Counted from the first letter of the stretch, positions 1 through 57,339 are shown. The stretch is DNA of 57,339 bases from a virus (IMGVR_UViG_3300035659_000014:1-57339), one strand, 5' to 3'. Notes: generated by a model from the sequence alone, not told the origin. Numbers and translations: made by a program.

Positions 1-963
1 CGGGACCTGTTCGGCCGGCGCCGGCGCGACCGTGCCGGCGCCGTCGCCCTTCCCTTCGGCGCGCCCCTCAAGGGACTCCGACAGGGGTTCCTCCGCCGCC
101 ATCGTCGGCAACTCTGTGCCGCAGCTCTTGCCGCGCTTGGCACCCTTCTTCGATTCGACCACCTCGCCGGTCCCCGTGTTGACCCGCTCGCCGCCGACGA
201 TCGCCACAGGCCCCGACGCCACGGACTTGCCGTTCTTCAGATCCGCCATCGCGAACACGCCGGGCCGAATCTGGTCGACGTCGATGATCTCCTCTTCTTC
301 TTCGCGCGTCCGCAGGCCCATCGTGAGTTCGGGCGCGTGCGTGCGACCGAACCACCCCGCGGCGCGGTACATCAGCATCAGCTCGGGAATCGTCCGCCAC
401 TTCGAGCAGTAGTTGCCGCTTCTATCCTTCCGGTCGTACCAGCCTTCCGCCTTCGCGATCGCCACGGAGGCCCAGGGGCCAATGACCCGGCTCCCCGTGT
501 TCACCTCGGTGGCCCACGCGCGGCAGGCCCAGCTGTCTTGTCCAGGCGTCCCGGCCCACTCGTACTGCAAGGCCGAGAAACGCCGGCAGTCGTTGATGCA
601 CGCGATGACGAACTGGCTGGACCATGCCGGACGACCGTAGACCACGTAGAGGTTCTGCATCACCATCAGGGCCGAGGCCCCGAGCCGCTGCGCCATCTCG
701 AGCGCGATCGCGCAGTTCGGCATGTTGCCCCGGTAGATGTCGGGGATGAGCGTCGATTCCGACAGCATCCGGGCGGCGCGTTGCAGGAGCACGAACGAAC
801 CCGCGTTGGTGAACCCGGCGATCTCTCCGCCGGTCAGCGCCGGTCCCTGGTCGCCCCGCAACCTGTCGAGCGTGGTACTCGCCGGGCCGTCTTTCGGCGG
901 CGCGGGTTCGGTGGCCGGCGGCGGCGCCGACGCGGCGGTGTCGACGGTTTCTGTTTCGGGCAC
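1..963 (-). CDS. RecT-like single-strand annealing protein (5' part; continues at 57339..57256 if the genome is circular)
   Basis: GTG at 963 after AGGAGG; translation has IPDIYRGNMPNCAIALEMAQRLG..MQNLYVVYGRPAWSSQF..KWRTIPELMLMYRAAGWFGRTHAPE, typical of phage RecT-like proteins; open to position 1. Confidence 0.8.
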   Translation of the reverse strand, partial: MPETETVDTAASAPPPATEPAPPKDGPASTTLDRLRGDQGPALTGGEIAGFTNAGSFVLLQRAARMLSESTLIPDIYRGNMPNCAIALEMAQRLGASALMVMQNLYVVYGRPAWSSQFVIACINDCRRFSALQYEWAGTPGQDSWACRAWATEVNTGSRVIGPWASVAIAKAEGWYDRKDRSGNYCSKWRTIPELMLMYRAAGWFGRTHAPELTMGLRTREEEEEIIDVDQIRPGVFAMADLKNGKSVASGPVAIVGGERVNTGTGEVVESKKGAKRGKSCGTELPTMAAEEPLSESLEGRAEGKGDGAGTVAPAPAEQVP

Positions 964-975
964 GGTTACCTCCTG

Positions 976-1635
976 TTAGATGTGCGCCCAACGTTGCCGG
1001 GCGGCAATTCGCCAGGCCGTCGCTGGGTGAATTCCAAAACTCGCACCGAGCGAATACGTTGACTCTCCGAGGCGCGCTCGTTCGCGCAATTCGTGGACTT
1101 GGGCCTCGGTCAACTTGCAGGACCATGAACGTGTTCCGCGCGGAGGGTTCGATCTGAAAGGTCGGCGATTTTCCAGCTGTTCTTTCGGCGTCGCCCACCG
1201 GCAATTTCCGGGCTCGTAATTTCCGTTGCTGTCGATCCGATCGAGGCTCATCCCGCTGGGCCGCTCGCCCATGTCGACCAGGAACGTCTCGAATCGTTCC
1301 CACTGCTCACAAACGGAGATCCCTCGCCCGCCGTAGTACTTAAAGCCCGGCGCGCGTGGATTCTTGCAACGCGACAGCATTGACGCCCACGAGCGATTCG
1401 CCCCGGTGCCGTACTGGCCGTGTCGAGTACTGAGCACCCTCATGGATTCACGACGAAGACAGCCGCACGACCGAAGGTTCCTGAGATTCTTTGCTGAAAG
1501 TGTCTTTTCGATTCCGCAATCACAACGGCAGCGCCACGATGAATGGCCGCCCGCCGCACCGACGCACGCCAGCACGAGCAGCCGTCCAAACCGATGCCCA
1601 ACAAGGTCCAGGATCTTCATTTGCGCCAGCGGCAC
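976..1635 (-). CDS. HNH-type homing endonuclease with C-terminal HTH
   Basis: GHRFGRLLV..WRCRCDCG..SCGC..YGGRGISVCEQW..SLDRIDSNGNYEPGNCRWAT. Confidence 0.85.
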   Translation of the reverse strand: MPLAQMKILDLVGHRFGRLLVLACVGAAGGHSSWRCRCDCGIEKTLSAKNLRNLRSCGCLRRESMRVLSTRHGQYGTGANRSWASMLSRCKNPRAPGFKYYGGRGISVCEQWERFETFLVDMGERPSGMSLDRIDSNGNYEPGNCRWATPKEQLENRRPFRSNPPRGTRSWSCKLTEAQVHELRERARLGESTYSLGASFGIHPATAWRIAARQRWAHI

Positions 1636-2420
1636 ACCTCGAAGACGGGACAGTACTTAGAATGGCAAGTCGTCGAGCGTGGGTTCCCGTAGAAGAGTCC
1701 CTCGTGAATGAGCTTTGAGGCGTATTCGAGGACGCCCGGCGAGTCGGGGGTGCCGACGAGCAGGTCGCGCGCCATCGCGACTTCCCCCGTGCCGACACGC
1801 TGGCCCCTGGCGGTCTTGGCGACCTGCAGGCCGACGATCCGCGCCGGTTCCGTGATGGCGATCCCGGTCGCGTTCTCGGCCAGCAGTTCGTAGACGCCGA
1901 GCTGGGCGGCGGCGCCGGCCGTCTCGACGGTCCCATCGGCCCTGACCGCAGTCTTGCCGCTCTTGAGATCCGCGATGCCGTGTCCGTCGCCGATCTTGCG
2001 GATGCGATCCGTCTTGCCGCTGAGGATCAGCCCCAGGTCGCTGATCTCCAGCCGCTCGCACTTCACCTCGACGGCGACGTAGCCCTGCGTCGGGGCGATC
2101 TCTGTGCAGTAGCGGCCGTGGAGAGCTCGGCCGATGGACTCGGCTTCCTGCTGCCCCATGTCCTCGTCCCAGATCACGTCTTCCTCGGGCTTGTAGATGG
2201 CATCGACGAGCGCGCCGGCGCAATCGTCGGACTTCAGCCCGTCGCCTTTGATGAGTGAGTTGTCGAACACGGCCGTGCTCGCGTGCAGCGCCGTGCCGAG
2301 CTGCGCGTTGCCGCGGCGCGGGCAGCGCAGGTGCTTGATCTGACGCGCTTCGAAGCGGGCCGGGCAGTCGAGGAGATCGCCGATCGACGAGGCCCAGACC
2401 TTGATCGGAGTCCTACTCAT
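1617..2420 (-). CDS. PD-(D/E)XK RecB/Cas4-like exonuclease
   Basis: ASSI..LLDCP, GTALH, GKTDRI..IADLKSG, QLGVY, C-terminal CxxxxCxxxxxC (likely Fe-S cluster). Confidence 0.85.
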   Translation of the reverse strand: MSRTPIKVWASSIGDLLDCPARFEARQIKHLRCPRRGNAQLGTALHASTAVFDNSLIKGDGLKSDDCAGALVDAIYKPEEDVIWDEDMGQQEAESIGRALHGRYCTEIAPTQGYVAVEVKCERLEISDLGLILSGKTDRIRKIGDGHGIADLKSGKTAVRADGTVETAGAAAQLGVYELLAENATGIAITEPARIVGLQVAKTARGQRVGTGEVAMARDLLVGTPDSPGVLEYASKLIHEGLFYGNPRSTTCHSKYCPVFEVCRWRK

Positions 2421-2700
2421 GGGGCGGCTCCTCCTGCCCGTCGACGCCGGCGAGCAAACCGGTCACGTCCCCGACCGGCACGCTGTTGCCGGGTTCGATG
2501 AGTCGCCGCAGTAGGTCGTACATCTTCGGCGCCGCGATGATGAGGCGGGCGTTGGCCGGCGTCGTGCTCTCGCAGATCAGGTGCCCCCCGTAGTACGCGA
2601 CATCGTCCGAACCGCGAGGCCCGCCTTCGATCGGCACATCTGCGACAACGCCGCCGGCCTTGCCGAGGCGCCACGGGCCGGGAGTGAAACGGTCAGCCAT
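2413..2700 (-). CDS. Small phage protein, TPGPW..ANARLIxAAP family
   Basis: ATG after GGAGG; recurrent phage motif; paralog at 5237..5554. Confidence 0.65.
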   Translation of the reverse strand: MADRFTPGPWRLGKAGGVVADVPIEGGPRGSDDVAYYGGHLICESTTPANARLIIAAPKMYDLLRRLIEPGNSVPVGDVTGLLAGVDGQEEPPHE

Positions 2701-3295
2701 GATCCGCCTCCTTCTGCCGCCCCGCGTGTGCCTCCTGTCCCGTATGCCCGCCAGGCGCCCGTCCGCGCACCGACGACGCCTCACGGAGCGGATACGTCGC
2801 GCGCTCGTCGCGCAGGCCGAGGTTGAGGTATTCGCCACCGTGGCCATCGGCCGCGCCATCCCAGACGACGGCAAGATTCATCACGCCCGGTGCGACTTCG
2901 ATCCGGTCGCGCACGCGCAGGACGCGCACGAGCAGGGATTCGTCGCCGTCCTCGACGGGCACACCCAGACGCCGCAGCATCGCGCGCGCGGTGAGCAGAT
3001 AGCCGAGAATATCGGCGTCGCCGGGCCGGCACTCCCGCAGATGATCAAGTACGGCGAGCACCATCAGCGCCCAGCGCCGGATCCGCCGATCGTCGTACTG
3101 CGCGAGCTGCGCCGGGAACGAGACGCGGCCGAGCGGCACCAGGATCACGTCGCCGTCGCCCGTGCACAGGCGCGGCAACGGTGCCGGGCCCTCGAACCCC
3201 AGGAACACACCGAGGTGCCCGAGGTCCGGCTGATCGAGGATCAGCACGAGCCGCGGCGGGTCGTCCTTGACAGGGGAAGTGGCCTGTTGGATCAT
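2693..3295 (-). CDS. Hypothetical protein
   Basis: Protein-like ORF coupled to the next gene. Confidence 0.5.
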   Translation of the reverse strand: MIQQATSPVKDDPPRLVLILDQPDLGHLGVFLGFEGPAPLPRLCTGDGDVILVPLGRVSFPAQLAQYDDRRIRRWALMVLAVLDHLRECRPGDADILGYLLTARAMLRRLGVPVEDGDESLLVRVLRVRDRIEVAPGVMNLAVVWDGAADGHGGEYLNLGLRDERATYPLREASSVRGRAPGGHTGQEAHAGRQKEADHG

Positions 3296-3356
3296 GGGGT
3301 TGCTTCGACTCACTTTCTGGCCGGCGTTCACAGCGCCGGCCGCTTTGTGTACGGCC

Positions 3357-3680
3357 CTACTTCGGCAGCAGTTCGTGTGTGACCTTCTTCTGGTACACGG
3401 TCACCAGCGCGTACTCGGCGACCAATTCCCCGCTGAACGCTTCGTCGGCGTCCTCCGCCGCCAGGAACACGTCCTCATCAGGACCGGCATTGCGGTCCCG
3501 CTGCACGTACATCTGCTCTGGAAAGTCCGGCTTTACCTTCCTCGTCCTTGGCATTCGTTCCTCCTTCTTCGGGGGCTTTGTTCCCATGCAAGTGCAGTCC
3601 TGCGAATCGAACAAGAAACCCGAGTAGCAGCCGCAGCAATGAACATCCAGCGCGACGCCGTACTTGCACACCGGGTCCAT
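3357..3680 (-). CDS. Hypothetical protein (alternative start at 3554 has a strong SD)
   Basis: C-terminal half resembles 51183..51395. Confidence 0.5.
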   Translation of the reverse strand: MDPVCKYGVALDVHCCGCYSGFLFDSQDCTCMGTKPPKKEERMPRTRKVKPDFPEQMYVQRDRNAGPDEDVFLAAEDADEAFSGELVAEYALVTVYQKKVTHELLPK

Positions 3681-3701
3681 GTTTCCCTCACCGAAACCGT
3701 T

Positions 3702-3911
3702 TCAGTCTCGCCGTCTCGTCTCTCGCCACAGCGCCTGCGCCCCGCACTGCGGGCAGATGTTCGGGCCGTAGAGTCGCCCGCCTACCACGGCCACCCGAAA
3801 GAAATCCGGATCGATGTCCGAGCTGAACCCGCAACCGCAGACCCACACGCGATAGGACAGTGCGCGGATCCGATGTTTGCCGGCGATGCGGACACGTTCG
3901 GATGGCAGCAT
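3702..3911 (-). CDS. Small Cys-rich zinc-ribbon protein
   Basis: CGCG..CPQCG; overlaps upstream stop. Confidence 0.45.
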   Translation of the reverse strand: MLPSERVRIAGKHRIRALSYRVWVCGCGFSSDIDPDFFRVAVVGGRLYGPNICPQCGAQALWRETRRRD

Positions 3912-4168
3912 CAGATCCTCGCTGGTGGGTTCTGGAGTTCTTCCAGCGCCGCCTCCAACACCTTGACCGCGTTTGCCACAGCGGTATCTCGCGTCACGCC
4001 GTCACCGATGCAAAGGCCGTCGAAGGCATCGACCTCGGTGCTCAGCCAGACCTCGAACTCGCTGTCGGTGTAGTGGACGGTCAGCAGATGGCCCGTCTTG
4101 AGTTCGACGGTCTGCGCCCGGAGAGCCGCCACTTCGTTGCCGTCCACGATTTCTCGCAAGCCTTTCAT
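3911..4168 (-). CDS. Hypothetical protein
   Basis: GAGGAG SD; operonic. Confidence 0.55.
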   Translation of the reverse strand: MKGLREIVDGNEVAALRAQTVELKTGHLLTVHYTDSEFEVWLSTEVDAFDGLCIGDGVTRDTAVANAVKVLEAALEELQNPPARI

Positions 4169-4366
4169 CTACTCCTCTGTCGCCACGATCGTGACCGGGC
4201 GAGCCACCGTTGACAGCTGCTCGGCCCGGCGCGAGATGACCCGCTGTTCGTGCAAACACCGGGCGTCCGACACCTCGCCGTAGAGTCGGGTGACGATCCG
4301 CACGGCACCGTGGGTGGCGGTGAGAATGCAGGTCGGCGGCATTAGAACGAAATCAGCGCTTGCCAT
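4169..4366 (-). CDS. Hypothetical protein
   Basis: Abuts neighbours on the minus strand. Confidence 0.4.
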   Translation of the reverse strand: MASADFVLMPPTCILTATHGAVRIVTRLYGEVSDARCLHEQRVISRRAEQLSTVARPVTIVATEE

Positions 4367-4583
4367 CTATGCGGCTCTCCTGAAAGACCTCTGCGCCACG
4401 TTCGCCCCGCACGAGGCGCCCGACACGTCCCCCCTGCGTTGGGTCGAATTCCGCAGCCAGCGCGTGCATCTGTCGTGAGTTGATGAGCCCACGTTCGTAC
4501 GCGCGGCATAGTTCGGATGAGATCAGCGCGTTCCATTTGCGCGCTGTGAGACAAAAGAAAACGGTTCTCGATATTCGGCCCAT
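4353..4583 (-). CDS. Hypothetical protein
   Basis: GAGG SD; coupled to upstream stop. Confidence 0.45.
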   Translation of the reverse strand: MGRISRTVFFCLTARKWNALISSELCRAYERGLINSRQMHALAAEFDPTQGGRVGRLVRGERGAEVFQESRIDGKR

Positions 4584-4928
4584 TTACATCCTCCCTCTCA
4601 TCGGCAGCACGTGCGCCGATCGGTCCGACTCGATCTGCGGAACGCGCACTCGGCTCTTTCGCATCGGCGCCGACGACTCCGCGTCACCGTAGTGTTTGTG
4701 CAGGACATGCCGCACATGATCCACCGCGTACTCGTACGCCAGCCGTTGCTGCTGTCGTTCGGTGCGTTTCCGCGGCGCTGAAATGTGATGCCCGCGCACG
4801 ATGACCGGGGCCGGTGTCACCGGCAATCGCAGCAGCCGACCGATCCGCTGCCACCGCGTCTCTGGTTCCGGCGCCGCGAGGATCTGCTCGAAGGCGACGA
4901 CGTCGGCGAGGACGAAGGGCGGCCTCAT
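4584..4928 (-). CDS. Hypothetical protein
   Basis: ATGA overlap with 4925..5137. Confidence 0.4.
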   Translation of the reverse strand: MRPPFVLADVVAFEQILAAPEPETRWQRIGRLLRLPVTPAPVIVRGHHISAPRKRTERQQQRLAYEYAVDHVRHVLHKHYGDAESSAPMRKSRVRVPQIESDRSAHVLPMRGRM

Positions 4929-5137
4929 GCCTGCCCCCGATGCGCCGGCCGCGCGGCGACATCGCTCGCGGACCAGTAGAACGTCTCGGCCGCCAGCCAG
5001 CCGCGCCAAAAGGCTTGCTCCTGATCCGCGAGGCGTGCCATGCGTTGCGCCGCCGCTTCGTCCTGGCGCCCGCGGTCGTACTCGGCACGCAGGGCCTCGA
5101 GCGTGGGGCGCCGACGGAAGCGGAGCCGGAGGTTCAT
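4925..5137 (-). CDS. Hypothetical protein
   Basis: GAGG SD; operonic. Confidence 0.45.
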   Translation of the reverse strand: MNLRLRFRRRPTLEALRAEYDRGRQDEAAAQRMARLADQEQAFWRGWLAAETFYWSASDVAARPAHRGQA

Positions 5138-5236
5138 GCGCCCTCGCCTCGCTCACCCTCATGAATGAACCGGCCCGCGAACACCGACACGAGTACGGAC
5201 GCGATGCCCCAGATGATGAGTAGGGTCCACATGGCG

Positions 5237-5554
5237 CTATTCCTTCCCGTCGATCCGCGCCAGTAGGGCGGTCACTTCCCCGACAGGGACCGAGGAACCG
5301 GGCACAATGAGCTTGTGCAGCAGGTCGCACATCTCCGGGGCGGCGGCAATCAGGCGGGCGTTGGCGTCAGCAAGATCAAAGGCCTCCTCGCTAAACCCTT
5401 TGCCGGCGGTGTCGTATTTGTTTGGGAGATGAACGGTTGCCAAGTTGCCGCCCAGTGGACCTCCATCGAAGGCATCAGCGAAAATCGCGCCCTTGCCTAT
5501 TCCGAGTCCATAATCCATGCGCCACGGTCCCGGTGTGTGTTGAGTTGTCATCAT
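5237..5554 (-). CDS. Small phage protein, HTPGPW..ANARLIAAAP family
   Basis: GAGGTG SD; paralog of 2413..2700. Confidence 0.7.
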   Translation of the reverse strand: MMTTQHTPGPWRMDYGLGIGKGAIFADAFDGGPLGGNLATVHLPNKYDTAGKGFSEEAFDLADANARLIAAAPEMCDLLHKLIVPGSSVPVGEVTALLARIDGKE

Positions 5555-5563
5555 TCACCTCGC

Positions 5564-5818
5564 TTAGCAGGTACAGCCGATCATGTACGCCAACCACCAC
5601 GGGTAGACGCCAAGATCCACAGCCCAGCAGAGTCCGTAGCAGTCAACCGGCCCGCTCGCCACTCGCACCGCAACGGCACCGGCCACGATTGCCAGCGACA
5701 GCGCGTGGCCGAGGCGCCCGAGTGCCGCCACGCCCGTCCATCGCGTGACCAGCCGCGACAACAGCCCGATCAGCGCCGCCGCACCGATCCATAACGTCAG
5801 GATGCCCGCGTAGCACAT
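5564..5818 (-). CDS. Small membrane protein
   Basis: GGAGG SD; 2-3 hydrophobic segments. Confidence 0.45.
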   Translation of the reverse strand: MCYAGILTLWIGAAALIGLLSRLVTRWTGVAALGRLGHALSLAIVAGAVAVRVASGPVDCYGLCWAVDLGVYPWWLAYMIGCTC

Positions 5819-6318
5819 GGTGCCTCCCGCATCGATACCGGTTCCGGTTTCGGCGCGAGCGCCGCCACGCGCAACGCCCGCGCAAGCGTCTCCGTCGTCA
5901 CGATGTCGATTTGGTGTGCGTCGGCTTCCTTCTCCAGCCATGCCCTGTGAAACCGCGCGGGTAGTCGCCGCATCCGTACCGCCGACACACCGCCGCCTTC
6001 GCCGGCCAGTTCGTGCCGCAATCGCCCGTGGTCTTCGCGGCCGTAGAGCCACACGGACGCTTTGCTGATGCTGATGTCCGCGATCCGCAGGGCTTCCTCG
6101 AACTGGCGCTGGAACGACTTGATCTCCTCGGCCGTGACCCCGACCATCGCGCAGCAGACGGGGAGCCCCCGCAGGATCAGCATGACCAGGCCACAGCACA
6201 CCAGGGCCGCGCCGTAGATCGGCCAACGCAAGATGCCGATCTCGGCGCGGGTCGCATGGGCGTACCACACGGCACCAACTCCGAGCGCGAAGATCAGCGA
6301 GGGATTCAAGTTGTGCAT
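5797..6318 (-). CDS. Hypothetical protein with two N-terminal TM segments and a possible HTH (CII-like position)
   Basis: Hydrophobic N-terminus, helical C-terminus, downstream of cro/xis. Confidence 0.45.
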   Translation of the reverse strand: MHNLNPSLIFALGVGAVWYAHATRAEIGILRWPIYGAALVCCGLVMLILRGLPVCCAMVGVTAEEIKSFQRQFEEALRIADISISKASVWLYGREDHGRLRHELAGEGGGVSAVRMRRLPARFHRAWLEKEADAHQIDIVTTETLARALRVAALAPKPEPVSMREAPCATRAS

Positions 6319-6430
6319 GACGCCTCATACACGATCCGTGTCTGGCAACTCGGTGACTGGCTCGTTACCCTTGGACATGCTCAATCGAGTGCCCACCTGC
6401 ACGCCGGCCTCGCAAGGGGTCGGCCCCGCC

Positions 6431-6775
6431 TCAGGCCAATTTCCGATCGTCGTCACTGTGCTTGCGCATCTCGGCGCAATACCCATCCCAACCGAGCCGT
6501 CGCACCGCGAAGACGTGGCCGATCGTCGCCTGGTGCATCGCGCCCGTCGCATCACCATTCGCTGCCGCGATCACCGCCTCGGTCAGACTCTTGGCGTCGT
6601 CGTTGTCCTCGATACAGATCCCGTAGACGTTCTTGAATCGCTTGAACTTCGGATCGGCGTTCGGGTGCGCGTCAAACCACTCGCAACCCGCCTTCACCAT
6701 CCGGCGGCAACAATCCTCGTACCCGCCGCCCAAGCCACTGATCTCGCCCATGTCCGCCGTGAAGTCATATGCCAC
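6431..6775 (-). CDS. Hypothetical protein
   Basis: Protein-like composition with SD. Confidence 0.6.
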   Translation of the reverse strand: MAYDFTADMGEISGLGGGYEDCCRRMVKAGCEWFDAHPNADPKFKRFKNVYGICIEDNDDAKSLTEAVIAAANGDATGAMHQATIGHVFAVRRLGWDGYCAEMRKHSDDDRKLA

Positions 6776-6793
6776 CTCAGTCCTCCGTTCCCC

Positions 6794-7174
6794 CTACGCC
6801 GCGCGCCGGCCCGTGAGGGCAAGCTGTTCAACGGTCAGGTTGCGGCCGTCCCACAATGGCAGGGCCGAGGGGTTGCCGTGGTGAAAGGCCACGTGGCCAG
6901 CATTCGACGAAAACACCGCGAGGTTGCGCGGGTCATTGTTGCGATCGTTCTTGTCGTGGTGATGGACGACGCTGCCGCGTTTCAACGTGAAGTACTGCCC
7001 GACGGCTTTGCGCGCGAGTCGCATTCCGTGACGCCATCGGATCGTGGCGGGGTCGTGGCGAAAGGCGTAGTAGCACTCGGGGGAACAGAAGGTGTGGAAC
7101 ATCGGCCTTCGACCGCCGGTGCATTTCGGCTGATGCCGCCCGCCGCAGTTCGCGCACGTGCGCCACGGTTTCAT
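6794..7174 (-). CDS. HNH endonuclease with N-terminal zinc finger
   Basis: CANCG..FCSPEC; VVHHHDKNDRNNDPRNL..H. Confidence 0.75.
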   Translation of the reverse strand: MKPWRTCANCGGRHQPKCTGGRRPMFHTFCSPECYYAFRHDPATIRWRHGMRLARKAVGQYFTLKRGSVVHHHDKNDRNNDPRNLAVFSSNAGHVAFHHGNPSALPLWDGRNLTVEQLALTGRRAA

Positions 7175-7378
7175 CTACGCCACCTTCGACAACTTCGACT
7201 TCCCGCGCATCGCGCGATCGAGATCGCTCACCAGGAACCGCAGCGCCTTCCCGTACCGGCATCGGGGCACGCCGTGCTTCTTCGCCCACTGGCGGAAGCC
7301 GTGCACGGACCCGGCGCGGACGTAGAACGCGGCTTCGGGTGCGGTCAGGTAGATGCCGGCGAGATCGTCGTGGGTCAT
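7175..7378 (-). CDS. Excisionase-like wHTH protein
   Basis: YLTAPEAAFYV..VPRCRYGKALRFLVSDLD; ATGA overlap with cro; near integrase. Confidence 0.75.
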   Translation of the reverse strand: MTHDDLAGIYLTAPEAAFYVRAGSVHGFRQWAKKHGVPRCRYGKALRFLVSDLDRAMRGKSKLSKVA

Positions 7379-7590
7379 GCCGCGCTCCGTACGAAGAACG
7401 CTTCGAATGGGATGCCCGTCTCCGCGGCAATCCGGAAAGCGAGATCGGGTCGCGGCCGTCGCTGGCCGCTGATGATCATCGAGACCTCGGCCTTGCTGAT
7501 GCGAAGCTTGCGGGCGAAGTCCGCCTGCGCGATGTGGTTCGCGGTCAGGTACGCCCGGAGCGGATGCGATCGTTTCCTTTGGTTCACCAT
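7375..7590 (-). CDS. Cro-like XRE HTH regulator
   Basis: AQADFARKLRISKAEVSMIISGQRRP; divergent from cI-like gene. Confidence 0.85.
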   Translation of the reverse strand: MVNQRKRSHPLRAYLTANHIAQADFARKLRISKAEVSMIISGQRRPRPDLAFRIAAETGIPFEAFFVRSAA

Positions 7591-7746
7591 ACGCGAACGA
7601 GGATACACGGAGAGCGAACGATATGCAAGAGCTCATTGTAAATTCTTCGAAACACCGTTCGCTATTGGATAACCCGTGGCCGGCCAGTGGGTTACGCGAA
7701 TATTTCGCTCTTGCGGCGGGTTCACGACGGGTGAATGATTGACGGA
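7591..7746. promoter_or_regulatory. Divergent lysis/lysogeny switch with promoters and candidate operators
   Basis: Minus strand TTGCAT-17-TATCCT before cro; plus strand TTGCGG-17-AATGAT before cI; GCGAACG at 7593 and 7614, inverted at 7656; GCGAA-TAT-TTCGC palindrome near 7696. Confidence 0.6.
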
Positions 7747-8181
7747 ATGACGTTACGACAAGTGCTCGGCCGGGCGGTCAAGCGGCTGCTAGAGGACCGG
7801 CGGAAAACGCCAACCGCGCTCGCCCGCGCGATGAATCTGCCGAAGTCTCAGATGAGTGAATTTCTGGGCGACACGAAAAATGTCGCCATGCATCGTTTCG
7901 ACGTGAACGTGGTCGCCAGCTTCGTCGATCGATCGGCCGCAGACCTTTTTCTTGAGTGTGCAGCCGTCGCTGGACAACCGGATACGCGGCGCACATCCTA
8001 CATGCTGCCCTCAAGAGAGGATGCTGAGACGATGCGTGAGGTCTGGAGGCGGGTCGATCGTCGGGTGTTGTTTGCGGTAGCTGCTCTCACCCGTCAAGAG
8101 CAACGCACGCTACGATGCGAGGACGGACGGCCGCTACTTAAGGAGGAGCGGGCCCGCGAACCGCGCCGCAAAACAGGATAG
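7747..8181 (+). CDS. CI-like repressor (XRE HTH; alternative start 7735)
   Basis: TPTALARAMNLPKSQMSEFL; divergent from cro, upstream of integrase; no S24 domain seen. Confidence 0.65.
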   Translation: MTLRQVLGRAVKRLLEDRRKTPTALARAMNLPKSQMSEFLGDTKNVAMHRFDVNVVASFVDRSAADLFLECAAVAGQPDTRRTSYMLPSREDAETMREVWRRVDRRVLFAVAALTRQEQRTLRCEDGRPLLKEERAREPRRKTG

Positions 8182-8338
8182 GGGACGTATTCTTCGGTTC
8201 GTGCCCCCCGCCACGAAACTGGTGATCGCGTTCGCACTTTTCGGATCGTAGGCAATTCGGTTTCGCCGGACTCCCCGCTCAGGAGGGTCGGCTTCGGGCG
8301 GCTCGGGGACGCCGGCGATTGGGAAAGGAAGTAGCATC

Positions 8339-8764
8339 ATGTTCTTCGCCTTCGTCGTCGCCGCGGTCCTGGTCGCGTCGCCGCAATCGAAACCGATGGA
8401 GTTCAAGGACGCCCAGATCCAGACACAGAGCGGGGACAAGACCAAGCGAGCCAGCTGCACGCTCCGCTACGAGGACGATCGACTCGTCATCGTGGTTGAC
8501 AAGAAAAAGCCGGAGAGGAACGTCACGCTCCGGTACGCAGACATCACTGCCGGAGAGTACGCCTTCGGCAAGTCGCCGCGCATCGCCGCCGCGTTGCTGC
8601 TCTCTCCGTTCTTCTTGTTTTCCAGTTCGAAAAGCCACTGGCTGACGGTGAAGACGAAGGACGACTTCGCCTTGCTGCGACTCGACAAGAGCAATTTCAA
8701 GCTGGCGATCGCCGAGCTCGAAAAACGCGCGCACATCACGGTCGCCATGCTCGGCGAACGGTGA
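8339..8764 (+). CDS. Exported/membrane protein in immunity cassette (possible superinfection exclusion)
   Basis: Signal-like N-terminus, internal TM segment, between cI and int. Confidence 0.6.
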   Translation: MFFAFVVAAVLVASPQSKPMEFKDAQIQTQSGDKTKRASCTLRYEDDRLVIVVDKKKPERNVTLRYADITAGEYAFGKSPRIAAALLLSPFFLFSSSKSHWLTVKTKDDFALLRLDKSNFKLAIAELEKRAHITVAMLGER

Positions 8765-9888
8765 GCGTGGGTCTGTACGCGAGAACCGATTCCCCGCACT
8801 GGTGGATGCTGCTCGAAGGCGCGCCGCCGCGTCAGAAGCGGCGCAGCACCGGCGTGCTCATCGACGCGCCAACGCCGGACCAGCGCAAGGATCAGCGCCA
8901 GCTCGCCGATCAGATCTACCACTCGGCCATGACGGATCTGGCGCGCGGCCGCGCGGGGTTCGTCCAACCGAGCGCCGGGCCGAAGTTCGCGGACTGCGCC
9001 GACTGGTACGCGAAGCACGTCATCCCGCAGCATCGCGGCGCCGAACGCGAGCGCGAACTACTGGCCACGCTGCGCGCCGGCTTCGGTCCCAGACACCTGC
9101 TCGAAATCACCGGGCAGGTTGTGGATGAATGGGCGACGACCCGGAGCGCCAAGGCCAGCTACCGCACGATCAACCGCGAGATCGATCTGCTCAAGGCCAT
9201 GCTGCGGAAGGCCGTTGAGAACGGAGAGATCACGGCCTCGCCGATCGCGGGCAGGCGGCGGTATCGCGTCCTGAAGCCGCGGCGCCGGCTGATGACCGCG
9301 CGCGAGGAAATGAAGCTGTTGGCGAAGCTAGCGCCCGACGACACGGCGATTTTCCTGCTCGCCCTCGACTCCCTGATCCGCTTCGGGGACATCCTCGATC
9401 TGCAATGGGCCGACTGGCAGGGATCGTCCGTCTACATCCGCGATCCGAAAGACCCAGTCCAGGGGGAGCCGTACGAGGTGCCGATTTCAAAGCGCGGCCA
9501 GGCGGCCCTCGAGGTCCTGCCGGTCAACGGGCCGTACCTCTTCCCGCGGCGCCGGAAGAACCGGACCGAGCATGATCGGCGGAAGGCGTACCGCCAGCGG
9601 CTCGCGCGCGCATGCAAGCAGGCCGGCATCCCGTACGGCCGGACCGCGGGCGGCCTCACGTTCCATTGGGCGACCAGGCGCACCGGTGCCACGCGGATGA
9701 TCCAGGCGGGCATCGACCCGGCCACCGTGCAGGCGGTCGGACACTGGCAGAGCCCGGCTGTCGTGCTCGGAATCTACGCGGAGGGCAACCGCCGGACAGC
9801 GCGCCGAGCGGTCGAAATCCCGGGCGGCCAATCACGCCGGAGAACACAGCCCAAAAAAGGCGTCAGAAATAGCCGAAAACGTCGATAG
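8761..9888 (+). CDS. int: Tyrosine integrase
   Basis: TINREIDLLKAML, LIRFGDIL, FHWATRRTGAT, GHWQS..IY catalytic set. Confidence 0.9.
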   Translation: MSVGLYARTDSPHWWMLLEGAPPRQKRRSTGVLIDAPTPDQRKDQRQLADQIYHSAMTDLARGRAGFVQPSAGPKFADCADWYAKHVIPQHRGAERERELLATLRAGFGPRHLLEITGQVVDEWATTRSAKASYRTINREIDLLKAMLRKAVENGEITASPIAGRRRYRVLKPRRRLMTAREEMKLLAKLAPDDTAIFLLALDSLIRFGDILDLQWADWQGSSVYIRDPKDPVQGEPYEVPISKRGQAALEVLPVNGPYLFPRRRKNRTEHDRRKAYRQRLARACKQAGIPYGRTAGGLTFHWATRRTGATRMIQAGIDPATVQAVGHWQSPAVVLGIYAEGNRRTARRAVEIPGGQSRRRTQPKKGVRNSRKRR

Positions 9889-9891
9889 TAT

Positions 9892-9941
9892 CCGCGTTCG
9901 CAACGCGGAGGCCCGGGGTTCAAGTCCCCGGCCGTCCACCA
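9892..9941 (+). other. attP core: 3' half of tRNA-Ala(CGC)
   Basis: CCGCG-TTCGCAA-CGCGG anticodon arm, CGGGG-TTCAAGT-CCCCG T arm, GCCGTCC-A-CCA end with U70; no 5' half; directly after int. Confidence 0.85.
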
Positions 9942-10391
9942 CTCATTTTTGAGGATTTCACTCAGGAACCCGATCCGTGCACCGGCCGAGAGTACTCCGC
10001 CTGGCTCCCGCAAGCTCCGTCATTCTCACCGTTTCAATCACGCCACGGTCACGGCGCAGCGCCCTCTCCCAGATCCCCCGTCCTTGCCCCACAGCGCTGC
10101 CCTGGCTGGCCCCCAGGGACGCGATCCCCTGCTGCGCGGGTCATGGTGACGGGGCGGGAGGTCGGGGCTTGGGGAGGCGGCGCATCTAGCGTCAGTCGAT
10201 TGCCCCTAGCGGTCCTAGCCAGCGCAAGCCCTTAACACGCAATGATTTGCGTGCGGCGCCCAGCTTCCACGGGCTTGCCGTCCGCCCGGCCACCTGCATA
10301 TACATGCATAAATCCCCCGGTGTTTCGGCCCCGCAACTTGCGGATTCCCGGCGGTAGATTTTCAGCGATTTTCGTCCTGCCCCGTTTTTCC

Positions 10392-10420
10392 TTGACCTAC
10401 GGCTATCTAGAGGCTATCAT
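10392..10420 (+). promoter_or_regulatory. Sigma70-type promoter with overlapping GGCTATC direct repeat
   Basis: TTGACC-17-TATCAT. Confidence 0.7.
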
Positions 10421-10473
10421 GTTGGGTATGGACATCAAAGACGAACCGCCAAAGCCGGAAGGAGAACGACGCA

Positions 10474-10629
10474 ATGCTCTACGCTCTCAGGAATGTGTCA
10501 GCGGAACTGTGGCGGATGGTGAAGGCGCGCGCAGCACGCGAGGGGCGGACGATTCGCGGGGTGATCCTGCTCCTCCTCCAGCACTACGTGGACCACGGCG
10601 TCCCGGGCGACCGCCGAAACAAGACATGA
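10474..10629 (+). CDS. Arc-like ribbon-helix-helix regulator (absent from ORF track)
   Basis: GGAG SD; MLYALRNVSAELWRMVKARAAREGRTIRGVILLLLQHYV. Confidence 0.7.
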   Translation: MLYALRNVSAELWRMVKARAAREGRTIRGVILLLLQHYVDHGVPGDRRNKT

Positions 10630-10979
10630 CGAGAGTGCGGGTGCGAGTCCGAGATCTCAGATCGGGGCGCTGGGTCCGTCGGGCCCGCTTGCTGATGGAA
10701 GCGTACCTCGGCCGCCCGCTCCTTACGAACGAGGTCGTTCACCACATCAACCGCGACGTGGGCGACGACAGCCTGAGAAATCTTGTGGTGATGACAAAAT
10801 CCGGCCACAGTAGTCTCCACGCTGGGGACATGCGCTTCCACGTCCACAGCTCCATGGGCATCACGTATGGGAGAGGGATCTTGGCCTATCAGCTCTGCGC
10901 TTGTGGCGCTGGGCGGTACATCGGCGATGGCCAGATTTCCAGGTGGTGCAAATCGTCGAGTTCGTGGGGGCCCAAATAA
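10626..10979 (+). CDS. HNH endonuclease
   Basis: RLLMEAYLGRPL..EVVHHINRDVGDDSLRNLVVMTKSGHSSLH; ATGA overlap. Confidence 0.75.
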   Translation: MTRVRVRVRDLRSGRWVRRARLLMEAYLGRPLLTNEVVHHINRDVGDDSLRNLVVMTKSGHSSLHAGDMRFHVHSSMGITYGRGILAYQLCACGAGRYIGDGQISRWCKSSSSWGPK

Positions 10980-11014
10980 AAACGACGCATATGGATGGGG
11001 CAGAGGTGAGGACA

Positions 11015-11308
11015 ATGACCAGGGACCAAGCTTTCCAGACCGCCCAGATGTTCCGCGACCTCGGCGCGTCGGCTTACGCCGAGGAGAACCAGAGGGTGAT
11101 CGACCACCAGGTCGTCAGCTACTGGACGATCTCGGCCAGCCTCGTGGACGCGCGCCACGGGGTCAGCGGAGATAGCGGCCGGATCGAGGAGCCGCTCGAC
11201 GCCCAGGCCGCCCGCGCTCTCGTCGGCACGATGCGCGCCGAGATCAAGCGCCGCATCGCCAGCGTCCGCGCAAGCCGTCAGACGCAGCGCGAGCTGGACG
11301 CAGAGTGA
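11015..11308 (+). CDS. Hypothetical early protein
   Basis: GAGGTGAGG SD. Confidence 0.6.
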   Translation: MTRDQAFQTAQMFRDLGASAYAEENQRVIDHQVVSYWTISASLVDARHGVSGDSGRIEEPLDAQAARALVGTMRAEIKRRIASVRASRQTQRELDAE

Positions 11309-11347
11309 CCGTAGATGGCCGCCGCGAGGCGGTCGGAGGTGAGGACG

Positions 11348-11614
11348 ATGACAACCACGACGACACGACAAATCTGGTGGGACCGCGGCGGCAATACCCC
11401 GGCGTGGCCCTGTGGCTGGTGCTGGGGCGAATGTGAGCGCGACGACGACGGCAAGATCATCGAGAGCAACAGCGGACCGCTGGCCGGCACGGACTCCGGC
11501 GACCCGACCGAACTCCACGCATACACGGACGAGGAACTCCGCGCGCTGGCGCAAGCGCAGTTCCCCAGCGAGACGTGGGCCGACGTCGAGATCGACCCCG
11601 ACCCGAAACAGTAG
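11348..11614 (+). CDS. Acidic hypothetical early protein
   Basis: GGAGGTGAGG SD; D/E-rich. Confidence 0.6.
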   Translation: MTTTTTRQIWWDRGGNTPAWPCGWCWGECERDDDGKIIESNSGPLAGTDSGDPTELHAYTDEELRALAQAQFPSETWADVEIDPDPKQ

Positions 11615-11675
11615 CCCCTGCCTCGGTTGCTGGCCGCCTGGACCAGCGCGGAGATGGAGGTCGGAGGTAAGAGCG

Positions 11676-11882
11676 ATGCGGGTACACGCGCCGCGTCGTC
11701 GAATTGTAAAAATTCTGGGAGTGCAACCAGGGCGTTCTTTCGGATTGCACGGTCGAGGCGCGATCCGATGGTTTCGGCTGGAGTGTGGACACGAGATATA
11801 CGCTGACGCATCGCGTGGCGTCCCGAAACGTGGCGTGTTGGGTTGCTACCGCTGCTCCCTAATCACGACAATGGAGGACTGA
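11676..11882 (+). CDS. Small zinc-ribbon protein
   Basis: GGAGGT SD; LECGH..CYRC. Confidence 0.55.
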   Translation: MRVHAPRRRIVKILGVQPGRSFGLHGRGAIRWFRLECGHEIYADASRGVPKRGVLGCYRCSLITTMED

Positions 11883-11967
11883 CCCTGTATCGGCTGCTGG
11901 CCGCCCACGGGATAGCTCGCGGGCGACCGGGAGCCGGCAAAGCGCCGGACATACTGGAGAGGACCGC

Positions 11968-12411
11968 ATGACGACTCAGCCCCACACCCATTACTGCCCG
12001 CACTGCGAGCAGCAACGGCCGTGCACCGCCGCAGAGGATGGCGGATGCATCTTCCCGGCGACGTCACCCCTGACCTGCGAGCCATGCGCTGCACGTCCTA
12101 TTTCTCGGGCTGCTGCGGTCCTCGGTCGCAAGGGCGGCCGATCCACCAGTCCGGCGAAGCTCGTCGCAGCGAAGCGCAATGCTGCCTACAACGGCCGGGC
12201 CCCCCGCGTGCCGTACACGACCAGGCGCTACGGGACCCCGTTCGGGTGTGAGGGCGAGCGCAGTGAGGATGTGCCGACGCTGCGGGCGGCCGATCGCTAC
12301 GCCAGGTCCGCCCTACTCGCCGGCCAGTCACTCGACGTGCTGCGCGGGGATGAGATCATTGCGCGGTGGACGTGTGGACCGGATGGCGTTGTCGGGCGGG
12401 TGAACCTGTGA
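11968..12411 (+). CDS. Zinc finger plus LGRKGG..SPAK motif protein
   Basis: CPHC, CEPC, AAAVLGRKGGRSTSPAK. Confidence 0.55.
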   Translation: MTTQPHTHYCPHCEQQRPCTAAEDGGCIFPATSPLTCEPCAARPISRAAAVLGRKGGRSTSPAKLVAAKRNAAYNGRAPRVPYTTRRYGTPFGCEGERSEDVPTLRAADRYARSALLAGQSLDVLRGDEIIARWTCGPDGVVGRVNL

Positions 12412-12617
12412 CGCGCCGACCTTGCGCCTGGCCGGGCTGCACGAGCCGCACGTCGAGCACGAGCGTGACGCCGCGCTGCCAGCGGCACCACCGGGAATAC
12501 TGGCAGAGAGTGGTCGGCTGGATTGTCGAGACGGGGCCGCGGTGTATCCACCTGGACGCGCCGACGATGGCGGAGATGGTGGCGGCAGAACAGGAGGAAA
12601 CGGCATGCTCGCGCTGA
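12408..12617 (+). CDS. Small Cys/His protein
   Basis: GTGA overlap; CAWPGC..CQRH. Confidence 0.45.
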   Translation: MTRRPCAWPGCTSRTSSTSVTPRCQRHHREYWQRVVGWIVETGPRCIHLDAPTMAEMVAAEQEETACSR

Positions 12618-13006
12618 GCGTCCGTCAACCGTACGCCTGGCTGCTAGTCCACGGGATCAAGGACATCGAAAACCGAACTTGGGCCACGCGCTACCGTGGC
12701 CCGCTCCTGATCCACGCCAGCCTCTACCAGCCGAGTGAGGATGAGATTCGCAGCATCGAACGGGAATTCGGGATGCTGCTCCCCCACGTCTACGATCGCG
12801 GCGGCATCGTCGGCCAAGTCACGCTCGTCGAGTGCGCGCGAGCGAGCGACAGCCGCTGGTTCGAGGGGCCGGTCGGTTGGCGCATCACAAACGCGAGCGC
12901 GCTGCCCTTCCGCGCGTGTCGCGGGGCACTCTACCTTTTCGAACCGAACGATTCCGCCCATATCGTTCGCGCCTTGGCCACGTCCGGCCAGGTTTTCCCG
13001 ACGTAG
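12605..13006 (+). CDS. ASCH domain protein
   Basis: LSVRQPYAWLLVHGIKDIENRTWATRYRGPLLIHAS; GGAGG SD. Confidence 0.9.
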   Translation: MLALSVRQPYAWLLVHGIKDIENRTWATRYRGPLLIHASLYQPSEDEIRSIEREFGMLLPHVYDRGGIVGQVTLVECARASDSRWFEGPVGWRITNASALPFRACRGALYLFEPNDSAHIVRALATSGQVFPT

Positions 13007-14079
13007 CGGAATCCCGCCGTCAATCGCAGCGACCGCCGTTGCCTTGGCAAGCGACGCGCCCGGGTGTCCGTGCCTTTTCTCTGCGGATTGGCCAGCGAAG
13101 GCGCTCGCGTGCATGTCCAGTCGGGCGATCGCAGACGCGCCGCGATGAAGCTCGGGTGCGTCGTCGTGCTGTGGTAGGTGCCGGTCGTTGCTGCGATCAC
13201 CAGCGAGGCGACCGCGCTCGACATGGTCGCCCCAATCCCGACACCCTGAAAGTCCGGCAGACAGACCGTCCGGTGTTCGCGCCATCGCCCCCGGAACCCC
13301 ATCATGGGCAGAACCGCCGTGAACGCCACGGGCGTGTCGCGCCAGGTGGCGACGAAACAGCGCGCTCGCTCATTCAGCGCCGCGCTCAGATAGTGATGCT
13401 GACGAAAGAGTGCCCACGCCTCCACGGGACACCGCTCGACACGCAGGTCGATGGCCGGTCTCCGTTGAAGCTCCCTCCATTGAAACCGGGCCAGGTGCGG
13501 CTGGTAGATCCAGTCCGGTTGCAGCCAAGCCTCGACATCGTAGTGACAGGTCACGGCGATCAACCGCTTGCCTGCGCGCCGGACCGTCTTCGCCACGGCT
13601 GCACTCCCGATCTGAGCGACCGTTCGATCGACGACCGACGTGAATTCGTCAATCACCGCAAGGTCGGTCGTCTCTGCGAGTGTGCGAGCGATCGTCACGC
13701 GGAACTGCTCGCCGGTGCTGAGCACGACGAAGGGCCGCAACCAGGCGGGCGGCGACGAGAACCCGACCGAGGACAGTAGACTCGTGATCTCCTTGATCCC
13801 CATCGCGTCCGGGAAAGCATCGACGATGCTGCGGTCGGCGGGCCACTCGAAGTGCTCGCGCAGGTCCGCGCCAAACATCTCCCGGGCGATCGTCGATTTT
13901 CCGCAGCCCGATGGCCCGACGATCAGGCCGATGTTCCAGGGCCGCTCATCGAGCGGTAGATTCACGTCCCAGCGCTGTTCGCTTCGCTCGGCGGGCGGGA
14001 TGTCGAACAATCCTTCAAGTTGCATCGCGCGCGCCGTGCGGACGATCGGTGAGCTTCTCAGGAGACAAGCGCTCGGCAC
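12931..14079 (-). CDS. ABC ATPase fused to GNAT acetyltransferase
   Basis: GPSGCGKST, LSTGEQFR, IDEFTSVVDR, VTCHYD; then HHYL and RTVCLPDFQGVGIG. Confidence 0.85.
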   Translation of the reverse strand: MPSACLLRSSPIVRTARAMQLEGLFDIPPAERSEQRWDVNLPLDERPWNIGLIVGPSGCGKSTIAREMFGADLREHFEWPADRSIVDAFPDAMGIKEITSLLSSVGFSSPPAWLRPFVVLSTGEQFRVTIARTLAETTDLAVIDEFTSVVDRTVAQIGSAAVAKTVRRAGKRLIAVTCHYDVEAWLQPDWIYQPHLARFQWRELQRRPAIDLRVERCPVEAWALFRQHHYLSAALNERARCFVATWRDTPVAFTAVLPMMGFRGRWREHRTVCLPDFQGVGIGATMSSAVASLVIAATTGTYHSTTTHPSFIAARLRSPDWTCTRAPSLANPQRKGTDTRARRLPRQRRSLRLTAGFRYVGKTWPDVAKARTIWAESFGSKR

Positions 14080-14636
14080 GTCAGGCCCTCCGCAAGAAAG
14101 CGATCGAGCAGAGCGTGTTGTTCGCGCTCGCCCTGGCACGTGACGACGATCAAAAACTGCTCGTGGACGTCCGCGTCCATGCTCGCGTCGGCAGGTTCCA
14201 CGCCGAGTTGTTTCAACATGCTCGCGTCGAATTCGAACGGCGTCAGGTCCAGCCCTTCGACGGCGAACTCTTTCAGAACGTCGAGATCCCACTCAGCCAA
14301 TTCTGCCGTACGGTTGTCGTACAACGCGAGCTTCGTTTTCTGTTCTGGCGTCAGACCGCGCCGCCGCACGGCGATGATCGTGTTGCCATCAGCCTCAACG
14401 ATCTTCAACTTCGTGATGCCGGCTTCTGCGGCCCCTTCGATCACGCCGTTGCCGGCCAGGATCTCGTCATTCTCATCGATGACGATCGACCGCGCCGCGC
14501 CCACCGCCCGCAGAGAATCGGAGATCATGCCGATGTTCTTCGACGTGTGCTTGCGGGCGTTGCGCGGATCGGGTTTCAGATCCTTGATGTGTGCCGGCTC
14601 GCGCCGATCCGCCGATTTCGCGGTCTTCTTCTGCAT
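14058..14636 (-). CDS. ParB/Srx-like N-terminal domain protein
   Basis: LKPDPRNARKH..SIVIDENDEILAGNG..LALYDNRTAELAEWD. Confidence 0.85.
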   Translation of the reverse strand: MQKKTAKSADRREPAHIKDLKPDPRNARKHTSKNIGMISDSLRAVGAARSIVIDENDEILAGNGVIEGAAEAGITKLKIVEADGNTIIAVRRRGLTPEQKTKLALYDNRTAELAEWDLDVLKEFAVEGLDLTPFEFDASMLKQLGVEPADASMDADVHEQFLIVVTCQGEREQHALLDRFLAEGLTCRALVS

Positions 14637-14996
14637 CGTGGTATCCTGAACCCGCTAGCACGGCCCTCCCGCGGGGGAAGGGAAGAAGGACGGGGCACGT
14701 CCGGCCAGGACTCGACACCCCGTTCATCCCCCGCAGCTCCCCCCCACTGCCCGTCCACCTTCGGCCCGCGCCCACAGCGCCATGGTATACTCATACTCGC
14801 CTGCTGAGGGTCCGGCATACCGGGCACACTGACAGCTAAAGCGCGGTGCTCCACCGGTGCCGCCGAGTCCCCTGCCGATGGGCGGGAAACGGACAGGCGG
14901 AGAGAAGCCTAACGGCTTAGGGATGCGCTCGAATCCGCGCCGTCCGTGCAGAACGGCCAGTAGGCTCCATCCGCTCTACTGCCCGTCCGCCTCCGC

Positions 14997-15371
14997 CTAC
15001 GTCTTTCCCTCAGTCTGCACGTCATCCTTCAGGCTGTTCAGGACATCCGCCATCCCCGAGGCGATCGAGGTGCAGCCCTGCTGGAACAGCCCGGGGTTCG
15101 CAATCTTGTGGTTCGCCAGGATCGAGGATGCCAGGATGATCTGCGCGACCATCGGCGTCGCCGCGATCAGTTTCTGCGCCCCGGCTTGGCCGAGCGCCTG
15201 GCCCATGGCTTCGGCCTGGACGATGATGTCCGCGATCTGCGCGAGATCCTTCGAGACGGTCGCCACGGTGGTGGCTGAGCCGGGCAACAGCTGCTGGACG
15301 ATCGGCGAAAAGCCCACCGCGATCTCCGTGACCTTGAGAAGGATGCTGCCGAGTTTCTTGAGGAACGTCAC
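14997..15371 (-). CDS. Hypothetical lysis-module protein
   Basis: GGAGG SD; amphipathic helices; after holin. Confidence 0.6.
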   Translation of the reverse strand: MTFLKKLGSILLKVTEIAVGFSPIVQQLLPGSATTVATVSKDLAQIADIIVQAEAMGQALGQAGAQKLIAATPMVAQIILASSILANHKIANPGLFQQGCTSIASGMADVLNSLKDDVQTEGKT

Positions 15372-15408
15372 AACTGCCTCCGCGTTGAATCTGAGTTGAC
15401 GATGCCGC

Positions 15409-15801
15409 CTATGCCACGGGCTTGAGCGGCTTCTTGTTGATCCCCGCGAGAATCTTCGCCGCGTCGGTGATCAGCGCCTTCGGTGCCGCCGCCCCGTTCT
15501 GCGAATGAATCAGCAGCTCGTACGAGGCGTGCTGACTGATGAAGCTCACACCGAACGCGATCAGCGCGTTCAGGATTGCGGCTCCGGTCAGTCCGGTGAT
15601 GAGCAGTTCGCCGGCCGGGCCGTTCCATTGGGCCGCGATGCCCAGCGCCGACGCGGCCGCGATGGCGGCCGAGAGCAACACCTTCCAGATCTTCGCGCTC
15701 TGCTCACTGAGCAGGGGGAACCAAGTGGCTTTCTTGAGCCATTGGAGCAAGTAAGTCACGGCGACACCGACGACGACTTGAGTCGAAAGCGGATCGTACA
15801 C
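15409..15801 (-). CDS. Putative holin
   Basis: GTG with GGAAGG SD; three TM segments, basic C-terminus; next to endolysin. Confidence 0.65.
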   Translation of the reverse strand: MYDPLSTQVVVGVAVTYLLQWLKKATWFPLLSEQSAKIWKVLLSAAIAAASALGIAAQWNGPAGELLITGLTGAAILNALIAFGVSFISQHASYELLIHSQNGAAAPKALITDAAKILAGINKKPLKPVA

Positions 15802-15872
15802 GGCACACCTTCCTTCAGAATTACGAGGCCCGCCCCCTGAACGGGCCAACCGGCATTCAGGCCGGGGCGTGG

Positions 15873-16322
15873 CTAGGTCACGGGAGCGCCAAAGATCACC
15901 ACGTGCTCCACGTCGTGATCCAGATCGTAGAATCGGATCCGCCCGATCTGACCGACGAATGTTTCCGATGTCGCCCACTTCGGAGCCGGGATGGACACGT
16001 CGTGGTAACTGTCGCTGCCGGGCAGACTGGTCTTGAGCGTGCCGTTGATCACGTCGAAGGCCACCTGCAGACACTCGGCCCATGACGGGTCAGCCAGCAA
16101 CGGCCACTTCGCGAGTTGCGGATCGCGCGGATCCGTGAGCGATGAGTACTGCCACTTTTTGAAAACGACCGACGTGATGCTGTTCCCCCACCACGACGGT
16201 CGATCCACCCGGTTGAGGATGCTGAACGCCACAGCGATTCTGCACGACACGGGCGTGCCTCGAGCCTCGCGCCACACGGTCAAGGCCAAGAACACAACGT
16301 CCGAGCAGAAGTTCAGGTCCAC
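15873..16322 (-). CDS. Endolysin, SleB/Hydrolase_2 cell wall hydrolase
   Basis: LALTVWREARG..AVAFSILNRV..VVFKKWQYSS..PKWA..IGRIRFY. Confidence 0.85.
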   Translation of the reverse strand: MDLNFCSDVVFLALTVWREARGTPVSCRIAVAFSILNRVDRPSWWGNSITSVVFKKWQYSSLTDPRDPQLAKWPLLADPSWAECLQVAFDVINGTLKTSLPGSDSYHDVSIPAPKWATSETFVGQIGRIRFYDLDHDVEHVVIFGAPVT

Positions 16323-16323
16323 G

Positions 16324-16512
16324 TCACACCCCCGCGTGCCCGTTGATCGCTTCGTCGATCCGCCCGCGGATGTACCGCAGATCCTCCTGGATGGTGCAGA
16401 TGTTCGCTTCATGGACGTTGATCCGCCCTTCGAGGCGTAATAGCCAGATCACGAACGTCACGAGCGGCGCCGCGATCACCGCGGCCAATTCAACGGGCAC
16501 ATTGATCGTCAT
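16324..16512 (-). CDS. Small single-TM coiled-coil protein
   Basis: TM then LEGRI..IQEDLRYIRGRID; precedes endolysin. Confidence 0.6.
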   Translation of the reverse strand: MTINVPVELAAVIAAPLVTFVIWLLRLEGRINVHEANICTIQEDLRYIRGRIDEAINGHAGV

Positions 16513-16539
16513 CGTCCTGTCCTCTCGCCGCCGCCGGCC

Positions 16540-16704
16540 TTAGACCCGAGGCAGCACGTTGATTCGTTTCGCTCCGGCCTCGGTGTGATCCGAATGGCAC
16601 TTTGGGCATCGGCCAACGTCGCTCGGCTGAACCCATTCGTGATTGCAGTCGGCGCAGCGCATCGTCACCATCCGATTCAGCCAGGACGTGTCGTTCGCGT
16701 TCAT
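16540..16704 (-). CDS. Small zinc-ribbon protein (absent from ORF track)
   Basis: CADCNHEW..CPKCHS; coupled to upstream stop. Confidence 0.5.
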   Translation of the reverse strand: MNANDTSWLNRMVTMRCADCNHEWVQPSDVGRCPKCHSDHTEAGAKRINVLPRV

Positions 16705-18212
16705 CACGTCTCCCAGCCGAAGTACTTCTCAACCCAGCCCTTTTTCGGCGCCGGCCTCGGGATCGGTGCGGGCGGTGGCTCCACAACCGGAGGCGGCACA
16801 ACAACCGGCGGGATCGGGTCCGGCTGCGGCTCCGGGATCGGTTCGGGTCCCGGCGCCGGCGGCAGATCAATCGCCGGTTCGCCTTCGACGGCGGCCGCGA
16901 TCGCCTCGTACCACGGGATCATCGCGGGGTGCTGCCCGGTCCCCCCGAGGCGATCGGGTCCCGAGAAAAACAGCAGCGCCACGATCTGCGGATGCGCCCG
17001 CGCGACCTCCGGGTAGACCGCGAGCAGCCCCACCAGCGGCGCCTCGCGTGTCCAGCCGTTGTTCTCCCGGTTCGTGCGCCGGTCGTACATCTGGCAGAGC
17101 AGGACCACGGGCGTCCCCTGTGGTACCTGCATTAACTTCTCTTCGCAGTAGACCTTCAGCGCCGCACGCGCCTCCGCGACGGTTGCGGGTCCGGGCGGTG
17201 GCAGGTACGCATAGATGCCCATCCACGTCTCGCCGATCGGCGTCATCCAGATAGTACTGTCAGCGCCAAGTTTGGCGATCGGCATCGCGTCACGCCGGCG
17301 TACAAGCCAGCCCGTCGGTCCAAACTCGCAGTTTCCCCCCAGCGTACGCCCTGCATCCTTGTAAGCGCCGATCCAGAGCGGGCGAAGCGGTGCGATCTCT
17401 CCAGGCTGCGGGACCGGAATCACCTCAGCCGGCGGCACGTAGACGGGATCGGCGACGTAGGGCGGCTGGCAGACCGCAAAGAGGATCGGGCCGAACTGCT
17501 CCCCCATCCGGGCGACGACCAGGCATTCCGCGCTGTCACCGCTGACGTGCGGCTCCATCGCGGGATCCCGGCGATCCAGCGTCGTCACGAGGCCATCGAC
17601 GGCGAGCAGCAGGCCCGGCTCAGCCGGTGCGCCCCTGCCCTGCCCGACAACCACATCATGCGATGCGCAGGGAAACCCGAACCAGCGCCCGTTGATCTCG
17701 CTGCCGTGCTCCGGGTAGACGACCGGCTGGCCGGCCGCATCGAAGTGCGAGGACCCCGAAGAAGTCATCACGTGCGAGCCGGTCGTACTCGAGACCGACA
17801 AGCCGTCCTCTGAGATCCGCCAGCGCGCGTGCTGCGTCCCGTTGAAGGGCACGGCGAGGTCGAAGGCGTCACCATCCCAGCGCACGATCGGCCGCGTGGC
17901 GCAGTGCCCCATGTTCGGCAGGAACCCGCGCGTCGAGAGCCAGACCACGGCATCATCGCTGCCCGACTGCGATTGCCCGGCGATGCAGATCACGTCACGT
18001 GGCGACATGGCGATCCGCTGCAACCCAAGACCATCCGGCGGGTGCAGGCGCGGGTGAAACAGTTTGCTGAAGGTATTCGCCGCGTCCTCGCGATCGATGA
18101 CAAGGTTCGGCTCCGTGCCCGGCGCGTCCGTCCACGCGCGTACGATGCGGCCCTGGCTGTCGAAGCAGCCGTCGCCGTACATGCCGAGCACTTCAGACGA
18201 GCGGACAATCAT
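16704..18212 (-). CDS. Hypothetical 502-aa protein, beta-rich with Pro-rich tail
   Basis: Long ORF with ATGA coupling; family not recognised. Confidence 0.65.
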   Translation of the reverse strand: MIVRSSEVLGMYGDGCFDSQGRIVRAWTDAPGTEPNLVIDREDAANTFSKLFHPRLHPPDGLGLQRIAMSPRDVICIAGQSQSGSDDAVVWLSTRGFLPNMGHCATRPIVRWDGDAFDLAVPFNGTQHARWRISEDGLSVSSTTGSHVMTSSGSSHFDAAGQPVVYPEHGSEINGRWFGFPCASHDVVVGQGRGAPAEPGLLLAVDGLVTTLDRRDPAMEPHVSGDSAECLVVARMGEQFGPILFAVCQPPYVADPVYVPPAEVIPVPQPGEIAPLRPLWIGAYKDAGRTLGGNCEFGPTGWLVRRRDAMPIAKLGADSTIWMTPIGETWMGIYAYLPPPGPATVAEARAALKVYCEEKLMQVPQGTPVVLLCQMYDRRTNRENNGWTREAPLVGLLAVYPEVARAHPQIVALLFFSGPDRLGGTGQHPAMIPWYEAIAAAVEGEPAIDLPPAPGPEPIPEPQPDPIPPVVVPPPVVEPPPAPIPRPAPKKGWVEKYFGWET

Positions 18213-18616
18213 TTCTTCGGCTCCGGCGCGTATCCGAGTTTCCCGTCCGGCAATTGCATGATGACGTAGCCGGGTTTTTGCAGGCTGGCCAGCAGGGCCT
18301 GCAGGTCGGTCTTCAGCTTGTCAACGACCTGCTGCTGTTGCGCCAGGCGCAGAAACGCGTTCTCCAGCCGCAGCCCGTCAATCTCGGCGAGCACGGGTGC
18401 TGGCGCCGGCTTCGCCGCTTCGGTGACCGCCGGCTTCTCGGGCGGCTTCTGCGGCGCCTGCGAGAGCGTCCCTCCGGAGATTGCCCCAACATCATCGGCA
18501 TTGACGGTGCCAGTCACGCCAACCTTCACTGGCGCGGGCGGCTTCGGCTTCTCCTGCGCCCAGCCAGGGGCCGCCAGAGCCACGAAAACGACCATGCACG
18601 TGAGAATGTGCCTCAT
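18209..18616 (-). CDS. Secreted Pro-rich/coiled-coil protein
   Basis: AGGAGG SD; signal peptide MRHILTCMVVFVALAAPGWA-Q. Confidence 0.7.
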   Translation of the reverse strand: MRHILTCMVVFVALAAPGWAQEKPKPPAPVKVGVTGTVNADDVGAISGGTLSQAPQKPPEKPAVTEAAKPAPAPVLAEIDGLRLENAFLRLAQQQQVVDKLKTDLQALLASLQKPGYVIMQLPDGKLGYAPEPKK

Positions 18617-18641
18617 GTAACCTCCTGGTCGCAGAAACCCC

Positions 18642-18670
18642 TTGACTGAGCTGAACCGTGCGCGCACAAT
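18642..18670 (+). promoter_or_regulatory. Sigma70-type promoter
   Basis: TTGACT-17-CACAAT. Confidence 0.55.
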
Positions 18671-18707
18671 AAAAAGGCCCGCCAGATCGGTGATTATCTG
18701 GCGAGCC
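18669..18707 (-). terminator. Intrinsic terminator
   Basis: GGCTCGCCAGAT..ATCTGGCGGGCC followed by a T run on the minus strand. Confidence 0.65.
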
Positions 18708-18709
18708 AG

Positions 18710-19060
18710 CGACTCGGATCTGGACGGAACAGACCCGGCGCAGATCAAAGCGTAACCCGCTTCAATCCCGCCGTCAACCTCGCCCAGATCCACAACATCA
18801 CCCATCGTTGCGGACGGACCTAACGGTGGCGCAGCGATGCCGGCGCGGGCTACCACGGGAGTTGCACAGCCCGCAGCGTGAGAGCGTGATCGCCAAGAGC
18901 GCGCAACGAGGGTCGGGTGAGGCCCGGCCGACAGTCTAGGCGAAACACCAGCCGCCTTCACGGACTGGCGTCCCATTCCGACGGGGGGTCGTCCGGGGCC
19001 TGATCGTACGGTGGGCAAGCGCTCTTTCCTGTTTTCAGGAGAGAGAGCTTTGCCCAAATC
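18710..19060 (+). ncRNA. Candidate structured ncRNA or leader
   Basis: Dense consecutive hairpins with plus-strand G-U pairs and UAAC/GAGA loops downstream of a promoter. Confidence 0.5.
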
Positions 19061-19111
19061 CTCTGGAGGATCGAATCGAAGCCTGGTGGTACAAGAAAGA
19101 AGGGGATTGAG

Positions 19112-19321
19112 ATGGGACGGTGGAAAACGCGCCAGTGGATTCCACGATCGGACGTCGCACTCGTGCCGTGCGGTGGCTGTCGCGCGAAAATTCCCGAAGG
19201 CGCGCCATGGTTCTACAATTCGAGTCGTGTCGCTATCCTGGTCGTGCTCTGCGCCGATTGCTACCGGGTGCGCATCGCAGAACCGGAATTGAAGCGGCAC
19301 GAACCGGAGTTCGGAAGGTAG
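19112..19321 (+). CDS. Small zinc-finger protein
   Basis: AAGGGG SD; CGGC..CADC. Confidence 0.5.
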   Translation: MGRWKTRQWIPRSDVALVPCGGCRAKIPEGAPWFYNSSRVAILVVLCADCYRVRIAEPELKRHEPEFGR

Positions 19322-19397
19322 GCCAATTCGTGGTCGATTCGCGCTCGGCTTCTCGATTCTTGCGTTCATCGTTTCACTCTCTCCCGGAGGTGCGCCG

Positions 19398-19901
19398 ATG
19401 CGGTCTCTCCTGCTCGCCGTGGTCGTGGTCCTGTTCGCCTCATCTGCCGTTGCTCAAGAGAAACCGTCGCTCTCGCGCAGCCTGACGGCAGCCCTGAAAG
19501 ATCCGACAACCTGGGCGCCTGCCGGGATCGGATTCGTCGCGAAGAAACTCGATTGGGACAGCTCGCAACGCTTGTTCGCCCTCGGTTCGACCGAGATGAA
19601 CCCCCGGTTCACAATCAACGGCCAATCCGATGCCCCGCCGATTTCCTTCGCTGCTGGCAACCGAATCATCCTGCGTCGGACCGCCGTGGTCGCCGCCGAA
19701 TCGTACACGCACAACGTCATTGCAGTGTCCATCGATCGCGCACTTCAGCGCAGATTCCCGGCTCACCGCCGATTGGTCTCCACTCTCGGATGGATCGAAC
19801 GCCTCGCCTTCGCCTCCGGTCGCGCCTATCTTGTCTCGGCCGCTAGCTGGCGTGCCTGGCGGACCAACCTCAAAATGCTTAACGGCTACTCTGGCCGCTG
19901 A
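19398..19901 (+). CDS. Secreted/membrane moron protein
   Basis: GGAGGT SD; signal peptide ending AVA-Q; antisense to the late operon. Confidence 0.7.
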   Translation: MRSLLLAVVVVLFASSAVAQEKPSLSRSLTAALKDPTTWAPAGIGFVAKKLDWDSSQRLFALGSTEMNPRFTINGQSDAPPISFAAGNRIILRRTAVVAAESYTHNVIAVSIDRALQRRFPAHRRLVSTLGWIERLAFASGRAYLVSAASWRAWRTNLKMLNGYSGR

Positions 19902-22900
19902 ATAACTGAAGTACGAGCGCCCGCAACACCGCCAATTCCTCGCGGAGGGCCACGACTTCTCTGCCGAACGGCGTATCGTAGGGCGAGATCAATGTGATGA
20001 CGATGCCCTTCTCAAGTGTGCCTACGAATGCTCCGGCAGCCACCGCACTTTCGCCGTTCGTCTTCTGAAAAACTTGAGCATCCGGTCCGACCACGAGAGC
20101 TTGATAGCTTCCCGTGGTCGTCGGCGCGTTGAAATAAAGATCTGACAGTTGATGGCTCGCCTCACCGATTTGGGTCGAACGGATCATCGCCGCGATGAGC
20201 GTACCCCAACCGCTCCCGGATTCGAAGATGAAATTGTCGCCCGAATTTCCGCCGGTCTGGAAGGTCATGGCGTGGTCGGACGATAGCCACGTTCCGGGCC
20301 GATAGCCACCGCTCGTTTGATACGCGAGACCGCTGATGCCGCCGCCAGTGAAACCATATGAATGCGGCGCATCGGCCGCCGTTGTCGGCGAAATCTGGAT
20401 CCCACTATTCTTGATCGTCACGGTCCCGCCCACGATTGTTCCCGTGCTCCCGACATCCAACCCGGTTGATGCGACCGTCACTCGATTCGATGAATCGCCG
20501 AAATAGCCAGAGGTGCCGTGGATCGCGCCGGTGACATCCGCGTCGGCCATTACCACATGGCCAGTCGGCAGAACGCGAAACGGCGCGGTCGCGCGATCGA
20601 CGTATTTCTTCCCGGCGTAGAACGGATAATCGCTCGGCGCCAACCCCGCCGAATCCGCGTCGGTCGCCCCGTCCTTCTTGAGATAGTCGGCGGCCCACGT
20701 CCAGCCGCCGACCACATCCATCTGTGAAGCCGTGATCGTGTTCGCGACAATGTCCGTCGCATAGATCGCCGCAAACCTCCGAATCGAGATCCCGTCCCAC
20801 CAGACACTCCCCGCCTGCACGTCGTCATACCCGAGGGTCGCATAGACCGTCAGCGAAGCGCTACTCGGCTTGAACCGCTGGTAGCACAACGTCCAATCGT
20901 GCGCGGCATTGTCGGCCGGCAATCCCAGGCCGGTGTAGGTGCCCGTGATCGCCGTGCACCCGCGCGTTTGAATCGTCGCCGCCGCCGGGTACAGCAGGAG
21001 CGCGGCGCCCCAGCCCGGTTTGCCCGTCGAGAGTGCAGAGGTCTTCAGCCAGAACGACACTTCGTAAGTCGCGCCGGACTCAACAGCAAACGTCTGGTAG
21101 GAGTAGCTCGTCATGTCGGCGGCGGAGGTGAACTTCAGGGACCGGGTCCCACCGTGCTTCGCGTCCTCAGCGACCAGCAAGCCGTCGCCCTGGTTGTAAA
21201 GCCAGGACGTGGCCTGCACACCGATCGTGCCGATCTCGCCGCCGCCGTTGAGCACCAGGGACCAGGGATCGAAGCCGAGGTCTTGATTCGTGATGCCACC
21301 GCCATCGCCGATGAAACTGCCGCTGGTCGCTATGATCGCACCGGTGATGGTGGCGTTGGTGAACTTCGCTACTCCTGCGGCGCTGATACTCGCCGGTGCA
21401 TCGGCGAAGGCCGTAGCCCCAGCCCAGAACCCGCCAGCCGCCTGCACCTCCACGCGCGTGGCACCGGAGCCGGCATACAGTTCAGTGGCGTTGACGATGA
21501 AGCCGGCCATCGTGACGACGCCTGCAGTCGTCCAGGCGATCCCGTTCGTGCCAAGGGTTCCGCTGCCGTCCGTCAGCACGCTGAACCGCAACGTCGGGCC
21601 AGCGTCGTAGCCCTTGATGCCCGTCGAATCGAAGACGACACGCGCCCCACTACCGGCCGTTTGAAACGTGCCGCTCGTCGCCGTGAAATTCCCGCTCGAA
21701 TCCAGTGTGGTGTTCGCCGCCTTCCACACCAGCTTCGTCCCGTCGTACTGCCAGTAGTTGTTCGCATCGGCGTAGTACGACACGCGGGCCTTTCCTGCTC
21801 CGTGGTTCCATTCCATGAAGATGCCGGCATTCGCGCCGTAGGCGCTTGGCGCAGGACTGCCGAGGCTCAGGTAGGGCGAGGTCGTGTTCCGCCGAACGGC
21901 GAAAACATTCGTCGCGCCGTCCCAGAGCGAGATGTCCACGCCGTGCAGCTCGATGAGCTGATCGCTGGCGACGATGTACTGGCCATCGGTGGCTCCGTAA
22001 GACTTGCCGGCATACAGACCATAGCCCCAGGTGCCGGGGCCGACGCCCGCGAGATTCCCCGCGCGCTCCCGCACGACCTGCCCCGTTTTCGGATGCGTGG
22101 TCCAGGTCACGACCTGCGAATACGGGGAGTTGACGCCCCAGAGTCCATCCACGGTCGTAATCTCATGGATGCCGTTGCCCGACACCCCGTAGTCGAGTGT
22201 GAGCTGGCCTTTCTTGATCGTCCCGCTTCCGGTGCCGCCGTCAGCCCCGGCAGAACGCGCGAAGGTCCAGGTCTGCGTCCCGTCGCCGTTGTGCGTGTGC
22301 GCCGTCGCGCTCACCGTGCCCCACGAATCAGCAATCGTCAGCGAGCCGGCTGTGCGTGTGAATTGGCGGAAACGCAGGAAGTCACTCGCCTCGAATACGT
22401 CGATGTTGGGCGCCTCTGCCAGATCTTCGACGATGAATGTCGTGCTGGCGCCGGCTGCCGGCAGGGTGAAATCCGCCGCGATGATGGCGACCGACTTGCT
22501 GACAATCTCCCCACCGGCCAAGGCCCGCTCGAAGTCGGCGACGAAGGCTTTCGCGTGCATCTCATCAACAAAGAGGTAACGCATATCCCACGCACCAGCC
22601 GCCGTGCCGCGCCAGCCCGTGAGTTGCGACACGTAGCCGGGGACGCCGACATAGCCGGCGATATTCGTGTTCCCAACGACAGACAAATTGTTATCGCCCG
22701 GGTCGGCGGTGTCGCCGACGTTCAGCCCGCCATTGATGGCGAGTTTGGCGAGTGGGGCGGTGAAGCCGATGCCGACGTTGCCGTTGATCGCCAGTACCAA
22801 CTGTCCAACACCCGGTCCTTGCGCCGACAGGTAGATCGGTCTCCAAGTCCCACTGCCGCCAACTTCATTGAAAATCTGGAATGTCGATCCCATTGCCCTG

Positions 22901-23523
22901 ATTCGTATGTCTTCATAATTTGCGGGCGTGGCAATGAAATCCGTGTTGTAGATGGTGATGTCCGCCTTGTTGTCGACCGAGAAACCCGTCCCTCTCGGGA
23001 TGACGACCAGACCGGGTTTCACGTTCGTGCCACTCGACGGATACACGGACAATTCGGCAACGTTGTTGTAAACCGATGATGCCTTGATGTACGCGTCACG
23101 ATTCGTCCCGGTGCCTCTCGTGATGATGAGCGAATACCCGTTCGAGATTTGCAGGTCGCCGCCGAAGATGAACGTCCCCGCAGGGAAGGTGCCCGGGGCG
23201 ATGTCGGCGGCCGTCAACGCCACCGCGCCTACGCGCTCGGCGACGGAGGTGACGTCCTGGACCCAGCCGGTGTTCCCGGTGCCGGTGGCTTTGTGATAGA
23301 GGATGCCGGTCGCGGAGTCGATGCAGAGATCGCCGACGGCGCCGACGACGTGAGTTTCGGGGGTGCCGGCGTAGTAACCGATCTTCGGCCCCAGCGTTGA
23401 GCCGTCCACGGTCAGTTGGATGTACGGTGTCCACACCGGTTGCCACTGCGCCGCAGCCGGCGTAGCGAGCAGAAGCAGGCTACCGAGTAAGACCCAGATA
23501 CGCCGTCGCCCAGATCGGTTCAT
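19879..23523 (-). CDS. Tail fibre/receptor-binding protein with CBM-like domain and signal-peptide-like N-terminus
   Basis: Gly/Thr/Ala-rich beta repeats, GNVGIG motif, LVLNGGGE..YEVSFWLKT..WWDGISIR module, C-terminal coiled coil; AGGAG SD. Confidence 0.8.
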   Translation of the reverse strand: MNRSGRRRIWVLLGSLLLLATPAAAQWQPVWTPYIQLTVDGSTLGPKIGYYAGTPETHVVGAVGDLCIDSATGILYHKATGTGNTGWVQDVTSVAERVGAVALTAADIAPGTFPAGTFIFGGDLQISNGYSLIITRGTGTNRDAYIKASSVYNNVAELSVYPSSGTNVKPGLVVIPRGTGFSVDNKADITIYNTDFIATPANYEDIRIRAMGSTFQIFNEVGGSGTWRPIYLSAQGPGVGQLVLAINGNVGIGFTAPLAKLAINGGLNVGDTADPGDNNLSVVGNTNIAGYVGVPGYVSQLTGWRGTAAGAWDMRYLFVDEMHAKAFVADFERALAGGEIVSKSVAIIAADFTLPAAGASTTFIVEDLAEAPNIDVFEASDFLRFRQFTRTAGSLTIADSWGTVSATAHTHNGDGTQTWTFARSAGADGGTGSGTIKKGQLTLDYGVSGNGIHEITTVDGLWGVNSPYSQVVTWTTHPKTGQVVRERAGNLAGVGPGTWGYGLYAGKSYGATDGQYIVASDQLIELHGVDISLWDGATNVFAVRRNTTSPYLSLGSPAPSAYGANAGIFMEWNHGAGKARVSYYADANNYWQYDGTKLVWKAANTTLDSSGNFTATSGTFQTAGSGARVVFDSTGIKGYDAGPTLRFSVLTDGSGTLGTNGIAWTTAGVVTMAGFIVNATELYAGSGATRVEVQAAGGFWAGATAFADAPASISAAGVAKFTNATITGAIIATSGSFIGDGGGITNQDLGFDPWSLVLNGGGEIGTIGVQATSWLYNQGDGLLVAEDAKHGGTRSLKFTSAADMTSYSYQTFAVESGATYEVSFWLKTSALSTGKPGWGAALLLYPAAATIQTRGCTAITGTYTGLGLPADNAAHDWTLCYQRFKPSSASLTVYATLGYDDVQAGSVWWDGISIRRFAAIYATDIVANTITASQMDVVGGWTWAADYLKKDGATDADSAGLAPSDYPFYAGKKYVDRATAPFRVLPTGHVVMADADVTGAIHGTSGYFGDSSNRVTVASTGLDVGSTGTIVGGTVTIKNSGIQISPTTAADAPHSYGFTGGGISGLAYQTSGGYRPGTWLSSDHAMTFQTGGNSGDNFIFESGSGWGTLIAAMIRSTQIGEASHQLSDLYFNAPTTTGSYQALVVGPDAQVFQKTNGESAVAAGAFVGTLEKGIVITLISPYDTPFGREVVALREELAVLRALVLQLFSGQSSR

Positions 23524-25156
23524 TGGTCACTCCTGGAGTCACTTTGCAAACGCACCACGTCGCAGAGGCCGGCGCCGAGACGGTCAATTCGACGGCCGTG
23601 TCCACTGTCTCGCTCACCGGCGTCGTCGTCGTGCCCGAAATCAAGGCGCCCGTGAGTAGGTTGTAGATCCCGAGCGTCACCGAGACGGCGCTGTGTAGCG
23701 ACCGTACGATACCGAGCAGGGTGAAGAGGTGCCCGGCGTGCGCCGTGCCGCCCCAGCGGAAGGGCCGCGCCTGCTGCAGCTCGTAGTAGGTTGCCGCCGT
23801 CCCGATGATCGGATCGCGCCGTGACCCGCCCAGATCGATCGTCGCGAACCCGACGCCACCGGAAGTCGGCACCGCGCCGCCACCGATCACCGTCGTCACC
23901 CCGCTGCCGCCGCCCAGAGACTTCGCCAAATCGCGCCATGAACCTTGGTAGATGGTCCCGAGGATCCCGGAGCCTTCGTAGCGCAGACGTTCGATATTGG
24001 CTTCCTGGAACGTCTGGACTTCGGTGAGTAGATAGGTGCCGTTCACGCCACGACGCGCGCAAACGATCGCTTGGCTCTTGCCCGGCGCCAGCCCCGCGGT
24101 CTTTGTTCCATAGAAGAATTCGTCCGTGTCGATCTGCCGCTGCGCGCGGTACGCATCGGCGAGGGCCTGCGCGCGGACGCGCTCGAACACGGTTGGTTCC
24201 TCGAGCGGGATCTCGACGGCGGCGCCGCTGCCGACCGAGACGACCGTGCCAGGGAAGGCGCCGGTGTAATTCGTGTAGATGCTCTCGGCGCCGCCGATGA
24301 GCGTCTGATCGCTACGTTGGTACAACGAATTGTCCGACGCCCGGTAGGCCCAGGCCGTGCTCGTATCCGGATAGATGCAGACCGGGTGATAGACCGGCCC
24401 CGGGACCGTCACGATGTTCGGCACGGTCGCCGCTGGTACATCTAGGGCAAAGATGCGCGTGACCCCATTGCCCGCGTGGGCCTCATTGTCGATCCAGCGC
24501 TGTCCCTGGCCGAATCGGAGGATGACGGTGTTCGCGTAGTTCGTGCGACTCTTTCGGCGCCGCGGCTCGCCCTGAATGTGGCCGTCCCCCTCCGCGATTG
24601 ACCAGGCTGGCGCGCCGGTGCCCGGCTTGAAGACTTGCAGCTCATCAGTCGGCGCGATGCGCCAGACCAGGTTTCCGAGCAGCGCGCAGAGTTCATTTAA
24701 CACTTCGGTGAGCTGCCGGTAGTCGTACGGGAGCGCGGGGAGTGTGCCGGTCGCCCCAATGACCGCCGTGAACCAGATCCCGTCTGCTGCGAGGTAGGTC
24801 GTCACCAGATCGGTGACGACCGTGTCAGGATCGGCAGCCGCGGCGTACGTCTTCAACACGAACCGCTCGTCGCACCGTCGCGCCATGCCGCGCGCGTCGA
24901 TCTGGATTGAGAGGATGTTCTTTCGGCCGCTTTCTTCTGGCGAGACCACGGCGCCATGGAAGATCGGGGTGCCGATGGGGTTCTCGACGAGCACGTCGTC
25001 ATCGATCGCGGGCCGGTAGCCGCCGATCGCGTGCATGTCGCGGAAAGTCAAGGAGAGGGTCGAAGCGCTACAAAGCGGATCCCGGATGCGCAGGGAGCCC
25101 TTCCGCGCCCAGTGGGTCTTGTCGAGCGACGTGGCCATCGTGATGACGAGGGCCAT
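23480..25156 (-). CDS. Minor tail (hub/baseplate-type) protein
   Basis: Directly after tape measure; LNELCALLGNLVWRI, NYANTVILR. Confidence 0.7.
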   Translation of the reverse strand: MALVITMATSLDKTHWARKGSLRIRDPLCSASTLSLTFRDMHAIGGYRPAIDDDVLVENPIGTPIFHGAVVSPEESGRKNILSIQIDARGMARRCDERFVLKTYAAAADPDTVVTDLVTTYLAADGIWFTAVIGATGTLPALPYDYRQLTEVLNELCALLGNLVWRIAPTDELQVFKPGTGAPAWSIAEGDGHIQGEPRRRKSRTNYANTVILRFGQGQRWIDNEAHAGNGVTRIFALDVPAATVPNIVTVPGPVYHPVCIYPDTSTAWAYRASDNSLYQRSDQTLIGGAESIYTNYTGAFPGTVVSVGSGAAVEIPLEEPTVFERVRAQALADAYRAQRQIDTDEFFYGTKTAGLAPGKSQAIVCARRGVNGTYLLTEVQTFQEANIERLRYEGSGILGTIYQGSWRDLAKSLGGGSGVTTVIGGGAVPTSGGVGFATIDLGGSRRDPIIGTAATYYELQQARPFRWGGTAHAGHLFTLLGIVRSLHSAVSVTLGIYNLLTGALISGTTTTPVSETVDTAVELTVSAPASATWCVCKVTPGVTNEPIWATAYLGLTR

Positions 25157-28100
25157 CAGCCCGACCTTCCCGCAATGGCCGTCTTAACCTCTTGCAGATT
25201 TTCGAGCAGGACTTCGACGAGGACACGTTCGTTGATGGTGACGATGCGCACCGGCAGGTTCACCGAGCCGCCGCCGAACGACCCGCCCGCGTTCAGGCGA
25301 TCGAGCCCCGCCCGCCCGAGCGTCCGCATCCCGCGATGGTTGACGACGCCTTCGTACGGCAGCGCCCAGATCGGGACTTGCCCGCCTGCGTGGAATTGCT
25401 GCGCACCGGCCCAGACGCCGGGGACATAGGCACCGCCGTGACGAGTGATCCAGGGTTCGACCACGCCGCCGGAGTGGTATTCGCGTTCCGCGCCTTCCTC
25501 GATCCAGGGTGGGGCCGCCGCGGTCCCGGTCGGCGCCCGGGTCGCGATCTGATAAAGCAGCTCGCCCATATACTCCGTGGCGGCAGCCGTCCGGTCCGTA
25601 GCGCTGGCCGTGCGATTGGCCGCGTCCATCTGGGCCTCTCCGATGATGCCGGCGGCCTCGGCTTCCGCGAGCAAACGCTTCGTGCCTTCATCGAGCGTGT
25701 ACTCGGGGTGCCGTTGCTGCAGCATCCAGAGGGTCTGCAACGTCGGCTGCATGACAGCCAACGCCTCTGCCTCCGAAAGCCCGGGCTTCCCTTCAAGTCC
25801 CACCATGCCCCTGAATTGGCCGGTAGCTGTCGCAGCCAGATCCTGGAACGTGGCTTGTGTCATCAGGCCGTAGTTGGCAGTCCCGACCGCGAGATTGTTC
25901 AGGGCCGTGACGGCGCCGGCCTGTTCCGGATTCGCCCTTGCCCAGTCGGAGATATGAACGAGCGACCCGAAGGCACCTTCGGCCGTCCAGTGGAACTGCT
26001 CGGCCGCCTTGGCAAGATCGTCGAAGCCCGGAGCGAGGTCCGTCAGGGCTTCAAGCAGTGACTTGCCCGCTGCGCGTTCGAGGTTGAACGTGGCCACCAT
26101 CAGCCGACCGGCGCGCGCGTACGCCTCGGGGCCTTCGGCGCCCAACGCGGCAATTCTCGCCTCGGCCCGCGCCCGTTCTTCCCGTTTGGCCGCGAGATCC
26201 GCCGTCACCTTGGCCGCGTCTTTCTCAGCCTGCATGCGCCGATCAACAGCAATGGCGTACGATTGCTCGGCGCTCTCGGCAGCTTCGGCCGTCCCCGTCC
26301 GGTAGTCGCGCTCGGACCGGGCCTTCTCGGCGGCAATCTTGGCCTTCTCCTCTGCCTGCCGCAGTCCATCGACGCCGATGGCCCCCAGGTCCGTCTGCAC
26401 GACGTAACCTTCCAGCGTCCGGGCCCCGCTGGCCTGGGCGTCGGTCAGATCGCGAATGGCGTCGGCGGCCGCCTTCGCCAGGTCGATCTCCTTCGCGAGC
26501 GCTGCGATCGGCACCACGGCGGCAGCCAGTGCGTTCGCCCCACTGACGGCGAGACCTCGCTGTTTTTCGAGGAAGTCCGTCACCGCCTTCACTTCGAGGC
26601 CGGCGTCCTTCGTACCCCGAATGAAATTGAGCAGATCCTGCGTGACGAGTCCGCCCTTGTCCGTCGCCGCCATCAGGCGGTCGGTGAAGGCGGCCAATGT
26701 CTCCGCGAACAACTTCGCCGTGTCCTGGAGGCCCTTCAGGCCCGCCGTACCCGGGCCACCCGTGCCACCCAGAGTGAACGCCGCCGGCAGATCCACGCCG
26801 AGAATTTTCGCCCAGCGATCGATTTCGGCCAGCGATCCGTACGTGCTGACCAGACTCGCCTTGAGCTGGTCGAACGACGTGTTCGCGTCGAGTTCCTTGA
26901 GCTTCCATTGGGCGTAGGTGACCGTCGTGTCGAGCCGCTTCTTGAGCTCTTCCGCGTACGGATCGACGTGCTTGAAGAGACCATAGAGGAAGCCGACGCC
27001 CGCGCCAATGATCGTGCCGTAGGGCACATTCACCTCGGATCCGATGGCGGCACCAGTCGCCGCCCCGCTCAGGGCGTTCTTCCAGCGCGACGTCGAAGAC
27101 GTGGCCTGTTCCATCGCCGCTGCCATCTGCAAGACCGAAACGGTCAGTGTCGCAATCCCCTGTGCGGTCCCGATCGCCCCGTCTTCCATGCCGTAGAGCG
27201 TCTCGCCGAAGGTCCTCGTGGCCTTGGCGCCCAGAACCATCGACGAGATCGTCATCCCGAGCCATCGCGCCATGTCGGACATCGATCCACCCGAAACCTG
27301 CGCCAACTGCTGGAAGGCCGCAGCGATCCCGTCGAGGTCCGCGAGGAAACCTTTCACCCACATGCCACGCGCGGACTGCTCGGCGTCGTACCACTGCTGC
27401 CAAGCCGCGCGCAGTTGTTCCGCGGTGTACGTGCCCTTTGCGCGCATCGCTTCGAAATCTTGTCGGGCGATCTGCGCAGTCTTGTCGAGTTCGGTTTGCG
27501 TGAAGATGCCCTGCGCGCGCAGCCGTTCTTCGACGGTGTCGGCCGTGCTGTTGGCCAGATCGATCTGGTGTTGGTAATAGGCCGTGAGCTCGGCCGTCGT
27601 CATCCGGGCGAGTTCGGAATCGGCCCCGAACCGGCGCTTGGCGGCATCGATGTCCGCGTCCCGTGCGCGGGTGATCTGCGCGACTTGGAGGTCCGCGCCG
27701 TGTAGGGCTAGGTCTGCGTTCTTATCGTGGAATTCCTTGTAGGTCGTCAGTTGTTCGAGAACCTGCGCGTTTGTCGCCGCCTGCTGTTTCTTCGCGATTT
27801 CTTCCCAGAGCGCGGTCGTCTTCACGTGCAGATCGGCGACGGACTTCGCCCAGAGGTCGTCAACCGCGTTACGTTCTGCCGCCGCCGTGCTGTAACTGCG
27901 GATCGCGCCTTCGCCGATGTGAAGCAGGAGGGCGATTTGCCCCTCTGCCAGGCCGCGCTTCTGGTAGTACTGAATGTCGATTTCCTGCTGCGCACTGAGC
28001 GGGATCTGGGCTGCGGTCGCCGCCTTGACCGCCTCCGCGTACTGCTTCTGTTTCTGGGCGGCTTCGTCGAGGATCTTGAGGTAGGCCACGACTGAAGCGA

Positions 28101-29304
28101 GCGCCAACTTGCGGTCGTTGGCGATCTGCTGGTCGGCCAACCCCTGCTCGTGCGCGAGCCGCACGTACAACTGTTGGTCGGCAGTCAACGGCACCAGGGC
28201 AGCGTGTCCCTGCTGCCATGTCGTGATCTGGTTCCGCCAACCCTGGGCATCAGTCGTGAGCGTCTGCGCCACCTCGGTGTTGGCTACCGCGAGATTCTTC
28301 TGGCCGGAGATAAGGGCGACCGTTTCCCGCGTCCGGGCTTGCAACCCGGCAATCTCCCCGGCCAGCACTTTTGCCCGCATCTCGTCTGTGGCCGTTGACG
28401 CCGCCGGAACCGGCTCGGTAGCGGGTCGTCGAAACCCCCAGCCAACCCGACCAGTGAGTAAGTCTGCCGCTGGCAGGACCGTGTCGGGGTGCAGCACGCG
28501 CAGCCAGAAGCCTGCTCCCTCGACAGCGCCAGTCTTAAGCCAGCCGACCAGGATGCTGAATTGCTCGCCCACTTCGTGGACACGGGCGATCGAGTCCTCC
28601 GAAGCGATCAACCCTGTCTCTCGGGCAAACTCACGCGCCTCCGGCACACCGCGATTGATGAGGGCCATGAGTTGCTGGACGCCGCGGCCGTAGAGATCGG
28701 TGCCGAGACGTGCCTTCGTCCCCTCGGAGTCAACATGCCTGAGTGCTTCAGCGGTCTGCTCGAAGACCTGGTCAGGGCTCAGCCCGCGCAGTCGTTCGGT
28801 GCTCAACCCGAGGAAGTCCAAGGCGGCCCTGGTCGCGACGTCCCCTTCTGCGATTCGGCGCGAGAGTTGGAACACGCCCTGCGCCATCGTCTCCATGTCG
28901 ATGCCGACACTTTTGCCCGCGACGCCGAGCTCCTGCACGGCCGTGGTCGACATGCCACTGGCGAGCGCAATGTCGTGGACCCGTTCCGCGTAATCGATCA
29001 GATGCTTGATGGCCTGGACAACCCCGGCGAGCGACAGCGCCACGCCGAACGCCCCCGCCAGCCGCGTCACGACACTCATGGTGCCGCCGAGCTTCTGCGC
29101 CGTGGCGTCGAGATTCGTGGTGTGCTTGCCCGCTTGCTGCGCCGCTTGGCCGCTGGTCTGAATCGCACGGCCGTACTGGTCAACGAGCCCGCTGGCGCGG
29201 GTCGCGGTCTGGCCGGTCTTGTCGATCTCTTTGTCGAGCGTACGGAAGGCGGTGGTCGCCTTGCCCGTATCGACATCGACGACGATCGTGAGTTGTCGGG
29301 CCAT
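25156..29304 (-). CDS. Tape measure protein
   Basis: About 1380 aa, Ala-rich helical, hydrophobic Gly-rich patches, HxGG..EGVVN C-terminus; follows chaperones. Confidence 0.9.
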   Translation of the reverse strand: MARQLTIVVDVDTGKATTAFRTLDKEIDKTGQTATRASGLVDQYGRAIQTSGQAAQQAGKHTTNLDATAQKLGGTMSVVTRLAGAFGVALSLAGVVQAIKHLIDYAERVHDIALASGMSTTAVQELGVAGKSVGIDMETMAQGVFQLSRRIAEGDVATRAALDFLGLSTERLRGLSPDQVFEQTAEALRHVDSEGTKARLGTDLYGRGVQQLMALINRGVPEAREFARETGLIASEDSIARVHEVGEQFSILVGWLKTGAVEGAGFWLRVLHPDTVLPAADLLTGRVGWGFRRPATEPVPAASTATDEMRAKVLAGEIAGLQARTRETVALISGQKNLAVANTEVAQTLTTDAQGWRNQITTWQQGHAALVPLTADQQLYVRLAHEQGLADQQIANDRKLALASVVAYLKILDEAAQKQKQYAEAVKAATAAQIPLSAQQEIDIQYYQKRGLAEGQIALLLHIGEGAIRSYSTAAAERNAVDDLWAKSVADLHVKTTALWEEIAKKQQAATNAQVLEQLTTYKEFHDKNADLALHGADLQVAQITRARDADIDAAKRRFGADSELARMTTAELTAYYQHQIDLANSTADTVEERLRAQGIFTQTELDKTAQIARQDFEAMRAKGTYTAEQLRAAWQQWYDAEQSARGMWVKGFLADLDGIAAAFQQLAQVSGGSMSDMARWLGMTISSMVLGAKATRTFGETLYGMEDGAIGTAQGIATLTVSVLQMAAAMEQATSSTSRWKNALSGAATGAAIGSEVNVPYGTIIGAGVGFLYGLFKHVDPYAEELKKRLDTTVTYAQWKLKELDANTSFDQLKASLVSTYGSLAEIDRWAKILGVDLPAAFTLGGTGGPGTAGLKGLQDTAKLFAETLAAFTDRLMAATDKGGLVTQDLLNFIRGTKDAGLEVKAVTDFLEKQRGLAVSGANALAAAVVPIAALAKEIDLAKAAADAIRDLTDAQASGARTLEGYVVQTDLGAIGVDGLRQAEEKAKIAAEKARSERDYRTGTAEAAESAEQSYAIAVDRRMQAEKDAAKVTADLAAKREERARAEARIAALGAEGPEAYARAGRLMVATFNLERAAGKSLLEALTDLAPGFDDLAKAAEQFHWTAEGAFGSLVHISDWARANPEQAGAVTALNNLAVGTANYGLMTQATFQDLAATATGQFRGMVGLEGKPGLSEAEALAVMQPTLQTLWMLQQRHPEYTLDEGTKRLLAEAEAAGIIGEAQMDAANRTASATDRTAAATEYMGELLYQIATRAPTGTAAAPPWIEEGAEREYHSGGVVEPWITRHGGAYVPGVWAGAQQFHAGGQVPIWALPYEGVVNHRGMRTLGRAGLDRLNAGGSFGGGSVNLPVRIVTINERVLVEVLLENLQEVKTAIAGRSG

Positions 29305-29319
29305 CGGCGGTTCCATCCC

Positions 29320-29670
29320 TCACGTCGTCGCCGGCATGGGCGGCGGCGGATAGAGCAGCTCGTAGATGAGCGAGAGGCGATCGAGGAGATCGCCCAAATC
29401 CTCCGCGTCCACCACCTCCGCAGTCAGCCGGCGAAAGACCTCGCCGCCCAAGTGCAGGTCAGCGGTGAAGCGCGTCGCCATCTGATTGAAGAGCCGCCAC
29501 GCCTCGGCGTTCTCCGACCAGAGATCCTCGAGCGCGTCGGCCACCGGGCACGTATCGCAGTCGAACTGTCCCGGCTCGCTGGCGATTTCCTCATCGGTCG
29601 ACGACAGGCAGCACGTGTGCTGGTTCCTGGCATCGACCCAGAATTCGAGGAAGCTACGCAGATTGGCGAA
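29320..29670 (-). CDS. Tail assembly chaperone frameshift extension (T-like)
   Basis: Open +1 frame overlapping the chaperone end; CDTC motif; no clear own SD. Confidence 0.65.
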   Translation of the reverse strand, partial: FANLRSFLEFWVDARNQHTCCLSSTDEEIASEPGQFDCDTCPVADALEDLWSENAEAWRLFNQMATRFTADLHLGGEVFRRLTAEVVDAEDLGDLLDRLSLIYELLYPPPPMPATT

Positions 29671-30055
29671 ACGACGCCTCGCGATCCTCGGCATCGCGCG
29701 GCTTGACGATCTCGTTCAGGCCCGCCCGCTCGAGCAGCGCATCCTTGGTCGGCGCGTCGAGACGCATCTTGTTCTCTCGCGTGCACGCCGCCGGCTCGGC
29801 GCCGTCGAGAATCCCGATCCAGGACGCAACGACGTAGTCGACCAGGTCGTCGGTGACGGCCGCCCAATCGGTGACATCTTGCATCGCGCGGGTGCGCCGG
29901 TCCGGTTCCTTGCGTGTATGCAGCCGGACGATCTCGCGGTGCTTCTCGGTCGTCAGCGGGCGCAACGTGTACGTCGTGTCGGGGTCGCCACCCGACAGCA
30001 ACTCGGAATCCTTCGCCGTGATCGTGATTGTCGGATCGATGAGTCGCTTCGCCAT
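29654..30055 (-). CDS. Tail assembly chaperone (G-like)
   Basis: GGAGGT SD; between major tail and tape measure; DYVVASWIGI. Confidence 0.8.
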   Translation of the reverse strand: MAKRLIDPTITITAKDSELLSGGDPDTTYTLRPLTTEKHREIVRLHTRKEPDRRTRAMQDVTDWAAVTDDLVDYVVASWIGILDGAEPAACTRENKMRLDAPTKDALLERAGLNEIVKPRDAEDREASFRQSA

Positions 30056-30115
30056 CGTTACCTCCCATGCGGCGCGGGCCGATCTCACTCGGCACCGCGC
30101 CTCCCTCCGTCGTAG

Positions 30116-30191
30116 TGGTAGCGGGCGCAGGAATTGAACCTGCCGTAAGACGGGTATGAGCCGTCCATGTCCACCAGTTCATCTGCCCGCG
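30116..30191 (-). tRNA. tRNA-Met(CAT), initiator-like
   Basis: 76 nt cloverleaf: CGCGGGC/GCCCGCT acceptor with 1:72 mismatch, GACGG-CTCATAC-CCGTC, GCAGG-TTCAATT-CCTGC, ACCA end. Confidence 0.8.
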
Positions 30192-30197
30192 GTTGCC

Positions 30198-31256
30198 CTA
30201 GAACGCGATCAGCGAGTTCGTCATGATGCGCGTCAGGCGCATCGGCCGCAGGAACGTCATGTTCGTCGGCGTCGTCGCGGCGAGGTACGCCTTGAAGGTC
30301 GCCTTCGGCTTGACCTGGGCCGCGCCCGCCTGTGCCGCATCGAAGGCCGTCAGGATCAAGCACGGGAACTCGTACAGCTTCATGTACTGATCCGCGCTGT
30401 TGATGTTGGCGCCCTTGAACGTGAGGTCGCCCTTCCATGCTTGACTTGCCTGCAGCCCGATATACAGGCTGTTCGCTGTGACGGTGTTCATGCGCGGGTA
30501 GGTGACATCGACGCTGATGCCCAGGAACCCGTTGTCGGCCGGTTCATCGATGACCTCCTGGCCGCTCACGCTCGGCTTGTCCATGACCCGAGCGAGGGCC
30601 AGCTTCAGCGTCTCGTACTTCACCCCCGAGGCCGGGACCAGCGAGGTGCCCACCTGCGGGTTCATGCGAAACGTGGCGTGCTTCCGGAAGATGCGATTGG
30701 TCTGCGCGAGGAACACGGCGCCGCCAATCGTCGAGTTGATGTTGACGCTCGAGGTCACGGTCGGGCGCGTGCCGAGCACCTTGTAACTCGTCAGGATCCG
30801 CCCGCCGTCGCCGTCACCTTCCTCGAATCCGTAGACCTTCGCGGAGGTGAGCTCCTCGACGAAGTAGAGCTTGTCCTGCGCGAGCGTGATGCCGAGGCCA
30901 TCGATCACGTCGGCCAGGTCGATCACGTGCTTCCACGAGGTTACCTGCGATCCGACGCTTGACGAGATCGTGACAGCGTTCGGCGAACCCATCGCAAGCG
31001 CGTCGAAGATGAACAGGTTGTCGTCGTACCGCGCCTGCGCCGACAGCACGAGATCCGGCGGCTCGTAGTCGCCGACTTCCGGCTGGCCCAGGAACGACTG
31101 CCCGAAGGCGTCGTCTTCGACCATCTTGGGCTGGAGCTTCAACCCGCCGTCGGAGGAAAAGAACACCCCCATGGTGACGCTGGCGGGCACGTTCCAGGAG
31201 TTCGTGGCGTACTTCGCAAACGCCATCTTCACGCTTTTCCCGGTGAGTCCAATCAT
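30198..31256 (-). CDS. Major tail (tube) protein
   Basis: Beta-rich 352 aa upstream of chaperones; no sheath gene seen. Confidence 0.75.
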   Translation of the reverse strand: MIGLTGKSVKMAFAKYATNSWNVPASVTMGVFFSSDGGLKLQPKMVEDDAFGQSFLGQPEVGDYEPPDLVLSAQARYDDNLFIFDALAMGSPNAVTISSSVGSQVTSWKHVIDLADVIDGLGITLAQDKLYFVEELTSAKVYGFEEGDGDGGRILTSYKVLGTRPTVTSSVNINSTIGGAVFLAQTNRIFRKHATFRMNPQVGTSLVPASGVKYETLKLALARVMDKPSVSGQEVIDEPADNGFLGISVDVTYPRMNTVTANSLYIGLQASQAWKGDLTFKGANINSADQYMKLYEFPCLILTAFDAAQAGAAQVKPKATFKAYLAATTPTNMTFLRPMRLTRIMTNSLIAF

Positions 31257-31268
31257 GAGCGGCCCCCT

Positions 31269-31685
31269 TCAGGCCTGCGCCTCATAGTCGACCGGCAGGG
31301 TGAGGCGCAAGACCGAGAACGCCCTGCCCGGCTCATGGTTGAGGGTGAAGCCGCGCCCTTCGTCGGGCACGTCGTAGTCCCCGACCACCCCGTCCCGAAT
31401 GACGGCCGCGCTGATCGAGGCACAGTCGGTGAGCAACTTCTGATAGCAGACCTCCGGGTCGCCCTGCTGCAAACGCGCCACCTCGACGTGCAAGAGATCC
31501 ACGTGCGTTTCTGAGTAGTTGCTGCCGCCGCTGACGTGGCCCGCTTCGGCCCCGATATGGAATAAACCATCGATGATCGTGAGCGGGTCGCGGTCGAAGT
31601 CGATCGGGTTGGCCGAGCGCGTCAGCGAGTACGGTGACGCGGCCAGAATCGACGTCACGCGAGTGCGAATCGTGTCGAGCACCAT
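31269..31685 (-). CDS. Tail terminator/completion protein
   Basis: Size and position before major tail. Confidence 0.6.
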   Translation of the reverse strand: MVLDTIRTRVTSILAASPYSLTRSANPIDFDRDPLTIIDGLFHIGAEAGHVSGGSNYSETHVDLLHVEVARLQQGDPEVCYQKLLTDCASISAAVIRDGVVGDYDVPDEGRGFTLNHEPGRAFSVLRLTLPVDYEAQA

Positions 31686-32545
31686 CAGGCACGCTCCAAT
31701 CGCCACCCACCGCCGACCTGTTCGCTCGTCTGGTCAGCCTCGGCGGAGGAAATCTGCTCGGATTCGTCGGTATCGAACTCGCCGCCGATCAACGGCAGCA
31801 CGCGCTCCAGGGCGAGCCCCGCTTCCTTGCCGTAGTAGTCGGCCTTGTCCTGCCAGGGCCCATCCGCGCCGGTCGGGGCCTCGGCCATGATGAGGTGTAG
31901 GGTCCGCAGGGCGGCCGCCGCCCGCAACAGGGAGGCCCGCAGCACGGCCATCTGGCCGGCCTTGGCGCCCGCAGGCGAGGCGTTCGCGGTGACCTTGACC
32001 CAGTACCGGCCTACCGAGCCGTTGACCGCCCGGGGGCTCCAGTCGGCCGGCAGGGCCCATGTCACGGCGCCCCCACCGGAGAGGGTCTTCCCCGTCGCCA
32101 CGATCGTCCCGTCCATGATTGTCAGGGCCTTCCACGCACCGCTCCAGTACGCCACGGCGAGCGTGGCGGTCGAGGTCGAAACGGCATCGGCCAGCCGGCA
32201 GAACAGCCCGCGGAAGGGTTCCTGCGAGCCGACGTAGAGCGCGTCGGTCGCCGGTGTCGTGATGATGGTCGCAAGATCGAGGTCGTCCTCGGTCTGGCTG
32301 GAGGCCGCCGCGGTGTAATCGCCGTACACGCCAGCGGTGCAACCGAACACCTGGTCGGCTTCGAACCGGGTCCGGAGGCGTTGAGGCGCGAAGCCGTTCG
32401 CCCGCAGGACCGGGTAGAGCCAGTCTTCGAGCGCCTTGGTGCGCTTGGCAAGCCAGGTCGTCTGGCCGAACTTCGTCAGGATGGTGGACTCGTAATCGAC
32501 GAGATCCTGATCGGAGACGAGGTCGTTCGGGTGCCAGCTACTCAT
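31685..32545 (-). CDS. Head-tail adaptor-like virion protein with inserted beta domain
   Basis: Helical termini (WQDKADYY..) around a beta-sandwich-like core; neck position. Confidence 0.55.
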   Translation of the reverse strand: MSSWHPNDLVSDQDLVDYESTILTKFGQTTWLAKRTKALEDWLYPVLRANGFAPQRLRTRFEADQVFGCTAGVYGDYTAAASSQTEDDLDLATIITTPATDALYVGSQEPFRGLFCRLADAVSTSTATLAVAYWSGAWKALTIMDGTIVATGKTLSGGGAVTWALPADWSPRAVNGSVGRYWVKVTANASPAGAKAGQMAVLRASLLRAAAALRTLHLIMAEAPTGADGPWQDKADYYGKEAGLALERVLPLIGGEFDTDESEQISSAEADQTSEQVGGGWRLERA

Positions 32546-32563
32546 TGAGTTATAATCCTCACG

Positions 32564-32773
32564 GTGATGACCGACGAAGACCGCGTCCTGCCGTTTCTAC
32601 CGCGGCCGCCAAGATCACGCGACATCATCGTTGTCGAACAACCGCACTCACCGACGCATCCCGTAATCGTGCGCGCGATCATCCCCTCCCCAAGTGAAAT
32701 ACCCGCCGACATCGTACCGTTCCCGCCTCGGGATCACGGCACGCCTCCGGACTCCTCGAACGGATCAACATGA
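32564..32773 (+). CDS. Small antisense Pro-rich protein, leaderless
   Basis: TATAAT at 32551-32556 then 7 nt then GTG; fills a gap in the minus-strand operon. Confidence 0.4.
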   Translation: MMTDEDRVLPFLPRPPRSRDIIVVEQPHSPTHPVIVRAIIPSPSEIPADIVPFPPRDHGTPPDSSNGST

Positions 32774-35748
32774 ATCGACTCGCCCTCGATCTGCTTGCAG
32801 ACCTGGGCGACCTCATGATCGACGAATCGCTTCAGTTCGACCCCATCCCGCACCCAGATCCGTTTCGGTTTCGCGTGCCCGCCGTCCATGCCGCCATGCT
32901 TGCCACCGAGGGCGAGTTCGATCTCCAAGCCGCCGAGTTCCTTCACCGCTCGCTCGTACCAGGGCCGCGCGATGCCGTGATACTTGTCGGCCGGGTCCGC
33001 GAAGTGCCGCTCGAAGAGTTGAATCGCCGTGTGGTAGTACGCCTGCGCCGTCGCCGTCATGGCGCCGTTGACCGACTCGCGGTCATAGTCGGCCAGGTTG
33101 ATCAGGTCGCGCAGCACCAGCACGCCGCCCAGCCGGCGTTCGGGGAACGCCTTCCGGTCCTTCTGGAGGAGCGGCAGGTTGCGCTTCAGCATCTTCTCGC
33201 GGCGGATGCCTTCGTGCAGATACCCGAGGTGCGCGATCGCCACGTCGTGGATTTCGAGGCCCGGATGAATGTCCGTGTTCGCGTCCTGCCAGCCGGGTTG
33301 CTCGTGCACGCAGCCGAAGAACCGGATCTCGGGGACGCGCCGGAAGATCCGGATCGGGGTATCGGCGTGCATCGGTGCATCGAGCATCAGGTGGTTCTGC
33401 CGCACCGCATAACCCTTGAAGATCCCGCCTTCGAGGTACTTGCCGAGCGCGCCCGATCCCGCGAGGAATTCATCCGTGTCGATCCAGAAGAACCACTCGC
33501 CCGTACACGTCGCGAGCACCCGGTTGCGCGCACCGGCAAAGCCTTCGTCCTGATCCGCGATTGACCCGAGGCGCAGGATCCGCGCCCCGTAGCGTTCGGC
33601 AATTGCGATCGTGTCATCGGTCGAGCCGGTATCGCCCAGGACGATCTCATCGGCGATCGCCCAGATACTATCGAGACAGCGCGCCAGATCGAGCCCGGCG
33701 TTGCGCGCGATAAGGCCCACCGAGAGACGGGGCATCGGGCGGGTCGTCAGGATGCGCTGCTCGACGTCGCGCGGGCGAGCCGGACGGCCTTCCGCCTTGC
33801 GGTAGCGGATCATCCAGTGCCCGGACGCATTCCCCCGGTTCGTCGGGCCGACGTGCAGATAATCAACTGACACGTCCCGTTTCGCCCCGAAGACCTCGTG
33901 CAAATCGCCCCAGCCGAAATGATGCACGTGCCCGCGGAGGAGTGGGATCGTGCGGGGCAGGAGTTCGACGAACGGGCCGTGTGGAACGGTGTAGAGGATG
34001 ACGGCGCCATCAGCGACGAACTGTTCGAGATGGTCGATCGCCTTGTCGCAGGCCGCGACGTGTTCGAGGAACTCGCCGACGAACATCCCGTCGACCAATT
34101 CGATTCCGGCCGCGTCGGGACCGAGCGGCAGCGCCCAGCCGAGGTGACTGTCTGTCGGCGGGGCCTGGCGCTCGAAGTCCCAGACCGACAACTGTTCGAA
34201 GCGGACGCGGTCCGCGAGTCCGAGTTTCTCCGCCATCGCCCGAGCGCGCACCACGTTCGCCTCGCTGTAATCGACGCCGACGACTCGAATCTCGGGATAC
34301 TTCTGCGCGAGCAACAGCGCGAACGACCCATTCCCGCACGCCACATCGAGGACATCCTTGCAGCCAGCGAAGTGCGGCAGGACGATCCCCATGCGCCCGC
34401 GTGTGCCCTCGTTCTCCATCTCGACTTCGACGTCCTTGACTGCTCGCTCGCCGTAGTCCTCGGGGCCCTGCTCCTCGCCGGCAATCACGCGGCGGCAGAG
34501 TTCGTCTGCGAAGTAGGCTTCGCCAACTTGGTCAGGCGTCGCGCACTGCAATCCCTGCGCAAGGATGCCTCCGGCGAGCTGCTTCGCCGCAACACAATCG
34601 TCCTCGTGCAGCAGTTGTCGCAACACGCCGATTTTGTTCGCCTTGAACCGCGCCCGGAACGTCTCTTGGAGCCAGCCGTCCCATTCAGTGGCCAGAACCT
34701 CGAATGTGTAGGCTCGCGCATGCTCGCGGCCTTCCCGTTGCGCATCGCGGTAATCCCGTGACTGACGCGCGCACCCATCCAGCGCCTCGCAGACCGCGTC
34801 GAGCGACTGCGCTTGGTAATCGGGAGATTCGGCATCGCCATGAATGAGCGCCCCGCTCGGGACCGTCTCGGGCAGCGCGCCTTTGAAGGAGCCGACGAAC
34901 GGCGTCCCGCACCCCTGCGATTCCGCCGCCGCAATGCAACCCGTCTCCGCGAAATCCTTGACGCCCGGATACCACATCACGGCGGATTCGGCGATCGCCC
35001 GATAGAGATCGGGCTTGTTCAATTCGCCGAGATAGGCGATGCCGCCGACCTGGTCGTTGACACGCTGCACCTCCGCGTCGAATTGCGCGCAAATCTGGCC
35101 CCAGCCCTGCATGTCGTACATCGAGCTGTAGCGGCAAATCTGGAGCGTTGTCGCCGGATGCCGCGCACGCAGGCGCGGCCACATCGCAAGCAATGGGCCC
35201 AGGCCCCGCTCGGGCCGGCTGATATGGATGATCCGGTTCGGATCTTTCGTGACGTTCGTCGGGACCAGCGACGGATCGAACCCGTTGCGCGTCACGTAAG
35301 CCAAGCCCTTGAGTTCCGGCAACCGCTCTTCGTACTGCTGCCGCTGATACTCGGACACATAGACCATGCGATCGACCGCCCACATGATCGACATGAGGGC
35401 GGGCGGCACCATGAGCAGATCCTGGTTCCACAGCAGGCGCAACTTCGCCGGGATCCGGTGCGCGCCGAAGATCGGGAACATCCGCAGCACGCAGAACACG
35501 TCCCAATCCGTGAAGTTCGAGATTTCGACGATGCCCTCGGCCGGTTGCCACCGTACGCCGGCCTGGTCGGGACCGTAGCAGTCGGGATCGAGCTTGGTCG
35601 CCAGGATCTGGACGTCGTGGCCCTTCGCCTTCAGCGCGCGCGCCAGGCCCAGACAGGCAGACTCCGACCCACCCAGCGAGCAGGCGCCACTGAGGACGTC
35701 CGGGGTGATCGGAACCGAATCGACGTAGAAACCGATCGTGAGTCGCAT
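32734..35748 (-). CDS. GT4 glycosyltransferase, SAM methyltransferase and GT2 glycosyltransferase fusion
   Basis: LGGSESA, ISRPERGL, ETGCIAAAESQGCG; VLDVACGNG..EFLEHV; LSVGLIARN..DTGSTDDT..WIDTDE..GCVHEQ. Confidence 0.9.
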   Translation of the reverse strand: MRLTIGFYVDSVPITPDVLSGACSLGGSESACLGLARALKAKGHDVQILATKLDPDCYGPDQAGVRWQPAEGIVEISNFTDWDVFCVLRMFPIFGAHRIPAKLRLLWNQDLLMVPPALMSIMWAVDRMVYVSEYQRQQYEERLPELKGLAYVTRNGFDPSLVPTNVTKDPNRIIHISRPERGLGPLLAMWPRLRARHPATTLQICRYSSMYDMQGWGQICAQFDAEVQRVNDQVGGIAYLGELNKPDLYRAIAESAVMWYPGVKDFAETGCIAAAESQGCGTPFVGSFKGALPETVPSGALIHGDAESPDYQAQSLDAVCEALDGCARQSRDYRDAQREGREHARAYTFEVLATEWDGWLQETFRARFKANKIGVLRQLLHEDDCVAAKQLAGGILAQGLQCATPDQVGEAYFADELCRRVIAGEEQGPEDYGERAVKDVEVEMENEGTRGRMGIVLPHFAGCKDVLDVACGNGSFALLLAQKYPEIRVVGVDYSEANVVRARAMAEKLGLADRVRFEQLSVWDFERQAPPTDSHLGWALPLGPDAAGIELVDGMFVGEFLEHVAACDKAIDHLEQFVADGAVILYTVPHGPFVELLPRTIPLLRGHVHHFGWGDLHEVFGAKRDVSVDYLHVGPTNRGNASGHWMIRYRKAEGRPARPRDVEQRILTTRPMPRLSVGLIARNAGLDLARCLDSIWAIADEIVLGDTGSTDDTIAIAERYGARILRLGSIADQDEGFAGARNRVLATCTGEWFFWIDTDEFLAGSGALGKYLEGGIFKGYAVRQNHLMLDAPMHADTPIRIFRRVPEIRFFGCVHEQPGWQDANTDIHPGLEIHDVAIAHLGYLHEGIRREKMLKRNLPLLQKDRKAFPERRLGGVLVLRDLINLADYDRESVNGAMTATAQAYYHTAIQLFERHFADPADKYHGIARPWYERAVKELGGLEIELALGGKHGGMDGGHAKPKRIWVRDGVELKRFVDHEVAQVCKQIEGESIHVDPFEESGGVP

Positions 35749-35835
35749 GAGGAAGATTCCCTGCCTGCCCTCCTGCCTCCATAGTGGGGCGCCGGGGGGA
35801 GGTGGCCCCAGCGCCCCCAACGTCGCACCCCACGG

Positions 35836-36123
35836 TTAGGCCGAGTGCGGCGTCTTCCCCTTCGCGGACGCCCGCGCCTCTTTCGCGTCGCTTCTCGCCT
35901 CGGCCAGTGCAGCCTCGAGTTCTTCGATCTGCGCCGTCAATCCCGCGATCTCCGCGGCGTACTGTTTTTTCGACTGCTCGCTTTCCGCAACCAGCCGATC
36001 CCGTTCGTCGAGTCGCGGGTTGATCTCATCGCGGAAGACGCGCTGCATCCGCCGGAACGTCTCCGGCCGGAAATTGCCCAACGAGTTGATCCGGCAGAAT
36101 TCATCGATCGCCGGGTGTCCCAT
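35836..36123 (-). CDS. Small coiled-coil protein
   Basis: GGAGGAGG SD; follows MCP. Confidence 0.6.
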   Translation of the reverse strand: MGHPAIDEFCRINSLGNFRPETFRRMQRVFRDEINPRLDERDRLVAESEQSKKQYAAEIAGLTAQIEELEAALAEARSDAKEARASAKGKTPHSA

Positions 36124-36207
36124 AAGATCCTCCTCCCTCCTGCGTTGCCGTCAGTGAGCGCCGGTCGCACCTCCACGGCCAGCGCCCCCTGTCCTACCCC
36201 GTCAGAC

Positions 36208-37359
36208 TCACACGCGCAAACGCGCCACCGCATCGGCATGATGCAACTCGACCGTGTACTCGCCGACAACCATGCCCTTGCGGTTGTCGCCGCTCTTGCC
36301 CATTTCCTGATAGACGAAGTTGCGGCCCTGGAGCGGCAACACGCGAATCCGCTCCCGCGGCACGAGGATCAGTTCGGTCGCCGCGAGTGACCGGCTCAGG
36401 AAGACCGTGCTCTGTCCGAACGGCCCCTCGTAGACGCGCACGATGCGCTTGAAGAGTTCACTCGCATTCGTGTCCTGGACCTTCGTGTCGTTCATGTCCG
36501 AGATGTTCCGGAAGAATGTCCGGCCCGCAATGATCCCCCAGGTCTCCGACACCGAGGCGCCCGCCTGGTAGCACTGCTCCCAGATGTCCCCGAGGTAGAG
36601 ATGGGGATTCGCCGCGAACGACGACGCGGCGATCGCCGAGTTGATCGCCGTGACCTGCCCGCGCAGGCCCAGCATCGTCCGAGTTACCGTGGAGGTGCCG
36701 AGGCTGTTCGCCGCGTTCAGCACGCCCCGCACGACTTCGGCCTCGAGGATGCCGGGGATTTCGCGGAAGACTTTCGCGCGGGCTTCCTCATACCCGTCTC
36801 CGCCGAGCGCCGGGACCGCGATCGCCGTGCCGGACGCCGCGATTTCGATCGAGAAGTACCCGACCGTGTTCGCCTTGCGGTTGCCGAGCCGGGCGGTGTG
36901 CATGCCCGAGTGCTCGTGCCCTTCCTCGGCCGCCGGCCACCGCACGAAGAGCGATCCGCCCACGGCGAGTGAGCCGACCGCGCCGGCGGCGCCGTCGTAA
37001 TTTCGGGAGCAGAGAATCGAATTCGCGCCTGGAATGCTGGTGATCTGCATCACCTCCGGGCAGGCCGACTCGTTCTCGAGCAGCGTCCCGACCGTCAGGG
37101 CCAGACCGAGGCCGTTGATCGTGACTCCGGTAGCGGTGGCGACGCTGTTGACGGCCGTGCTCACGATGATGTAGCGCGGTCGCAGGAAATCCTCGATGTA
37201 CTCATGCTTGGGCGACGTGGCGACGTACCCGCTCGGATCGCCCAGCCAGTCGAGGAACGGCGCTTCGTACGGCGCCAGGGTGCTGATGATCCTCGAGATG
37301 TCTTCACCCTGCGTGTTCGCCGTGAATGCTTTGTTGGTGCTCAGTCCACTGAAAGCCAT
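36208..37359 (-). CDS. Major capsid protein (HK97 fold, SU10/DUF5309-like)
   Basis: EDISRII..PF..KHEYIED, YEGPFG, KSGDNRKGMVVGEYTVE; follows scaffold. Confidence 0.85.
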   Translation of the reverse strand: MAFSGLSTNKAFTANTQGEDISRIISTLAPYEAPFLDWLGDPSGYVATSPKHEYIEDFLRPRYIIVSTAVNSVATATGVTINGLGLALTVGTLLENESACPEVMQITSIPGANSILCSRNYDGAAGAVGSLAVGGSLFVRWPAAEEGHEHSGMHTARLGNRKANTVGYFSIEIAASGTAIAVPALGGDGYEEARAKVFREIPGILEAEVVRGVLNAANSLGTSTVTRTMLGLRGQVTAINSAIAASSFAANPHLYLGDIWEQCYQAGASVSETWGIIAGRTFFRNISDMNDTKVQDTNASELFKRIVRVYEGPFGQSTVFLSRSLAATELILVPRERIRVLPLQGRNFVYQEMGKSGDNRKGMVVGEYTVELHHADAVARLRV

Positions 37360-37389
37360 GGTGTGCTCCCGTTCAAACCCGCAACGCCA

Positions 37390-38154
37390 TTAGACGGGCG
37401 GGCGGGTCGCTTTGTACAGTTCGTCGATAGCCCCGGGCGAACGGTCGCCGCCTTGAATGCGTGCAGTGGCGGCGTCGGCGGTCGGCACTTGCCCGGCACT
37501 GCCGCTGAAACTCGCCCCGCCCCGGGCCCCACCACCCTGCCCGGACGCGGGCCGGCGGTGATGCGGATGGGTATCGAGGTACTCCTTGACGTGGGCCGCG
37601 ATCGTGATCGGCTTCCCGTGGGCCGTCGCCTGGCGACCATCGTCGCCCTTGACGAACGCCTTCATGTCGTCGTCGAAGCCGATGTGTGAGGCGAAAATCA
37701 CGTCGAGTTCGGCCAGCGATTCCTCACGCGCGCCCGCGGCGATCGCATCCGCGCGCATTGTTGACTTCACCAGATCGCGAATCTCGCCCTCGCGCTTCGT
37801 GAGCGCATCGCTGCGGTTCAGGATCTCGCGGGCGTGGCTTTCCTCGCGGGCCTTGAGCGCCCGGTCGGCCTGGCTGGAGGTTTCGAGAACCTGCTTCTTC
37901 AAGCTCGCGTTCTCTTCATCGATCCGCGCGTACTTCTCCTTCTCCAGCGGCACCAGGGCGTCGCGTTTGGCCAGTTCCGCCGCGACCGTATCGGCGATCT
38001 GCTTCTTCGCAGACTCGGCCGCCTCACTCATCCCCTTGCTGTAGCCGCGGCCGTGCGCCGCCGCGTCGGTACGCTTGAACAACGCTTCGAGTTCCGCCGG
38101 GCTCTGTCCGACGATTTCGCCCTTGTCGTCGATGTCAACTTCGATACGCGGCAT
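37390..38154 (-). CDS. Capsid scaffolding protein
   Basis: Coiled coil, YLDTHPHH..GGGARGG C-terminus; before MCP. Confidence 0.75.
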   Translation of the reverse strand: MPRIEVDIDDKGEIVGQSPAELEALFKRTDAAAHGRGYSKGMSEAAESAKKQIADTVAAELAKRDALVPLEKEKYARIDEENASLKKQVLETSSQADRALKAREESHAREILNRSDALTKREGEIRDLVKSTMRADAIAAGAREESLAELDVIFASHIGFDDDMKAFVKGDDGRQATAHGKPITIAAHVKEYLDTHPHHRRPASGQGGGARGGASFSGSAGQVPTADAATARIQGGDRSPGAIDELYKATRPPV

Positions 38155-38218
38155 GGTGTGCTCCTTCGTTGACGACACTTTGCGCCGACACTGTTGCGAT
38201 GCTGTTGCGACACATGGC

Positions 38219-38422
38219 CTACGCCGATTTCTTGAGACCCTCCTCGATGCCGCGATCGACTTGCTTCACGATCGCGTCCACATCCGCGTCCGACAGCTCG
38301 AAGAACCGGCGACGGATGCGCGACTTGCCCGCGCCCGTCACCTGGTGATAGGTGGCCTTCTCTTCGGCGCCCTTCGAACGCGAGCGCTGAATGAACGTCT
38401 GACGTCGGAGTCGCTTCGCCAT
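38219..38422 (-). CDS. Virion morphogenesis protein (Mu gpG/P2 S-like), C-terminal half
   Basis: KATYHQVTGAG..RRFFELSDADVDAI. Confidence 0.6.
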   Translation of the reverse strand: MAKRLRRQTFIQRSRSKGAEEKATYHQVTGAGKSRIRRRFFELSDADVDAIVKQVDRGIEEGLKKSA

Positions 38423-38506
38423 CTACCGCTTGCCACCCTTCTTCCCGCCGCCCTTCTTCCCGCCGCCGCAGCCCTTGTGCCACTGTCGAATTTCGGACTT
38501 CATCAC
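38423..38506 (-). CDS. Basic Gly/Lys micro-peptide
   Basis: AAAGGAG SD; MKSEIRQWHKGCGGGKKGGGKKGGKR; stop abuts the next ATG. Confidence 0.45.
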   Translation of the reverse strand: MMKSEIRQWHKGCGGGKKGGGKKGGKR

Positions 38507-38530
38507 GTGGCTCCTTTCAACTCCTGCCGC

Positions 38531-38582
38531 AAAAGAAAAAGCCGCCCCACTCCCGATCTCTCGGGTAGCGAGCGGCCTTTTC
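38531..38582 (-). terminator. Long hairpin with U-tract (terminator/attenuator)
   Basis: GGCCGCTCGCTACCCGAGAGATCGGGAGTGGGGCGGC-TTTTTCTTTT. Confidence 0.65.
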
Positions 38583-38682
38583 TCGCGGCCTCTGTCGCAG
38601 CACCTGATGGGCCACATCAGTCGTCGCGCGGGTGATCGGCCCGCGCCGAGTGCTCCCTGGAGTCTTTGTCAGTACTTCATCG

Positions 38683-38982
38683 TCAGTCCTTGAACCCGAT
38701 CACGACTTGCTTCTCGGTGACTTCGACGGTAACGATCCCCTGCAGCATGCGACCACTCGCAAACAAGTTCACTGTGCCGATCCCGCCGGGCATCTCCCGT
38801 GCCTTTTGTTTCGCGTAACCGGTCGAGTAGCCCCGGAATGCCGCTTCGTCCACGTCACGGCCGCGCAGCGTACGTTTGATGATTCGGTCACGAACAGCAA
38901 ACCCGATCTCGCGCATCCGCTCACGATCTGTCAGTGGCATATTCGCCAGCGGGCCGAAGTTGCGACGGACGGTAATGCTCAT
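38683..38982 (-). CDS. Virion morphogenesis protein, N-terminal half
   Basis: MREIG..RTLRGRDVD..YSTGYAKQK..VNLFASGRML..VVIGF. Confidence 0.65.
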   Translation of the reverse strand: MSITVRRNFGPLANMPLTDRERMREIGFAVRDRIIKRTLRGRDVDEAAFRGYSTGYAKQKAREMPGGIGTVNLFASGRMLQGIVTVEVTEKQVVIGFKD

Positions 38983-39107
38983 CGCTTCACGCTCAGGCAC
39001 CCACACGGCCGAAGGACAACGCTGATCGGCCGCAACCCCGGCGGACGGCTGATCGCGATCGGGCGGTCTCGACCAACCAACGATTTTTCACACTTGTCGC
39101 ACTTCAC
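38979..39107 (-). CDS. 42-aa zinc-ribbon protein (absent from ORF track)
   Basis: GGGGGAG SD; MKCDKCEK..PCGC; overlaps next start. Confidence 0.5.
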   Translation of the reverse strand: MKCDKCEKSLVGRDRPIAISRPPGLRPISVVLRPCGCLSVKR

Positions 39108-39120
39108 TTCGAACTCCCCC

Positions 39121-39498
39121 TCACAGGTGCGGCGCGTTCGGGTCGATCAGGACGCGCGTGGCCTCGGCGCCGATCGCGTCGAAGCGAACCCGCTGCCCGA
39201 CCTTCAGGCTCACCGCCGCCAGCGAGGGATACCGCCTCGCCTGGCTGGGATTCAGCAAGCGGATCGTCGCCCGCGTGAACACGATTATGGTGCCGGCGTC
39301 GCTGAGGATCGTGCTGACGCCGGGAGGTTCGTCCCACGTCGTGACGATCCCGCCGACGTTCACGGCCACGACCGGTGGCGGCGGCGCGATGTCAGGCTCC
39401 GGATGATCACTGACTGGCCCGTGTGTATCAGGTCGTTGGGGGTTGAACATCTTCTGGCCTCTGTTGCGCCAAGTATTCTCGGCGCCTTTCGCTCGCAA
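39121..39498 (-). CDS. Hypothetical protein (start uncertain)
   Basis: Operonic ORF. Confidence 0.45.
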   Translation of the reverse strand: MRAKGAENTWRNRGQKMFNPQRPDTHGPVSDHPEPDIAPPPPVVAVNVGGIVTTWDEPPGVSTILSDAGTIIVFTRATIRLLNPSQARRYPSLAAVSLKVGQRVRFDAIGAEATRVLIDPNAPHL

Positions 39499-39868
39499 TC
39501 TTCACGGCGTGGTCTTCGTCCCGTGCCCAGACGTCCATGTCGAGCACATCCAACGTCGTCCCGTGCAGCGGACCGATGGCGGTGGCAAAGGAAAGCGTGG
39601 ACATTTGCACGGACCCTCCGGGCGTGCTGAACCGATCGAAACTCGGTTGTCGCCACGCGGTCTGAACCGACCCGGTCACGAGCTCGATCATCACATGCCA
39701 CAACGCAAGACCTTGATTCAGTTCATCGGCCCCCGGGTTAATTTCATGCTCTTCGACCTCGCCGCATGCCATCCCCGCAGCTTTGTCCGCAAGGGCACAA
39801 TCATCATAGACACCGACGATGTGATAATCGCTGCACTGCCCACTGGTTACCACATAAATAGTTGGCAT
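39428..39868 (-). CDS. Hypothetical protein
   Basis: GGAGGT SD; IYVVTSGQCSDYHIVGV..ARDEDHAVKIA. Confidence 0.65.
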   Translation of the reverse strand: MPTIYVVTSGQCSDYHIVGVYDDCALADKAAGMACGEVEEHEINPGADELNQGLALWHVMIELVTGSVQTAWRQPSFDRFSTPGGSVQMSTLSFATAIGPLHGTTLDVLDMDVWARDEDHAVKIASERRREYLAQQRPEDVQPPTT

Positions 39869-39938
39869 TTGCGCACCTCCTCGCTTATGCCGCCTTTTCC
39901 GCTATGTCAATTCGAGCCGCCATGCTAAAATACTGAGC

Positions 39939-40460
39939 ATGCCAGCACTGACGACCGTGAAAGACCTGACCGGACAAACCTTCGGGCGGCTCACGGTTCT
40001 GCGCCGCGAACCACGCCCATCGACCCGCGCCTTCTGGCTCTGCCACTGCGAGTGCGGGCGTACAACCGTCAAGATGGGCAAGTACCTGCTCTGCGGAGAT
40101 ACTCGCAGCTGCGGCTGCGCGCAGGTTGAGTGCCGCGCCGGCGGGAATCCGAAGCACGGCGGGGCAACAGGTGGCCACCTGACTGTCGAGTACATCTCCT
40201 GGCGCAGCGCGAAGGAGCGGTGTTACAACCCGCGCCAGCGCGTCTATCGTCACTACGGCGGACGCGGCATTCGGATGTGCGACCGATGGCTGCGCGACTT
40301 CGGCGCGTTCCTCGCGGACATGGGACCGCGACCAGCTAGGCACTCGCTTGACCGCTGGCCCGACATGAACGGCGACTACGAGCCCGGCAATTGCCGCTGG
40401 GCCACCCAGAAGCAGCAGGTAGCGAATCGCCGATGTTTGGTTAAGCCGCCTTCGCAGTAA
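39939..40460 (+). CDS. HNH-type homing endonuclease, antisense insertion
   Basis: Same motifs as 976..1635; own TGnTAAAAT promoter 7 nt before ATG. Confidence 0.85.
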   Translation: MPALTTVKDLTGQTFGRLTVLRREPRPSTRAFWLCHCECGRTTVKMGKYLLCGDTRSCGCAQVECRAGGNPKHGGATGGHLTVEYISWRSAKERCYNPRQRVYRHYGGRGIRMCDRWLRDFGAFLADMGPRPARHSLDRWPDMNGDYEPGNCRWATQKQQVANRRCLVKPPSQ

Positions 40461-41298
40461 CATTAATCCCCTTCAACATCTCCGCGATTTCCGGCATTCG
40501 TTCTCCGGTTCCAACCATCGCCTTGAGTTCGCCGAAGCGACTCACGGCGAGGAACGAGTGCCGGCATGCCCAGCCGCCGCCCGTGAGAAACGTATTCGGC
40601 AGCTGCCCGTTATCCAGGTTGTCGATCTCCTCGCGCGTGTAGACCTTCCCGACGTGCTTCGCGCAGAACGGCCGGATCTTGTTGTCCACCGGCCCGAGGT
40701 ACACGAACGCGCGCTCCACATCATCCACTGGCACCGTCAGCGCTTCCACTTGCCGCCCGTAAATCGAAATCGACGTGTCGTACAGCGTCCGAATGTGCGG
40801 CTCGGTGTCGTCGATGATCGCGCCCAGGTCCGTGAGGATCTGGTCGGTCGATCGCGCGCTGAAGACGCCCTGCGTGACGGCGCGCCAGAGGACGTTCGTC
40901 ACCTGGTCAGCCTGATCGAGTAGATCGGTCAGCGTGAGCGCCTTCAGCGCGGCGATTCTGGGCTCGATCGCGGACACGAAGGCGGCCGAGCGCTGTCCGA
41001 CCGTCGTCGAAAGCACCGATTTCGCCAGGGCATCGAGCGGATCGCCCGTCGCGGACGCGAGCAGGTCATCGAACCCAGCGTTCGCAATCGCCTCGCGCAT
41101 TTGCTTCCGCAAGGCCAAGGACCGGACCGCACGAATCACCTGCGTGCGCGTGAGATCCGAGGCGTCGGCCACCAATGGCCGCAACTCTCGCTCGAGGGCG
41201 CGCAGCACGCGGGCAAGCTCCGTTTCGAACGTGCCGACCGTCTCATCGGTCAGGCGCGCCGTGCGGAGTCGCCGTTGGAGCAGTTCGAGAGGCGTCAT
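40441..41298 (-). CDS. Head morphogenesis/minor capsid protein (SPP1 gp7/MuF-like)
   Basis: YLGPVDNKIRPFC..GKVYT..GGWACRH. Confidence 0.8.
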   Translation of the reverse strand: MTPLELLQRRLRTARLTDETVGTFETELARVLRALERELRPLVADASDLTRTQVIRAVRSLALRKQMREAIANAGFDDLLASATGDPLDALAKSVLSTTVGQRSAAFVSAIEPRIAALKALTLTDLLDQADQVTNVLWRAVTQGVFSARSTDQILTDLGAIIDDTEPHIRTLYDTSISIYGRQVEALTVPVDDVERAFVYLGPVDNKIRPFCAKHVGKVYTREEIDNLDNGQLPNTFLTGGGWACRHSFLAVSRFGELKAMVGTGERMPEIAEMLKGINVTAKAA

Positions 41299-42110
41299 CA
41301 GCGTCCCGCGTAGTAGAGGGTGACCGCAGGGGTTACCCCGTTGATGAGCAGCTGGGCACTCATCGCGGTGACCACGCCGGTCCCATTATCCCCGCCCGAA
41401 TTCGCGCAGGTCATCAAGGCGTGTGCGGCCGTGTTCCCATCGACGGCGGTCTTCACCTGAGCGGCGGTGGAGAGCACGGCGGACACCGAGCGCAGCGTGA
41501 CGATGACAGCCGTCCCACCGACGACGGTCACTGCCTCGGTCGCGAGTTCCTTGCCTGGGTCCAGGTATGCGATCGAGAGGCTGTTGCCGCCCGTACCCGC
41601 CGTCACCGCCGTGAACACCATGTCGTTGTGGGTGCCCGTCAGGACCGTGGTGTAAGCCGCCGCAGTCGGCGCCGTGAAGGTCAGACAATTCCCGCGCACG
41701 TAGCGCGCTGGCTTGTCCTGCTCGTAGGATTGAACCGCGGCCGTGCACGTGATGTCTCCCGCGGAAATGTCATACCAGGTACTCCCGTCGTTGCTGCCCT
41801 GCAACCGATATGTGCACGTCGAGGCGTCCGCCGGGACAAGCTGAATCGAGTGGTGCTGTGCCACGCCGGTATCGAGTACGTCCGTCTGCCCGACGGCGGT
41901 CTGCGTCGTGAACGTCTTCGAGACGGTCCCGCAGAACAACCCGCCATTCGTGGTCGCGCCGATCGGCACGGCAGCGCCATCGGGGCCTGAGCCGAACAGC
42001 CGCATGGGACTTTGACTGGCGAGCGGATGGGGCCAGAGCAGGATGGTGAGCAGGACGAGCACTACGGCGCTTGCCGCCAACACCGTCACTATGTTCAAGG
42101 TGCGTCGCAT
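41298..42110 (-). CDS. Virion-type beta-rich protein with N-terminal signal/TM segment
   Basis: AAGGAG SD; RLQGSNDGSTWYDI motif; Thr/Ala/Gly-rich; between portal and minor capsid. Confidence 0.7.
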   Translation of the reverse strand: MRRTLNIVTVLAASAVVLVLLTILLWPHPLASQSPMRLFGSGPDGAAVPIGATTNGGLFCGTVSKTFTTQTAVGQTDVLDTGVAQHHSIQLVPADASTCTYRLQGSNDGSTWYDISAGDITCTAAVQSYEQDKPARYVRGNCLTFTAPTAAAYTTVLTGTHNDMVFTAVTAGTGGNSLSIAYLDPGKELATEAVTVVGGTAVIVTLRSVSAVLSTAAQVKTAVDGNTAAHALMTCANSGGDNGTGVVTAMSAQLLINGVTPAVTLYYAGR

Positions 42111-42121
42111 CGTCGTCTCCT

Positions 42122-43729
42122 TCACTGGCCGGCCACTGCCGGCGCCTGGTCACCCGGTACGGGCATCGCGCCCGCCTGTTTCATCCGATCCACGAGCGCC
42201 TGACGTGCCGCCGCCAGCGGGGAGGCTTCCTCGGCTTGCTGATCGATCGCCGCCAGAATCTTGTTCTTCAAGTCGTCCGGCAGATCGGGCAGGAACTTGT
42301 CCACAAGTCGTTTCCGCAATTCCTGCTTGAACTCGATCGGCATCCCAAGGTTGAGCGCGGCTTGCGCTTCTTCGAGCAGATCCGCGAACGGCGTCACGTC
42401 GAAGGTGTCGGGGAAGCGCGTTTGAATGGCGTCCTTCATGTAGGCTTGCTCACCCTGGTCCGCGCCCTTGGTCGCCAGATAGAACAGTTTCGCAATCGCG
42501 TAATCGGCGCGCTCGATCTCGTCGGCGTACTGGGAGAGCTGCGTGTTCAAGTCTTCACGTTTCACCAACAACGAGCCAGTCGCTTCCGCATCGCGCGAGT
42601 CGGCTTCCCAGCCAATCCCGGCCAAGCGGAAGATCGCCCGCAGAAGTTTATCCTCGGCCCGCTCGTAGGCGGCCGTGTTCTCGGCGCCTGGCGACAGCAT
42701 CTCCGCCGGCTTGTGACTGAACAGGACGTTGCCTGTTCCGATCTGCTGACCGAGCAGGGCTTTCTCGCTTTCCACGGACCCCTCGTCCCCGATCGGGATA
42801 TTGATGATCGAGAACGTCTGCTTCCGCAACAGCTCGCGATGCTCCGAGATCAGGTTGTAGTAATCAATGAACAACGATGGATCGCCGAGCAGCGATGCAC
42901 CGATGAGCGGAATCAATGGCCGACGGTCGCCGAAGACGATGACAACCGGCAGGCAGCCGAATTGGTGCGCGCCCTGGTCGAGTTGTTTTCCGGTCTGGTC
43001 GTAGAGCCGCCACTCGTTCTCATCCACGTAGCGTACGCGGTACTGCGCGGTCTCGAACGGTTGGTCGAGGGCGGCGCGCGGCGCGGGTTCGAGAAACTTC
43101 ACGGCCTTCAACACGCCGAGCTCATCGACCCAATCCGGCACATCGATCGGCGTATACGTACGCAGGAATGGTTGCGGGGCATCGGCGGCCGTGCGTGTCT
43201 CGCCTGACGTAGGGGCCGCCTGCTTGGGCCGGTCCATGTAGAGATACACATGCCCGAATGTCGCGATACCCGCCCAAATCTGCGGCCAGAAATCATCGAT
43301 GTCCAGGCCGGCGCCATCCACGTTTGTCCACCACTTTTCGATCGGCGTCTCGCCCGTCTTGCTCCGCTTCGTGCCCCCGCCCATGATCCGCGTCGGACCC
43401 TGGCGGAACAGCGAGCCGGAGAACGCCTTGACGATCTTGCGCGCCCAGTTCTCGTACCGGGCGAGCCGACGCCGTTCGAGCAGTTTTGCCGTCGGCATCC
43501 GCGGGTTGGGGTTCTCAATCCAGGTTGTCGTTTCGATCTGCGTGTCCGGATCTGTAGTCTTGACCTTGGCCGAATGGTCGCGCCACTCGCGCGGATGCGG
43601 AATCAGGTAGGTGCCGTCGGTGAACCCTCCGATCCCCTCGAAGGCATGCGCGAGCTTCTGCCAGATCGGGAGCCACGCCTGGTAGAGCGGGTGCTGATAC
43701 TGCGTGAAGCGCTTGCCCGTTAGAGCCAT
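42122..43729 (-). CDS. Portal protein
   Basis: Follows TerL; YLIPHPRE, ARYENWARKIV, HQFGCLPVV. Confidence 0.85.
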   Translation of the reverse strand: MALTGKRFTQYQHPLYQAWLPIWQKLAHAFEGIGGFTDGTYLIPHPREWRDHSAKVKTTDPDTQIETTTWIENPNPRMPTAKLLERRRLARYENWARKIVKAFSGSLFRQGPTRIMGGGTKRSKTGETPIEKWWTNVDGAGLDIDDFWPQIWAGIATFGHVYLYMDRPKQAAPTSGETRTAADAPQPFLRTYTPIDVPDWVDELGVLKAVKFLEPAPRAALDQPFETAQYRVRYVDENEWRLYDQTGKQLDQGAHQFGCLPVVIVFGDRRPLIPLIGASLLGDPSLFIDYYNLISEHRELLRKQTFSIINIPIGDEGSVESEKALLGQQIGTGNVLFSHKPAEMLSPGAENTAAYERAEDKLLRAIFRLAGIGWEADSRDAEATGSLLVKREDLNTQLSQYADEIERADYAIAKLFYLATKGADQGEQAYMKDAIQTRFPDTFDVTPFADLLEEAQAALNLGMPIEFKQELRKRLVDKFLPDLPDDLKNKILAAIDQQAEEASPLAAARQALVDRMKQAGAMPVPGDQAPAVAGQ

Positions 43730-45162
43730 GACAGGTTCACCGGACCATCGGACCCGGACGTGCGCAACCGCCCGCCCGGGAACTCCACCGCGATCCAGTA
43801 GCCCAGGGCATCCGCCGGGTGCGTGTGCGTCTCGCCCTGTTTCTTCTCGAGCGCCTCGGTGCCGCTCTTGATCTTCGTCATCTGCAGCGAGCGCACGAGC
43901 GGGCGTGTCATGCAATCGCGCGCCGGCAGGGTCTTGCGAATGAAGAGCCGCATCTGTCCGAGCGCGTTCAGGAATGACGTGTTGACCGCGTTCAGGCGGG
44001 TCGCGACCGGCGGATTGCGCGTCGGGACCTTCGTCGTCAGCGGGCCGATCGTCGCCAAGCGCTCGCGGATGATCTCGTAATTGCTCTTTATGCTCGTGGT
44101 GGTGCGATTCTTCCCCGTCTCATCGCCGTAGATCACAATCCCCGGGGGCCACTTCGGGTAGCGCCGCACGATCTCATCGCAGGTTTCCATGACCGTGGAC
44201 CCGCCGTAGATCGTGATCCCATCGATGACACGCGCCTCGGGGCCGAAGGGCCCGGGCGACTGCTGCCCGATCACGCACGTCATGGGATCGACGTTGAAAT
44301 CGAACGTCAGGCGTAGCGGCAGTGCCGGCAGGATCAGTACGTCCGGGCGCCAGTGGACTTCCGCATCGAACATCGGGTAGGCGAGCGCGCCCGTCACATT
44401 CACGGCTCGTCCGCCCAGATAGACGAGTGCCTCGGCTTCCGTCAAGTGCGCGCGAATCTGGCGCACGAACTCCGGGTTCGCCCGCATCAGTTCGACGTTC
44501 TGCTGCGTCTCCATGACATACAGCCGATACTTCGCTTCCCGGTCGGCGCCGAAGTAATCCTGCAGGTACGTGATGCCCTCGGGCGTGCCGGCCGCCACCT
44601 TCTGCCGCAGCCGGGCCCGGACGTGGCGCACGCGCGCGCAGGTGTTGCGCCAGGCTTCATGGCTGATGGAATGGGGCTCGTCCGTCCCTGCAAACGCCAT
44701 GTTGGGACCGCGAATCCGCTCAGGCGCCTCGGCGGACACGAACTGAATTGGCCCGCCGCCGATCCATGACAGGACGTGCTTCGTCTGGTGATAGTGAAAT
44801 TGGTCGGCCGTGAGAAACCACGGCTCGCCGGTTGTCGGGTCCAGATCGATGAGCGTCGGCAGGATCGTCTCATCGACATGCCCGTACTCAGGGACGGTCC
44901 ACAGACCGGGCAGCGGCCGGTTGATCGCGGAGAGCCTGAGCATCTTCGCGAGCAACGTCATCGTCTTGCCGGCGCCCCATCCACCCTGTAGCAACAGGTT
45001 CCCGTCCGCCGTGTCGTCGTCGAAGAACAGCTCCTGCGGCGTGTCCGGAATGGGCGCCCAACGAAACGCGAGTCGGCCATTCGCGTTGATGACGGCCATC
45101 GTCAGGAGTCCCCAAGCCGCAATCGCCACGAGCAGCGCCAAGCGCACACGTCGCACACTCAT
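43720..45162 (-). CDS. terL: Terminase large subunit
   Basis: GGWGAGKT, RIRGPN..DE, AGTPEG, FDFNVDPM, THPADALGY. Confidence 0.93.
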   Translation of the reverse strand: MSVRRVRLALLVAIAAWGLLTMAVINANGRLAFRWAPIPDTPQELFFDDDTADGNLLLQGGWGAGKTMTLLAKMLRLSAINRPLPGLWTVPEYGHVDETILPTLIDLDPTTGEPWFLTADQFHYHQTKHVLSWIGGGPIQFVSAEAPERIRGPNMAFAGTDEPHSISHEAWRNTCARVRHVRARLRQKVAAGTPEGITYLQDYFGADREAKYRLYVMETQQNVELMRANPEFVRQIRAHLTEAEALVYLGGRAVNVTGALAYPMFDAEVHWRPDVLILPALPLRLTFDFNVDPMTCVIGQQSPGPFGPEARVIDGITIYGGSTVMETCDEIVRRYPKWPPGIVIYGDETGKNRTTTSIKSNYEIIRERLATIGPLTTKVPTRNPPVATRLNAVNTSFLNALGQMRLFIRKTLPARDCMTRPLVRSLQMTKIKSGTEALEKKQGETHTHPADALGYWIAVEFPGGRLRTSGSDGPVNLSWL

Positions 45163-45653
45163 TGCCCCTCCGGGGTTTTCAGCCCGCCATCCGGCAAGTA
45201 CCGGCCGCCGAAGACGACCGACGTGACGGCGATCGGGATCGAGCCGCCGCCCGGTCCGCCGATTTCAACGTGGTCGCGATACTTCTGCGGCTTCTCCGCT
45301 CTCAGTCGCGCCAGCAGAAGCATGTCCGAGTACTTTCTGACCGCTCCGCAGACCTTCCCCTGGTAGAACGCCGGCTCCAACCAGCCCTCAATCGCCCGTC
45401 GATCGGCTTCCCGCTCCAGCAGATCAGCCCGCTGCTCCCTGGCGTCCTCGAATGCCTTGACGTAGGCAGCATCCACCTCCAGCCAGTTGTAGTGCGTGCG
45501 CCGGCCGATTTTCGCTTTGAGACTCGCGTGGTAGACCGTGCCCTCCAGCATGTAGGCATCAAGGAATGCCCGCTGCAGATTTTCGGTGGTAGGTGGTTCG
45601 TGTGCCACGGAATGCGCCGTCACACGCCGAGCAGATTTCTTGCGCGTCGTCAC
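45159..45653 (-). CDS. terS: Terminase small subunit
   Basis: QRAFL..IGRRTHYNWL..LEREADRRAIEG..KYSDMLL..KPQKYRD; coupled to terL. Confidence 0.85.
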   Translation of the reverse strand: MTTRKKSARRVTAHSVAHEPPTTENLQRAFLDAYMLEGTVYHASLKAKIGRRTHYNWLEVDAAYVKAFEDAREQRADLLEREADRRAIEGWLEPAFYQGKVCGAVRKYSDMLLLARLRAEKPQKYRDHVEIGGPGGGSIPIAVTSVVFGGRYLPDGGLKTPEGQ

Positions 45654-45711
45654 GCCGATGATCGTACACCCGAGTTGGAATAGTGTTTACGAAACCCCCG
45701 GCGGGACGGAT

Positions 45712-45933
45712 TCAGTTCGAGGAAACCGTTGGGGTATTGATGACCGAACGGGCGCGGAACGTGGTGCCCTCGCCGACTTCGGCGGTCGCATCGTTGACGG
45801 CTGCGCAGAAGAACTGCCCGACCGTGAGCGAGCACGCGGTAGCGGCACGTCGTACCAAGTCGTACTCAGACTGACTCAGACGAAACGCGATGACTCTCAC
45901 AAGCGGCTCACCGCGAAGAGGCGGACGTGACAT
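45712..45933 (-). CDS. Ribbon-helix-helix regulator
   Basis: VIAFRLSQSEYDLVRRAA..LTVGQFF. Confidence 0.6.
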   Translation of the reverse strand: MSRPPLRGEPLVRVIAFRLSQSEYDLVRRAATACSLTVGQFFCAAVNDATAEVGEGTTFRARSVINTPTVSSN

Positions 45934-45972
45934 GTCGAATCCTTCCGATTCTATCGTGCGCCGAAGCGCCCT

Positions 45973-45992
45973 TTACCCGACCTTGCCATACC
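45973..45992 (-). repeat. Short GGY-NN pentamer tract
   Basis: GGT-AT GGC-AA GGT-CG GGT-AA just after the stop of 45999..46502. Confidence 0.55.
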
Positions 45993-45998
45993 CCAGGT

Positions 45999-46502
45999 CT
46001 ACAGATTCCCCTTGACCGCATCCAGCATCTTCGCAAGCGGTAGTTTGTCGTTCGCTTCTCGGACCGCGCCTTCGAGCTTCAGCATCGTCTGCGACCGCGT
46101 GACGTGCCGCAAAATCCCGAACACGCTGAGGCCGGCGTTGTGCTGGACCTTCGTGTCATTCGGCAGTGCCGCGAAGTCCTGCACGGAGCTCATCTCACGC
46201 GCGCCCATCGTCGCGGTTCGGCGAATGTGTCTCAGCCGCTGGCCAGCGGTTCCCACGATCCCGTGATCGTCCAGTCGCTTCAGCCCAACGTCGGTCACGA
46301 CGCCGAAGACGATCCGATCCTGCGCGAGCAACCGCCGACGCGCCGAGTGCAGAATGTGTCGCGCGCCGTTCTGCACGTCACGACCGATGGCCTTCGAAAG
46401 TTCCTCGTACGACACGATGGTGCCGACGGCCGATGCTCTCAGGGTGCGTTCGAGCACCTGCGTATCGACGCTGAGTTCTGGGACCGCTCGCTTCTCTGCC
46501 AT
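45999..46502 (-). CDS. wHTH-like hypothetical protein flanked by pentamer tracts
   Basis: AAGGAG SD; GTIVSYEELSKAIGRDV..VFGVVTDVGLKRL. Confidence 0.75.
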   Translation of the reverse strand: MAEKRAVPELSVDTQVLERTLRASAVGTIVSYEELSKAIGRDVQNGARHILHSARRRLLAQDRIVFGVVTDVGLKRLDDHGIVGTAGQRLRHIRRTATMGAREMSSVQDFAALPNDTKVQHNAGLSVFGILRHVTRSQTMLKLEGAVREANDKLPLAKMLDAVKGNL

Positions 46503-46515
46503 GATGAAAATCTCC

Positions 46516-46605
46516 TTGTCTTGCGTTACCAGGCCGTGCCAAGTCATGCCGGGCCACGTCGGAACGGGCCACGTCCTGTCATGTCCCATCGCGCCATGCC
46601 ATGTC
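46516..46605 (-). repeat. 18-unit period-5 GRY-NN tract (candidate guide-like ncRNA)
   Basis: 16 of 18 consecutive pentamers begin with G[GA][CT] on the minus strand. Confidence 0.85.
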
Positions 46606-46781
46606 CGCTTTTGGGCGCCGCCCCTGGCCGTCGGCCGACAGCCTGCCCGCCTTTCCGTACGGGTGTGGGACGGCGCCCAAACTGGATCCGCTGCTACCTC
46701 GGTGCTACTAACCGCTCGGGCTGTCCGCTCGGGGCCGCCGCCGTTGCACCTTTGAGCCCGGTCGGTTCGCCATCATGCCCT

Positions 46782-46994
46782 TTACCTGGCTCCTGTACGT
46801 TTCCCCTGGTCGACCCTCAGCTGCGCCAACGATCGCTCGGCTTTCACCGCTCGGTCCAGGCGGTCGACGTGCTCGTACCCGAGATCCCACCACATCCAGC
46901 CGGACGATGTTGGCGGGTACGGGTTCGTTCGAGGCTGGTTGTCTCCGCGCGCACGACAGCCTTCCCGGAAGTAGTCCTGGTTGAGCATCAGCAT
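46782..46994 (-). CDS. Hypothetical protein
   Basis: EGCRAR..NPYP..WDLGY short phage motif. Confidence 0.55.
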   Translation of the reverse strand: MLMLNQDYFREGCRARGDNQPRTNPYPPTSSGWMWWDLGYEHVDRLDRAVKAERSLAQLRVDQGKRTGAR

Positions 46995-47037
46995 GTTCTC
47001 GCCTCATTCGCTCTTGGCCCAAAAACCCTCGACCAGC

Positions 47038-47271
47038 TCACCACGCCGCGGGGACCGCATCGGCCTCGAAGAATGTGGCCGTCCGTCGTTGGATGACCGT
47101 CCCCCCGCAGCCGCAGCGCCAAGTCTCGACGAGCTGCCCCATCAATCCGGGATCGGTGCGCTCATCCGCATCCGGTCCGAGGGCCTCGTCAACGTCCGCC
47201 GCGATCCCATTGGCCATCTCGTCATCGACCAGGGGGAGGGGCGTCTGGTCGTCGTGCTGGTCGTTCGGCAT
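47038..47271 (-). CDS. Acidic hypothetical protein
   Basis: GGAGGAG SD. Confidence 0.55.
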   Translation of the reverse strand: MPNDQHDDQTPLPLVDDEMANGIAADVDEALGPDADERTDPGLMGQLVETWRCGCGGTVIQRRTATFFEADAVPAAW

Positions 47272-47357
47272 GCGCTCCTCCCTCGCTTGAGCTACTTAGT
47301 CCCTACTTGGATGCCGATCGCCCCGCCTGAGCCAACCTGAGCGGTTTTTCAGGCATC

Positions 47358-47663
47358 CTAGCTGCTGACCCCGATCACCGCCAGCGCTTCGTCCACGTTC
47401 CACACGAGATCCACGTCAGCGCCAGCCCTCGCAGCAGCCTCAACCCAATCGCACTCCGCATCAGTCAATCCGCGCTGGCTCAGTGGCTTTGAGCCATCCT
47501 TGACCTCCAGCACGCGCCAGCATCCGCGGTAGCCGACGAGCAAATCAGGGCAGCCTCGACCGACTCCGGCGAGTGACTGGACATGCGCCCCGCACTTCCT
47601 GAGTGCCTGGACGATCTCGGCTTGGTTCCGATCGACCCGCTGCCGCTGGCCTCGCTGAATCAT
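47358..47663 (-). CDS. VRR-NUC-like PD-(D/E)XK nuclease/resolvase
   Basis: VDRNQAEIVQALR..GCPDLLVGYRG..LEVKD. Confidence 0.85.
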   Translation of the reverse strand: MIQRGQRQRVDRNQAEIVQALRKCGAHVQSLAGVGRGCPDLLVGYRGCWRVLEVKDGSKPLSQRGLTDAECDWVEAAARAGADVDLVWNVDEALAVIGVSS

Positions 47664-48247
47664 CGAATCCCCTCTGGTGCGACAGTGGGCTGTCCGAGGT
47701 CCTCGGTACCGAGCGGTAATCCAACATTTCCATTCAGCCATCGCCGATACTTTAGGGCGGGACCTCGCGTGAAGTCCAGCACCGGAACCGGCTTCTCTCG
47801 GGCGACGACGCGCCACTCGATCAGACAACGACACGCACAACTATCGCCGACCCGCACCAACCAGCTTCGCTCACGCCTCATCCCTGAATCGGGCGCTACC
47901 CACTGCGTGTGAAACCAGATCACGTGCTCACGCGCAACGAACGCGGCACCCCGAATCAGCATCTGTTTCATCTGCTGGTTGATACCGGCGTACGGCGGAT
48001 CCAGGATCACGACGTCAAAACTATCCCGGCGAAAGGGCGGCAGCCAAGCGTCGCCTCGGACGTCAGGTCTCGTCGTCGGGTCAATGTCGAGTTTCGTTCC
48101 CCACCTCGCTAACCCGCCGAACAGTTGGAGCGTCGTCCGCCCCTTCGTGATCTCGCGGAGCAGCTTCTCCACGACCGGCGGATACGACCAGCGATTCGAC
48201 GCGCCTGCCCGATTATTGGGACACCACAACGTCTCAGGGCGATTCAT
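47660..48247 (-). CDS. DNA amino-methyltransferase (DPPY motif)
   Basis: LQLFGG, DIDP..PDVRGDA, FDVVILDPPY. Confidence 0.8.
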   Translation of the reverse strand: MNRPETLWCPNNRAGASNRWSYPPVVEKLLREITKGRTTLQLFGGLARWGTKLDIDPTTRPDVRGDAWLPPFRRDSFDVVILDPPYAGINQQMKQMLIRGAAFVAREHVIWFHTQWVAPDSGMRRERSWLVRVGDSCACRCLIEWRVVAREKPVPVLDFTRGPALKYRRWLNGNVGLPLGTEDLGQPTVAPEGIR

Positions 48248-48623
48248 GCGCTCCCCTCCGCCGCGAGACGTGATACCGGCAACGCCGGGGCGACTGGCAC
48301 ACGATCCGCTGGCCCCGGGCATTGACCCGACGTACCTGGCACGCATCCCGCTGGAATGTTCTGCCACACGCTGCGCACGTCACGGTGACGAGCACCGTCT
48401 CGGGCATCTTCCTCCGCTGGTACAACCGCGGTGCTGATCGCCCATCGCCGGTGCGCTGCTCGCCGATCATGGCGACCCCCCTGGGGTTGCTCGGCATCTC
48501 GGGCGTGCAAAGATCGCCGGCTGAGCACACGATGTCTACCTCGTGCAGATCCCGCAGGATGAGCGCCCGGCAGTATGGCTGGGCCTCGGATTCGGAGTAC
48601 AGGGCGGAGTAGTCGTAAGTCAT
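48234..48623 (-). CDS. Hypothetical Cys-rich protein
   Basis: CAACG; coupled overlaps. Confidence 0.4.
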   Translation of the reverse strand: MTYDYSALYSESEAQPYCRALILRDLHEVDIVCSAGDLCTPEMPSNPRGVAMIGEQRTGDGRSAPRLYQRRKMPETVLVTVTCAACGRTFQRDACQVRRVNARGQRIVCQSPRRCRYHVSRRRGAHESP

Positions 48624-49489
48624 GAGTGCCATTCTCGTACCCTCAGATCCGCCGGCCATTCAGTCGGATCCGCCCCCTTGCCCGTAATCGTTCTGAAAAT
48701 TCTGTCGCGCTCGGCGATGCCATCACGGACGGGGTTTGCCCCAAGTTGTTTTACGTACACTGACACGCCCGCCGCTTGGCACTGCTGGATGATGCTGCGA
48801 ATCCAAGCCGTGTCGCAAGGCCGCGCCTTTGGGCCCGATTCACCTCCAACGATCACGCCGTCGAGATGTTCATTCGGAACTTGGACTGGCACGACGTCGC
48901 CGTGTCGATCGCGCTCGCCCTCGCAATGCCACCCCCGAAGCCAGCCAGAAGACGAATGAACATCGCCGTCAAGATCCACCGGTTCAAGTAGCGGCTCGAG
49001 ACTTGCGATGCGCTTCGCCGCCGGCGTCTCGAGTAGCAGCGGCACGAACAGGTTGGCATCCGCCTGCGTCGAACAGGACACGCCGAGCGTCAGATTTCTG
49101 GGCATCGGAAACGCCGAGGTCCATATCTCTGCAAACCCGCGCGCCCGTCCCGGCCGCTTCGTCAAAACGATGTATTCGTGTTGCGGCGCCGACGTGCTGA
49201 TGGTCACGAAGACATCGTTGACGAACGCGAACGGCACGTCCTCGTGAAACAAATCGCCCATACTGCACACCAAGACGCGCCGCGGCTTTCTCCAGCCGCA
49301 GGGCAGAGCGAGCCGATCCATGTGCAGCACGATCTCCGAAAAGTCGCGGCCCTTCCACGATCCCATGCCGCGACGCGCGAAGGCCCGGGCGTAGCAGTGC
49401 TTGCAGCCCTCGGCAACCGGCGTACACCCATTCACCGGGTTCCAACTCGCCCCACCGTCCAGCCATTCGATCGCGCTCTTGTCGCTCAT
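48620..49489 (-). CDS. Phage Gp37/Gp68 (DUF5131) family protein
   Basis: KSAIEW..SWNPVNGCTPVAEGCKHCYA, SMGDLFHE, LTKRP, SLEPLL, VIVGGESG..ARP. Confidence 0.92.
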   Translation of the reverse strand: MSDKSAIEWLDGGASWNPVNGCTPVAEGCKHCYARAFARRGMGSWKGRDFSEIVLHMDRLALPCGWRKPRRVLVCSMGDLFHEDVPFAFVNDVFVTISTSAPQHEYIVLTKRPGRARGFAEIWTSAFPMPRNLTLGVSCSTQADANLFVPLLLETPAAKRIASLEPLLEPVDLDGDVHSSSGWLRGWHCEGERDRHGDVVPVQVPNEHLDGVIVGGESGPKARPCDTAWIRSIIQQCQAAGVSVYVKQLGANPVRDGIAERDRIFRTITGKGADPTEWPADLRVREWHS

Positions 49490-50469
49490 GTCCCCTCCCC
49501 GACGAATCGCACGCCGGCGCCGGGCTTCACGGCCTTGACCGCGGCGGCCAGTTGCAAGGCGTAGTGCTTCTGAATCCAGTCGGTCAATGGAGCTGGGCCG
49601 CGCACCGTAATCAGCCCGTCCTCTTCGGCTTCAAGGACACAGGGGCGGAAGTAGGTCTGGATCGTCAGCGTGTTCATGCCGTCCGATGCAGCGATTTTCT
49701 CGACGATACGAGACCAGGTGTCGTTCCTGGGAGCGGGCGGCTTGAACTTGGCCGCCATCGCTGCGATTGAATCCCAATCTTTCACGAAGACCTCCAACTT
49801 ATGCCCGCATTTCAACCAAAAGTCATGCTTGGCCGAGAAGAACACATCGATCCTCTCGCGGACCACATCGACCCCAAATTCCTTCACGAGTTGCTTGATA
49901 GCGCCAGAACGGTCCTTCGTGATTCTGGGATTCTGCCCGTATCTCGTCTTGAAGCACTCGCAGAATCGGGCAATGGCGGGTTGGGCACTGTCGGCGCCCG
50001 CCGAAGGCGGTACGTACGTCTTCCCTTCTCTTAAGTTCTCTTGAGTTCTCTTAAGGATGGTGTCCGGGAGTATCCCGGAGTTTCCCGGATTCTCCGGGAT
50101 AAGGTCTGCCGGCGGCGCAGCGAACCGAGATTGTTCGCCCCGGCGGTCCTTTCGTAGCCCTGGCTGGCCATCGTCGAATTTTAAAATCTGGATGACGATG
50201 CCTTCGCCAGCCGGATAGCGCAAAATGAGCCCAGCGAGACGCATGGCTTCGAGCGCCGCCTCGAACTCTTGTTCTGTTCGCCGCGCGGTCGGCCAGATCG
50301 CGTACTTCACGCCGTACGCGTCCCCAGCCAGCCGTCCGAACACATCGCTGTTGGTGATCAGCATCGGATAAAGCACCTGTGCGAACTCCCCGATCTTCGG
50401 CATCGCGCCAAGCGCTGCGAACTTGCGTGAACTGCCGAGCGTCCGCAGAACGATGCGACCTTGCGCCAT
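49486..50469 (-). CDS. Replication initiator (replisome organizer) with DnaA-N-like C-terminus
   Basis: LYPMLITNSDVFGRL N-terminus, internal iterons, TIQTYFRPC..DWIQKHY. Confidence 0.75.
   Translation of the reverse strand: MAQGRIVLRTLGSSRKFAALGAMPKIGEFAQVLYPMLITNSDVFGRLAGDAYGVKYAIWPTARRTEQEFEAALEAMRLAGLILRYPAGEGIVIQILKFDDGQPGLRKDRRGEQSRFAAPPADLIPENPGNSGILPDTILKRTQENLREGKTYVPPSAGADSAQPAIARFCECFKTRYGQNPRITKDRSGAIKQLVKEFGVDVVRERIDVFFSAKHDFWLKCGHKLEVFVKDWDSIAAMAAKFKPPAPRNDTWSRIVEKIAASDGMNTLTIQTYFRPCVLEAEEDGLITVRGPAPLTDWIQKHYALQLAAAVKAVKPGAGVRFVGEGT
50021..50100. repeat. Candidate replication origin iterons
   Basis: TTCTCTTRAG x3 (50026-50055) and TNTCCSGGAK x4 (50061-50100), both with 10-bp period. 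Confidence 0.7.
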
Positions 50470-50485
50470 TTACGCCCACCCCCGC

Positions 50486-50941
50486 TCAGTCGTTCATGAC
50501 CTCGAGCGTTTCGCCAAACAGGTTGTGGTACGTGACGGAGAGAATATCGCCGTCGTGCCACAGTTTCGGATCGCTACGCCGACCGTACATCCGGTTATTG
50601 AACATGACAACGGGGGGCCACTCACAAGATTTCAGGCCGAGCACACTGGCGTCGATTCGGGCGTGACCTATCGACCGCGCTTGGGCGTCCGGAGTCTTCT
50701 CGGTCGGCATCCATGCGCCCTTTCCGACGTTGCAATCTTGGCAGAGCGTCTGCAGGTTGCCGATTTCCGTCTCTCCGCCCTCGGCCACGGGACGGACGTG
50801 GTCAACCTGTAAGCGCGCTTGGGCCGCCGTGAGTCCACACGAGCGGCAACGAAACCCGTCGCGCTCGAACACGAGATACCGAAGGCGAAGAGGCACAACT
50901 CGGGGCTGGCCGGGTAGAATGAAGCTAGGCATGGCCGCCAC
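50486..50941 (-). CDS. HNH endonuclease (McrA-like)
   Basis: VFERDGFRCRSCG..VDHVRP..GG..NLQTLCQDCN. Confidence 0.9.
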   Translation of the reverse strand: MAAMPSFILPGQPRVVPLRLRYLVFERDGFRCRSCGLTAAQARLQVDHVRPVAEGGETEIGNLQTLCQDCNVGKGAWMPTEKTPDAQARSIGHARIDASVLGLKSCEWPPVVMFNNRMYGRRSDPKLWHDGDILSVTYHNLFGETLEVMND

Positions 50942-51182
50942 CTCCGATGGCTGCTGTGTTTAGGGGGTCCGGGGCGGTCACACGCTCCGGGCTTCCGATA
51001 CTCAATTCTCGCATACCTTCGCCTTGTTTTCCACAGAAAACCGAAGAGGTTTCGCCTGCCGACTCAAGATTCACGGGTTGACCGTATGAAGGCTACCGAC
51101 TACGAAAAACCACGCCCTCTCCTGCCGGGGCCTTGTCCTGCGCCATCTACGCCGCCCTTCCGCTACCCGTGTTGACCCGTTC

Positions 51183-51395
51183 CTATTCCAACGTCCGCCG
51201 AACCCTGCCAACCTTGACTTGCGTGAGAGCGTACACGGCGACTTTCTCGCCATCTGAAAAGCTCTCATGGTCATCGATGTCCCACGCCAACAGCCCTTCG
51301 TCATGCTCCGGGCGAGTTACCAAGATTCGAGCTGGGAACTTCTCGGTCTTTCGCTTTTTCCTCATTCGCTTTTCTCCTTTTTCCGCCACCGCCAC
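51183..51395 (-). CDS. Hypothetical protein
   Basis: Similar to 3357..3554. Confidence 0.5.
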   Translation of the reverse strand: MAVAEKGEKRMRKKRKTEKFPARILVTRPEHDEGLLAWDIDDHESFSDGEKVAVYALTQVKVGRVRRTLE

Positions 51396-51617
51396 CGTTC
51401 AACCTGCGCATCGACGATCTCGACGACGACGAGGGCCAGTACCCACGCGACGCAGAAGCAGGCCCAGAACTTCGCGCCGGCGACCAGGAGGGAACCGAGG
51501 GTCATGTTGATCTTGGCCCCCTGCGTGCCAGCCGCTTCGCTCGCGCGTCCAGCCACAGCGCGAGGGCGAATTCCGCGAGCACGATCAGGCTCAGCCCGCC
51601 GCAGATGATTAGGGTTC

Positions 51618-51815
51618 TCATGCTGTGTCTCGCGTTTGTTCGCGTTCGCGGTTGACCGCCAGATCCAAGTCAATGCGGAGCTGCGCCACAAGTTCTTGGG
51701 CGTGGTACGGAGGTTCATGGTTGCAAAACCGATGTGGCGACTCTAAGACATTGGCATGACGGTCCAAATTGATTTCGATCGCTTCCACGCGCCGGAGAAT
51801 GTCTTCGAGGGTCAT
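51618..51815 (-). CDS. Hypothetical protein
   Basis: GGAGGGGAG SD. Confidence 0.5.
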   Translation of the reverse strand: MTLEDILRRVEAIEINLDRHANVLESPHRFCNHEPPYHAQELVAQLRIDLDLAVNREREQTRDTA

Positions 51816-51860
51816 CTACTCCCCTCCCTTCGCCGTCGCCTGGACGGGCGGGGCGGCAAA

Positions 51861-52604
51861 CTACACAAAGCAGTACCCGCTATCACACAACCCCGTGAAC
51901 AGGTCTGGTTCATCGTCGCCTGTCCAGTCCCGCAACGGGACGCGCCTTCTTGTCAGCCACAGATCGTCGTCTTGTTCGCGGATCGCATCTTCAAGTTGTG
52001 CAGCCCGCTTAAAGTCGGTTGGATAGTCGTGCTGAAGTGCTGTCCACTCTGCCACCGTATGGTTTGGACACATCCAACAGCTTGATCGTGGCGGGTCGGG
52101 CCAACCCATCGAGTTGACCAGCGTCACACAGTCACGGCGTGTCATTCGCTTTTCGATGAGTGGATACCAGTTCTGCCACTTTCCGTCTTCGGGCTTCACG
52201 CGGCGGGACTCGTCAAGGCTGATGCCGATCCAGATCCGAAACTGCGTCGCCGGGTACTGTTCATTTGCCCACCGCTGCAAGACGCGCCGTTTCCACTTAT
52301 CGGAACAGAACGTCGGCAACTTCCCCGTACCTGTGAACGCCGGGATAAGTAGATCGCCGTTGCCTGCGTAGAGATCCACCGTCGCATACTGACTTTTGGG
52401 TATCCGATGGAGTGTCACGCCGACAGACGCCAGCGCGGGGACGATAACCACGTTGTGGTACTCCCAGGTGGCTGACGCCTCCCGTTCGGTGTCCACGATG
52501 GCTGCCAAGTCTGACTTGGGTAGATCGCCGCGCACGATTAGGGCGGCAATCGCCGCGCTCTGCGTACCGCCCCCCGAGGACCAGACTTGAACACGCTCAC
52601 TCAT
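51861..52604 (-). CDS. PAPS reductase-like PP-loop protein
   Basis: SSGGGTQS, DTERE, CSDKWK, IGISLDE, YPLIE, PPRSSCWMCP, CDSGYC. Confidence 0.85.
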   Translation of the reverse strand: MSERVQVWSSGGGTQSAAIAALIVRGDLPKSDLAAIVDTEREASATWEYHNVVIVPALASVGVTLHRIPKSQYATVDLYAGNGDLLIPAFTGTGKLPTFCSDKWKRRVLQRWANEQYPATQFRIWIGISLDESRRVKPEDGKWQNWYPLIEKRMTRRDCVTLVNSMGWPDPPRSSCWMCPNHTVAEWTALQHDYPTDFKRAAQLEDAIREQDDDLWLTRRRVPLRDWTGDDEPDLFTGLCDSGYCFV

Positions 52605-52804
52605 TCGGCCACCTCCGCCCCCTTTTCTAGCGCGTCTCCCGCGTCGTCGTCAAACGGATCGGCATCTGACTGGTTATCGTCATTGCTAACGACCTCCCCA
52701 CACGGCTCGTAACTGTGGGGATCGTGCCGATCGCGCATCCGCTAGTGTTCGCCTTGATAGACCGGGTAGGGGTCGCGTTGACCGCATCCACTGCACTTAG
52801 GCAT

Positions 52805-53656
52805 CTACTCTCCTCCCTTCGCCGTCGCCTGGACGGACGGGGCTTCTAAGTAGCGCACCGACTTCCCGCGCTCAGCCGCGTAGACGATCTCATTGCGCGT
52901 TGATTCGCCAACATAGCCGCCGACGTTGAGAACTAACACCTCGTCGGCGAGATCAATCTTTCGCAAGTGCAGTTCGTCACACTGGACCTTGGTGCCCGTC
53001 TTCTCTCCGAAGTGGTCGGTACACTCGCAGTACCACATCGGCAGGAGCGTGCAGCCAAGTACGATGTTGCCCTGTCGCTCCAGTTCCCAGGTCTGAATGG
53101 CGAATTGTTCGATGAACCGCGTTGACCCGCACAAACAGATGATTTTCGGACGACCCGCCGGTCCTCCTGGCGCAGCCACGGCGCGGGCCGGCTCCGACTG
53201 GGCGGCGTAGGCGTCGAGGGCGGTCTCTACTGCATTTCGTGTCTCGTCAACCTGCCGCGTGAGCGTCACATAGCGACAACCCGTCTCGTGCCCGTCCCGC
53301 AAATTGCGATGGCACCAGCGACAGACCAGATCGCCCTGCGGTGGATAACGGAGGGCAGGACGCGCCATCTCCAACGCTTCCACCAGGCCCTTGGCCGTAC
53401 GCTCCGAGGCGGCCAGTTCGCGCTTGTACTGGTCCACGCACCCAACCATCGCATCTTCGGTGTGCTTGGCCTTGTCACGCTCGTCCTGGCGGGCAGTGCC
53501 AACAGCCACGGCAATCTTCTCGTCAAGCGACTTCTGTGCGAATGCCCGCAGGCGTTCGATGTCACCCGCCAGTACCGGGTTCACGGGTTCGGGCTGATTC
53601 CCGCACTCGATGCAATTCGCTAAGAGTTCATGACGACAAGCATGGTAATCTGTCAT
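52805..53656 (-). CDS. Coiled-coil protein with C-terminal nucleoside deoxyribosyltransferase-like domain
   Basis: IICLCGSTRF..HLRKIDLADEVLVLNVGGYVGESTRNEIVYA. Confidence 0.65.
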   Translation of the reverse strand: MTDYHACRHELLANCIECGNQPEPVNPVLAGDIERLRAFAQKSLDEKIAVAVGTARQDERDKAKHTEDAMVGCVDQYKRELAASERTAKGLVEALEMARPALRYPPQGDLVCRWCHRNLRDGHETGCRYVTLTRQVDETRNAVETALDAYAAQSEPARAVAAPGGPAGRPKIICLCGSTRFIEQFAIQTWELERQGNIVLGCTLLPMWYCECTDHFGEKTGTKVQCDELHLRKIDLADEVLVLNVGGYVGESTRNEIVYAAERGKSVRYLEAPSVQATAKGGE

Positions 53657-53964
53657 CCTTCGCTGCCTTTCTCAGCTGCGGCACGGGCCAGGACCGCAGA
53701 GATGCAACCGGCTTTGTGCCCCCATTCACGCAAGTTGCGGCACTCCAAGCACCGCGCGCGGATGTCGTTCTGCAGCCACACCCATTCATGGCGCACCAGC
53801 GCCGCGCGGAGCGCCGTCACCTCGCCCTCCAGCGCCTCGCCATGGGCGGCGGCCGCGCGCAATCCGTCTCCGCCACGAGATATGCAGTAGGCATCGGGTT
53901 CAGGGGACTCGGCGTCACGATGAGATGCCTCCTTCCGCAGTCGCGTCCAGATCGTCTCGTTCAC
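53653..53964 (-). CDS. Hypothetical protein
   Basis: Coupled overlaps; CLEC..H..C. Confidence 0.5.
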   Translation of the reverse strand: MNETIWTRLRKEASHRDAESPEPDAYCISRGGDGLRAAAAHGEALEGEVTALRAALVRHEWVWLQNDIRARCLECRNLREWGHKAGCISAVLARAAAEKGSEG

Positions 53965-54185
53965 GGTTCCTCCGTGTATCGGATCGGCGGGGCCGGACGT
54001 GGGTCGGCCAGACCACCACGAGGTTCAGCTCTTATCCGGTGGTTCTCTGCCTGGAGCGCCTGCACCTCAGCATGAAGTGCAAGCCAATCGGCGGCTAGGA
54101 GCTTGACCGCTTCAGCACTCAGACCGCGACGATCGAACGTGGCGAGCCCGTCTACCACTTCTTTCGTGAAGTACAGTTTCGTCAT
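53961..54185 (-). CDS. Hypothetical protein
   Basis: GGAGGAG SD; coupled overlaps. Confidence 0.5.
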   Translation of the reverse strand: MTKLYFTKEVVDGLATFDRRGLSAEAVKLLAADWLALHAEVQALQAENHRIRAEPRGGLADPRPAPPIRYTEEP

Positions 54186-54892
54186 GGCTCCTCCACGGGC
54201 AGGGCGCGGATATTGGCCGCGATTCGTTCAGCCGCGGCTTGTCCCTGCCGGTTGGATGTCATCTCGCAATGGTCACCTTGACGGTCTGCTTCGACCACGC
54301 ACCGCTCCCGCATCCGTTCGGCGGCCTGCAGCGCTTTGGCCTCCGCCTCCCGCGCCAGGTCGCACTGCTGCGCGAGCATGTGGGCGTTGACGGCCAAGTC
54401 CGCAGTGAGGTCATCACACCGCTGCCGTGTGGCGCTGTAGTCGGTCTGGAGCCGGGCCAAGTCGTCGCGGAGCTGTGTCACCTTGGCCTCGGTCTGTTTC
54501 AGATCCGCAATCCGCGTCAGACGCCACGCTTGCAATTCTTCGTCGGACAACTCTCTCCCTAGTGTGCTGTCGGACCATCCGGGGGTTTGCAGCGCCTCGT
54601 CGATCTGGGCGTACTCGTCGGCCATCGACTTGAAGGCTTCGATATTGCCCCGCGCATCCCGTTCCGCAATGAGCCGCGTCACCTCAGCCCGCAGCCCCTT
54701 GGCCCCATCGAGCAAGGCGCGCAGATCGGTTCTGTCCACCACACATTCTTCCTTGTCGATCAAGCAACGACTACGATTCACCAATGCCACCTCCAACCTC
54801 GCGTCGAAGTCGGTCGCCAAGTGCCGGTCACGGTCACTCTCCTTTGGGGGCCTACCGAAACCGTTCAATCCCTCCGCCGCGTCTCCCGCCAC
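54182..54892 (-). CDS. Coiled-coil hypothetical protein
   Basis: Heptad-rich; C-terminal ERMRERC..IRAL motif. Confidence 0.55.
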   Translation of the reverse strand: MAGDAAEGLNGFGRPPKESDRDRHLATDFDARLEVALVNRSRCLIDKEECVVDRTDLRALLDGAKGLRAEVTRLIAERDARGNIEAFKSMADEYAQIDEALQTPGWSDSTLGRELSDEELQAWRLTRIADLKQTEAKVTQLRDDLARLQTDYSATRQRCDDLTADLAVNAHMLAQQCDLAREAEAKALQAAERMRERCVVEADRQGDHCEMTSNRQGQAAAERIAANIRALPVEEP

Positions 54893-54998
54893 AGCGCCTG
54901 CGCCACCTCACGATCGACCAACCAAGAACTGGCCCGGCTCCTGGCCCACACCAGGAGCGCCCGGCCCCGTTGCACACCCTCTCCAGTGAAGGTGCTTG

Positions 54999-55457
54999 CT
55001 AGATCGCCGGGCTCGGACGGGCCACCAGTCCTTTCCACGCCTGCCACCGCGCCAGCAGCACTTCCTTCGCCCGGGCGGTCTGTAATCGATCGAGGCAGCC
55101 CGGGGTCATGTCCGGGAAGACCATCTCCCGAATCGAGTCCCACAGGAAACCGCTCGGCCATCCGCCGCCGCAGGACATCGCAAGCCCAATCTCGGTACAG
55201 ATAGCGCAGGTCCGATCGCGCCAAAACCGACCCTCGAACTTGTAGGTGAGAAGTTCATGTTTAGTCCCGATCGGGATCGTCTCGTTGCAATCGCAGCACT
55301 TGTGCGGCTTGCGTGCGATGACCATCCGTCTCACGCTGAACTGGACGGGCTCACCGTCGAAGTCCCCGATACAGACGCCGCAGTCACCCGTCTTCACGTT
55401 AAACCGCCACCGCGGCCCCGCACCGCTCGACTGTCGTTGGCCCGAAATTCTTGACAT
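54999..55457 (-). CDS. Zinc-binding hypothetical protein (start uncertain)
   Basis: ARKPHKCCDCNETI..TCAIC. Confidence 0.6.
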   Translation of the reverse strand: MSRISGQRQSSGAGPRWRFNVKTGDCGVCIGDFDGEPVQFSVRRMVIARKPHKCCDCNETIPIGTKHELLTYKFEGRFWRDRTCAICTEIGLAMSCGGGWPSGFLWDSIREMVFPDMTPGCLDRLQTARAKEVLLARWQAWKGLVARPSPAI

Positions 55458-57255
55458 CGCGCCGCAGGCGATAGAACGTCACGCCCTCGACGGGGTCCGC
55501 GCGCAGTTCGCGCTCGAGCTTGTCCATGTCCTTCTCGCTCTTGGTCGCCATCGCGATGACCTGCCCCGTCCAGGCGCTCACGAGCTGCTGGAAGACCTCG
55601 CGACTCGCCTCGTCGAAATGGTCGACGCGATCGATGACGACCCACCCGAGGCCGGTCACGTCGGCCAGGGCCATCTGTAGCGCGATGCCGACGCGGATCT
55701 GTTCGGTCTCGGAGAGCAGCGTCGCCGGGAACCCGTTGACCAGCACGGCCCACGGATCCAACGCGAAGTGCAGCTCGTACCCGAACATCACGAGCGCTTC
55801 GTTGATGCTGCCCTCGAACGCCCCGAGCGCCGTTTCCAGCGCCTTCAGGCGGGCACCGGACGGACCGAGCAGGTCACAGAGCCGCTCGAGCTCGTCGACG
55901 CGCCTGGCGGCGGCCTGGCGCTCCTGGGTCCGCTTCTGGCGCTCGGCCAGCTGTGCCTTGATGCGGTGGGCCTCGATCAACATCTGGTCGCCGGCGGCAA
56001 TCCGCTCCTCCAGGGTGGCGATGGCCTCTAACTCGACGGCCGAGCCGTCCGGCTGGCTGTCGCACGTGGTGAGGTCCTGTTCGAGCTTCGTGACGGCCGC
56101 CTGCGCCTCGGTGAGCATCTTCCCGTCACGCACCTGCTGCTCGCGCATCACCTTCAGGTCCGCGAGCTGGGCGGCCTGCTTCAGCCGCAACTCGTCCGCC
56201 GTGGCGAGCTCCGCGAGCGCCCCCTTCGCTTTGTCCTGCTGTTCGAGGAGTCCGGCAATCTGCGCGAGGATCTTGCGCGTGTGCGCGGCAAACGCCGCCC
56301 CGGGCGTCTTGCACGGGATCGCGGGATCGAGCAGGCACCCACGTTGCGGCTCGTGTCCCTGGATCGCTTTCGCGGCCGTGTCGAGCGGTTTCAACTTGCC
56401 TGCCACCTCCGCGATGAACGCCCGTTGCACGTCGAGCGCCTTCGCATCGACCGGCGACGCCTCGATCGCCTTGGCCAGCGCGGCGATCTGATTCGCGAGG
56501 TCCTTCGGATAGTCCCGGGCCCCGATCCCCGTCTGCACCTTGACGACCTTCTCGCGCGCGAGCGCCAGCTGCCGCGAAAGTTCGGCCGCCCGGCCGCGGT
56601 CCCGGGCTGTGGTCGCCTGCTGCTGCGCGTAGAGCTCGCGCTCTGCCTTCCGCAGCACCTCGATCTGCTCGGCGAGGTCGTCGGGCGGGAGTTCGCCCTC
56701 GGGCAGTGCCGGGATAACGATCGCGTTGAGCAACCGCTTGGCGATCGTCCGCTCCTCGTAGGCGTGCTGGTAGCGCAGGTCGATCTGGGCCAGCGTCAGC
56801 AGGTCGCCGTCGATCGGCACCTTGACGTCGAGCACGTCGAGCAGGATCTTCTGGCCCTCGGCCTCGCTCGTCACCTTGGGGTCGAGGAAACTGGTGCCGT
56901 TGCACAAGATGCGCACGACGCCCGGATTCATCGGCGGCAGCGGGCCTGACAGTTGGCCGTTGCCGTTCGCGGACACGCTGCGCGTGTACTCCTTGCCATC
57001 GAGGGTGAGCCCGACGGCGAGTCGCGCGGCGCACGTTGGCTTGCCGAAATCGCGAACGAGCGTTTTCGCATTCTTTCCGCCCGCGTCAGTTCCTCGGACA
57101 CAGCGACCGGACAGCGCGAACTCCAGACCATCTCCACAGCTACTTTTCCCGGTTCGGTTGGCGCCAATCAAGAACGTGATCGGCTGGTCGAAGATGAGTT
57201 CCGCGTCCTGAAAGCATCGAAAGTCTTTCAGGACCAGCCTATTGATTCGCATCAT
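55399..57255 (-). CDS. SMC/SbcC(Rad50)-like ATPase
   Basis: LVLKDFRCF, GANRTGKSS, long coiled coil with central Cys pair, LLSETE, VVIDRVD. Confidence 0.85.
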   Translation of the reverse strand: MMRINRLVLKDFRCFQDAELIFDQPITFLIGANRTGKSSCGDGLEFALSGRCVRGTDAGGKNAKTLVRDFGKPTCAARLAVGLTLDGKEYTRSVSANGNGQLSGPLPPMNPGVVRILCNGTSFLDPKVTSEAEGQKILLDVLDVKVPIDGDLLTLAQIDLRYQHAYEERTIAKRLLNAIVIPALPEGELPPDDLAEQIEVLRKAERELYAQQQATTARDRGRAAELSRQLALAREKVVKVQTGIGARDYPKDLANQIAALAKAIEASPVDAKALDVQRAFIAEVAGKLKPLDTAAKAIQGHEPQRGCLLDPAIPCKTPGAAFAAHTRKILAQIAGLLEQQDKAKGALAELATADELRLKQAAQLADLKVMREQQVRDGKMLTEAQAAVTKLEQDLTTCDSQPDGSAVELEAIATLEERIAAGDQMLIEAHRIKAQLAERQKRTQERQAAARRVDELERLCDLLGPSGARLKALETALGAFEGSINEALVMFGYELHFALDPWAVLVNGFPATLLSETEQIRVGIALQMALADVTGLGWVVIDRVDHFDEASREVFQQLVSAWTGQVIAMATKSEKDMDKLERELRADPVEGVTFYRLRRDVKNFGPTTVERCGAAVAV

Positions 57256-57339
57256 CTACCCCCTCAGACCTTCCAGCGTGACGACTTCGCGCCCGGACTC
57301 GGGGTCTGCTGCGTGTTCGTCGGGGCCTGCTGCTGCGGG
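57256..57339 (-). CDS. 3' end of the RecT-like gene (wrap-around)
   Basis: 28 in-frame codons PAAAGPDEH..EGLRG-stop, abutting the ATPase ATG. Confidence 0.65.
   Translation of the reverse strand, partial: PAAAGPDEHAADPESGREVVTLEGLRG

Follow-up and report, generated by a model that had tools for sequence, protein, structure and literature searches.

How does a viral genome come to carry what looks like an array of guide-RNA repeats, joined to the start of a small gene, and yet encode no protein that could use it? The question is raised by one locus of a virus record in IMG/VR, the whole of which (57,339 nt, 100% complete according to CheckV) is the window analysed here. A reading made from the sequence alone had proposed a VIPR-like guide-RNA locus without an effector, with GGY/NN guides and gapped targets as the point of resemblance, in agreement with the published description (10.64898/2026.04.26.720920). 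In the accounts of these systems, Vipr is a minimal RAMP with one protomer per vrRNA repeat; the vrRNAs hold 9-16 GGY/NN repeats and a conserved 3' tail; the NN dinucleotides read two of every three DNA bases and skip the third; and vap genes are accessory, with relaxed repeats (NNNGG, YNNNG, NNNNG) also described (10.64898/2026.04.26.720920; 10.64898/2026.04.26.720927; 10.64898/2026.10.15.759431). VIPR was described in 2026, and the experimental cases presented are phages of E. coli and Pseudomonas with a strict GGY repeat. Here we provide evidence that the tract in the window is very probably a VIPR-derived vrRNA array. The array itself, the handle at its 3' end, the membership of the neighbouring gene in a vap family and the link of its relatives to vipr all support the earlier proposal.

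On the minus strand, the tract reads GACAT GGCAT GGCGC GATGG GACAT GACAG GACGT GGCCC GTTCC (units 1-9) and GACGT GGCCC GGCAT GACTT GGCAC GGCCT GGTAA CGCAA GACAA (units 10-18). G[AG][CT]NN, a G-R-Y triplet followed by NN, fits 16 of the 18 units and strict GGY only 8, with A at the second position of the triplet in 8 units and G in 9. The best of all 18-unit windows on the plus strand of the whole genome has 8 fits, and the 15 top-scoring minus-strand windows of this length all lie at 46560..46635, overlapping the array (Table 1); the 18-unit GRY-NN tract of the sequence-only reading is thus confirmed. A period-5 detector that presupposes no consensus returned a single peak in the 57-kb genome (3.35 bits, with 2.40 for the next best). 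Positions 1 to 5 of the repeat carry 1.69, 0.75, 1.35, 0.30 and 0.18 bits. The last two values exclude a microsatellite or slippage repeat, which needs near-identical units and had already been dismissed in the first reading. Tandem Repeats Finder was likewise silent at the tract, as expected where two of five positions vary.

The dinucleotides of the presumed guide part run AT AT GC GG AT AG GT CC CC GT CC AT TT AC CT and are of low complexity, with 9 distinct NN among 15 units. The array also has a 15-nt sub-period, on which the sequence-only reading was silent, and GACGTGGCCC is present in it twice (units 7-8 and 10-11). Multi-unit internal duplications occur in the arrays of relatives as well (GGCAT GACTC GGCCT ... 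GGCAT GACTC GGCTT at L003:5259-5338; 46530-46575 in the window), a pattern which suggests that arrays grow by three-unit slippage.

Table 1. Features of the locus, in coordinates of the window.
Feature	Coordinates	Strand	Remark
vrRNA-type array, whole tract	46605..46516	minus	18 consecutive pentamers, direct reading
Presumed guide part of array	46531..46605	minus	15 pentamers, G-R-Y + NN
15-nt (three-unit) tandem sub-repeat inside array	46530..46559	minus	80%, repeat search
Constant terminal units GGTAA CGCAA GACAA (NN = AA AA AA)	46516..46530	minus	clade-typical array 3' end
Handle 10-mer CAAGACAAGG	46514..46523	minus	spans array end and tail start
Short tail GGAGATTTTCATC	46503..46515	minus	between array and vap ATG (46502)
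vap-family gene, 167 aa, intact, full length	45999..46502	minus	ORF start ATG 46502
Four GGY-NN units GGTAT GGCAA GGTCG GGTAA	45992..45973	minus	directly after vap stop
Small GCGC-UUCG-GCGC hairpin	45958..45969	minus	folding, after the four units; whole 76 nt no better than shuffles
Inverted repeat, 15-nt arms, 93% complementary, 42 nt apart	46610..46681		immediately 5' of array

As first noted, the tract runs directly into the Shine-Dalgarno sequence of a 167-aa gene: the GGAG of the tail GGAGATTTTCATC doubles as its ribosome-binding site and is followed by the ATG. The gene is intact and translationally coupled to the array, and the overlap of tail and ribosome-binding site may couple guide production to translation of the accessory gene. 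Its protein has no match in Pfam or PHROG and belongs to a family of 18 homologs besides itself at E<=1e-3, all of about 165 aa; its closest relatives are 77%, 74% and 71% identical and are encoded on contigs of 62,447, 9,904 and 7,250 nt, respectively. An AF2 model (pLDDT 86) has an N-terminal winged-helix-like domain and three long helices, and a fold search with this model found no match at E<=1e-3, with weak wHTH resemblance only. The sequence-only reading took the gene for an orphan wHTH gene. That description does not hold, for the gene belongs to a vap family that elsewhere always stands beside vipr.

This became apparent from the DNA around vap relatives, for which 17 loci in IMG/VR, one new metagenome locus and one MAG locus make up 19 distinct loci. 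The metagenome scan with the single Vap protein gave two loci, one of them a duplicate, and the scan of a genome collection gave one distant MAG locus. In 19 of 19 loci, vipr and period-5 arrays are on the same strand with the arrays flanking the genes, vipr being a partner gene of ~185-200 aa within about 1.3 kb of vap. The flanking pentamer tracts and neighbouring RAMP-fold gene that the first reading had proposed to look for among homologs are thus present throughout. Partner genes score at E<=2e-48 with a profile of five partners (L027 at 5.6e-99). In the PDB they match one sequence only, the 'SUSP1 Vipr protein' (36pp_D; E 0.0024 with a single sequence, 2.2e-7 with a profile), and hhalign aligns the partner profile to SUSP1 CDS 28477-29061 at 96.7% over 130 columns. 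The predicted partner structure (pLDDT 79.6) has a Cas7-type RAMP fold that matches 98 chains at E<=1e-3, with type VII Cas7, Csm3 and Cas7-11 at the top. By sequence and modelled fold, the partner gene is Vipr. A search by array pattern extended this association: all 21 contigs with a strong same-strand vap have vipr within 435 nt, four of them already in the first set and 17 being further independent contexts. Altogether the 167-aa family adjoins vipr in 36 of 36 other independent contexts, as an accessory gene would.

The same gene raises the possibility of a variant that needs no RAMP, in which the repeat is used as RNA or bound as DNA by Vap, alone or together with a host factor, for example as an anti-VIPR decoy that sequesters the Vipr filaments of a rival or their targets. 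That vap has been kept and is coupled to the array speaks for such a variant, since the vipr-null phages described in the literature lost vap1 together with vipr (10.64898/2026.10.15.759431). However, vap accompanies vipr in every other context and Vap resembles, and that weakly, winged-helix DNA binders only, and we consider a RAMP-independent variant quite improbable.

The arrays of the relatives share the grammar of the tract in the window. In the nearest subclade (L001-L004, L009, L019) they consist of G-(G/A)-C plus NN and end in ...CGCAA GACAA GG as in the window; tract ends among the relatives are ...GGCAA CGCAA GACAA or GACAA GACAA. Pooled over 245 units in 18 arrays of five vipr-positive relatives, the five positions carry 1.41, 0.77, 1.72, 0.10 and 0.04 bits, with G at 63% and A at 31% of second positions, a profile of the same shape as that of the window. 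The relaxed triplet that the sequence-only reading had remarked on is therefore real, but it is a property of the clade and no sign of decay, because arrays that stand beside vipr have it too. Regularity also compares well, with 16 of 18 units in the window and between 7/7 and 8/13 in vipr-positive relatives. Pairs of close relatives, rather than the window itself, reveal that the NN positions are hypervariable relative to the constant triplets. Between L005 and L006, 1 of 180 constant positions differs, as against 48 of 120 NN positions and 61 of 525 positions of vap DNA; between L011 and L012 the corresponding figures are 13/216, 24/146 and 28/456. Equal conservation of dinucleotides and triplets, which the sequence-only reading had named among the outcomes that would speak against a guide, is not what these pairs display.

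The constant triplet differs by subclade within this one Vipr/vap family, taking the forms G(G/A)C, C(G/A/T)C, GTT and CAC; variant examples among L005-L017 are L005:6858-7140, L008:5780-5930 and L010:5228-5290. The Vipr G-loop GIGRFRPRNNGxYGRF is unchanged in L001-L009 while the array triplets differ by subclade.

These comparisons bear on whether the repeat acts as DNA, either as an array of operators or iterons bound by the winged-helix protein or as a packaging signal by the terminase genes. Its position would suit such a role: the gene directly downstream encodes a DNA-binding-like protein, and the small terminase gene follows at a distance of about 850 nt from the array. Protein-binding iterons, however, conserve the whole unit, whereas constant triplets with hypervariable NN are the signature of a vrRNA, and the same arrays flank true Vipr homologs, always on the coding strand. 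We therefore regard a DNA-level repeat as extremely improbable.

The 3' end of the array provides a second line of evidence. The window has a single copy of the handle CAAGACAAGG, at the array end, against an expectation of 0.07; in 8 distinct vipr-positive loci there are 14 copies, on the gene strand every time. A tail of the form GG(A/T)N..YTTYA is likewise found before the start of vipr or vap in L002, L003, L009 and L019, so that handle and short tail are common to the window and its relatives. The pseudoknot tail of SUSP1 has no counterpart after the array, where no significant fold was found, and searches against Rfam were negative for the window locus and for six relatives.

Directly after the vap stop, four further GGY-NN units follow, also reported by the sequence-only reading. 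They are real and statistically weak by themselves (two such four-unit runs in the genome, with 0.4 +/- 0.7 expected), and their weight comes only from their position after vap, where relatives carry one or two full arrays. We conclude that this run is probably the stump of a downstream vrRNA array. To a strict GG[C/T]NN caller, only these four units qualify as an uninterrupted run of at least four.

On the other side, the inverted repeat immediately 5' of the array is specific to this phage, being missing upstream of the relatives' arrays, and its predicted fold is not significant (z = -1.4). Folds in the flanks of the array are no better than those of shuffles, and no sigma-70-like promoter sites were found at the locus; a look-up of RNA runs likewise listed none that contains it. 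Contigs in two runs match 46608-46651, in the region of the inverted repeat, and then continue, exactly from the array start (loose ends at 46605), into unrelated G-rich sequence; the array may thus begin at a junction that is variable or arose by recombination. In another sediment run, a contig has 46793 joined to 47317, a variant without 523 nt that contain a 70-aa and a 77-aa ORF upstream of the array. Contigs from two other sediment runs cover fragments of the locus only and do not bridge the array.

Where, then, is the effector? The sequence-only reading had seen no RAMP-like ORF in the genome, and every search agreed. No Vipr was found in the window by tblastn with the Viprs of five relatives (best E 0.6), by a narrow profile of the same five (best E 5.2), by a search of the complete genome or by an iterated profile built up to 81 hits in 78 loci, which returned nothing even at E<=1. 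The G-loop motif shared with SUSP1 is absent from all six frames of the window, hhalign placed 26 of 26 unannotated ORFs below 2% against the Vipr profile, and Pfam assigned no Vipr among 65 ORFs. A Logan contig from what is probably the source sample shows the vipr-less junction itself with 0 differences; the sample being the same, this is no independent confirmation. A nucleotide search with 45600-47400 matched no deposited phage, a terminase-based search of IMG/VR found no related phages, and the matches in a protein atlas were all unnamed viral clusters.

An effector might be encoded elsewhere in this genome and be overlooked, either as a Vipr too divergent to recognize or as a non-homologous RNA-binding protein. 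RAMPs are notoriously divergent, many ORFs of 120-290 aa in the window are unannotated, and our five-sequence profile did miss divergent Viprs in about 18 array loci. Yet the iterated profile that recovered those Viprs finds nothing here, the motif and hhalign comparisons are equally empty, and in relatives vipr always lies about 1.3 kb or less from vap, a space that has been fully read in the window and holds no such ORF. A hidden effector is thus very improbable. Vipr in the defining sense (a minimal RAMP with an RRM core, G-loop and thumb) is found in the relatives and is missing from the window, and for this reason the locus is not a complete VIPR system.

Two genes elsewhere in the window, one repressor-like with HTH_3 (7378-7608, minus) and one for a tyrosine integrase (8761-9885, plus), indicate that the phage is temperate, which would fit a guide waiting in a lysogen for a competitor. 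The structural genes include a 1,028-aa ORF (32737-35820) with glycosyltransferase and methyltransferase domains.

What the locus is can be stated in terms of a category that has already been described. A report of October 2026 (Lopez et al., 10.64898/2026.10.15.759431) presents satellites and 346 vipr-null enterobacterial phages with solo vrRNAs, which must borrow Vipr in trans, describes experiments in which satellite solo vrRNAs redirect the Vipr of SUSP1, and applies the term solo where an array is called and Vipr is missing from its contig or from the 20 kb around it. With an array and no Vipr on a complete record, our locus is a solo vrRNA locus by this definition. Read against the gene order of its relatives, it is a vipr-null remnant of a vrRNA-vipr-vrRNA-vap-vrRNA operon. 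The likely route, judging from the layout, is loss of vipr by deletion between the two arrays that flanked it; because arrays share their 3' ends, such a deletion would yield the present arrangement, in which one long array runs into the vap start and a stump of four units remains beyond the gene.

To learn how often arrays of this type stand alone, we scanned IMG/VR for four G-R-Y units plus the handle, which gave 87 stretches and, from these, 80 loci on 74 contigs. The union of the narrow and iterated profiles places vipr on 53 of the 74 contigs and on none of the other 21. Restricting the count to the 36 contigs on which the array is flanked by 3 kb or more in each direction leaves 27 with vipr and 9 without it by either profile; solo arrays therefore recur in the clade. 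An earlier count of 41 vipr-less loci out of 80, from the narrow profile, was discarded as inflated, because divergent Viprs sat right after some of those arrays. The nine well-flanked vipr-less contigs (L032, L054, L057, L064, L075, L077, L087, L090, L099) have arrays of this handle type, 6-15 units long, with Vipr missing from the surrounding 3-4 kb, and are candidate solo vrRNAs outside Enterobacteriaceae phages. The combination of vap and array without vipr is much rarer. It occurs in 1 of 37 contexts, the window being the sole exception, and the only other candidate for vap without vipr (L093) is a weak match at a contig end. In protein clusters, the vap family numbers 19, as against at least 6,124 for the Vipr clade (90% identity, E<=1e-5, among 8,000 scored).

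The reading that we favour, tentatively and at somewhat less than an even chance, is that the solo vrRNA and vap act with a Vipr supplied in trans. We envision a scenario in which the array, transcribed on the minus strand, forms the leader of the vap mRNA and is inert on its own. When a related vipr-positive phage or prophage is present in the same cell, its Vipr protomers would bind the array, one per G-R-Y repeat, and expose the 15 NN, which would read a DNA site of 45 bp, two bases in every three. The complex would silence that site, or Vipr would simply be drawn off the rival's own guides, and Vap, being winged-helix-like, could help at the DNA. This scenario builds on the observed array, its handle, the homology of its context to vipr-vap loci, the absence of vipr and the hypervariable NN of relatives. 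The regularity of the array, the exactness of its handle, the intact vap, the recurrence of solo arrays in the clade and the published activity of solo vrRNAs speak for a functional guide. Against it stand the uniqueness of the vap-array state, the low complexity of the guide, the reduction of the downstream array to four units, the failure to find a sigma-70-like promoter and the outcome of our target searches.

For these searches the 15 NN were taken as 30 positions under a rule that skips one nucleotide after each pair, with at least 80% NN match above controls as the benchmark. The guide reached at best 21 of 30 in its own genome and 18 loci, where the shuffled maximum was 22. Across the 80 array loci, 524 kb that take in vipr genes as well as arrays, it reached 22 of 30, and the shuffled maximum was again 22. 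Three overlapping 9-unit seeds gave 1, 1 and 4 hits in IMG/VR, with extensions of 1-6 out of 12, at chance level; the best of these hits totals 24 of 30 in an AT-rich contig, its extension also at chance. In the reverse direction, 175 guides from other loci produced two matches of at least 0.8 in the window genome, and so did shuffled guides. The location of seed hits in the reading frame in which the skipped base is the wobble base was set aside as target evidence, as chance hits in coding DNA favour that frame. The gapped search which the sequence-only reading had recommended thus yields nothing above shuffled controls in viral loci or IMG/VR.

The main alternative, serious if doubtful, to which we give roughly one chance in three, is that the locus is a fresh relic: a once complete operon from which vipr and the greater part of the downstream array disappeared recently, and whose leftovers are unused as a VIPR system and undecayed. 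The state of this locus, unique among 37, is what a recent accident would be expected to produce. A relic would also account for the absence of a target above shuffles, for the internal 15-nt duplication and repeated NN of the array, and for a four-unit stump where relatives carry full arrays. The 3' units of the array would be kept regardless of guide use, since they carry the ribosome-binding site of vap. That explanation does not extend to the 5' 75 nt of the array, which have no coding or ribosome-binding role and nevertheless retain 13 of 15 G-R-Y units and the profile of the family. Further points against a relic are that vap is intact, that the clade has solo arrays on a quarter of its well-flanked contigs (9 of 36), and that solo vrRNAs are described as active in the SUSP1 system (10.64898/2026.10.15.759431). 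We continue to favour, with the reserve stated above, a solo guide that borrows its Vipr.

Comparison with the published systems places the locus more precisely. Like the solo vrRNAs of vipr-null phages and F5 satellites, it is an array on a viral contig without Vipr, presumably served by a Vipr in trans and left behind by deletion of the effector. The solo loci described so far belong to SUSP1-family phages of Enterobacteriaceae and have strict GGY repeats and a long pseudoknot tail, and in the phages among them vap1 went with vipr. The present locus differs in that it keeps its accessory gene, intact and coupled to the array, follows a G-R-Y grammar, ends in a short tail that overlaps a ribosome-binding site and belongs to another habitat and clade, that of a 64%-GC sediment phage. 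With the type II exemplars of VIPR, SUSP1 and P. fulva, it shares a viral location and a pentamer of constant triplet and variable dinucleotide, and in its relatives the arrays likewise lie up- and downstream of a two-gene vipr-vap operon whose accessory protein is predicted to bind DNA; it differs from both in having no vipr. The thumb and G-loop of the SUSP1 Vipr are reported to hold G2 specifically, whereas position 2 here is A about as often as G, and the G-loop of the relatives given above contrasts with GVGDWRPRFGRF in SUSP1. The SUSP1 gene beside vipr, which from its position we infer to be vap1, has no detectable homology to our vap family (1.2% in a profile comparison).

The relatives' Vipr has a Cas7-like fold and in this respect resembles the Cas7 backbones of Class 1 CRISPR systems. 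Unlike CRISPR loci, these loci have no CRISPR repeats or spacers and no adaptation genes, and the guide would be read noncontiguously. The logic of the window locus is nonetheless that of orphan CRISPR arrays, in which a guide array outlives its effector or travels without it.

Two further loci emerged beside this family. On contig L015, which also has a vipr-vap pair of the other repeat type, GGC/TGC-NN arrays lie on either side of a second, distant Vipr-like ORF (11616-12227, E 1e-10; whole region 11333-12425), so that one contig has two VIPR systems. In phage DSL-LC04 (L028, OR003939.1), a CDS within 2500-3432 that was deposited as 'helix-turn-helix transcriptional regulator' is a weaker homolog of Vipr, and the 320-nt intergenic gap before it contains a canonical GGT-NN array; this named phage thus probably has a VIPR locus that was left unannotated.

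The retention of both guide and accessory gene also leads us to speculate on a bolder idea, which we regard as unlikely: that the two have been kept as a two-part anti-VIPR or 'effector-borrowing' module, in which the leader RNA captures the Vipr of a competitor and Vap directs or disables the resulting filament. If this is true, the function of Vap would be separable from that of Vipr, guide and accessory gene could be selected without a RAMP of their own, and vipr-less vap-guide modules would constitute a new layer in phage-phage conflict.

The environmental Vipr clade to which the relatives belong is large (the at least 6,124 clusters noted above), with A or G as its second constant base and with sister triplets CGC, GTT and CAC, and a caller restricted to strict GGY would miss such arrays. 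The effector-less arrays found on its well-flanked contigs extend the idea of the solo guide beyond enterobacterial phages. Within this clade the genome described here is a natural dissection, with guide and accessory gene present and no effector, which makes a separate role of the accessory gene directly testable.
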